Part shown: piece by piece, positions 1-7,796 of the stretch | Position numbering within the stretch: position 1 is the stretch's first letter | How the letters are laid out: each line of letters opens with the position of its first letter | From: an archaeon | GTDB lineage: Archaea; Iainarchaeota; Iainarchaeia; Iainarchaeales; CSSED10-239 | DNA length: 7,796 nucleotides | Assembly: GCA_041677685.1 (NCBI GenBank) | Contig: JBAYPN010000031.1 | Span: forward strand, 1-7,796 | Direction of reading: 5' to 3' | The notes under the pieces: generated by a model | Databases searched by the model: none | What the model saw: the letters and a program-made list of their open reading frames with translations, nothing else | What the model was told of the DNA's origin: nothing | Position numbers and translations under genes: made by a program

Positions 1-1
1 A

Positions 2-286
2 TATTGTTCTGAAAATAAAATCAATATTGTACAGTTGTTAATGGATTTATACTCTAAAAAATATAATAACTACCCAAAAGATATTGTAAAATTATATGTT
101 AAATATATAAAACCTACAAAAGACTTCTGTTGGTATTTTGGAGTAGACCTAATGTCTAAAAAAAATAGTTTGATTGAAAAATTAGAAAAAGATACAAAAA
201 TTAAGTATAATAATTATATAATTAACAATTGGATTCCTAAAATTAGTAAAAAAATAATTGGAAGGGAATATTATATTACAAAGTGA
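2..286 (+). CDS. Hypothetical protein, 3' end of a CDS open to the left window edge (5'-partial)
   Basis: The frame of track ORF 35..286 has no stop from nt 2 up to TGA 284-286. The TTG at 35 is therefore only the first possible start inside the window. The sequence is rich in Lys/Asn/Ile/Tyr and I recognise no motif. It sits directly upstream of a PEP-utilising mobile-domain gene, so it could be the ATP-grasp (PPDK_N-like) partner, but nothing here shows that. Confidence 0.5.
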   Translation, partial: YCSENKINIVQLLMDLYSKKYNNYPKDIVKLYVKYIKPTKDFCWYFGVDLMSKKNSLIEKLEKDTKIKYNNYIINNWIPKISKKIIGREYYITK

Positions 287-315
287 ATTAGGTGAAACTG
301 TAAGGAGTAATAAAC

Positions 316-633
316 ATGATCTTAAAAGGTATTGTAGCATCTAAATCAATTAAAGGAGTTTCTGGAAAAATAAGAATAATTAATAAGAACAATATTAGTA
401 GTTTTAAAAAAGGAGAAATATTAGTTTCTTATGATACTAACCCTAATTATCTAGTAGCTATGAAAAAATCTAAAGCTATACTTACAGAATCTGGAGGCTT
501 ATTAAGTCATGCTGCAATTGTTTCTAGAGAACTAAATATTCCTTGTATTGTAAATATTAAAAGTATTACTAAAAAACTAAAAAATGAACAGTTTGTAAAA
601 ATTAATTTTGAAAAAGGGGAAATTGAGTATTAA
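316..633 (+). CDS. PEP-utilising enzyme mobile (phosphohistidine swivel) domain protein, stand-alone
   Basis: SD AAGGAG at 302-307 lies 8 nt upstream of ATG 316. The 105-aa product carries the swivel-domain signature ...KGEILVS..TNPNYLVAMKKSKAILTESGGLLSHAAIVSRELNIPCIV..., with TxxGGxxSH holding the phospho-His. This is typical of PF00391-type domains from PEP synthase, PPDK and enzyme I. Confidence 0.85.
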   Translation: MILKGIVASKSIKGVSGKIRIINKNNISSFKKGEILVSYDTNPNYLVAMKKSKAILTESGGLLSHAAIVSRELNIPCIVNIKSITKKLKNEQFVKINFEKGEIEY

Positions 634-662
634 GTTAGTAATAATTAATAATTTGTATTATT

Positions 663-872
663 ATGAAAGAGATAAAAGGAATAACTTTATCTAAAGGATA
701 TGCAAAAGGTAAAATCCAATTTATATCTGATGCAATGGATCATAAAAAAGCAGCTAAGATATTTAAAAAAGGAAATATACTAGTTACACATATACTATTT
801 CCTGAGTTTAACCCTGTATTTTATAAAGCTAGCACTGTTGTATGTGCTGCTGTTAATCTTTTTAATAAATGA
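663..872 (+). pseudogene. Decayed or truncated paralogue of the PEP-utilising mobile domain, lacking the catalytic His motif
   Basis: The 69-aa ORF aligns with the N-terminal half of the upstream gene (IKGITLSKGYAKGKI...FKKGNILVTH..FPEFNPVFYKAS versus LKGIVASKSIKGVSGKI...FKKGEILVSY..NPNYLVAMKKSK). Where TESGGLLSH should be, it reads TVVCAAVNLFNK and then stops. The motif is not recovered in either other frame. No SD precedes ATG 663. Confidence 0.45.
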
Positions 873-922
873 TTTTTAGTTATTATATTTTCTAATAGTT
901 TTATCTTCTTTTATTCTTTTTA

Positions 923-958
923 TGATAATTTTAAACTTTTTGAAAAGATTTTAAGGTT
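923..958. repeat. Left copy of a 36-bp direct repeat bracketing the R-M cassette
   Basis: tgataattttaaaCtttttgaaaagattttaaggtt at 923-958 matches 3276-3311 at 35 of 36 positions. The single difference is c at 936 versus t at 3289. Looser T-rich similarity continues for a few nt beyond the right end. Confidence 0.9.
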
Positions 959-969
959 CTTTTTATAAT
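940..969 (+). promoter_or_regulatory. Possible sigma70-type promoter (TTGAAA-N18-TATAAT) upstream of the R-M cassette
   Basis: TTGAAA at 940-945 lies inside the repeat and TATAAT at 964-969 lies just outside it, with an 18-nt spacer. AT-rich DNA produces many such matches by chance. If the host is archaeal, the TATA-like ttttataaatata at 1003-1015 is the better candidate. Confidence 0.3.
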
Positions 970-1031
970 TTATTTTATTATTTTTACTTAAAAATAATCT
1001 ATTTTATAAATATAAGCTTTCATTTAATATT

Positions 1032-1886
1032 ATGAAAGTAAAACCTTTTATTAAATGGGCTGGTGGAAAAACACAGCTTATTAATAAAATTGAACCGGAA
1101 CTACCTATAAAAATAAATAGATATTTTGAACCATTTTTAGGTGGAGGGTCAGTTTTATTATTTATACTTCAAAAATATAACCCTAAAGAAGTAATTGTTT
1201 CTGATGTTAATTATGAACTTATTAATACTTATAATATTATTAAAAATAATGTAGAAGAGTTAATTAATTATCTTGAAATATATAAAAATAAACATTCTGA
1301 AAAATTTTATTACACTATAAGAGGACTTGAAAGTACTACTACAAAAAAACTAAAAATAAAAGTATTAAGTGATTCAAATTTAAGTGAAATTGAAAGTGCT
1401 GCAAAATTTATATATTTAAATAAAACTTGTTTTAATGGACTTTATAGAGTAAATAAAGAGAATAAATTTAATGTTCCTTTAGGAAAATATAAAAATCCAG
1501 AGATATATAATAAAGAAAATCTATTAAAATTATCAAAACTTTTAAAAAACATTGAAATTAAATGTTTTTCTTATGAAAAAATAAAAGATTTAGTTAAAAA
1601 AGATGATTTTATATATTTTGATCCTCCATATGATCAAATAAACAATAATAGTTTTACTACTTATACAGAATTTGATTTTATTAGAAAAGATCAAGAAAAA
1701 TTAAAAGATTTCTTTGATTTTTTAAATAAAAAAGGATGTAAGGTTCTTTTAAGTAATAGTTCTACAGATTTTATTAAAAGTTTATATAAAAATTACACTA
1801 TAAAAGAAATAGATGCAAGAAGAATGATAAATTCAGATTCAAGTAAAAGAGGAAATATTAAAGAAGTTTTAATAAAAAATTATTAA
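1032..1886 (+). CDS. Dam-like (alpha-class, D12 family) DNA N6-adenine methyltransferase, M1 of the R-M cassette
   Basis: The 284-aa product has the N-terminal KPFIKWAGGK and EPFLGGGSV (AdoMet-binding FxGxG) motifs. The catalytic DPPY (FIYFDPPYDQ) is at nt 1620-1631. This is the motif order of the Dam/DpnM/MboIA family (PF02086-type). Confidence 0.9.
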   Translation: MKVKPFIKWAGGKTQLINKIEPELPIKINRYFEPFLGGGSVLLFILQKYNPKEVIVSDVNYELINTYNIIKNNVEELINYLEIYKNKHSEKFYYTIRGLESTTTKKLKIKVLSDSNLSEIESAAKFIYLNKTCFNGLYRVNKENKFNVPLGKYKNPEIYNKENLLKLSKLLKNIEIKCFSYEKIKDLVKKDDFIYFDPPYDQINNNSFTTYTEFDFIRKDQEKLKDFFDFLNKKGCKVLLSNSSTDFIKSLYKNYTIKEIDARRMINSDSSKRGNIKEVLIKNY

Positions 1887-1899
1887 AGGAGTGTTTTAT

Positions 1900-2412
1900 A
1901 TGATTAAAGATGGAAAAGGTGGAGCAAATACAAAGACTGGTCTTTTTTTTGAAAAAAGAGCTTCTTTAAAAGATGTTTTTCTAAAAATTAATGGTTTTTC
2001 AATAAAACAAGATGATCTTTTTTTAAACAATAAAAAAATTGCAACTTTTTATACAAAAAATAAAATTTATACAAAATTACTTGCTAAAAATAATATTAAC
2101 TATAAAGATTATATTTCAAAGAAATTAATTCCAGATGATTGTTTATTAATATTAAATAATAGTACTTTATTTATTATTGAAATTAAATTTCAAAATGTAT
2201 CCGGCTCTGTAGATGAAAAACTACAAACTTGCGATTTTAAAAATAAACAATATAATAAATTATTAAACCCATTAAATATTAAAGTAAAATATGTGTATTT
2301 ATTGAATGATTGGTTTAAAAGCAATAATTATAAGGATACTTTAGATTATATTAAATCTGTTAATTGTTATTATTTTTTTAATGAGATTCCTTTAGAATTT
2401 TTTAATTTTTAA
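1900..2412 (+). CDS. Putative type II restriction endonuclease, PD-(D/E)xK fold, 170 aa
   Basis: SD AAGGAG at 1886-1891 lies 8 nt upstream of ATG 1900. The track's GTG at 1891 overlaps the SD and is unlikely to be the start. The motif ...LIPDD(2131-2139)...LFIIEIK(2179-2187)... fits P-D-x14-E-x-K. The gene lies between two methyltransferase genes, the M-R-M order known for MboI. I recognise no similarity to DpnII or MboI endonucleases, which are ~280-290 aa. Confidence 0.6.
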   Translation: MIKDGKGGANTKTGLFFEKRASLKDVFLKINGFSIKQDDLFLNNKKIATFYTKNKIYTKLLAKNNINYKDYISKKLIPDDCLLILNNSTLFIIEIKFQNVSGSVDEKLQTCDFKNKQYNKLLNPLNIKVKYVYLLNDWFKSNNYKDTLDYIKSVNCYYFFNEIPLEFFNF

Positions 2413-2468
2413 TTCGGCCAGCTACCCTCTTTAGAAAAAGATATATACATTTACTACTATATATTTAT

Positions 2469-3278
2469 ATGAACTATTATAATTCTTCAGATTTTAAATT
2501 ATACAAAGGAAATTGTATAGATATTTTAAAGAAACTACCTGAAAATTCAGTAGATTTAATTTTTGCAGATCCTCCTTATTTTCTTTCAAATAATGGTATT
2601 TCTTGTAAAGCAGGAAAAATGGTTTCTGTAAATAAAGCAAAATGGGATGTTTCTTCTGGTTTTGAAAAAGATTTAGAATTTAATTTAAATTGGCTTTCTG
2701 AAGCAAAAAGAGTACTAAAAGATAATGGTAGTATTTGGGTATCTGGAACAATGCATAATATTTATCAAATTGGATATGGTTTTCAAAAACTTGATTATCA
2801 TATATTAAATGAAATAAGTTGGTTTAAACCAAATGCACCTCCAAACCTAAGTTGTAGATTTTTTACACATAGTCATGAAACTTTATTGTGGGCTAGAAAG
2901 GATAAATCTTCAAAACATAAATTTAATTATAATTTAATGAAAGAATGGGATGATAATATAAGTGAAAGTGGAAAACAAATGAGAAGTGTTTGGTCTATAC
3001 CTTTAACTTCTAAGTTTGAAAAGATTAATGGCCCTCATCCAACTCAAAAACCTATAGAACTCTTAAAAAGAATTATTTTATCTTCTACTGATAAAGGAGA
3101 TTTAGTATTAGACCCATTTAATGGTTCTGGAACTACTGGTATTGTATCTAAGATGTATGGTAGAAAATATATTGGAATTGATCTTGAGAATAAATATCTT
3201 GATTTAACTATTAAAAGATTAGATTCTATTAAAAATAAAATTATTGTTACTGAAAGGCAGGGTGCATCTAAGTTTTGA
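2469..3278 (+). CDS. Beta-class DNA N6-adenine methyltransferase, DpnA/MboIC-like, M2 of the R-M cassette
   Basis: The 269-aa product has the catalytic motif IFADPPYFLSN near the N-terminus (nt 2568-2579) and the AdoMet motif LDPFNGSGTTG near the C-terminus, which is beta-class order (PF01555-type). Long stretches resemble what I recall of DpnA (M.DpnIIB): ADPPYFLSN.G, PNLSCR.FTHS.ETLLWARK, GKQM..VW, HPTQKP..LL.RIIL.ST..GD..LDPF.GSGTTG. No SD is present, and a TATA-like aaagatatataca sits ~25 nt upstream of the ATG. Confidence 0.9.
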   Translation: MNYYNSSDFKLYKGNCIDILKKLPENSVDLIFADPPYFLSNNGISCKAGKMVSVNKAKWDVSSGFEKDLEFNLNWLSEAKRVLKDNGSIWVSGTMHNIYQIGYGFQKLDYHILNEISWFKPNAPPNLSCRFFTHSHETLLWARKDKSSKHKFNYNLMKEWDDNISESGKQMRSVWSIPLTSKFEKINGPHPTQKPIELLKRIILSSTDKGDLVLDPFNGSGTTGIVSKMYGRKYIGIDLENKYLDLTIKRLDSIKNKIIVTERQGASKF

Positions 3279-3311
3279 TAATTTTAAATTTTTTGAAAAG
3301 ATTTTAAGGTT
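3276..3311. repeat. Right copy of the 36-bp direct repeat, starting exactly at the M2 stop codon
   Basis: tgataattttaaaTtttttgaaaagattttaaggtt. Its first three bases are the TGA stop of the 2469..3278 CDS. It matches 923-958 at 35 of 36 positions. Confidence 0.9.
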
Positions 3312-3387
3312 TTTCTTTAAAAAGATTAATTTAAAAGCGTATCTACATAATATTTATTTAATACATATAGTATAAAGAGGTAATTTT

Positions 3388-3537
3388 ATGAAAATATTAA
3401 AAGAACCAGAATATAAATACAAGTTAAATAATTGTGACAAAGGTTGTTCTCAAAAATATGGTTGTGATTATTGTGGGCACGATTGTAACAATGATTGTTG
3501 GTATGATTGTAAAAACGATTGTAAAAACGATAAATAA
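3388..3537 (+). CDS. Cys/Asp-rich 49-aa small peptide, candidate RiPP precursor (not in the ORF track)
   Basis: SD AGAGG at 3376-3380 lies 7 nt upstream of ATG 3388, and the stop is TAA 3535-3537. My translation is MKILKEPEYKYKLNNCDKGCSQKYGCDYCGHDCNNDCWYDCKNDCKNDK. It has 8 Cys and 7 Asp, all in the C-terminal 34 residues after a 15-aa Lys/Glu-rich N-terminus. A radical SAM/SPASM gene follows on the same strand. Confidence 0.75.
   Translation: MKILKEPEYKYKLNNCDKGCSQKYGCDYCGHDCNNDCWYDCKNDCKNDK
3481..3531 (+). repeat. Tandem 12-nt coding repeat (gattgtNNNNNN, four units plus a partial fifth) inside the peptide gene
   Basis: The units are gattgtaacaat, gattgttggtat, gattgtaaaaac, gattgtaaaaac, then gat. 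The last two full units (3505-3516 and 3517-3528) are identical. Each unit encodes D-C-x-x. Confidence 0.9.
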
Positions 3538-3549
3538 TTCTTAATGTGA

Positions 3550-3909
3550 TTAACTGTACTCTCAGACTATATATACAATCTAGAAATTAAGCAAGAAAAA
3601 AATAAAATTACTATCTCCACTAAGTATTATGGTTTAGAAGTTGGAAAATGTACTGTAATTTATAAAAATTTAGCTTGGACTATTGATTCAATTAATGTAG
3701 ACCAAAATTTTTGGAATTATAAAATTGGTACAAAATTAATACATAATATTCTTTTTTTAACTAATTATAATTTAAAAAAAAGTATATCTAATAAAAAAAT
3801 AGATTTAATTAATTTTTTTAAAAAAATAGGCTTTAATTCAAAAAAAATAAATAATAAAATATTATTAAAACCTAATTTAAATAAAATTGAAACTAAATTA
3901 AATCCTTAT
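3550..3909 (+). CDS. In-frame open region upstream of the radical SAM CDS with GNAT-like motifs and no defined start codon; either an N-terminal domain of the maturase or a decayed separate gene
   Basis: There are 120 stop-free codons in the same frame as 3910..5043, with no ATG, GTG or TTG among them. The other two + frames close repeatedly across this span. My translation contains ...YGLEVGKCTVIYKNLAWTIDSINVDQNFWNYKIGTKLIHNILFL...KKIDLINFFKKIGFNSKK.... This resembles the GNAT beta4-alpha3 acetyl-CoA loop (degenerate) and the C-terminal FYxKxGF-type motif. Immediately upstream, an in-frame ATG (3544-3546) is followed directly by TGA (3547-3549). Confidence 0.45.
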
Positions 3910-5043
3910 TTGTATAATTTTAAAAAAGTATATCTTAATACTTATAATAATTCAATAGTTAAATTAGATTTCAAAGATGATATTATTAAATTTAAACCAA
4001 AATTAATGAAATTAGATTTTTTAGTTCCAATTTTAACTGATTTTAGATCTATATTTAAATCAATGATTGATAATGGAGAAAGTAATGGAATAAATCTAGT
4101 TACAACATATTCTTGTAATTTAAATTGTAATTATTGTTTTGAAGGCCAAAATAAAGATAAAAGAATAATTAAAGATATTTCTAAATATAATGAAATTTGG
4201 AAGTATATCTTACCAAAGATTACTAATCCTTTTTCAATAGCTTTTTTTGGTGGTGAACCTACACTTAATAAGGATTCAATTTATTTTTTTACTAATAAGA
4301 TAAGAGAATATTCAAAAAAGAAAAAAACAAAATATTATTTAAAAATGATTACAAATGGTACTTTAATAGATAAAGACTTTGTTAATTTTTTTAAACCTAA
4401 TGAATTTTCGCATATTCAATTAACTTTTGATGGTAATAAAAAAAGACATAATGAAGTTAGAGGTTATTATGATAAAATAATAGATTCTATTAAAGAAATA
4501 TATCCAATAACTAGTTCAATAGGGGTAAGATATAATATAACTAAAGATAATTGGACTGAAATTCCAATATTTATTAAAGATTTAACTAAAAAAATACCTT
4601 TAAATGTTCAAAAGAAAGTTTATTTGTCATTAGGATTTATTGATTCAAAAGATGTACAAATATCTGAATTGGATTTAGAAAAAGCAATTAAATCTACTAT
4701 TAAATTAACTAATAATTCAAATATTCGTTTTTTATCAAAACCAACTCAGAAAATTAAAAATTGTCCTGCACAACAAAAAAAAGAAGCATGGATTGATTTT
4801 GATGGTAGGAAATATTTTTGTGAAAGAGTGATTGGTCAAAAAGAATATGAAATAACTGATACTTCTAAATTTGATAATTTTTATCCTAAAGACTGTTTTT
4901 CATGTAAATTATATCCAATATGTGGTGGATATTGTTGGGTTCAAAGTGAACTTAAACAAGATTATTACTTTAATTGTCTTTATTCTAAGGCTATTGCTGA
5001 AGAAGAAATAAAAAAATATCTTTCAAAAGGTGCTAAAAAATGA
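3910..5043 (+). CDS. Radical SAM enzyme with a C-terminal SPASM domain (peptide-modifying maturase type); the true start is probably upstream of the listed TTG
   Basis: The CxxxCxxC motif (CNLNCNYC) is at nt 4114-4137, followed by FFGGEPTL (the GGE SAM motif) and ITNGTLI. The SPASM signature is complete at 4762-4977: CPAQQKKEAWIDFDGRKYFC (C-x13-G-x4-C), then CFSCKLYPICGGYC (C-x2-C-x5-C-x3-C), then a distal Cys in YFNC. That predicts two auxiliary [4Fe-4S] clusters. The TTG at 3910 has no SD, and the frame stays open for 120 codons upstream. Confidence 0.9.
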   Translation: MYNFKKVYLNTYNNSIVKLDFKDDIIKFKPKLMKLDFLVPILTDFRSIFKSMIDNGESNGINLVTTYSCNLNCNYCFEGQNKDKRIIKDISKYNEIWKYILPKITNPFSIAFFGGEPTLNKDSIYFFTNKIREYSKKKKTKYYLKMITNGTLIDKDFVNFFKPNEFSHIQLTFDGNKKRHNEVRGYYDKIIDSIKEIYPITSSIGVRYNITKDNWTEIPIFIKDLTKKIPLNVQKKVYLSLGFIDSKDVQISELDLEKAIKSTIKLTNNSNIRFLSKPTQKIKNCPAQQKKEAWIDFDGRKYFCERVIGQKEYEITDTSKFDNFYPKDCFSCKLYPICGGYCWVQSELKQDYYFNCLYSKAIAEEEIKKYLSKGAKK

Positions 5044-5555
5044 ATATTACTATTACGAAAGATAAAAAACAACATAATTGGAAAAAAATCCATAAAAGAA
5101 TAGTTAAAGATACAAGTTATGAATTTTTAGGTAATTTTACAGATAATACAAAGGATATAACAAACTATTATTGTTATGAAAAAGAAACAAATAAACCTAT
5201 AGGTTATCTCTCTCTTGGTTTTAGTACAGAGTATCATAGGTTTTATGGTATTAACTTTATTGGTATTTTACCAGAATATAGAAGAAAAGGGATTGCAAGT
5301 AAACTATTGTTTTTTGCAAAGAAACATGCAAAAAAAGAAGGTTATCTAAGGTTATTTACAGTTTACAGTACAAGTGAAAGTAATGTTTTTAATTTTAATA
5401 GAAAGCACTGTTTTTCTTCTGAAAGCACATATGTAAACATTCTTTTAGATTCAGGAAAGAGGCTTTATTTTTGTCCTTTTAGTTATTATGATAAAAATCT
5501 TAAGGAGAAGTCAAGTCTTCTTCACACTTTCAAGATAATGTTTTTGAGGTTATAA
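5040..5555 (+). CDS. GNAT-family N-acetyltransferase
   Basis: ATG 5040 overlaps the radical SAM stop (ATGA at 5040-5043). SD-like AAAGGTG at 5026-5032 lies 7 nt upstream. The product contains ...GINFIGILPEYRRKGIASKLLFFAKKHAKKEGY..., which is GNAT motif A (R-x-x-G-x-A/G acetyl-CoA pyrophosphate loop). At 171 aa it is the usual size for the family (PF00583-type). Confidence 0.8.
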   Translation: MNITITKDKKQHNWKKIHKRIVKDTSYEFLGNFTDNTKDITNYYCYEKETNKPIGYLSLGFSTEYHRFYGINFIGILPEYRRKGIASKLLFFAKKHAKKEGYLRLFTVYSTSESNVFNFNRKHCFSSESTYVNILLDSGKRLYFCPFSYYDKNLKEKSSLLHTFKIMFLRL

Positions 5556-6155
5556 CAAAAGAAGCTTACCATAATCTGTAAGATAAAGAAAACCATTCTT
5601 TTCTTCAATAAGACCCTTTTCTTTAAAGTCTCTTATATTATTATATATAGCAGTTCTTCCAAGATTAAGCTTGTCTGAATTTGCAAGCTCTGGAAGAGTT
5701 ATCTCTTTTTTAGAAATTTCTTCTAAAAGATCATAAGCCTTTTTACTAATATCAAAAGAAAGCTTTGGAACAACAACCATTTGGTTTATTTCAGGAGTAA
5801 AATATAAGATTTCTTTAATTTTATTACTTCTAGCATAACATCCTAGCATTATACCTATAGATTTAGGTTTTCTACCAGAAGTAATATCTACATATATTTC
5901 ATTTTCTTCTTCTTTATAGATTTTATCAATATTTATAATAATTTCCTTTGCAATCTCATAAACTTCATAAAGCGTTGTTTTAATTTCTTTAAATTCTATA
6001 TGTTTAAAGGTATTCTTAAGTTTTTCTTTAGTTTGTTTTTGATTATCGTCTGATTGTTTGTCCATTATTAGATATATTGTATCTGGTCCTATTCTTGTGA
6101 TTGCTCCAACCATTGGAGTAAATGAGTAAGTATTTGTTAAAAGTATTTTTTTCAT
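5550..6155 (-). CDS. Csa3-like regulator: N-terminal CARF-like Rossmann domain plus C-terminal winged helix-turn-helix
   Basis: The 201-aa product starts with a beta-alpha-beta pattern (KKILLTNTYSF.P..GAI....PDTIYLIMDK...). It then reads ...IYVDITSGRKPKSIGIMLGCY..., recalling the Csa3 segment ...DLTMGMRMINTLILLG... from memory. The C-terminus looks like a wHTH (ITLPELANSDKLNLGRTAIYNNIRDFKEKGLIEEKNGFLYLTDYGK). An AGGA SD-like element lies ~9 nt upstream of the start. This call rests on pattern recognition only. Confidence 0.55.
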   Translation of the reverse strand: MKKILLTNTYSFTPMVGAITRIGPDTIYLIMDKQSDDNQKQTKEKLKNTFKHIEFKEIKTTLYEVYEIAKEIIINIDKIYKEEENEIYVDITSGRKPKSIGIMLGCYARSNKIKEILYFTPEINQMVVVPKLSFDISKKAYDLLEEISKKEITLPELANSDKLNLGRTAIYNNIRDFKEKGLIEEKNGFLYLTDYGKLLLL

Positions 6156-6160
6156 AGTTT

Positions 6161-6191
6161 TTTTTCCTAATATTTTATTTTTCCTAATATT
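6161..6191. promoter_or_regulatory. Two perfect 14-nt direct repeats (tttttcctaatatt) with 17-nt periodicity just upstream of the Csa3-like gene; candidate operator
   Basis: The copies are at 6161-6174 and 6178-6191. On the gene's strand they read aatattaggaaaaa twice. The proximal copy contains the putative SD and the distal copy abuts a TATAAT-like element. They lie within the 222-bp divergent intergenic region 6156-6377. Confidence 0.35.
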
Positions 6192-6377
6192 ATATGTTGT
6201 TAGTTTACTTTTTAAATGTATTTTTTTAAAGCTTTGTTCAAAAAAAAGTGTATTTGTTTAATTTTTGACAAACCCTTTTTAAACTATTCTGTACTATTTA
6301 TTATATATCTGTTCAGAAAAAAGTGAATGTAATAATTTTATCTAAAAATATATAATTAAAAGAAAATGTGTTAATAA

Positions 6378-7130
6378 ATGGATAAATATATAGAATTAAA
6401 CAAAATAAAGATCTTTTCTCTCGGCATACCTGCTATAAATATACTTTCTGACCTTGATCTTAATAGATCAGAATTTTCAAAAATAGTTTTTTCTCTTAAC
6501 AGAATTGAATCTTGTTCAATAAATATACATATATCTGAAAAAGAAAACAATTTTGATTTTATTTTCCATAGAGATCATCTAGAAAATAACTTTAATCTCG
6601 AAAACACTTTATTTGATCTAAATGCTTCTTTTAAAGGACAAGTCAATATTTTTTTAGGAGTTTTTATAACCCCTTATTTTAAAAAAAATGATTTTAAAAT
6701 CAAAGAAAACTATTTAGACACAAAAGAAGATTCTTTAAAAAATTTAGATCTTCATTTTCTAAGTTACTTAGATAAAGTTTTAGAAGAAGCAACAAAACCA
6801 AATAGTTTTTCTAGTAATAAATCTTTAAACATGTGTGTTATTGTAATGCCCCCAAATCTATTATATAATTTTTCTAAAGAAAAAATTAATATAGACCCAA
6901 AAAAAATTGAAAAAGAATTTTATGATATTGTTAAAGAAAAAACAAAAAAAGCAGATTTAACTATATATATAGATGATTACAATAGAGTAAATAACCTTGA
7001 AAATTGTTTAAGTTGTGAGGAACTAAATATAGCTGCAGCAAATTATCTAAATGGTTTATTTGAAAGTAAAAAAAAAATATTTAATTTAATTAAAAATAAC
7101 CCTAAAGAATTACAGATACTTTTAAAATAG
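6378..7130 (+). CDS. Hypothetical protein, 250 aa, function unknown
   Basis: This is a long ORF in very AT-rich DNA. It has no SD, and a TATA-like aaaaatatataatt at 6344-6357 sits ~27 nt upstream of the ATG. I recognise no confident family signature. A weak FtsZ/tubulin-like strand pattern is discussed under findings. Confidence 0.7.
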   Translation: MDKYIELNKIKIFSLGIPAINILSDLDLNRSEFSKIVFSLNRIESCSINIHISEKENNFDFIFHRDHLENNFNLENTLFDLNASFKGQVNIFLGVFITPYFKKNDFKIKENYLDTKEDSLKNLDLHFLSYLDKVLEEATKPNSFSSNKSLNMCVIVMPPNLLYNFSKEKINIDPKKIEKEFYDIVKEKTKKADLTIYIDDYNRVNNLENCLSCEELNIAAANYLNGLFESKKKIFNLIKNNPKELQILLK

Positions 7131-7167
7131 TTTTAAAAAAAAAAATTAAATAAAAGGAGAATAAAAT

Positions 7168-7796
7168 ATGAAGTCAGAAGTAATTAAAAAAACCATTAAA
7201 AACAACCTAAGGTTTGTGCATGTTAAAAACAAATCAAATGACATAGTCATAAACCTATATGTAAAGGTAGGTTCTTTTGATGAAACTGAAAATACAAGAG
7301 GAATCTCTCATTTTATTGAACATATGCTCTGGCAAGGAACAAAAAACCACACTGGTTTTGAAATAAGACAAAAAATAAAAGATCTTGATGCAACCTACAA
7401 TGCCTATACTTCTATTAAAAGAACTTGTTATAGTATCTTTGGTCCTAAAAGACATTATGAAAAGCTTTTAAAAATTCTTTTAGATGTTGTTCAAAATCCA
7501 AGTTTTGATAAAGCAGAAATAGAAAGAGAAAGAAATGTTATTTTAGATGAATATAAAAGAGGATTAGATGATCCTAAAGTAATTTTAGATAAAAAAATAC
7601 ATTCTTTTATCTTTAAAGATACTAATCTTTCATATCTTCCAATAGGTACTTTTGAAAACATAAGCTCTTTTATAAGAGAAGATTTAGTTTCTTTTTATGA
7701 AAAACATTATTTTTCAAACAACATGATAATAAGTGTTACTGGTAATCTAACAGAACCAGAAAAATTAATTGAAAAATATTTTACTTTAGAAGAAAA
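7168..7796 (+). CDS. M16-family (pitrilysin/insulinase-type) zinc metallopeptidase, 3'-partial (runs off the window)
   Basis: SD AAGGAG at 7154-7159 lies 8 nt upstream of ATG 7168, and the frame stays open to the window end, so it is absent from the ORF track. My translation is MKSEVIKKTIKNNLRFVHVKN...VGSFDETENTRGISHFIEHMLWQGTKN.... It contains the inverted zinc motif HxxEH (HFIEH, nt 7309-7323) in the canonical G.SHF.EHM.F.GT context, followed downstream by ER.VILDE, the family's distal zinc-ligand Glu region (PF00675-type). Confidence 0.88.
   Translation, partial: MKSEVIKKTIKNNLRFVHVKNKSNDIVINLYVKVGSFDETENTRGISHFIEHMLWQGTKNHTGFEIRQKIKDLDATYNAYTSIKRTCYSIFGPKRHYEKLLKILLDVVQNPSFDKAEIERERNVILDEYKRGLDDPKVILDKKIHSFIFKDTNLSYLPIGTFENISSFIREDLVSFYEKHYFSNNMIISVTGNLTEPEKLIEKYFTLEE

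What the first reader, a model, noticed from the sequence alone, without database searches (positions are those of the whole stretch)
923..3311. The whole R-M cassette is bracketed by a 36-bp direct repeat, the footprint of a mobile R-M unit
The sequence tgataattttaaaYtttttgaaaagattttaaggtt occurs at 923-958 and again at 3276-3311, identical at 35 of 36 positions. The three R-M genes (1032-3278) lie exactly between the two copies, and the right copy begins at the M2 stop codon. A match of this length is not expected by chance, even in AT-rich DNA.

Established knowledge: R-M gene complexes behave as mobile elements, and insertion with long target duplication has been described from comparative genomics of Helicobacter R-M loci (Kobayashi and colleagues).

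Inference: the cassette inserted between the PEP-domain genes and the RiPP operon. Recombination between the two copies would delete it precisely. The decayed PEP-domain gene next to the left junction fits with local disruption.
Basis: partly seen in the sequence, partly recalled or inferred. Interest (0 to 1): 0.65.

Follow-up and report, generated by a model that had tools for sequence, protein, structure and literature searches.

The report
Repeat-flanked restriction cassette in DPANN archaeon
A three-gene restriction-modification unit in a tiny archaeon (a close relative of Candidatus Forterrea) sits between two copies of the last 36-45 bases of a small gene, and that gene end marks a strain-variable gene-swapping hotspot; this looks like a scar of the unit's insertion, of a kind already known from bacteria.

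Summary
The repeat is real. Window 923-958 and 3276-3311 match at 35/36, extending to 41/45 over 920-964 and 3273-3317. That is far beyond chance: score 33, against at most 20 in shuffles.

It is not a dispersed element. The complete Forterrea genome holds one exact copy of the 20-mer core.

The repeat is the 3' end of a conserved 49-51 codon small ORF. In Forterrea-like DPANN archaea this ORF borders a hypervariable region. Eight different contents follow it in different strains:
- this R-M unit
- a HAD gene
- a PEP-synthase-like gene
- four different radical-SAM peptide clusters
- a pair of oppositely oriented small genes (one HNH)

The M1-R-M2 unit is a discrete module. The same three genes occur at unrelated sites in other archaea, and shared homology ends within about 30 nt of each repeat copy.

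Joining the window's outer flanks recreates about 80 nt that is contiguous in a relative. The neighbouring HAD cassette has a clean empty site with a 17-nt duplication.

Against the reading:
- no long empty site for the R-M unit was found
- one strain (L001) carries the unit without the left copy
- no recombinase is visible

Verdict: probably an insertion with long target duplication in a recombination hotspot. It is a new (archaeal) member of a known kind, of moderate interest.

The parts
920..964 (+). Left repeat copy (perfect core 923-958). It is the 3' end of a 5'-truncated remnant of the small ORF.
   Evidence: 36/36 identical to the right copy of L001.
873..968 (+). Remnant of the conserved small ORF (...SFIFFYSFYDNFKLFEKILRFFL*). 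It has no start codon and is open only from the stop of the preceding ORF. Block 897-958 has 1 mismatch to the Forterrea-type gene.
   Evidence: Translations and alignments. BLAST to L052 and L030.
663..872 (+). Remnant of a PEP-synthase-like gene. It matches residues 247-309 of the 509-aa protein of L052 at 65% identity, and both ends are missing. It is an older rearrangement scar.
   Evidence: About 74% nt identity to L052, L030 and L076.
959..979 (+). 21 nt of ambiguous origin between the left copy and the unambiguous start of the R-M module. The direct-repeat partner for the proposed L001 deletion (TATTTTATTATTTTTAC, 971-987) overlaps it.
   Evidence: Mismatches to L001 at 970 and 977-979, identity from 980 on. 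Alignments.
980..3272 (+). The R-M module. It comprises its own TATA-like box (1003-1009, 29 nt before the M1 ATG); M1, a Dam-family m6A methyltransferase (1032-1886); a small PD-(D/E)XK candidate endonuclease (1900-2412); and M2, a beta-class N6/N4 methyltransferase (2469-3278). The last 9 M2 codons (3247-3272) are unique to this lineage.
   Evidence: Pfam and NCBIfam. 99.8% identical to L001 from 980. 84.7% nt identity to L054 over 960-3255 and 73% to L057. Alignments. TATA positions.
3273..3317 (+). Right repeat copy (core 3276-3311). It is an isolated last-45-nt fragment of the small ORF. The M2 stop codon TGA 3276-3278 lies inside it.
   Evidence: 44/45 to Forterrea L030 1947-1903, and 45/45 in L001.
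3318..3329 (+). 12 nt (TAAAAAGATTAA) homologous to the native sequence that follows the small ORF in L052 c2 and in L030 (TACAGATTAA). With 897-964 it reconstitutes about 80 nt that is contiguous in relatives.
   Evidence: BLAST window 3273-3329 against L052 5310-5364, 93%. Alignment.
3388..5555 (+). Radical-SAM peptide (RiPP-like) cluster 1: Cys-rich 49-aa precursor, radical SAM enzyme and GNAT. It is one of at least five alternative clusters at this hotspot and is not part of the R-M unit.
   Evidence: Alternatives in L052, L050, L053 and L066.

Best explanation
The two copies are a duplication of the last 36-45 nt of a small conserved ORF, made when the 2.3-kb M1-R-M2 module entered a strain-variable recombination hotspot of a Forterrea-like DPANN archaeon. 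This is an 'insertion with long target duplication' in the sense of Nobusato and Furuta/Kobayashi. An equivalent route is Campbell-type capture of a circular cassette through the same short homology.

The repeat needs no function of its own. It is a scar. It is also a 36-45 bp substrate on which homologous recombination could later excise, exchange or re-capture the cassette.

The strain that lacks the left copy (L001) is most simply a derivative. An approximately 7.6-kb deletion between two similar 17-mers would have removed the left copy and locked the cassette in. The 17-mers are TATTTTTAAATTTTTAC in the upstream MKNKQK ORF and TATTTTATTATTTTTAC at window 971-987.

Shown: the repeat, its identity as a gene end, its single-copy status in relatives, the modularity of the R-M unit, the coincidence of boundaries, and the hotspot.
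Inferred: the order of events and the enzymology.
For: 1. The repeat is highly significant.
2. It equals the last 15 codons of a 49-51 aa ORF. That ORF is intact in L030 (Cand. Forterrea, complete genome), L031, L050 and L052; L035 and L048 carry the same reading frame but with TTA in place of the ATG start. Differences between copies are conservative and synonymous.
3. It is single-copy in relatives. There is one exact 20-mer in the 839-kb Forterrea genome, only the two window copies in the species-representative MAG, and none in viral contigs.
4. The R-M unit is a module. The same gene order and sizes occur in L054/L055 (84.7% nt over window 960-3255, between a hypothetical gene and rpL44e) and in L057/L058 (73%, between PolB and IF-2B/FtsZ). 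Homology to L001 starts at 966-980 and homology to L054 runs from 960 to about 3255, so both ends fall within about 30 nt of the copies.
5. Window 897-964 plus 3318-3329 recreates a sequence that is contiguous in L052 (5287-5366).
6. There is a precedent at the same site. In Forterrea L030 the HAD cassette lies between the full repeat and a 17-nt partial copy (ATTTTAAGGTTTTTCTT). L052 c2 is its exact empty site. In L052 a 3.6-kb radical-SAM cluster is bracketed by a 51-64 nt copy and a full small ORF.
7. Eight different contents follow the ORF end in different strains.
8. L001 and the window are 99.8% identical over 980-5699 and share polymorphisms, so they belong to one recombining population. 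Homologous recombination is documented for Forterrea (PMC5905446).
9. The window-type genome keeps the ancestral PEPsyn-GNAT-NUDIX synteny: L003 1-1687 is 98.3% identical to L076. L001 is therefore the arrangement that lost DNA.
10. The pattern matches Furuta et al. 2010: R plus M inside, under 20 kb, duplication over 30 bp, no linked mobility gene, and a repeat spanning a stop codon (PMC2853133).
Against: - No empty site with long flanks and no precise deletion product for the R-M unit were found in any collection searched. The reconstructed empty site rests on only 23 + 12 nt of outer flank.
- L001 has the cassette without a left copy. Read alone, L001 looks like a simple insertion of the R-M unit into the canonical small ORF, leaving the 45-nt tail.
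- The same module in L054 and L057 has no flanking direct repeat: alignment scores 11 and 10.5 against null means of 11.7 and 10.4. Long duplication is therefore not an intrinsic property of this module.
- The duplicated segments at the hotspot vary in extent (17, 30, 45, 51-64 and 91 nt). This fits generic illegitimate or homologous recombination as well as any defined mechanism.
- The origin of window 959-979 is ambiguous in AT-rich sequence.
Confidence: 0.5

Rival explanations
1. This is not a target duplication. The R-M module first inserted into the canonical small ORF next to HTH-MKNKQK, replacing its upstream region and first 33 codons (184 nt) and leaving the 45-nt tail, as seen in L001. 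A later, independent rearrangement placed that block behind a second, already existing small-ORF remnant elsewhere in the island. That produced the window arrangement and, incidentally, a direct repeat.
For: - L001 is exactly Forterrea flank (99.3% over 424 nt), then the R-M unit, then 45/45 of the small-ORF tail.
- The left remnant sits among older scars (a PEP-synthase fragment and a truncated ORF), about 3.6 kb beyond where synteny with Forterrea (PEPsyn-GNAT-NUDIX) ends.
- Small-ORF fragments recur in the island without R-M genes: L052 c1, L053, L047 and L067.
- The module shows no duplication at other sites.
Against: - It needs a second rearrangement whose breakpoints fall by chance at the very end of a small-ORF remnant and within about 20 nt of the module's left end.
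- L001 lacks about 7.6 kb of ancestral synteny that the window type retains, so L001 looks derived.
- The window arrangement is seen in at least 9 contigs from several samples, and L001's junction in one contig.
- The outer flanks of the window copies join into a sequence that is contiguous in L052.
Confidence: 0.27
2. The repeat is an attachment or recombination site of a dedicated cassette-capture system, integron-like or served by an integrase acting in trans. Cassettes such as the R-M unit, HAD and the RiPP clusters would be inserted and excised by site-specific recombination at the end of the small ORF.
For: - Several different cassettes, almost all co-oriented, start within a few nt of the same ...AAGGTT(TTT) position.
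- Three cassettes are bracketed by full or partial copies.
- The last 30 nt survive even in alleles where the ORF itself is destroyed: L047, L067 and L075.
Against: - No integrase, transposase or other recombinase is among the neighbours scanned in the five loci with the longest flanks (L001, L003, L030, L052, L076; up to 10 kb on a side).
- The crossover point is not fixed. Junctions differ by up to about 10 nt and the duplicated lengths range from 17 to 91 nt.
- There is no hairpin or attC-like fold: z-scores are +0.4 to +1.0 for 56-mers and -0.3 for the 121-nt unit.
- There is no tRNA and no copy in viral contigs.
- Several junctions are explained by plain microhomology, for example TTTTA in L047 and L067.
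Confidence: 0.1
3. The repeat is a cis-regulatory module (an archaeal BRE/TATA promoter or an operator) kept upstream of both operons. Its sequence GATAAT-TTTAAAC lies 109 nt before the M1 start and 112 nt before the precursor start.
For: - The spacing to the two start codons is nearly equal.
- A TTTTAAAC box also occurs upstream of the PEP-synthase and 179-aa genes.
- Copies lie upstream of four different RiPP precursors.
Against: - In relatives it is coding sequence with protein-level conservation.
- Several clearly placed promoters in this lineage have the TATA box at about -29 to -31 from the ATG. M1 has its own at -29, conserved in L054. The repeat's box would sit at -103 and -106.
- The R-M unit exists without the repeat in L001, L054 and L057.
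Confidence: 0.08
4. The repeat is a dispersed intergenic element (REP- or MITE-like) or a chance or assembly artefact.
For: The genome is AT-rich and contains many low-complexity near-repeats.
Against: - The score is far above the shuffles.
- Both copies are assembled independently in contigs from several samples and by different assemblers.
- There is one exact copy in a complete related genome. The other 12 genome hits and most metagenome hits are single matches in unrelated organisms with no flanking similarity.
- There are no terminal inverted repeats and no secondary structure.
Confidence: 0.02

Closest known systems
Insertion of R-M gene complexes with long target duplication (Nobusato et al. 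2000, Gene 259:99; Furuta, Abe and Kobayashi 2010, NAR 38:2428, PMC2853133)
   Same: - R and M genes alone, 2.3 kb, bracketed by a direct repeat longer than 30 bp.
- The repeat is single-copy in relatives.
- No linked transposase or integrase.
- The repeat spans a stop codon, both of the small ORF and of M2.
- Variable duplication lengths at neighbouring insertions.
   Different: - The host is a DPANN archaeon. Furuta et al. state that no archaeal R-M system survived their screen.
- No clean empty site with flanks over 500 bp is available.
- The target is a gene end that also borders many non-R-M cassettes.
- One strain has lost the left copy.
Integron gene-cassette arrays (attI/attC with IntI), including those reported in Archaea
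   Same: A series of mostly promoter-proximal, co-oriented, swappable cassettes separated by copies of a short recurring sequence.
   Different: - No intI-like recombinase seen.
- The recurring sequence has no attC-like imperfect palindrome or fold.
- Crossover positions and duplicated lengths are not fixed.
- The cassettes carry their own promoters.
Integrative elements that target the 3' end of a gene (usually a tRNA gene) and regenerate it, leaving attL and attR direct repeats
   Same: A direct repeat equal to the 3' end of a conserved gene on both sides of the inserted DNA.
   Different: - No integrase inside or beside the insert, and no tRNA.
- The insert is only an R-M operon.
- The left gene copy is itself a truncated remnant.
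Strain-variable genomic islands or defence islands anchored by conserved genes and remodelled by homologous recombination (for Forterrea: Probst and Banfield 2018, PMC5905446)
   Same: - A conserved anchor (HTH-MKNKQK-small ORF) with variable gene content on both sides.
- Type I, type III and NgoPII-type R-M systems on the other side.
- A mosaic SNP pattern.
   Different: Anchored islands do not normally contain internal duplicated fragments of the anchor. Here at least six partial copies of the anchor's 3' end are embedded between cassettes.
Two-methylase type II systems with order M1-R-M2, such as MboI (mboA-mboB-mboC), and DpnII-type Dam-family plus DpnA-like methylase pairs. This comparison rests on my own knowledge.
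   Same: A Dam-family methylase, then a nuclease gene, then a beta-class (DpnA/HinfI/CcrM-like) methylase in one operon.
   Different: The 170-aa nuclease candidate is not DpnII/MboI-like. It belongs to a large uncharacterised family with about 2,600 homologues, carries a PD...EIK motif and has only a sub-threshold PDDEXK_11 match. The specificity is unknown.

Membership tests
R-M insertion with long target duplication (criteria of Furuta et al. 2010) | The inserted segment contains both R and M gene homologues | tested here: met
   M1 is Dam family (TIGR00571, 4.9e-86). M2 is N6_N4_Mtase (3.7e-59). The middle gene is a PD-(D/E)XK candidate (PDDEXK_11, 7.3e-05, just under the cut-off) that is always linked to these methylases. 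Nuclease activity is inferred.
R-M insertion with long target duplication (criteria of Furuta et al. 2010) | Insert shorter than 20 kb and without other mobility genes | tested here: met
   About 2.3 kb (959/980-3272) holding only three genes. No integrase or transposase in the window or in the neighbours scanned.
R-M insertion with long target duplication (criteria of Furuta et al. 2010) | Direct repeat longer than 30 bp flanking the insert | tested here: met
   35/36 (ancestrally 36/36), extending to 41/45.
R-M insertion with long target duplication (criteria of Furuta et al. 2010) | The repeat is low-copy, and both copies align to one sequence in a related genome | tested here: met
   One exact core in the complete Forterrea genome. 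Both copies align to L030 1903-1947 and to L052 5310-5354.
R-M insertion with long target duplication (criteria of Furuta et al. 2010) | An empty-site genome with more than 500 bp of similarity on both flanks and no R-M genes | tested here: not met
   Only 23 nt (left) and 12 nt (right) of outer flank are contiguous in L052. Every contig with the exact flanking genes has the cassette. The collections searched are incomplete.
Integron cassette array | An IntI-type tyrosine recombinase adjacent to the array | tested here: not met
   No recombinase domain in the neighbours of L001, L003, L030, L052 or L076. Only up to 10 kb on a side is visible.
Integron cassette array | attC-like imperfect inverted repeat that folds as single-stranded DNA | tested here: not met
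   DNA folds of the repeat and of the 121-nt unit are no better than shuffles, with z from -0.3 to +1.0.
Site-specific integrative element (attL/attR) | Fixed crossover core and a cognate integrase | tested here: not met
   Duplicated segments of 17, 30, 45, 51-64 and 91 nt with different junction points, and no integrase.
DNA transposon or MITE | Terminal inverted repeats plus a short fixed target duplication, in multiple copies | tested here: not met
   No inverted repeat at the cassette ends. The repeat is 36-45 nt and single-copy in relatives.
Dispersed intergenic repeat (REP-like, terminator or promoter box) | Many copies at unrelated intergenic sites | tested here: not met
   only hotspot-associated copies in related genomes, and unrelated single chance hits elsewhere.
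Rfam RNA families / tRNA | A match to a curated covariance model or a tRNA gene | tested here: not met
   No tRNA. No Rfam hit near the repeat at E <= 1.

The most novel reading that the evidence does not exclude
The 3' end of the small ORF is the dedicated recombination site of a previously undescribed archaeal cassette platform. It would be functionally analogous to an integron but without a linked IntI or attC hairpins. Through it, Forterrea-like DPANN archaea would capture, stack and swap defence (R-M) and radical-SAM peptide gene cassettes. The repeat pair around the R-M unit would be one attL/attR-like pair of this system.
Probability: 0.1. Interest if true: 0.7.

Novelty: new member of a known kind. 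Interest (0 to 1): 0.36.

Why it matters
R-M systems are argued to behave as selfish mobile units. 'Insertion with long target duplication' is one of the few signatures of such movement that needs no transposase or integrase. It has been documented in bacteria, and the systematic screen that defined it recovered no archaeal case (PMC2853133).

This is a likely archaeal example, in a genome-reduced DPANN organism whose population is known to recombine. The locus shows how a single short gene end is reused as the junction for defence genes and for at least five different radical-SAM peptide clusters.

It also offers a natural before-and-after pair. One arrangement has flanking repeats and can be deleted. 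The other has lost one repeat and is locked in. That pair can be used to test whether R-M units stabilise themselves.

It changes no established concept.

Tried and rejected
1. Dispersed repeat. One scan each of genome contigs and metagenome contigs with the 20-mer core, and two scans of viral contigs. Only hotspot copies turned up in related genomes, and none in viral contigs.

2. Empty site or deletion product. Exact look-ups of the precursor, the 69-aa ORF, the PEP-domain protein, M1 and M2 were made. Every spanning contig has the cassette. A contig break in sample 3300028602 (L008 and L014 overlap by 127 nt) is explained by the SNP at 3420 and not by an alternative junction.

3. Structure, RNA or tRNA. 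DNA folds, Rfam and ARAGORN were all negative. A tRNA-like-looking stretch in the L048 insertion was not confirmed.

4. Protein search with the small ORF. Gene callers almost never call it. The single hit was a fusion fragment that led to L053.

5. Promoter idea. The repeat's TATA-like box is about 105 nt from both starts, whereas several clearly placed promoters of the lineage sit at about -30.

6. Recombinase search in neighbours. None found.

7. 'The left copy belongs to a diverged allele.' Rejected after re-alignment: window 897-958 has a single mismatch to the Forterrea consensus.

9. Naming the restriction enzyme. There was no PDB or NCBIfam match. The only annotated-collection hit is an unannotated, apparently frameshifted homologue in Neisseria gonorrhoeae.


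Full report
OBSERVATION

The window is 22% GC. Positions 923-958 and 3276-3311 are identical at 35/36, the one difference being C936 against T3289. Similarity extends to 920-964 and 3273-3317 at 41/45.

The longest exact shared run is 22 nt, against a mean of 15.5 and a maximum of 19 in 200 dinucleotide shuffles. The best ungapped direct-repeat score in the window is 33. Sixty shuffles gave 16.7 +/- 1.3 with a maximum of 20.

The right copy starts at the M2 stop codon. The three genes between the copies are a Dam-family methylase (1032-1886), a 170-aa PD-(D/E)XK candidate (1900-2412) and a beta-class N6/N4 methylase (2469-3278).

WHERE THE SEQUENCE COMES FROM

The same arrangement is found in nine other contigs that span both copies, from landfill, digester and similar samples. 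The species-representative MAG is labelled Patescibacteria. However, the left extension of a window-type contig (L003 1-1687) is 98.3% identical to Candidatus Forterrea (L076), a Diapherotrites/DPANN archaeon with a closed genome (PMC5905446).

WHAT THE REPEAT IS

Scanning genomes and metagenomes with the 20-mer core gave mostly unrelated single hits plus a small set of Forterrea-like loci. In those loci the repeat is the last 15 codons of a 49-51 aa hydrophobic ORF, MDVIAWPLVLFRNLLLYFPIVLLIVSSFIFFYSFFDNFKLFEKILRFFL. The ORF is intact in L030, L031, L050 and L052 c2. L035 and L048 carry the same reading frame but have TTA in place of the ATG start. Differences between copies are conservative and synonymous.

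The complete Forterrea genome has one exact copy of the core. Viral contigs have none. The repeat has no fold better than shuffles, no Rfam match and no tRNA. It is therefore not a dispersed element, a terminator or an attC-like site.

In the window the left copy is the end of a 5'-truncated remnant of this ORF. The frame is open over 873-968, and block 897-958 has one mismatch to the Forterrea gene. The remnant is fused behind a fragment of a diverged PEP-synthase-like gene, which is the 69-aa ORF and matches residues 247-309 at 65% identity. The right copy is an isolated 45-nt tail. It is followed by 12 nt (3318-3329) that match the native sequence after the ORF in L052 and L030.

THE HOTSPOT

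The small ORF belongs to a conserved anchor made of an HTH gene, a 37-codon MKNKQK ORF and the small ORF. What follows the ORF end differs between strains:
- a HAD gene, then PEP synthase (L030, L031, L067, L076)
- PEP synthase directly (L052 c2)
- a 47-aa peptide plus a radical SAM enzyme (L050)
- a Cys-rich 79-aa peptide plus radical SAM/SPASM, a 398-aa ORF (read as a glycosyltransferase, not scanned) and a 310-aa gene (L052 c1)
- a 30-aa peptide plus a radical SAM enzyme and a TlyA-like gene (L053)
- convergent small genes, one of them HNH (L047)
- the R-M unit (window, left copy)
- the window's own peptide cluster (window right copy, and L001)

A fifth peptide cluster lies near a diverged anchor in L066.

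The other side of the anchor is also variable and rich in R-M systems: type I, type III and NgoPII-type.

Partial copies of the ORF end are embedded between cassettes. They measure 17 nt after the HAD gene in L030, 30 nt in L047/L067/L075, 45 nt in the window and L001, 51-64 nt in L052 c1, and 91 nt in L053.

For the HAD cassette, L052 c2 is a clean empty site. The cassette lies between ...AAGATTTTAAGGTTTTTCTT|GTAA and ...AAGG|ATTTTAAGGTTTTTCTT|TACAG.

THE R-M UNIT IS A MODULE

The nuclease candidate has about 2,600 homologues in DPANN archaea, Omnitrophota and other groups.

The whole M1-R-M2 unit occurs at unrelated sites. In L054/L055 it is 84.7% identical in nucleotides over window 960-3255 and lies between a hypothetical gene and rpL44e. 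In L057/L058 it is 73% identical and lies between PolB and IF-2B/FtsZ.

Strong identity to L054 runs from about 990 to about 3246. It includes the unit's own TATA box at -29. The last nine M2 codons (3247-3272) are unique to this lineage. In L054 and L057 there is no flanking direct repeat.

THE SECOND ARRANGEMENT

L001 (GCA_028708135.1) carries the same unit and the same downstream cluster. It is 99.8% identical over 980-5699 and shares polymorphisms with window-type contigs.

Left of position 980 it is instead 99.3% identical to the Forterrea HTH-MKNKQK anchor, and it has no left copy. Its right copy is 45/45 identical to Forterrea and 36/36 identical to the window's left core.

Window-type genomes keep the ancestral PEPsyn-GNAT-NUDIX block. 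L001 joins MKNKQK ...TATTTTTAAATTTTTAC directly to TTAAAAATAATC..., and the window has TATTTTATTATTTTTAC (971-987) at the same point. One deletion of about 7.6 kb between these similar 17-mers would therefore turn a window-type chromosome into L001.

The reverse history is also possible: the R-M unit first inserted into the canonical ORF, and the block later moved behind another remnant. That history needs an extra coincidence. It is kept as the main rival.

INTERPRETATION

The best reading (about 0.5) is that the R-M module entered this hotspot at the end of a small-ORF copy and duplicated 36-45 nt. Three points support it:
- The window's outer flanks (897-964 plus 3318-3329) join into a sequence that is contiguous in L052.
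- The boundaries of the module, defined independently from L001 and L054, coincide with the copies to within about 30 nt.
- The neighbouring HAD and L052 cassettes show the same bracket pattern.

This matches the 'insertion with long target duplication' class of Nobusato and Furuta/Kobayashi: R plus M, under 20 kb, duplication over 30 bp, no mobility gene, and a repeat spanning a stop codon (PMC2853133). Their empty-site criterion of more than 500 bp of flank is not met.

The enzymology is unknown. Two routes fit equally well: staggered or illegitimate insertion, and Campbell-type capture of a circular cassette by homologous recombination on the short shared segment.

Site-specific recombination is disfavoured. 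The junctions and duplicated lengths vary, no recombinase is visible, and there is no structured site.

A promoter role is disfavoured. Several clearly placed promoters in this lineage lie at about -30 and the unit has its own, whereas the repeat's TATA-like box is about 105 nt upstream of both starts.

VERDICT

This is a probable archaeal member of a known kind of R-M mobility scar, embedded in a gene-swapping hotspot that is itself more interesting than the repeat. Interest is moderate.

Noticed in passing
window 3388-5555; L052 1834-5194; L050 1472-124 (minus strand); L053 269-1650; L066 1-2305 (minus strand): At least five different radical-SAM peptide (RiPP-like) clusters, each with its own short precursor, occupy the same hotspot in closely related Forterrea-like DPANN strains. 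Four of them start 57-137 nt after a copy of the small-ORF end.
   Followed up: partly
window 3550-3909 (in frame with the radical SAM ORF that starts at TTG 3910): About 360 nt of open reading frame with no ATG, GTG or TTG start. Region 3541-4085 is 70% identical to L053 2396-2926 and to L066 2889-2358, where it directly precedes the GNAT gene. It is probably an unannotated gene or domain, or it uses a non-canonical start.
   Followed up: partly
window 6349-7138: Contig L004 lacks this segment, which holds the 250-aa hypothetical ORF 6378-7130. It is a second presence/absence polymorphism in the same population.
   Followed up: no
window 5700-6182: L001 differs from the window at about 40 clustered positions plus an 18-nt indel, inside and just upstream of the HFX_2341/CARF-like gene. 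The preceding 4.7 kb differs at about 10 positions. This looks like a recombination tract from a diverged allele.
   Followed up: no
L001 8436-8519; L030 2214-2101 (minus strand); L047 666-553; L048 1485-1400: A second small hydrophobic ORF (MKNKQKITIYLLIATFSFAIINIFLNF...) lies next to the small ORF and is another recurrent breakpoint. The R-M junction in L001 and an 860-nt insertion with a 246-aa ORF in L048 both follow ...TATTTTTAC. L047, L067 and L075 share a 183-nt deletion through a TTTTA microhomology, which fuses this ORF to the last 30 nt of the small ORF.
   Followed up: partly
L001 1464-6399; L030 3204-6260 and L076 10908-20237; L066 7512-9349: The other side of the HTH anchor is also strain-variable and carries different R-M systems: type III mod/res, type I hsdRSM with AAA and PIN genes, and NgoPII plus a C5 methylase. 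The whole region is a defence island.
   Followed up: no
L020 / L037 (JALNZW010000025.1): The species-representative MAG holding this contig is labelled 'Patescibacteria group bacterium'. The contig's extension is 98% identical to Cand. Forterrea (DPANN archaea), so this is likely a binning or labelling error.
   Followed up: partly
L052 560-650 and 5355-5440: The roughly 85-nt promoter region that normally precedes PEP synthase is also duplicated, at about 76% identity, in front of a 179-aa gene. It is an older, nested duplication in the same array.
   Followed up: partly
L065 (Neisseria gonorrhoeae NZ_CP119140.1, 8433-13958): A 51%-identical homologue of the small nuclease candidate follows a frameshifted M2-like methylase, beside a gene that looks DpnI-like by eye. 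None of these is annotated in the record. This 2.17-Mb record is filed as a plasmid.
   Followed up: no
window 3388-3537: The 49-aa precursor is very Cys-rich, with repeated (D/N)DC motifs (CDKGCSQKYGCDYCGHDCNNDCWYDCKNDCKNDK). It has no Pfam family.
   Followed up: no

Follow-up and report, generated by a model that had tools for sequence, protein, structure and literature searches.

The question raised by this locus is whether a very short Cys- and Asp-rich reading frame, a radical SAM protein and a GNAT acyltransferase, encoded in succession on the forward strand of a 7,796-nucleotide stretch of archaeal DNA (the whole of which we call the window), belong together, and what they would make. 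Judged from their sequences, they would constitute an operon of three genes whose product is a peptide made on the ribosome and modified after translation (RiPP), a reading that we consider probable; that a peptide-modifying radical SAM system of some kind is encoded here we consider very probable. Most likely it is a new variant of radical SAM/SPASM peptide maturation, with a product that is likely a cross-linked peptide unlike those described so far.

The preliminary description of this DNA had proposed a 49-aa ORF with a good Shine-Dalgarno sequence and eight Cys, and this was borne out: AAGAGGT (3375–3381, forward strand) lies 6 nt ahead of ATG 3388, and the ORF at 3388–3537 (+) encodes MKILKEPEYKYKLNNCDKGCSQKYGCDYCGHDCNNDCWYDCKNDCKNDK, containing 8 Cys, 7 Asp, and 1 His. 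With the mean Cys content of the window's proteins (1.5%) as baseline, the binomial probability of at least eight Cys in a 49-aa peptide is 6×10−7. A putative leader (residues 1–15, 3388–3432, +) begins MKILKEP and is followed by a Cys/Asp-rich core (residues 16–49, 3433–3534, +) with five C-x-x-D units from C29; a 12-nt tandem repeat within it (GATTGTAAAAAT, 4.2 copies, 3481–3531, +) codes for D-C-x-x units, and the number of CxxD units varies among the aligned homologous precursors. The ORF is more than a chance occurrence, being predicted independently by public gene callers, kept in four further lineages (P0021, P0022, P0023, and positions 387–557 of L182), changed among strains only by synonymous SNPs (3 of 3), and constrained to a dN/dS of 0.03 against a 90%-identical relative. 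All precursors share an MK[IV]xLxP leader, the motif N-C-[DN]-K-G-C, and (C-x-x-D)n repeats. The invariant residues (M1, K2, P7, C16, K18, G19, C20, K23, C26, C29, D32, C33, D36, C37, and D40) include six Cys and three Asp, in addition to K18, G19, and K23, whereas the inner pair of the CxxD unit is free to change (GH, NN, WY, KN, RN, SS). The peptide matched no family in Pfam or, at E≤0.1, in NCBIfam.

The radical SAM protein said to follow on the same strand, with CNLNCNYC, GGEPTL, and a SPASM domain, was likewise confirmed. CNLNCNYC (4114–4137, +), the CX3CX2C motif of the radical SAM [4Fe-4S] cluster, has its three cysteines (C189, C193, and C196) invariant in 20 homologues, and the protein matches PF04055 at 50 bits (cut-off 29.5); the SAM-binding motif GGEPTL (4249–4266, +) was read from the sequence and the homologue alignment. 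The SPASM domain (4762–4977, +) has all seven cysteines for two auxiliary Fe-S clusters in the spacing C-x13-G-x4-C ... C-x2-C-x5-C-x3-C ... C; across the 20 homologues C405, C424, C462, and C476 are invariant and C452 and C458 nearly so, and C449 is present. TIGR04085 (SPASM) is passed at 29.4 bits (cut-off 27), and no match to PF13186 was reported in the Pfam search. The dN/dS of the radical SAM core is 0.14.

None of the named NCBIfam maturase families was reached by this enzyme, the top scores being 94–104 bits (geopeptide, TIGR04463, and PapB) against cut-offs of 340–525. Matches from 54 to 104 bits spanned the geopeptide, TIGR04463, PapB, CefB, Nif11-type, DynA, YhhB, SCIFF, and anSME models. 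With every curated cut-off above it, the maturase's chemistry cannot be transferred by family membership. The nearest families (geopeptide, TIGR04463, PapB, and CefB, 84–104 bits) are peptide maturases, whereas anSME scored 54 bits, and the best structural match of the maturase model in Foldseek was the SCIFF thioether synthase CteB, with anSME, SuiB, and TigE among the other structural neighbors; placement thus favors a peptide-directed enzyme over the anSME type, as the preliminary description had supposed, and each of its bioinformatic checks turned out in support of the proposal. Its further statement that the combination is not a described family also stood, since neither enzyme nor peptide reached a named family in the libraries and literature searched. 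Two specific assignments were rejected: an anaerobic sulfatase maturase (TIGR03942, 53.9 bits against a cut-off of 349; no sulfatase gene in any locus; the PDB sequence match to anSME spans only the radical SAM core, residues 187–302) and a prokaryotic viperin (pVip; NF038283, 52.5 bits against 180, over the radical SAM core only; best PADLOC match 55 bits, residues 181–309).

ORF finders and gene callers place the start of the enzyme at TTG 3910, but the actual frame extends to about 3556. It is open from 3550, and no in-frame ATG, GTG, or TTG occurs between 3550 and 3910; a canonical start is absent in the window clade. The apparent ATG-TGA just upstream is a genome-typical ribosome-binding site rather than a start codon with a stop: the heptamer [AG][TG]GTGAT is found 3–7 nt ahead of the called start in at least eight other genes of these genomes, and ATGTGAT (3544–3550, +) is kept in the window, L172, L171, and L178 (AAGTGAT in L175). 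Since this site ends 5 nt ahead of GTA 3556, the enzyme probably starts there, non-canonically, which would give a maturase gene (3556–5043, +) for a degenerate GNAT-fold domain, a short RRE-like remnant, the radical SAM core, and the SPASM domain. The ATG-started fusions P0002 (486 aa) and P0031 (481 aa) have the same architecture. The dN/dS of 3550–3909 is 0.26; in a simulation based on two lineages with 36 substitutions within the 354 nt compared (3556–3909), the probability of at most 18 amino acid changes and no stop was 1.5×10−4; and from codon GTA 3556 onward, 4 of 4 changes relative to L178 are synonymous. The 120 codons upstream of TTG 3910, whose relevance the preliminary description had suspected, are by these substitution patterns under purifying selection and encode the GNAT-fold domain of the enzyme.

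This N-terminal domain (3577–3873, +) matches PF13508 in 7 of 8 family members (best E 3×10−8), although the window copy, at 19 bits and E = 0.0019, is below the cut-off of 27. Its AF2 model (β4-α-β-α-β2, pLDDT 70–84) retrieved the GNATs 9mto and 3fix in Foldseek (E about 5×10−6 to 2×10−5). In the register set by comparison with the partner GNAT, the acetyl-CoA loop reads W-N-Y-K-I-G in place of R-x-x-G-x-G/A; each of the eight members has K, R, or N where the first Gly would stand ([WLIRT]-[NQ]-[YFMQ]-[KRN]-I-G), and in none is the pyrophosphate loop intact. A short linker (VYLNTYNNSIVKLD ... KLMKLDFLVPILTD, 3925–4041, +) follows at the position of the RRE-like domain of distant homologues, as placed by alignment with 12 distant maturases; the likeness, over ∼40 residues and judged by eye, suggests that it is possibly a truncated RRE. 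No PqqD/RRE family matched the maturase (E≤10 in Pfam, E≤1 in NCBIfam), and AF2 confidence for the linker is below pLDDT 50. The degenerate GNAT-fold domain appears to stand in the place of the RRE of its relatives.

The third gene (5040–5555, +; 171 aa), correctly described at the outset as a GNAT overlapping the maturase stop by ATGA, matches PF00583 at 45.2 bits (cut-off 20.7) and is conserved 3′ of the enzyme in all three clades described below. Its motif A, R-R-K-G-I-A (5280–5297, +), is an intact R/Q-x-x-G-x-G/A acetyl-CoA loop, its AF2 model (pLDDT 89) has a full GNAT fold with GNAT structural neighbors, and its dN/dS is 0.26.

The cassette of peptide, GNAT fold-radical SAM-SPASM enzyme, and GNAT recurs in three diverged clades (window/L172; P0002/P0003 in L007–L009; P0031 in L182) with enzymes 39–49% identical, and all three ORFs are under purifying selection. 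As to whether the small ORF would be conserved beside homologous enzymes, it lies directly upstream, 2–44 nt from the enzyme gene, in every clade and precedes every intact radical SAM gene that has upstream DNA, while the flanks otherwise differ between loci. Across related loci the peptide and the radical SAM core are lost together: where the core is deleted, the peptide is absent (L175–177 and L178) or decayed (L183 and L171). The N-domain and the GNAT, in contrast, persist in these loci despite repeated deletion of the core, and because they outlast it they may serve a purpose independent of the peptide. Members of the family are extremely rare, only about five relatives being found among 1.84 billion representative proteins, and their hosts are uncultivated and extremely AT-rich, with the hallmarks of small genomes. 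Neither a transporter nor a dedicated protease was conserved with the cassette across the compared loci. The earlier remark that none is adjacent holds in that sense but has to be qualified for the window, where a fragment of an M16 peptidase gene, not conserved with the cassette, starts at 7165; HtpX in L007/L010 is not common to the other cassette loci. The window cassette itself is flanked by a DpnII-like RM system on one side and a Csa3-like CARF regulator on the other, and L175 has the same GNAT-Csa3 junction followed by Cas12a-Cas1-Cas2.

We propose that the 49-aa product of 3388–3537 would be the substrate, its short leader (MKILKEP...) preceding a core of N-C-D-K-G-C and five C-x-x-D units. 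The enzyme (about 3556–5043) would grip it through the N-terminal region, that is, the degenerate GNAT-fold domain and the shortened RRE-like stretch, and the radical SAM cluster with the two SPASM auxiliary clusters would cross-link the core intramolecularly. If PapB and QhpD are a guide, the most probable links would be thioethers, each Cys sulfur being joined to a carbon of the Asp at the third position after it, and with such links on successive CxxD units a ladder of small rings would result. We advance the Cys-Asp thioether tentatively, as a real possibility, and it is strengthened only by the retention of the Cys and Asp of CxxD while the inner two residues vary. The GNAT, made by ATGA-coupled translation, may then acylate the peptide on an amino group (that of invariant K18 or K23, or of a newly formed N-terminus) or, alternatively, may protect the producer against the product.

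Among characterized systems a close parallel is PapB/PapA (freyrasin, NF047865), where the neighbor of the radical SAM/SPASM enzyme is likewise a short precursor in which Cys...Asp motifs recur. Of the NCBIfam matches of the maturase, PapB ranks third, yet at 94.1 bits against a cut-off of 340. The PapB enzyme makes thioethers from Cys-S to Asp-C(β) and tolerates Cys-Xn-Asp with n = 0–6 in vitro (PMC9413430), a range that includes the C-x-x-D of the cassette, as opposed to the C-x3-D/E of PapA-type precursors. The cassette differs further in its leader of about 15 aa, in a maturase N-terminus that is a GNAT-fold domain and not a normal RRE, in its obligatory GNAT partner, and in its ultra-AT-rich, uncultivated host. 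SCIFF systems (CteB/CteA, Tte1186; TIGR03974) likewise have a Cys-rich precursor of ∼45 aa starting MK.IK. followed by a radical SAM/SPASM thioether synthase; however, the maturase scores 54.3 bits where the cut-off is 425, the window peptide does not match the SCIFF precursor family (NCBIfam, E≤0.1), CteB has a full N-terminal RRE, and the SCIFF acceptors are Thr and other residues rather than a CxxD repeat. QhpD, a radical SAM/SPASM enzyme, installs several Cys-to-Asp/Glu thioethers in the small Cys-rich QhpC during maturation of the quinohemoprotein amine dehydrogenase gamma subunit, and is alike in enzyme type and substrate; the QhpD model was not among the top NCBIfam matches, and neither the window nor the related loci contain the dehydrogenase genes qhpA/qhpB. 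The uncharacterized best-scoring families (geopeptide TIGR04280, TIGR04463 “rSAM_vs_C_rich”, CefB NF038107, and CcpM TIGR04068; 57–104 bits) also pair radical SAM/SPASM enzymes with short peptides, but the maturase falls far below their cut-offs of 400–600, and none, judged by model names and an alignment of ordinary homologues, is described as having a GNAT-fold domain at its N-terminus.

The GNATs invite comparisons of their own. MccE is a GNAT tailoring/immunity enzyme in a RiPP cluster. GNATs have an established place in RiPP tailoring, as in the selidamides, and PasC belongs to a daropeptide cluster; there, as here, a stand-alone GNAT accompanies the maturase (PMC10849128). The cassette is distinguished from these by the additional, degenerate GNAT fold that the radical SAM enzyme carries as a fused domain and by an active GNAT that outlives the loss of the peptide and the radical SAM core. 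To our knowledge, Elp3 is the only well-known enzyme in which a GNAT fold and a radical SAM domain occur together and acetyl-CoA takes part in radical chemistry. Elp3 combines radical SAM and KAT/GNAT domains in one protein, lacks a SPASM domain, and acts on tRNA; its domain order is opposite to that of the maturase, whose GNAT fold has a degenerate CoA loop. It is conceivable, but in our estimation unlikely, that the enzyme-bound GNAT fold docks the stand-alone GNAT as a pseudo-tandem pair (MshD/NMT-like), so that the CxxD ladder would undergo coupled radical and acyl-CoA chemistry, at the extreme with acetyl-CoA as an Elp3-like radical substrate and at the least with a GNAT fold replacing the RRE for leader recognition, the product being a new structural class of peptide from genome-reduced, episymbiont-like microbes with GTA-started translation. 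One protein, P0081, is a literal fusion of the GNAT pair, which may be set beside such docking.

Several other explanations have to be weighed. The peptide may be the substrate of the radical SAM enzyme for different chemistry, such as α-carbon (sactionine) thioethers, Cys oxidation or epimerization, C-C or C-O bonds, or conversion to a cofactor or metallophore derived from the peptide. Families that differ widely in chemistry lie at roughly the same distance from the enzyme (54–104 bits), structural neighbors such as CteB, anSME, SuiB, and TigE are compatible with this, and bufferins are reported to be Cys-rich RiPPs able to serve as metallophores (PMC11626156). Because the invariant Cys and Asp of C-x-x-D are the donor/acceptor pair of PapB and QhpD, however, we consider these chemistries rather unlikely. 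A Cys/Asp/His-rich peptide could also act as a metal ligand. That the small ORF is simply an unmodified metal- or Fe-S-binding mini-protein of metallothionein-like character, with the radical SAM and GNAT genes as mere neighbors, would suit its composition and the absence of a match in Pfam and NCBIfam, but it is highly improbable given the peptide's strict co-occurrence with an intact radical SAM core, its loss or decay upon core deletion, its position next to the enzyme gene in every clade, and a Cys spacing unlike the CxC/CxxC of metallothioneins.

The genomic setting suggests a further possibility, namely that the cassette serves in a defense island as an anti-phage or conflict module rather than yielding a secreted natural product, and that the radical SAM enzyme makes an antiviral small molecule or the modified peptide acts intracellularly. 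Its place between the RM system and Csa3, the Cas12a junction of L175, the mosaic nature of the flanks, and PADLOC pVip matches of 44–55 bits are in keeping with this. Those matches are confined to the generic N-terminal radical SAM core, though, viperins have neither SPASM domains nor Cys-rich peptide partners, and in L172, L007, L010, and L182 the cassette lacks conserved Csa3 and RM companions, all of which makes such a module very unlikely. Finally, the window copy might be a decaying, non-functional cassette whose enzyme has lost its start codon, as the missing ATG, GTG, or TTG and the frank decay in L171, L183, L175, and L178 could suggest; we think this scarcely probable, because 3556–3909 has stayed open through its 36 substitutions with the low dN/dS and simulation probability given above, a genome-typical ribosome-binding site precedes GTA 3556 at 5 nt, and the changes relative to L178 beyond that codon are all synonymous.

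If its chemistry were confirmed, the cassette would represent a new precursor/enzyme family among the thioether (ranthipeptide-like) RiPPs, and its minimal 15-residue leader and freely expandable C-x-x-D ladder would be attractive for engineering small stapled rings. A maturase with a GNAT fold at the usual position of the RiPP recognition element would, if true, call for wider rules in RRE-based genome mining, and the apparent non-canonical start means that standard ORF callers shorten the protein. We know of no modified peptide characterized from such very AT-rich, uncultivated, small-genome organisms. In their natural populations, the peptide and the radical SAM core have been lost repeatedly while the GNAT was kept, a pattern that resembles producer/immunity dynamics.

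The 49-aa ORF at 3388–3537 on the forward strand encodes MKILKEPEYKYKLNNCDKGCSQKYGCDYCGHDCNNDCWYDCKNDCKNDK and carries AAGAGGT 6 nt 5′ of its ATG, in a window whose G+C content is 22%. Its 8 Cys and 7 Asp set it apart from the proteins of the window, which average 1.5% Cys (binomial P = 6e-7). A 12-nt tandem repeat (3481–3531, forward strand) encodes the D-C-x-x units of the peptide, and the other-frame ORF that overlaps the gene (3434–3544) is a by-product of this repeat; the 49-aa ORF itself has already been annotated by gene callers on public contigs of the same locus. Among five distinct precursors, M1, K2, P7, C16, K18, G19, C20, K23, C26, C29, D32, C33, D36, C37, and D40 are invariant, the two inner residues of the C-x-x-D units are free to vary, and the precursors differ in how many units they have. 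The three strain-level SNPs in the peptide gene are all synonymous, and relative to L172, a locus of the same clade, dN/dS is 0.03 in the peptide gene, 0.14 in the rSAM core of the maturase, and 0.26 in the partner GNAT; judged by these substitutions, selection on the cassette ORFs is strong.

The locus is present on 15 public contigs, among them JGI 3300028603 Ga0265293_10018575, from landfill samples, and contigs of three MAG assemblies at NCBI (source MAGs GCA_028708135.1, GCA_028685115.1, and JALNZW01). The preliminary description had proposed a candidate RiPP operon, for which the small ORF should be conserved beside homologous rSAM genes, and this expectation is borne out: the peptide gene lies upstream of the enzyme gene in three clades and is absent or decayed where the rSAM/SPASM core has been deleted. 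L172 and L173 (∼90% DNA identity to the window) encode the peptide with two leader substitutions. In L008, the enzyme of cluster P0002 (486 aa, 47% identical) has MKVILKPKFKLVTNCDKGCSQKYGCDYCGHDCRNDCGCDNAKE 2 nt upstream, and the C-terminal part of the same peptide stands at the contig ends of L007 and L009; in L182, MKIILNPKSVLTNLNCNKGCEKFGGGCSGDCSMDASCPDCSSDCSSDCSSDCSSDK is encoded ahead of the P0031 enzyme, whose gene overlaps a GNAT gene downstream. Conversely, internal deletion has removed the core from L175–177 and L178, where no peptide gene is present. L183 and L171 likewise lack the core, and their peptide gene is either truncated or left behind next to a frameshifted remnant of the enzyme. 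L010 and L092, in which contig ends cut the locus, carry no information on this point. The pattern supports a predicted substrate–enzyme relationship between peptide and maturase.

Members of the cassette family are very rare. Above 45% identity, a word-indexed search across 5.8 billion proteins returned P0002 and P0003 as the only other enzyme clusters. When 1.84 billion representatives were scanned exhaustively with HMMER, three matches reached E<=1e-30, namely P0003, P0031 (a full-length relative of 481 aa, 39% identity), and a fragment of the query itself. Next in that scan came the truncated derivatives P0032 and P0081, after which scores dropped to ∼100 bits and to ordinary rSAM/SPASM maturases of ∼430 aa; the next-best relatives belong to Pacearchaeota, Aenigmatarchaeota, and Woesearchaeota. 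Homologous peptides form three clusters in the whole collection. Because the family amounts to three clades and a few remnants, covariation statistics are thin.

The maturase contains CNLNCNYC, GGEPTL, and a complete seven-Cys SPASM pattern whose cysteines are invariant or nearly so across 20 homologues. The SPASM model TIGR04085 was passed (29.4 bits against a cut-off of 27), and PF13186 was not reported for the protein by Pfam; re-reading of the sequence together with the SPASM model confirmed the small ORF, its Shine-Dalgarno sequence, the rSAM/SPASM motifs, and the ATGA overlap as originally described. By NCBIfam score, the nearest neighbors of the enzyme are peptide maturases, with the geopeptide model TIGR04280 at 104 bits, TIGR04463 at 98, PapB at 94, CefB at 84, and SCIFF and anSME at ∼54. 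As all of these scores are far under the curated cut-offs of those families (340–600 bits), the enzyme belongs to no named family, and the suggestion that it represents no described one held up, in that by their own thresholds it is not PapB, SCIFF, QhpD, anSME, or any other. An AlphaFold model, built on a shallow 20-sequence alignment (pLDDT 74), matched CteB, the SCIFF thioether synthase, best, followed by anSME, SuiB, and TigE. A sequence search of the PDB matched only the generic rSAM core (anSME, CteB) and did not discriminate.

The position at which translation of the enzyme begins required several explanations to be weighed. Its reading frame, which is also that of the peptide ORF, is open from 3550 to 5043, and standard ORF callers shorten the product to 377 aa. 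Were the TTG at 3910 the true start, conservation with P0002 would not be expected to extend upstream of it as it does, and the TTG has no ribosome-binding site before it. The 120 codons 5′ of this TTG are part of the maturase protein, as seen from the model and from their alignment to the N-terminal regions of P0002 and P0031, which both start with ATG. Region 3550–3909 has a dN/dS of 0.26. Over the 354 nt compared (3556–3909), 36 substitutions have introduced no stop and at most 18 amino-acid changes, an outcome that a neutral simulation yields with P = 1.5e-4; by these measures, the region is translated. No ATG, GTG, or TTG start is available for it at 3544–3558 or at the equivalent positions of L172 (1782–1796), L178 (593–607), and L175 (9537–9551). 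The ATG at 3544 is in frame and is followed directly by TGA, an arrangement that every strain shows, as do the diverged L172, L171, and L178. An alternative code reading this TGA (3544–3549) as Gly or Trp was rejected, given the lack of internal TGA in the other long ORFs of the window, L001, L002, L172, L175, L007, and L010; these genomes use TGA as a normal stop codon, with several genes ending in it and Trp encoded by TGG. A start-stop mini-ORF, or a nonsense mutation that made the N-terminal domain a pseudogene, was likewise rejected as a reading of the ATG-TGA, in view of the recurrence of the heptamer before other starts and of purifying selection on the domain.

At least eight other genes in these genomes have ATGTGAT, or a near-identical heptamer, 3–7 nt ahead of their called start (ATG or TTG), and by this recurrence it is a genome-typical ribosome-binding site. 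GTA 3556 lies in frame 5 nt past it (the codon is ATA in L175), and in L178 the counterpart of codon 3550 is a stop and every difference from the GTA on is synonymous. We thus infer a non-canonical, probably weak start of the enzyme at 3556. The peptide and enzyme ORFs (3388–3558) share a frame in the window, L172, and L171, where the spacer between them consists of TAA, three codons, and TGA, and do not in L008; once ATGTGAT is taken as a ribosome-binding site, the shared frame is probably a coincidence.

The N-terminal domain shows a GNAT core in the model and by itself matches GNAT structures, and Pfam GNAT models match the domain in 7 of 8 family members. Its acetyl-CoA loop is degenerate in all members, the first Gly having given way to K, R, or N. 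In distant homologues, this position is taken by an ordinary RRE-like N-terminal domain; at the RRE position, the maturase of the window has ∼40 residues with a by-eye resemblance to an RRE, for which the model is unconfident and which no RRE model in Pfam or NCBIfam matched. This evidence for the fold, together with the degenerate loop and the ∼40-residue remnant, points to an architecture of degenerate GNAT fold, short linker, rSAM, and SPASM, of which we found no description in the literature searched. A recent duplication of the partner GNAT is unsupported as the origin of the domain: the in-register hhalign match was weak (E 0.006, probability 6%), so that the fold is what the two share.

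The start of the GNAT gene (5040–5555) overlaps the end of the enzyme gene through a shared ATGA. Its 171-aa product, in which the R-R-K-G-I-A loop is intact, follows the enzyme in all three clades. The protein was modeled confidently as a complete GNAT fold, and its structural neighbors are a mixture of protein N-terminal and small-molecule acetyltransferases that indicates no substrate. It is retained without the peptide and the rSAM core in L175–177 (97% identical), L178, and L184, and in P0081 it is fused directly to the N-terminal domain. At least four different deletions of the rSAM/SPASM core have occurred (L175 9549–10000, L178 605–1173, L183 3863–5186, L171 190–640, and L184 2485–2955), each of which leaves the N-terminal domain, in an open frame or fused as in P0081, and the partner GNAT. 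Since the rSAM-less domains all keep the linker, and some a stub or tail of rSAM, they derive from the full enzyme through deletions with several distinct end-points. The cassette is also mosaic, with homology to L172 confined to 3274–5335 and to L175 to positions from 5058 onward. In L179–L181 (compared over 3975–5555), the rSAM protein is 97% identical and the GNAT just 67%, so that recombination at the ATGA junction has exchanged one GNAT allele for another.

The genes around the cassette vary. Between it and genes for PEP-utilizing proteins is inserted what looks like a DpnII-like restriction-modification cassette (1032–3278), comprising a D12-class Dam methylase (1032–1886), a weak PD-(D/E)XK nuclease match (1891–2412), and an N6_N4 methylase (2469–3278); L001 has a further type III-like system upstream. 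A pair of genes, for a ∼270–296-aa protein without known family and a ∼100-aa stand-alone PEP-utilizing (swivel) domain, recurs within a few kb in varying arrangement (window 35–872; L172 3866–4708; L171 645–1840, reverse strand; L175 6208–7300, reverse strand; L184 1260–2391), as do split PPDK_N fragments near the cassette; an unrelated second rSAM/SPASM gene, itself with an acidic peptide upstream (...DYIDDGGSDPDDSDDHQDYFT), precedes the pair in L184. The Csa3-like CARF/wHTH gene (5550–6155, reverse strand) was rejected as a cassette member, as L007 has an unrelated gene following its GNAT and Csa3 in L175 is part of a Cas12a locus. Window 5058–6903 corresponds to 10019–11201 and 19818–20516 of L175, a 70-kb contig from a close relative, and lacks an intervening 8.6-kb block, between the Csa3-like gene and a 250-aa ORF, that holds Cas12a (TIGR04330, 1230 bits), a 115-aa gene, Cas1, Cas2, and a gap, the probable site of the CRISPR array; without this block, the Csa3-like gene of the window is an orphan of a type V-A locus. 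The 250-aa ORF (6378–7130; no match in Pfam, NCBIfam, or PADLOC) and the start of a peptidase M16 gene (7165–7796, running off the window end) do not accompany the cassette in other loci. Neither HtpX (M48) nor M16 qualifies as a dedicated leader protease, both being unconserved across loci and the M48 protein matching housekeeping HtpX models (338.8 bits, just under the cut-off of 355). Rfam, terminator, and promoter scans gave nothing above background, and a tRNA scan of the related contigs found none. Several features fit a DPANN-type archaeal host at least as well as a bacterial one, namely a Csa3/HFX_2341_N regulator, NurA (L007), a PRK13208-type ValRS (774 bits), many genes without a Shine-Dalgarno sequence, and the archaeal affiliation of the next-best enzyme relatives given above.

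Beside the observed gene organization, conservation, co-loss, selection, and cofactor motifs stands a proposed chemistry in which the maturase would form Cys–Asp thioethers in the peptide core, because the Cys and Asp of the C-x-x-D units are invariant and because both QhpD and PapB are precedents for such thioethers. PapB links Cys-S to Asp-C(beta) and accepts Cys-Xn-Asp with n = 0–6 (PMC9413430). The GNAT is given a role as a tailoring enzyme, which it may have by precedent, since GNAT tailoring is known in RiPPs (PMC10849128). Its retention after loss of the core could have either of two meanings. By analogy with orphan bacteriocin immunity genes, the GNAT could serve an immunity or resistance function that is kept after production is lost; alternatively, the N-terminal domain and GNAT could be a pair with a role of its own. 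The core-deleted loci look like either a producer/immunity-only polymorphism or such an independent role.

Archaeal rSAM RiPP clusters, some of them in DPANN, are known as survey predictions, none of which has been characterized (PMC12144867), and we found no such system described in the literature on ranthipeptides with GNAT, SPASM with GNAT, CxxD radical SAM enzymes, or ranthipeptides of CPR/DPANN. The predicted working of the cassette resembles that of ranthipeptide- and SCIFF-type systems, from which the cassette differs in its C-x-x-D ladder, short leader, GNAT fold in place of a recognizable RRE, obligatory GNAT partner, non-canonical enzyme start in one clade, and host. That start, if it is indeed weak, would hold the amount of enzyme low compared with that of its substrate. 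The chemistry of the cassette is likely familiar, but its architecture and population dynamics are not.

What the first reader, a model, noticed from the sequence alone, without database searches (positions are those of the whole stretch)
3472..3534. Predicted core is a tandem array of five C-x-x-D modules written as 12-nt DNA repeats, the last two identical
From C29 onward the peptide reads CGHD-CNND-CWYD-CKND-CKND-K. The DNA underneath is gattgtNNNNNN repeated, and the units at 3505-3516 and 3517-3528 are identical. This suggests the core grows by slippage or tandem duplication of one crosslink module. Module number should then vary between strains, and each module would be one small Cys-Asp macrocycle. 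That ring is one residue tighter than the Cx3D rings known for freyrasin. The variable x-x positions (GH, NN, WY, KN, KN) would be the displayed diversity.
Basis: partly seen in the sequence, partly recalled or inferred. Interest (0 to 1): 0.7.

Follow-up and report, generated by a model that had tools for sequence, protein, structure and literature searches.

The report
Cys-x-x-Asp repeat peptide with radical-SAM maturase
A 49-residue peptide gene ends in five back-to-back Cys-x-x-Asp units and sits next to an unusual radical-SAM enzyme; it is most likely the precursor of a small, uncatalogued family of thioether-crosslinked peptides whose relatives carry three, four or five units.

Summary
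Window 3472-3534 encodes CGHD-CNND-CWYD-CKND-CKND-K, and units 3505-3516 and 3517-3528 are identical. A run of five CxxD never arose in 10^6 composition-preserving shuffles. The identical DNA alone is weak evidence, because codon bias predicts it 43% of the time.

The ORF (3388-3537) is real. It has a Shine-Dalgarno site and dN/dS of 0.03 against a sister locus, and the code is standard. It is followed by a radical SAM/SPASM enzyme (3550-5043) and a GNAT (5040-5555). The enzyme has a GNAT-like N-terminal domain and seven SPASM cysteines spaced as in the thioether formers CteB and PapB. CteB is its best structural match. It falls far below every curated family cutoff.

I found nine distinct precursors, all very rare:
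- Four have five modules.
- Three have three modules, differing by a clean in-frame 24-nt indel.
- One is irregular (CGHD-CKV-CND-CYRD).

Module number therefore differs between lineages. It does not differ between strains: at least 19 contigs all carry 49 aa.

Best reading: a new CX2D variant of ranthipeptide-like RiPPs, probably in DPANN-type archaea. Cys-to-Asp thioether chemistry is inferred, not shown.

The parts
3374..3381 (+). Shine-Dalgarno-like site AAAGAGGT, 6 nt upstream of the precursor ATG
   Evidence: Read directly from the sequence. Equivalent GAGG-type sites precede the precursor in L001, L003 and L173.
3273..3387 (+). Conserved upstream (promoter-proximal) region of the precursor, including CTACATAATAT
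   Evidence: Aligns with the region upstream of the precursor in L004 and partly in L003. A sigma-70-like match lies at 3342-3371 but is not significant against shuffles.
3388..3537 (+). Precursor peptide gene, 49 aa: MKILKEPEYKYKLNNCDKGCSQKYGCDYCGHDCNNDCWYDCKNDCKNDK
   Evidence: ORF. dN/dS 0.034 against L004. Nine homologous peptides. No Pfam, NCBIfam or PADLOC hit.
3388..3432 (+). Putative leader (M1-N15) with conserved M-K-[IV]-x-x-x-P-x-[FY]-K
   Evidence: Alignment A2. The leader/core boundary is inferred.
3433..3471 (+). Most conserved core segment, C16-Y28 (CDKGCSQKYGCDY), with three invariant Cys that do not fit CxxD
   Evidence: Invariant columns C16 D17 K18 G19 C20 K23 Y24 C26 Y28. 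Also kept in P0024 and P0025.
3472..3531 (+). Array of five CxxD modules (3472-3483 CGHD, 3484-3495 CNND, 3496-3507 CWYD, 3508-3519 CKND, 3520-3531 CKND). Modules 4 and 5 are absent from the 3-module relatives.
3532..3537 (+). C-terminal Lys49 and the TAA stop
   Evidence: The 3-module P0002 ends with the same GAT AAA stop context.
3544..3549 (+). ATG-TGA 'start-stop' in frame with the maturase, inside the conserved AATGTGATTAACTGTACT
   Evidence: Identical in the window, L004, L005, L182, L183 and the decayed L003. Other lineages have a normal ATG start at this place.
3550..5043 (+). Maturase: 497 open codons with no ATG/GTG/TTG before the TTG at 3910. GNAT-like N-domain fused to a radical SAM/SPASM enzyme.
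   Evidence: Open frame. P0005 aligns over 98% of it. N-terminal region omega 0.26, with 0 stops in frame against 16 and 21 in the other frames. NCBIfam and Pfam scans. AF2 model and Foldseek.
3637..3837 (+). GNAT-like (Acetyltransf_7) segment of the maturase N-domain, with a degenerate motif A (NYKIGTKL)
   Evidence: Pfam: window 17.5 bits, below the cutoff. The P0005 orthologue scores 32.9 bits, above the 27-bit cutoff.
4114..4137 (+). CxxxCxxC radical SAM cluster motif (C189, C193, C196 in 3550-start numbering)
   Evidence: Invariant in alignments A1 and A4.
4762..4977 (+). SPASM region with seven Cys: C405-x13-G-x4-C424 ... C449xxC452x5C458x3C462 ... C476
   Evidence: Alignment A1 invariants. 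Same spacing as the 3 + 4 cysteine scheme of CteB, PapB and Tte1186 (PMC10177961).
5040..5555 (+). Canonical GNAT acetyltransferase (motif A RRKGIA). Its ATG overlaps the maturase stop (ATGA).
   Evidence: Pfam Acetyltransf_1, 45 bits. Conserved downstream of the maturase in L001, L004 and L174-L180.

Best explanation
The 49-aa ORF is the precursor of a ribosomally made, post-translationally modified peptide (RiPP). It has a short leader of about 15 residues, then a conserved Cys-rich segment (CDKGCxxKYxCxY), then a C-terminal array of CxxD modules.

The co-transcribed enzyme is a radical SAM/SPASM maturase carrying a GNAT-like N-terminal domain. No PqqD-type recognition element (RRE) was detected where one usually sits.

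Inferred mechanism:
1. The enzyme binds each substrate Cys thiol at the open iron site of auxiliary cluster 1.
2. The 5'-deoxyadenosyl radical abstracts a hydrogen from the Asp three residues downstream.
3. A Cys-S to Asp-C(beta) thioether forms.

This would give a string of small rings, one per module. By my own atom count each ring has 13 members, against 16 for the CX3D rings of freyrasin. The separate downstream GNAT probably adds an acyl group.

The array has changed length during evolution by in-frame gain of whole 12-nt modules. The window lineage carries two extra CKND modules (24 nt) relative to its 3-module relatives.

What is shown: the precursor and maturase genes, selection on both, the conserved gene order, the cysteine architecture of the enzyme, and the variation in module number. 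What is inferred: the thioether chemistry, Asp as acceptor, one ring per module, and the roles of both GNAT domains.
For: - The peptide frame is real and strongly constrained: omega 0.034, with no amino-acid change in the core against L004.
- Five tandem CxxD occurred 0 times in 10^6 shuffles.
- The order precursor, GNAT-rSAM/SPASM, GNAT recurs in L001, L004, L174-L180 and L182. In L169, L170 and L173 the contigs end inside the downstream GNAT-like gene.
- No terminator separates precursor and maturase.
- The maturase has CxxxCxxC plus exactly seven SPASM Cys, spaced as in CteB, PapB and Tte1186, where AC1 has three Cys ligands and an open site for the substrate thiol (PMC10177961).
- The best structural match is the thioether-forming CteB, 5WGG, E = 2e-13.
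- The best NCBIfam hits are maturases of Cys-rich peptides: geopeptide, PapB, TIGR04463, CefB, Clo7bot and CcpM.
- D at +3 from Cys is kept in modules 1-3 of eight of the nine peptides. In every member the array starts with Cys and ends with Asp followed by a non-Cys residue, which favours CxxD over DCxx as the unit.
- There is precedent. PapB links Cys to Asp C(beta) in CX3D motifs and, on a minimal substrate, accepts CXnD with n = 0-6 (PMC9413430).
- Module counts are 5, 3, 3, 3, plus one irregular array of four Cys segments, with a clean 24-nt indel.
- P0027 has CNND as module 4, the same sequence as module 2.
Against: - No chemistry has been measured.
- The enzyme is far below the PapB family cutoff (98.8 against 340 bits) and below every other curated cutoff. 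Published ranthipeptide synthases are described as highly similar to one another (PMC10288494).
- Three invariant Cys (C16, C20, C26) do not sit in CxxD motifs.
- P0025 has a Cys segment with no Asp (CKV) and a CxD segment. P0003 and P0024 have CGCD. P0028 has CWYN.
- In full-length PapA a CX2D contraction was mostly not processed (PMC8172795).
- No RRE was detected, and the AF2 model is poor for residues 100-165.
- In the window clade the maturase has no canonical start codon.
- No conserved protease or exporter was found.
Confidence: 0.45

Rival explanations
1. It is a RiPP precursor and radical SAM maturase pair, but the crosslinks are not one Cys-Asp ring per module. They could be alpha-carbon (sactionine) links, nested or inter-module links, or links to acceptors other than Asp such as Asn, Lys, Tyr or Trp. 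Asp would then serve recognition, solubility or metal binding.
For: - Three invariant Cys lie outside CxxD motifs.
- The arrays in P0025, P0003 and P0024 are irregular.
- P0028 is a natural D40N variant.
- NxxcB uses Asn as its native beta-thioether acceptor and tolerates several others (PMC9389541).
- PapB also makes nested links (PMC9413430).
- The enzyme is about equally distant from several families of unknown chemistry.
Against: Asp at +3 is the most regular feature of the array. It is kept even in the last module, where no Cys follows. The only characterised radical SAM thioether formers that act on repeated Cys/acid motifs (PapB, and QhpD from my own knowledge) use the carboxylate residue as acceptor.
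Confidence: 0.27
2. The peptide is not crosslinked. It is a small Cys/Asp-rich metal-binding or disulfide-rich peptide, and the neighbouring radical SAM enzyme either acts on something else or performs a non-crosslinking change such as Cys to formylglycine (anSME-like) or epimerisation.
For: anSME is the second-best structural match and the best sequence match in the PDB. The composition, 8 Cys and 8 Asp in 49 residues, would suit metal binding. In L003 the precursor ORF is intact although the maturase has been lost.
Against: - Gene adjacency is tight and conserved, with a gap of 0-12 nt, across every lineage where the downstream sequence is available.
- The SPASM region has seven Cys, not eight. 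By my own recollection of the anSME structure, anSME ligates both auxiliary clusters fully; this was not checked here.
- L003 is a single 3.2-kb contig with a visibly decaying locus.
Confidence: 0.12
3. The 12-nt repeat is a slippage-prone contingency repeat, or an assembly or codon-bias artefact, with no modular function. A related possibility is that the real product is the overlapping +1-frame ORF at 3434-3544 (a hydrophobic IVGTIV repeat).
For: The DNA repeat has period 12. Identical units are expected 43% of the time from codon bias alone. The alternative-frame ORF exists.
Against: - There is no length polymorphism among at least 19 contigs from many samples.
- In the CxxD frame there are 7 synonymous and 2 non-synonymous changes, and the core is invariant.
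- The Shine-Dalgarno site serves the 3388 ATG.
- Distant homologues conserve the peptide, not the DNA.
Confidence: 0.03
4. The radical SAM gene, the GNAT and the small peptide form an anti-phage defence module (viperin-like), since the locus lies among restriction-modification, CARF and toxin-antitoxin genes.
For: pVip models hit the radical SAM core at 54.7 bits. The neighbours are R-M systems, a Csa3-type CARF protein (172 bits), HepT/MNT in L172 and GIY-YIG in L004.
Against: The pVip match covers only residues 181-309, the generic radical SAM core. Viperins lack a SPASM domain and a Cys-rich partner peptide. NCBIfam viperin scores 53.9 against a cutoff of 180. No PADLOC model hits the peptide or the GNAT. 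The conserved precursor motif was not found on viral contigs.
Confidence: 0.03

Closest known systems
Freyrasin: PapA precursor and PapB ranthipeptide maturase (Paenibacillus polymyxa)
   Same: The precursor core is built from repeated Cys-Xn-Asp motifs. The partner is a radical SAM/SPASM enzyme with CxxxCxxC and seven SPASM Cys in the 3 + 4 arrangement. PapB is the second-best NCBIfam hit. On a minimal substrate PapB accepts CX2D (PMC9413430).
   Different: - Spacing is CX2D, not CX3D.
- There are 3-5 contiguous modules rather than six motifs.
- An extra conserved Cys-rich segment lies upstream of the array.
- The enzyme scores 98.8 bits against the 340-bit family cutoff.
- The N-terminus is GNAT-like instead of a detectable RRE.
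- The host is a 22% G+C uncultured lineage, probably archaeal, not a Firmicute.
- The chemistry here is untested.
SCIFF peptides: thermocellin CteA with CteB, and Tte1186a with Tte1186
   Same: These are peptides of about 45 aa with six or more Cys, including a Cys-every-fourth stretch. SCIFF-like ORFs seen in L011 and L125 read CQTSCQSACKTSC. CteB is the top structural match. The 3 + 4 SPASM cysteine scheme is the same.
   Different: SCIFF acceptors are Thr (gamma-carbon), and there is one link rather than a module array. The SCIFF maturase model scores 55.5 against a 425 cutoff. No SCIFF precursor model hit the peptide. CteB has a canonical RRE.
CefA/CefB 'Cys-every-fifth' peptides and other Haft-type Cys-rich peptide/rSAM pairs (TIGR04463, Clo7bot, CcpM, geopeptide)
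   Same: These are periodic or Cys-rich small precursors next to a radical SAM/SPASM maturase. They are the top NCBIfam neighbours, at 77-103 bits.
   Different: The period here is four, with an obligatory Asp. All scores are far below cutoffs of 400-600 bits. The chemistry of those families is, as far as I know, mostly uncharacterised, so they do not help predict the product.
NxxcA/NxxcB streptococcal beta-thioether RiPP
   Same: A radical SAM enzyme forms a beta-thioether over a two-residue spacer (N-x-x-C). The thiol is activated on an auxiliary cluster. NxxcB tolerates Asp in place of Asn (PMC9389541).
   Different: The orientation is reversed: in NxxC the acceptor lies N-terminal to the Cys. 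The window peptide fits NxxC only once (N34-N35-D36-C37). NxxcB is not among the top NCBIfam hits.
QhpC/QhpD (quinohemoprotein amine dehydrogenase gamma subunit; from my own knowledge and PMC8172795)
   Same: A radical SAM/SPASM enzyme installs several Cys-to-Asp/Glu thioethers in a small Cys-rich polypeptide.
   Different: QhpC is an enzyme subunit with irregular, longer Cys-acid spacings and a CTQ cofactor. No amine dehydrogenase genes are present here. A QhpD model was not among the 25 best NCBIfam hits.

Membership tests
Ranthipeptide, PapA/PapB (freyrasin) type | The precursor core carries repeated Cys-X3-Asp/Glu motifs | tested here: not met
   The motifs are Cys-X2-Asp: five in the window, three in P0002, P0003 and P0024. 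The logic is the same but the spacing differs.
Ranthipeptide, PapA/PapB (freyrasin) type | The maturase reaches the NCBIfam NF047865 (PapB family) cutoff of 340 bits | tested here: not met
   98.8 bits, E = 3.4e-28.
Ranthipeptide, PapA/PapB (freyrasin) type | Radical SAM CxxxCxxC plus a SPASM domain with 3 Cys on AC1 and 4 Cys on AC2 | tested here: met
   C189/C193/C196 and C405, C424, C449, C452, C458, C462, C476 are conserved. The spacing is that given for CteB, PapB and Tte1186 in PMC10177961. Assignment of each Cys to a cluster is by motif, not by structure.
Ranthipeptide, PapA/PapB (freyrasin) type | An N-terminal RiPP recognition element (PqqD-like RRE) binds the leader | tested here: inconclusive
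   No PqqD/RRE hit at E <= 1. Only a GNAT-like hit was found. Residues 100-165 of the AF2 model have pLDDT below 50, so a cryptic RRE cannot be excluded.
Ranthipeptide, PapA/PapB (freyrasin) type | A thioether between Cys S and a non-alpha carbon (C-beta of Asp) | not testable with these tools
   This needs MS/MS and NMR of the modified peptide.
SCIFF (six Cys in forty-five residues) with ScfB/CteB | The maturase reaches the TIGR03974 cutoff (425 bits) and the precursor matches the SCIFF model | tested here: not met
   The maturase scores 55.5 bits, over the N-terminal half only. The precursor matches no NCBIfam family at E <= 0.01.
CefA/CefB (Cys-every-fifth) | Cys at every fifth residue, and a maturase at or above 600 bits on NF038107 | tested here: not met
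   Cys spacing in the array is 4. The maturase scores 90.5 bits.
Sactipeptides | Cys S to alpha-carbon links, typically with N-terminal Cys donors and C-terminal acceptors in a hairpin | not testable with these tools
   The regiochemistry is unknown. The interleaved C/D arrangement does not resemble the donor-block and acceptor-block layout (by inspection).
NxxC beta-thioether RiPPs (NxxcB) | Repeated N-x-x-C motifs with the acceptor N-terminal to the Cys | tested here: not met
   Only N34-x-x-C37 fits. The other modules give K/W/G at position -3.
Prokaryotic viperins (pVip defence) | A full-length match to the viperin model, and no SPASM domain | tested here: not met
   PADLOC pVip scores 54.7 bits over residues 181-309 only. 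NCBIfam viperin scores 53.9 against a cutoff of 180. A SPASM motif is present.

The most novel reading that the evidence does not exclude
This would be a previously undescribed RiPP class from ultra-small, probably DPANN-type archaea. Its core is a length-evolvable chain of minimal 13-membered Cys-Asp thioether rings (CX2D). The rings are installed by a radical SAM/SPASM enzyme that has replaced the usual RRE with a degenerate GNAT fold for substrate recognition. Translation of that enzyme is throttled by a conserved AUG-UGA start-stop directly after the precursor gene. New rings are added simply by duplicating a 12-nt module.
Probability: 0.25. Interest if true: 0.75.

Novelty: new variant of a known kind. 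Interest (0 to 1): 0.52.

Why it matters
If the chemistry is as inferred, this would be the first natural ranthipeptide-like family built from contiguous CX2D rings. It would also show a natural series of 3, 4 and 5 units, meaning a crosslinked scaffold can be lengthened one module at a time, which is useful for engineering stapled peptides.

The maturase lacks a detectable RRE and carries a GNAT-like domain instead. RRE-based genome mining would therefore miss it (the strategy described in PMC10288494). That points to a blind spot in current RiPP catalogues.

The hosts are uncultured, 22% G+C, small-genome organisms labelled 'archaeon' or Patescibacteria, where to my knowledge few modified peptides have been described.

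The family is extremely rare: about nine distinct peptides among roughly 15 billion proteins. Its general ecological weight is therefore probably small.

Tried and rejected
1. Alternative genetic code (TGA as a sense codon), prompted by the ATG-TGA before the maturase. Rejected: there are 17 TGG codons and no other in-frame TGA in about 2600 codons. There is an ATGA stop/start overlap at 5040 and TGATAA at 3276. No homology continues past the TGA at 870-872.
2. Identical 12-nt units as proof of a recent duplication. Rejected: this is expected 43% of the time from codon usage, and sister lineages differ in these units.
3. Strain-level variation in module number. Not found: four cluster variants and at least 19 contigs all give 49 aa.
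4. CxxD-type precursors next to more distant maturases. None was found in about 160 loci from the genome and metagenome scans. Those carry SCIFF-like, CxC-repeat or other Cys-rich ORFs.
5. Profile search of 1.84 billion representative proteins with the peptide alignment. It found only one further member, P0025.
6. Viral origin. The conserved motif has no match in IMG/VR.
7. Rfam families. None were found in the window.
8. Defence-system reading (pVip). Rejected.
9. The maturase N-domain and the downstream GNAT as recent paralogues, which might have explained the L003 deletion. No significant similarity.
10. Literature or sequence-string search for a natural CX2D family or for these peptides. 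Nothing found. The supplement of PMC10288494 was not available.
Full report
**1. Observation**

The window is 22% G+C. The ORF at 3388-3537 encodes MKILKEPEYKYKLNNCDKGCSQKYGCDYCGHDCNNDCWYDCKNDCKNDK. The units at 3505-3516 and 3517-3528 are both GATTGTAAAAAC. Tandem Repeats Finder reports periods of 12 and 24.

A run of five tandem CxxD never occurred in 10^6 composition-preserving shuffles of the peptide, nor in 10^6 shuffles of the core alone. A run of four occurred in 3 to 37 shuffles per 10^6.

The DNA repeat mostly follows from the peptide repeat plus extreme codon bias (TGT 97%, GAT 89%, AAA 87%, AAT 84%). Two CKND units are expected to be identical in DNA 43% of the time. Only their shared rare AAC codon (p = 0.025) hints at common descent at the DNA level.

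**2. The frame and the genetic code**

An in-frame ATG-TGA just upstream of the next gene raised the question of a TGA-sense code. I reject this. All clear ORFs use TGG for Trp (17 codons) and have no other in-frame TGA. The radical SAM gene ends in an ATGA overlap with the next gene, and the methyltransferase ends TGATAA.

The precursor has a Shine-Dalgarno site (AAAGAGGT, 3374-3381). Against the sister locus L004 it shows 7 synonymous and 2 non-synonymous differences (omega 0.034), and both non-synonymous changes are in the leader. The overlapping +1-frame ORF (3434-3544) is a by-product of the repeat.

**3. Neighbours**

Frame 3550-5043 is open for 497 codons. The ORF listing starts the gene at TTG 3910 only because no ATG, GTG or TTG occurs earlier in that frame.

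The upstream 120 codons are real coding sequence:
- P0005 (486 aa, 47% identity) aligns over 98% of the 497 residues.
- The region has 0 stops in frame, against 16 and 21 in the other two frames.
- Its omega against L004 is 0.26.

This N-terminal region is GNAT-like. The P0005 orthologue scores 32.9 bits on Acetyltransf_7 (cutoff 27), while the window copy scores 17.5 bits. Motif A is degenerate (NYKIGTKL).

The rest of the protein is a radical SAM/SPASM enzyme. It has CxxxCxxC (C189, C193, C196) and seven further conserved Cys: C405-x13-G-x4-C424, C449xxC452x5C458x3C462, and C476. That is the spacing reported for CteB, PapB and Tte1186, where AC1 has three Cys ligands and an open site that binds the substrate thiol (PMC10177961).

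The AF2 model has mean pLDDT 71.5. The core is above 90, and residues 100-165 are below 50. Its best matches are CteB (5WGG, E = 2e-13), then anSME and SuiB. Sequence search of the PDB finds only anSME and CteB, over the radical SAM core.

NCBIfam places the enzyme nearest to maturases of Cys-rich peptides, but far below every cutoff:

| Family | Score (bits) | Cutoff (bits) |
|---|---|---|
| Geopeptide maturase | 103 | 400 |
| PapB | 98.8 | 340 |
| TIGR04463 | 95 | 525 |
| CefB | 90.5 | 600 |
| Clo7bot | 77 | 600 |
| SCIFF maturase | 55.5 | 425 |

A canonical GNAT (5040-5555, motif RRKGIA) follows. No terminator separates the precursor from the maturase.

**4. Relatives**

Word-indexed and exhaustive HMM searches of 5.8 and 1.84 billion sequences, together with cluster listings, gave only nine distinct peptides.

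| Group | Peptide | Array |
|---|---|---|
| Five modules | P0026 (the window peptide) | CGHD CNND CWYD CKND CKND |
| Five modules | P0001 | same core as the window |
| Five modules | P0027 | CGHD CNND CWFD CNND CKND |
| Five modules | P0028 | CWYN in module 3 (D40N) |
| Three modules | P0002 | CGHD CDND CWYD, then K |
| Three modules | P0003, P0024 | CGHD CRND CGCD, then NAKE or NSKE |
| Irregular | P0025 | CGHD CKV CND CYRD, then E |

Invariant positions are C16 D17 K18 G19 C20 K23 Y24 C26 Y28 C29 G30 H31 D32 C33 (and also in P0024 and P0025). The best-conserved part of the core therefore lies upstream of, and runs into, the first module. The rest of the array is the plastic part.

The codon alignment shows that the 3-module gene in L003 ends ...TGG TAT GAT AAA TAG, where the window has ...TGG TAT GAT [TGT AAA AAC GAT TGT AAA AAC GAT] AAA TAA. 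This is a clean 24-nt, two-module difference.

The two most distant lineages (L001/L166 and L173) also lack these modules, so gain in the window clade is the parsimonious reading. All units share GATTGT, and units 2, 4 and 5 share GATTGTAA, so either slippage or unequal exchange is mechanistically plausible. This last point is inference.

The five-module state is old. In the window, modules 4 and 5 are AAA AAC / AAA AAC. In L004 they are AAA AAC / AAA AAT. In L182 they are AAT AAT / AAA AAT. The exact window peptide occurs on at least 19 contigs from many samples, always at 49 aa. Module number therefore varies between lineages and not between strains.

None of about 160 loci with more distant maturases carries a CxxD array.

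**5. Gene order and locus history**

The order precursor, GNAT-rSAM/SPASM, GNAT is conserved. A small PEP-utilizer (swivelling His domain) gene, paired with a protein of about 277 aa, lies just upstream of the precursor in L002 and L166-168 and nearby in L003. PPDK_N fragments lie downstream in L004.

In the window the PEP-utilizer genes (316-633, and a truncated copy at 663-872) are separated from the precursor by a restriction-modification cassette. The cassette is bracketed by a 45-nt direct repeat (920-964 and 3273-3317). The 22-kb contig L174 is 98.75% identical to the window from position 966 onward and unrelated before it.

L003 is a decaying locus. The GNAT-like N-terminus is frameshifted and fused to a remnant of the downstream GNAT, and the radical SAM part has been lost. 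Its precursor ORF is nevertheless intact.

**6. Mechanism**

My best-supported reading is a ranthipeptide-like RiPP. The substrate Cys thiol binds AC1, a hydrogen is abstracted from the Asp at +3, and an S-C(beta) thioether forms, one small ring per module.

For this reading:
- The Cys-first, Asp-last layout of every array.
- Conservation of Asp at +3.
- The cysteine architecture of the enzyme and its nearest relatives.
- The PapB precedent, including turnover of CXnD with n = 0-6 on a minimal substrate (PMC9413430).

Against this reading:
- No chemistry has been measured.
- The enzyme is not a PapB-family member by score.
- Three invariant Cys lie outside CxxD motifs.
- The arrays of P0025, P0003 and P0024 are irregular.
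- P0028 is a natural D40N variant.
- A review reports that a CX2D contraction in full-length PapA was mostly not processed (PMC8172795).

NxxcB shows that other radical SAM enzymes make beta-thioethers to Asn and tolerate Asp (PMC9389541). The acceptor therefore remains open. I put the specific Cys-to-Asp, one-ring-per-module model at about 0.45, and a different crosslink topology at about 0.27. I put a RiPP precursor and maturase pair of some kind at about 0.85.

**7. Comparison with known families, and novelty**

The system works like freyrasin (PapA/PapB) but fails the family tests on motif spacing, family score and a detectable RRE. It resembles SCIFF peptides in size, Cys count and structural neighbour (CteB), but not in acceptor or model scores.

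No Pfam, NCBIfam or PADLOC model hits the peptide. No paper in the searchable library contains its sequence or describes a natural CX2D array.

I rate it a new variant of a known kind. It is moderately interesting for three reasons: the modular, length-variable ring array; the GNAT-for-RRE architecture, which RRE-based mining would miss (PMC10288494); and the probable archaeal small-genome host.

**8. Host**

The window contig is deposited as 'Patescibacteria group bacterium'. The identical peptide is annotated '[archaeon]' in four NCBI records. The divergent member P0025 lies on a contig with AglB/STT3 and TrmB genes. The nearest distant maturases come from Pacearchaeota, Woesearchaeota and Aenigmatarchaeota MAGs. 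A DPANN-type archaeal host is more likely, but this is not settled.

Noticed in passing
window 3538-3570 (also L004, L005, L182, L183, L003): The maturase has no canonical start codon. An in-frame ATG (3544) is followed at once by TGA (3547), then by 497 open codons. AATGTGATTAACTGTACT is identical in all loci of this clade, while other lineages start with a normal ATG at the homologous place. The downstream region is under purifying selection, so it is translated somehow. Possible explanations are a start-stop with reinitiation, read-through, or a non-canonical start such as ATA 3571 or ATT 3586.
   Followed up: partly
window 3550-3909: The radical SAM/SPASM maturase carries a GNAT-like N-terminal domain with a degenerate acetyl-CoA motif, in the place where RiPP maturases usually have a PqqD-like RRE. 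The fusion is conserved in every lineage of the family (P0005, L169, L170, L173).
   Followed up: partly
window 920-964 and 3273-3317, bracketing 966-3272: A 45-nt direct repeat (91% identical) flanks a restriction-modification cassette (Dam-type MTase 1032-1886, PD-(D/E)XK nuclease 1891-2412, N6/N4 MTase 2469-3278). The cassette lies between the PEP-utilizer genes and the precursor. Contig L174 shares 98.75% identity from position 966 onward but has a different upstream context, so 965/966 is a recombination or insertion boundary.
   Followed up: yes
window 316-633 and 663-872; L002, L003, L004, L166-168: Small stand-alone PEP-utilizer (swivelling His) domain genes recur next to the precursor in several lineages. 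The second copy in the window is truncated by a TGA with no homology beyond it. In other loci they are paired with a conserved protein of about 277 aa of unknown family, or with PPDK_N fragments. They may be part of the cluster, for example a phosphotransfer step. Their function is unknown.
   Followed up: partly
L003:174-650: This is a decayed sister locus. The GNAT-like N-terminus of the maturase is frameshifted and joined to a remnant of the downstream GNAT, and the radical SAM/SPASM part is deleted. The 3-module precursor ORF is still intact. The two GNAT domains are not detectably similar, so the deletion was not homologous recombination between them.
   Followed up: yes
L183:111-260 (P0028): A natural variant has Asn instead of Asp in module 3 (CWYN; GAT to AAT). 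It comes from a single 554-nt contig, so it could be a real tolerated acceptor change or a sequencing error.
   Followed up: no
window 5550-6155 (-): A Csa3-type CARF/HTH protein (PADLOC CARF3 172 bits; NCBIfam Csa3 68 bits, above cutoff) is convergent with the GNAT gene and overlaps it by 6 nt. No CRISPR array or cas genes are present in the window. It is conserved beside the cluster only in the window clade.
   Followed up: partly
window 7165-7794 (+), cut by the window end: An M16 (insulinase-type) peptidase begins here and is a candidate leader peptidase. It is not conserved next to the cluster in other lineages.
   Followed up: no
whole window; L172; NCBI records for P0026: The host labels conflict. 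The window contig is deposited as a Patescibacteria MAG, but identical peptides are labelled 'archaeon', and a related contig carries AglB/STT3 and TrmB genes. The locus also sits among defence genes in several genomes: type II and type III R-M, CARF, HepT/MNT and GIY-YIG.
   Followed up: partly
window 3434-3544 (+): An alternative-frame ORF across the repeat encodes a hydrophobic periodic peptide (VVIIVGTIVTMIVGMIVKTIVKTI). It has no ribosome-binding site, and the substitution pattern fits the CxxD frame, so it is a by-product of the repeat.
   Followed up: yes

Follow-up and report, generated by a model that had tools for sequence, protein, structure and literature searches.

Few-percent read-through of UGA by near-cognate tRNAs sets protein stoichiometry in the case of the A1 protein of phage Q-beta and in Bacillus subtilis, in which UGA is decoded as Trp. 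The gene described here would use a comparable near-cognate leak for setting a stoichiometry, although the known leaks extend a C-terminus, whereas here read-through would be needed for any product, and in an archaeal setting. Demonstrated cases of recoding in archaea are limited to selenocysteine, pyrrolysine and a single -1 frameshift (2021 review, PMC8211752). The recoding of UGA to selenocysteine or of UAG to pyrrolysine resembles the present case in so far as a conserved in-frame UGA is found in a gene that is kept functional (PMC8211752). In contrast to selenocysteine recoding, no SECIS-like element was found for this UGA, which occupies a variable codon 2 and not a catalytic site. A further parallel, which lends such a leak plausibility, is the background leak of an archaeon, Methanococcus maripaludis, in which selenocysteine-independent suppression of UGA amounts to just under 1% (PMC9622424).

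Start-stops, in which an initiator is followed at once by a stop codon, are conserved in E. coli yecJ and hslR and, as AUG-UAA, in plant NIP5;1, and were proposed to tune expression (10.1101/520783). The AUG-UGA reported here has the same composition, is likewise conserved and may likewise tune expression. However, the known examples are found inside genes in another frame, or within 5' leaders upstream of an open reading frame (ORF) that has its own start, while the present one shares its frame with the long ORF that immediately follows it and that has no start codon of its own. With regard to the encoded enzyme, the closest described systems are the thioether (sactipeptide/ranthipeptide) maturases of the CteB/PapB type. 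Both comprise a CxxxCxxC motif, a seven-cysteine SPASM domain, an N-terminal domain located where a recognition element is expected and a Cys-rich precursor gene directly upstream. The differences are an extra N-terminal GNAT-fold domain of ~100 aa and the archaeal host.

The window, i.e. the whole stretch of 7,796 nt that was analysed, originates from a DPANN (Iainarchaeota-like) archaeon, and all features discussed in the following lie on its forward strand. Positions 3544-5043 comprise one gene, a RiPP maturase in which a truncated GNAT-fold domain and a predicted RRE-like domain precede the radical SAM/SPASM core. The gene starts with an ATG (3544-3546) directly followed by an in-frame TGA as codon 2 (3547-3549). 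A check of the sequence showed that the frame is then open from 3550 to 5040 (497 codons) up to a TGA at 5041-5043. The first in-frame ATG, GTG or TTG after the early TGA is the TTG at 3910-3912 (codon 121), which leaves 120 start-less codons (3550-3909). A sequence-only reading had described this arrangement before, and its positions for the ATG-TGA, the open frame, the TTG and the distance of 6 nt from the stop of the upstream peptide gene were all correct, as was its fused product of 499 aa (Met + X + 497 residues).

Shuffling of 3550-3909 (16.7% GC) did not yield an open frame in any of 200,000 shuffles, and the other five frames of this region contain 6-21 stops each; the openness is therefore far beyond chance. 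The absence of start codons alone is unremarkable. Over 120 codons it has a probability of P ~0.08 at the codon usage of the window, and an intact relative (P0002) likewise comprises no Met across this stretch besides its start. The first canonical start varies by lineage between codons 121, 79 and 106. Gene callers pick the TTG at 3910 or an ATG at 4006, and the public calls are all truncated to 377 or 345 aa.

The gene directly upstream (3388-3537) encodes a precursor peptide of 49 aa, shows an AAGAGG Shine-Dalgarno sequence 7 nt upstream of its start and ends with a TAA (3535-3537). The peptide has NCDKGCSQKYGCDYCGHDC as its core, with Cys-X-X-Asp units repeated behind it. These units resemble the Cys-X3-Asp motifs of PapA, from which they differ in the spacing of X2 instead of X3. 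Homologous Cys/Asp-repeat peptides were found directly upstream of the intact relatives P0002 (locus L002, 222-353) and P0026 (locus L167, 387-557), so that the adjacent precursor gene typical of a RiPP maturase is present at this locus as well as at theirs. The ATG at 3544 has no Shine-Dalgarno sequence of its own, is kept in all clade relatives and lies within few codons of the start positions of the relatives. Its location 6 nt past the stop of the peptide gene, a spacing that resembles the TAA-TT-ATG of a relative, suggests translational coupling with the peptide gene. At the other end, the TGA of the maturase overlaps the ATG of the next gene (5040) as ATGA. This gene (5040-5555) encodes a stand-alone GNAT acetyltransferase of 171 aa (Pfam PF00583, E=1.3e-11) and follows directly downstream in every related locus. 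Altogether, the Cys-X-X-Asp peptide, the GNAT-like/RRE-like/rSAM-SPASM enzyme and the second GNAT represent a small, previously undescribed archaeal family; literature searches returned nothing relevant on this gene family or on RiPPs of DPANN archaea.

The radical SAM core (4099-4500; PF04055, E=9.8e-13) comprises the CxxxCxxC motif at 4114-4137 (C189, C193, C196), which is invariant across 20 homologues, and a TIM-barrel. The best structural matches were CteB (5wgg), anSME and SuiB, with Foldseek E-values of 1e-13 to 1e-12 for CteB and anSME. The SPASM domain (4762-4977) contains seven cysteines, as in the motif for two auxiliary clusters, in the arrangement C405-x13-G-x4-C424, C449-x2-C452-x5-C458-x3-C462 and C476. 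Across the alignment of 20 sequences no variation occurs at C405, C424, C462 and C476, and the conservation of C452 and C458 reaches 90% or more; C449 is invariant among the three closest sequences. The best NCBIfam matches were the geopeptide, TIGR04463 and PapB maturases, with a best score of 103.8 bits compared to a cut-off of 400, and of 94 compared to 340 for PapB. Since all scores (at most 104 bits) lie far below the cut-offs (340-600), the enzyme belongs to none of the named maturase families (geopeptide, TIGR04463, PapB, CefB and others) but to a separate one.

For the N-terminal part, the sequence-only reading had noticed GNAT-like motifs and proposed to compare a GNAT with an RRE fold by structure prediction. 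The prediction gave a GNAT fold for residues 10-108 (3577-3873). Pfam Acetyltransf_7 matched with E=0.0019 and a score of 18.9, i.e. below the gathering score of 27, and six GNAT structures head the PDB matches of a two-sequence profile. The AlphaFold model of residues 1-185 showed a pLDDT of 86.5 (~90 for the GNAT domain), and all of the 50 best PDB matches found for it by Foldseek were GNAT acetyltransferases (E 5e-6 to 2e-4, probability 1.00). The modelled order of elements in the domain is four beta strands, then helix, strand and helix, and finally a pair of strands. The alignment with GNAT structures covers the beta4-alpha3-beta5-alpha4-beta6 core as well as the motif-A region (…VxxxFRNxKIGTKLI…). 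However, compared to the GNAT superfamily the domain is short (~100 residues), lacks the alpha1-alpha2 N-terminal arm of full-length members, and does not show the canonical motif A (Q/R-x-x-G-x-G/A). The window carries FWNYKIGTKL, thus W-N-Y-K-I-G, while the relatives carry R-N-x-K-I-G; in general terms, the relatives have R-x-x-K-x-G as motif A, and the clade has W/L-x-x-K-x-G. The Arg is retained in all relatives outside the TGA-bearing clade and is replaced by W or L within it. The domain may serve for binding instead of catalysis. No significant similarity to the stand-alone GNAT downstream was observed, i.e. the two are not close paralogues.

Residues 115-174 (3892-4071) are modelled as three to four short strands followed by helices (beta-beta-beta-alpha-alpha-alpha type). 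The full model was aligned by Foldseek over 426 columns of 5wgg, and residue 97 of the CteB chain aligns to residue 179 of the maturase. Although this segment gave no Pfam match, even at E=10, its topology and its position, which is that of the recognition element in CteB-type enzymes, suggest an RRE-like domain. The idea that the GNAT domain takes the place of a PqqD-like recognition element was thus not confirmed, since in the model a separate RRE-like domain follows it; the GNAT domain is predicted to be an addition ahead of the recognition element and not a replacement.

As proposed earlier, relatives were compared at codon 2. The intact relatives outside the clade comprise a sense codon at this position and a continuous ORF of ~480-490 aa: P0002 (486 aa) starts with ATG GCA TTA, and P0026 (481 aa) likewise with an ATG and a sense codon. 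Codon 2 is GCA (A) in P0002, GTG (V) in P0021 and AAT (N) in P0022. Within the clade, ATG-TGA-TTA was found in at least 8 other assemblies from different samples, the carriers of ATG-TGA being L005/L006/L086/L178, L177, L179, L180, L181, L182, L183, L175 and L176. Among these, L175 and L176 represent TGA-bearing lineages diverged by dS ~0.3. Every TGA lineage keeps exactly 497 codons without indels, and the in-frame stop is conserved as would be expected for read-through or recoding. A profile search of the protein database with the N-terminal alignment returned P0022 alone, because the N-termini of the clade are missing from all gene calls.

Comparison of the window with L175 and L176 gave a dN/dS of 0.19-0.27 for 3550-3909 at a dS of 0.28-0.37. 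The differences fall mainly on third codon positions, and indels are absent. In the frame of the maturase pN/pS was 0.23-0.33 (P 1e-5 to 1.5e-3), compared to 0.62-1.25 in the other two frames. In neutral simulations the frame stayed open in 4-7%, per pair. While the identity of 3550-3909 was 89-90%, the upstream intergenic DNA showed ~80% (read off the alignment) and an indel. The earlier claim that the 120 codons are coding was borne out by these values and by the shuffles. Since the purifying selection behind the TGA is frame-specific, as read-through would require, the pattern of substitutions indicates that the GNAT domain must still be translated. In 2 of 3 comparisons the dN/dS of the N-terminal part was somewhat above that of the rSAM core; together with the changed Arg of motif A, some relaxation of constraint on this domain is possible.

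Conservation is increased further around the AUG-UGA itself. The block 3541-3597 (57 nt), which comprises TTA ATG TGA and codons 1-16 of the open frame, contains only 1 substitution on the tree of the three lineages (window, L175, L176), whereas 10.8 would be expected if it evolved as fast as the remainder of the N-terminal domain (Poisson P=2.5e-4) and 5.9 if it evolved as fast as the rSAM part (P=0.018). The single substitution, found in L175, is synonymous in the main frame. Nothing comparable was observed at the TTG at 3910, and the difference speaks for initiation near 3544.

From these data, read-through of the UGA after AUG 3544 in a coupled peptide-maturase gene appears as the most likely explanation, although we hold it with somewhat less than even confidence, and a restart of translation downstream of the UGA is its main rival. 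We infer the following course. Ribosomes that end the peptide gene would reinitiate at AUG 3544 and immediately encounter the UGA; a small fraction would decode it by a near-cognate tRNA instead of terminating. The outcome would be a low level of the 499-aa enzyme with the N-terminus M-X-LTVLSDYIYNLEIK. The AUG-UGA would then represent a leaky 'start-stop' attenuator, which holds the enzyme far below the level of its substrate. To our knowledge, no case of read-through has been documented at a codon that immediately follows the initiator. Coupling of termination and reinitiation, which the course presumes, is documented for archaea (PMC6728339).

Near-cognate initiation or reinitiation just past the UGA, e.g. 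at AUA 3571 (codon 8) or AUU 3586 (codon 13), is also compatible with the sequence and, like read-through, fits one of the four possibilities given in the sequence-only reading; we regard it as rather unlikely but well ahead of the other alternatives. Ribosomes would reach AUG 3544 or come from the peptide gene and terminate at the UGA, and some would restart in the main frame, giving a product of ~485-490 aa with the AUG-UGA as a ribosome landing site. This would agree with the selection on the N-terminal domain as well as with the invariant block. Both AUA and AUU are conserved in all lineages, and a product started at codon 8 would retain the fold, because the model shows no confident beta strand before residue 10. 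The starts of P0002 and P0021 lie just 3 residues before the equivalent of codon 8. Moreover, start-stops in E. coli function as genuine ribosome-binding sites (10.1101/520783). On the other hand, neither AUA 3571 nor AUU 3586 is preceded by a Shine-Dalgarno sequence, and initiation at codons other than AUG, GUG and UUG is undocumented in archaea, with none given in the review PMC8211752. Furthermore, P0022 shares the residues LSDY (codons 4-7), although codons 4-14 show five synonymous differences; this suggests that codons 4-7 are translated.

An inactivated 5' end, with the TGA as a nonsense mutation, the 120 codons as a decaying relic and either no enzyme at all or only a 377-aa form started at TTG 3910, is very unlikely. 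The choice of TTG 3910 or ATG 4006 by gene callers would fit it, and TTG, which is rare and makes up just 10 of 205 Leu codons, is kept at codon 121 exclusively within the TGA clade, with TTA in P0002 and CTT in L174. However, this TTG has neither a Shine-Dalgarno sequence nor extra nucleotide conservation, and it lies inside the predicted RRE-like domain, which a start at codon 121 would cut. Sister lineages show repeated deletions of the rSAM core of the same gene and losses of the peptide gene at this locus; decay of the locus does therefore occur. These deletions and the Arg-to-Trp change in motif A would fit a pseudogene, but L175 and L176, which carry the TGA and have diverged, contradict this reading. 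With three TGA lineages at dS ~0.3, the marks of a pseudogene (dN/dS near 1, stops, indels) are absent from 3550-3909. Since the TGA is common to these lineages and the codons behind it are under selection, it is neither an error nor a recent lesion, so that the recent nonsense mutation with a truncated enzyme considered in the sequence-only reading can be set aside.

Still less probable is an altered code or dedicated recoding, by which TGA would be Trp (code 4), Gly (code 25) or selenocysteine. One of the assemblies is labelled 'Patescibacteria group bacterium', and the residues at position 2 outside the clade are small or ordinary; their variety suggests that many amino acids would be tolerated there. 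Against this, the 2239 codons of the window contain 0 in-frame TGA compared to 18 TGG and 93 GGN, and no internal TGA was found in a real gene of any clade locus. TGA ends four genes including the maturase, whose C-terminal length matches that of P0002 and P0026; its position in the ATGA overlap indicates that TGA terminates normally in this organism. Based on codon counts and stop usage, codes 4 and 25 were rejected. The other labels and markers point to an archaeon ('[archaeon]', 'Candidatus ainarchaeum sp.', Csa3 and, in the related L168, an archaeal uL16). A search for tRNA genes in the window, L001, L004 and L005 gave none. As for selenocysteine, a search of the window gave no SECIS-like hairpin after the UGA and no Rfam match. 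As far as we know, a DPANN archaeon is not expected to carry the selenocysteine machinery. Archaeal selenocysteine is known only from methanogens and few other archaea (PMC8211752). Finally, a sequencing or assembly artefact at 3547-3549, the first possibility named in the sequence-only reading and suggested by nothing but the prior expectation for metagenomic contigs, is practically out of the question, since the same six bases occur in independent JGI, ENA, NCBI and Logan assemblies from different samples, including contigs with 14 SNPs relative to the window and others about 10% different from it.

A further-reaching reading, which we hold at somewhat less than even probability, is that the AUG-UGA at the head of the gene is functionally required besides being conserved, and that an essential domain of the maturase is made only by programmed decoding of the UGA at codon 2 or by restart after it. 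If true, this would be the first stop-codon recoding in archaea independent of selenocysteine and pyrrolysine, and the 'leaky start-stop' a new route to enzyme-to-substrate stoichiometry within an operon. The locus is thus a concrete candidate for a further translation mechanism, either read-through or restart after a start-stop. Due to the truncation of the public gene calls (377/345 aa), the GNAT-fold domain is invisible in protein databases, and similar cases have probably been missed or filed as pseudogenes. For RiPP biosynthesis, the locus adds an archaeal family with a GNAT-fold module placed ahead of the predicted recognition element.

With regard to the RNA around the AUG-UGA, a frameshift from the overlapping ORF starting with GTG (3546) is disfavoured, because in L175 the sole substitution of the block introduces a TAA into that frame; furthermore, no slippery site is visible. 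The base following the UGA is U, which represents a strong termination context in bacteria, an effect that may or may not hold for archaea. No stable RNA fold was observed at the block (z=+1.5) and no known stimulatory motif; the lack of a stimulatory RNA structure speaks against read-through. Inside the block, an inverted repeat, TTAAT-GTG-ATTAA, is located at 3541-3553.

The DNA of the window has a GC content of about 20%, and its gene for a 49-aa Cys-rich peptide (3388-3537) ends in TAA. Six bases past this stop lies an ATG (3544-3546), which is followed directly by a TGA (3547-3549) and then by an open frame of 497 codons, closed by the TGA at 5041-5043. As described in the sequence-only reading, the frame is open from 3550 and comprises 120 codons without ATG, GTG or TTG before the TTG at 3910-3912 (codon 121). 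None of 200,000 shuffles of 3550-3909 remained open, and the five other frames of this segment contain 6 to 21 stops each; the absence of start codons alone is mildly unusual (P about 0.08).

Clustering at 90% identity places the annotated 377-aa protein in a group of eight members, whose contigs come from JGI, ENA, NCBI and Logan assemblies made from different samples, and TTA ATG TGA TTA is identical in every contig that reaches the junction. Two of these contigs, L175 and L176, are well diverged from the window: at the DNA level, their N-terminal part is 89-90% identical to it, and dS is 0.28-0.37. In all lineages of this clade, the TGA is followed by exactly 497 codons, without indels. In the three comparisons among the window, L175 and L176, the only well-diverged TGA-bearing lineages and all from metagenome assemblies, the dN/dS (Nei-Gojobori) of codons 1-120 was 0.27, 0.26 and 0.19, and that of the radical SAM core 0.14-0.25. 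The pN/pS of codons 1-120 was 0.23-0.33 in frame (binomial P 1e-5 to 1.5e-3) versus 0.62-1.25 in the other two frames, with substitutions concentrated at third positions (e.g. 8/9/23). If the observed substitutions are placed randomly, the frame stays open in only 4-7% of the trials per pair. The non-coding DNA 5' of the peptide gene showed about 80% identity over about 110 alignable bases, with one indel (alignment read by eye). The coding nature assumed for 3550-3909 is thus supported by both its openness and frame-specific purifying selection, and neither scattered stops nor a lack of protein-level conservation was found in the TGA-bearing lineages.

By parsimony, the TGA is inherited in all three lineages. 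Common ancestry and constraint since then indicate that selection maintained the domain in the presence of the TGA, and codons 1-120 appear to be translated. A nonsense mutation that arose recently in a locus undergoing decay, as the core-deleted relatives described below might suggest, is excluded by the diverged lineages with TGA and by the purifying selection. As a residual caveat, the TGA could have spread through a very short recombination tract; since L176 carries two substitutions merely 4-6 nt upstream of the ATG, there is little room for this.

The orthologue comparison proposed earlier revealed a continuous frame with a sense codon at position 2. In a search of 5.8 billion proteins, P0002 (486 aa, with a GNAT match already precomputed) was 47% identical across 98% of the 497 codons, and its gene opens with ATG GCA TTA two bases after a homologous peptide gene ends. 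Exhaustive searching with the N-terminal profile (HMMER) recovered only 12 proteins. Among them is P0026 (481 aa), a second intact full-length enzyme, whose gene likewise follows one for a Cys-X-X-Asp repeat peptide. Several relatives (P0021, P0022, P0025, P0023, P0024) lack the radical SAM core through different deletions; P0021, present on 9 contigs including one of 291 kb, consists of the N-terminal domain joined to the downstream GNAT, and the P0023 lineage additionally has a peptide gene without a start.

The 120 codons gave a weak Acetyltransf_7 match below the Pfam threshold (E=0.0019), while six GNAT structures topped the PDB matches of a two-sequence profile. An AlphaFold model of residues 1-185, drawing on eight family sequences, was confident (pLDDT 86.5, pTM 0.83), and its best 50 Foldseek matches in the PDB were all GNAT acetyltransferases. 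The GNAT-like motifs noticed before thus correspond to a GNAT fold. According to the model, a truncated GNAT-fold domain of about 100 residues without the alpha1-alpha2 arm (residues 10-108) is followed by a second small domain of strands and then helices (residues 115-174). The remainder of the protein is a standard radical SAM core (C189/C193/C196) and a seven-Cys SPASM domain. For the full-length model, the best structural match is the maturase CteB; since CteB residue 97 aligns to residue 179, residues 115-174 occupy the position of the CteB recognition element. This segment has no Pfam match, and we therefore infer an RRE-like domain from position and topology. Accordingly, the idea that a GNAT fold replaces the PqqD-like element is not supported, and the model presents the GNAT-fold domain as an extra N-terminal module. 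The GNAT motif-A Arg (F-R-N-x-K-I-G; codon 55, 3712-3714) is invariant in 5/5 normal-start relatives. Within the TGA clade, the window has Trp at this position and both L175 and L176 have Leu, so that loss of the Arg and gain of the TGA go together.

A different genetic code was rejected: the other genes of the window contain 0 TGA, 18 TGG and 93 GGN in 2239 in-frame codons, four window genes including the maturase end in TGA, and no internal TGA was found in a real gene at any clade locus. The terminal TGA of the maturase shares bases with the following ATG (ATGA), and the C-terminal length agrees with P0002 and P0026. Across 1.48 Mb of loci examined, an ATG directly before a TGA bounding a long start-less frame occurs in this clade only. 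The host is an archaeon. Cluster members are named '[archaeon]' and '[Candidatus ainarchaeum sp.]' at NCBI, the neighbouring gene encodes a Csa3-type regulator, which was counted for an archaeal host, and the contig with the radical SAM-deleted P0021 (L168) encodes an archaeal-type uL16. Near-identical sequence is filed as 'archaeon', 'Candidatus ainarchaeum sp.' and 'Patescibacteria group bacterium' (JALNZW010000025.1). A DPANN archaeon is indicated by the gene content, and the last label is probably wrong, most likely through a binning or labelling error of this one MAG.

The block 3541-3597 (57 nt; TTA ATG TGA and codons 1-16) showed 1 substitution on the three-lineage tree, compared to 10.8 expected at the rate of the remaining domain (P=2.5e-4) and 5.9 at the radical SAM rate (P=0.018), and ranks with the most conserved 60-nt windows across the entire 1.9-kb alignment. 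In the main frame this substitution is silent; in the frame that opens at the overlapping GTG 3546 it introduces a TAA, which disfavours entry through that frame. Codons 4-12 (LSDYIYNLE) match the P0022 protein, although codons 4-14 hold five synonymous differences. Within the block, TTAAT-GTG-ATTAA (3541-3553) is an inverted repeat with perfectly matching 5-bp arms on either side of the ATG/TGA junction. Its pairing would be too weak for an RNA hairpin, but it could be a protein-binding site, e.g. for the Csa3-type regulator (5550-6155), which would be another reason for the conservation of the block.

Sequence comparison thus establishes one gene with a conserved AUG-UGA, selection downstream, a standard code elsewhere and extra nucleotide constraint at the site. 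We tentatively favour, as the most likely single mechanism, read-through of the UGA after a coupled start at AUG 3544. Ribosomes coupled from the peptide gene would start at this AUG, and a small fraction would decode the UGA with a near-cognate tRNA, yielding a 499-aa enzyme at roughly percent level. The AUG-UGA would then act as a leaky start-stop, with the Fe-S enzyme kept at a level far lower than that of its substrate peptide. No Shine-Dalgarno sequence precedes ATG 3544, in contrast to other internal genes of the window; the position of this ATG right after the peptide stop is the same arrangement as in the relative and fits the termination-reinitiation coupling described in archaea (PMC6728339). 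A background of Sec-independent UGA suppression of just under 1% was measured in Methanococcus maripaludis (PMC9622424).

In the main rival, ribosomes would restart or initiate slightly further downstream, a few codons on, at a near-cognate AUA 3571 or AUU 3586; this is a lesser but real possibility, and both codons lie within the conserved block. A relic 5' end with an internal start at TTG 3910 is improbable. This TTG lacks a Shine-Dalgarno sequence, lies within a fast-evolving stretch and, as a start, would cut into the modelled RRE-like domain; moreover, the first canonical start varies by lineage (codons 121, 79 and 106). TTG is a rare Leu codon here (10/205), and at codon 121 it is kept in all TGA-bearing lineages, with TTA in P0002 and CTT in L174; it may be a secondary internal start. 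Dedicated recoding or a code change is still more improbable: no stable RNA structure or Rfam family was found around the UGA. A sequencing or assembly error, one of the four possibilities listed at first, is excluded by the same junction in JGI, ENA, NCBI and Logan assemblies, leaving an artefact next to no probability; part of the total probability is assigned to none of these readings.

Start-stops are known in E. coli and plants (10.1101/520783) as out-of-frame or leader elements beside a reading frame with its own start codon, whereas here the AUG-UGA is the only visible entry into a long frame. Archaeal recoding is documented only for Sec, Pyl and one -1 frameshift (PMC8211752), and there is a substantial chance that the AUG-UGA represents a new mechanism. 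By analogy, the enzyme would work like CteB/PapB-type thioether-forming maturases; it is a member of no curated maturase family, with all NCBIfam scores far under the cut-offs, and no description of the GNAT-fold/RRE/rSAM-SPASM architecture or of the Cys-X-X-Asp peptide family was found in the literature searched. The precursor peptides (window 3433-3534; L002 222-353; L167 387-557) share NC(D/N)KGC… followed by 4-6 Cys-X-X-Asp units (CGHD, CNND, CWYD, CKND; CSSD repeats in L167), a likely candidate Cys-to-Asp thioether pattern. The spacing is one residue shorter than in the Cys-X3-Asp motif of PapA.

The radical SAM core was deleted at least three times with differing breakpoints (L166, L168-L171, L172/L173, L174), so that the module of GNAT-like and RRE-like domains stands by itself or is joined to the downstream GNAT. 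Two diverged lineages (P0022, P0025) have retained the shortened form, which suggests that the N-terminal module can function without the radical SAM part. In the P0023 lineage, a peptide-core homologue (L173 6086-6202, CDRGCDRKYGNDDCPNDCDYCGHD) is readable only in a start-less frame and the called 38-aa ORF uses a different one, indicating that this peptide gene is dead.

Upstream in the window, a 45-nt direct repeat (920-964 and 3273-3317, 91% identical; TTTGATAATTTTAAA…GAAAAGATTTTAAGGTT) brackets a Dam methylase / PD-(D/E)XK nuclease / N4-N6 methylase cassette. L175 and L176, with different upstream genes, have this motif 5' of their peptide gene as well, and the restriction-modification cassette therefore appears to have been inserted between the peptide gene and the PEP-utiliser genes. 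A 244-277-aa protein without family match and a PEP-utilisers swivel domain of about 95-105 aa recur beside the cluster (window 1-633; L166 1260-2391; L168 8853-9964; L176 3866-4708), and L176 has split PPDK_N fragments instead. These neighbours, which appear fragmented in some lineages, may represent a split PEP-synthase-like kinase of the pathway. A 69-aa ORF (663-872), ending in TGA just ahead of the repeat, resembles the start of the PEP-utilisers mobile domain (316-633) without the GGxxSHAAI phosphohistidine motif and is probably a degenerate duplicate.
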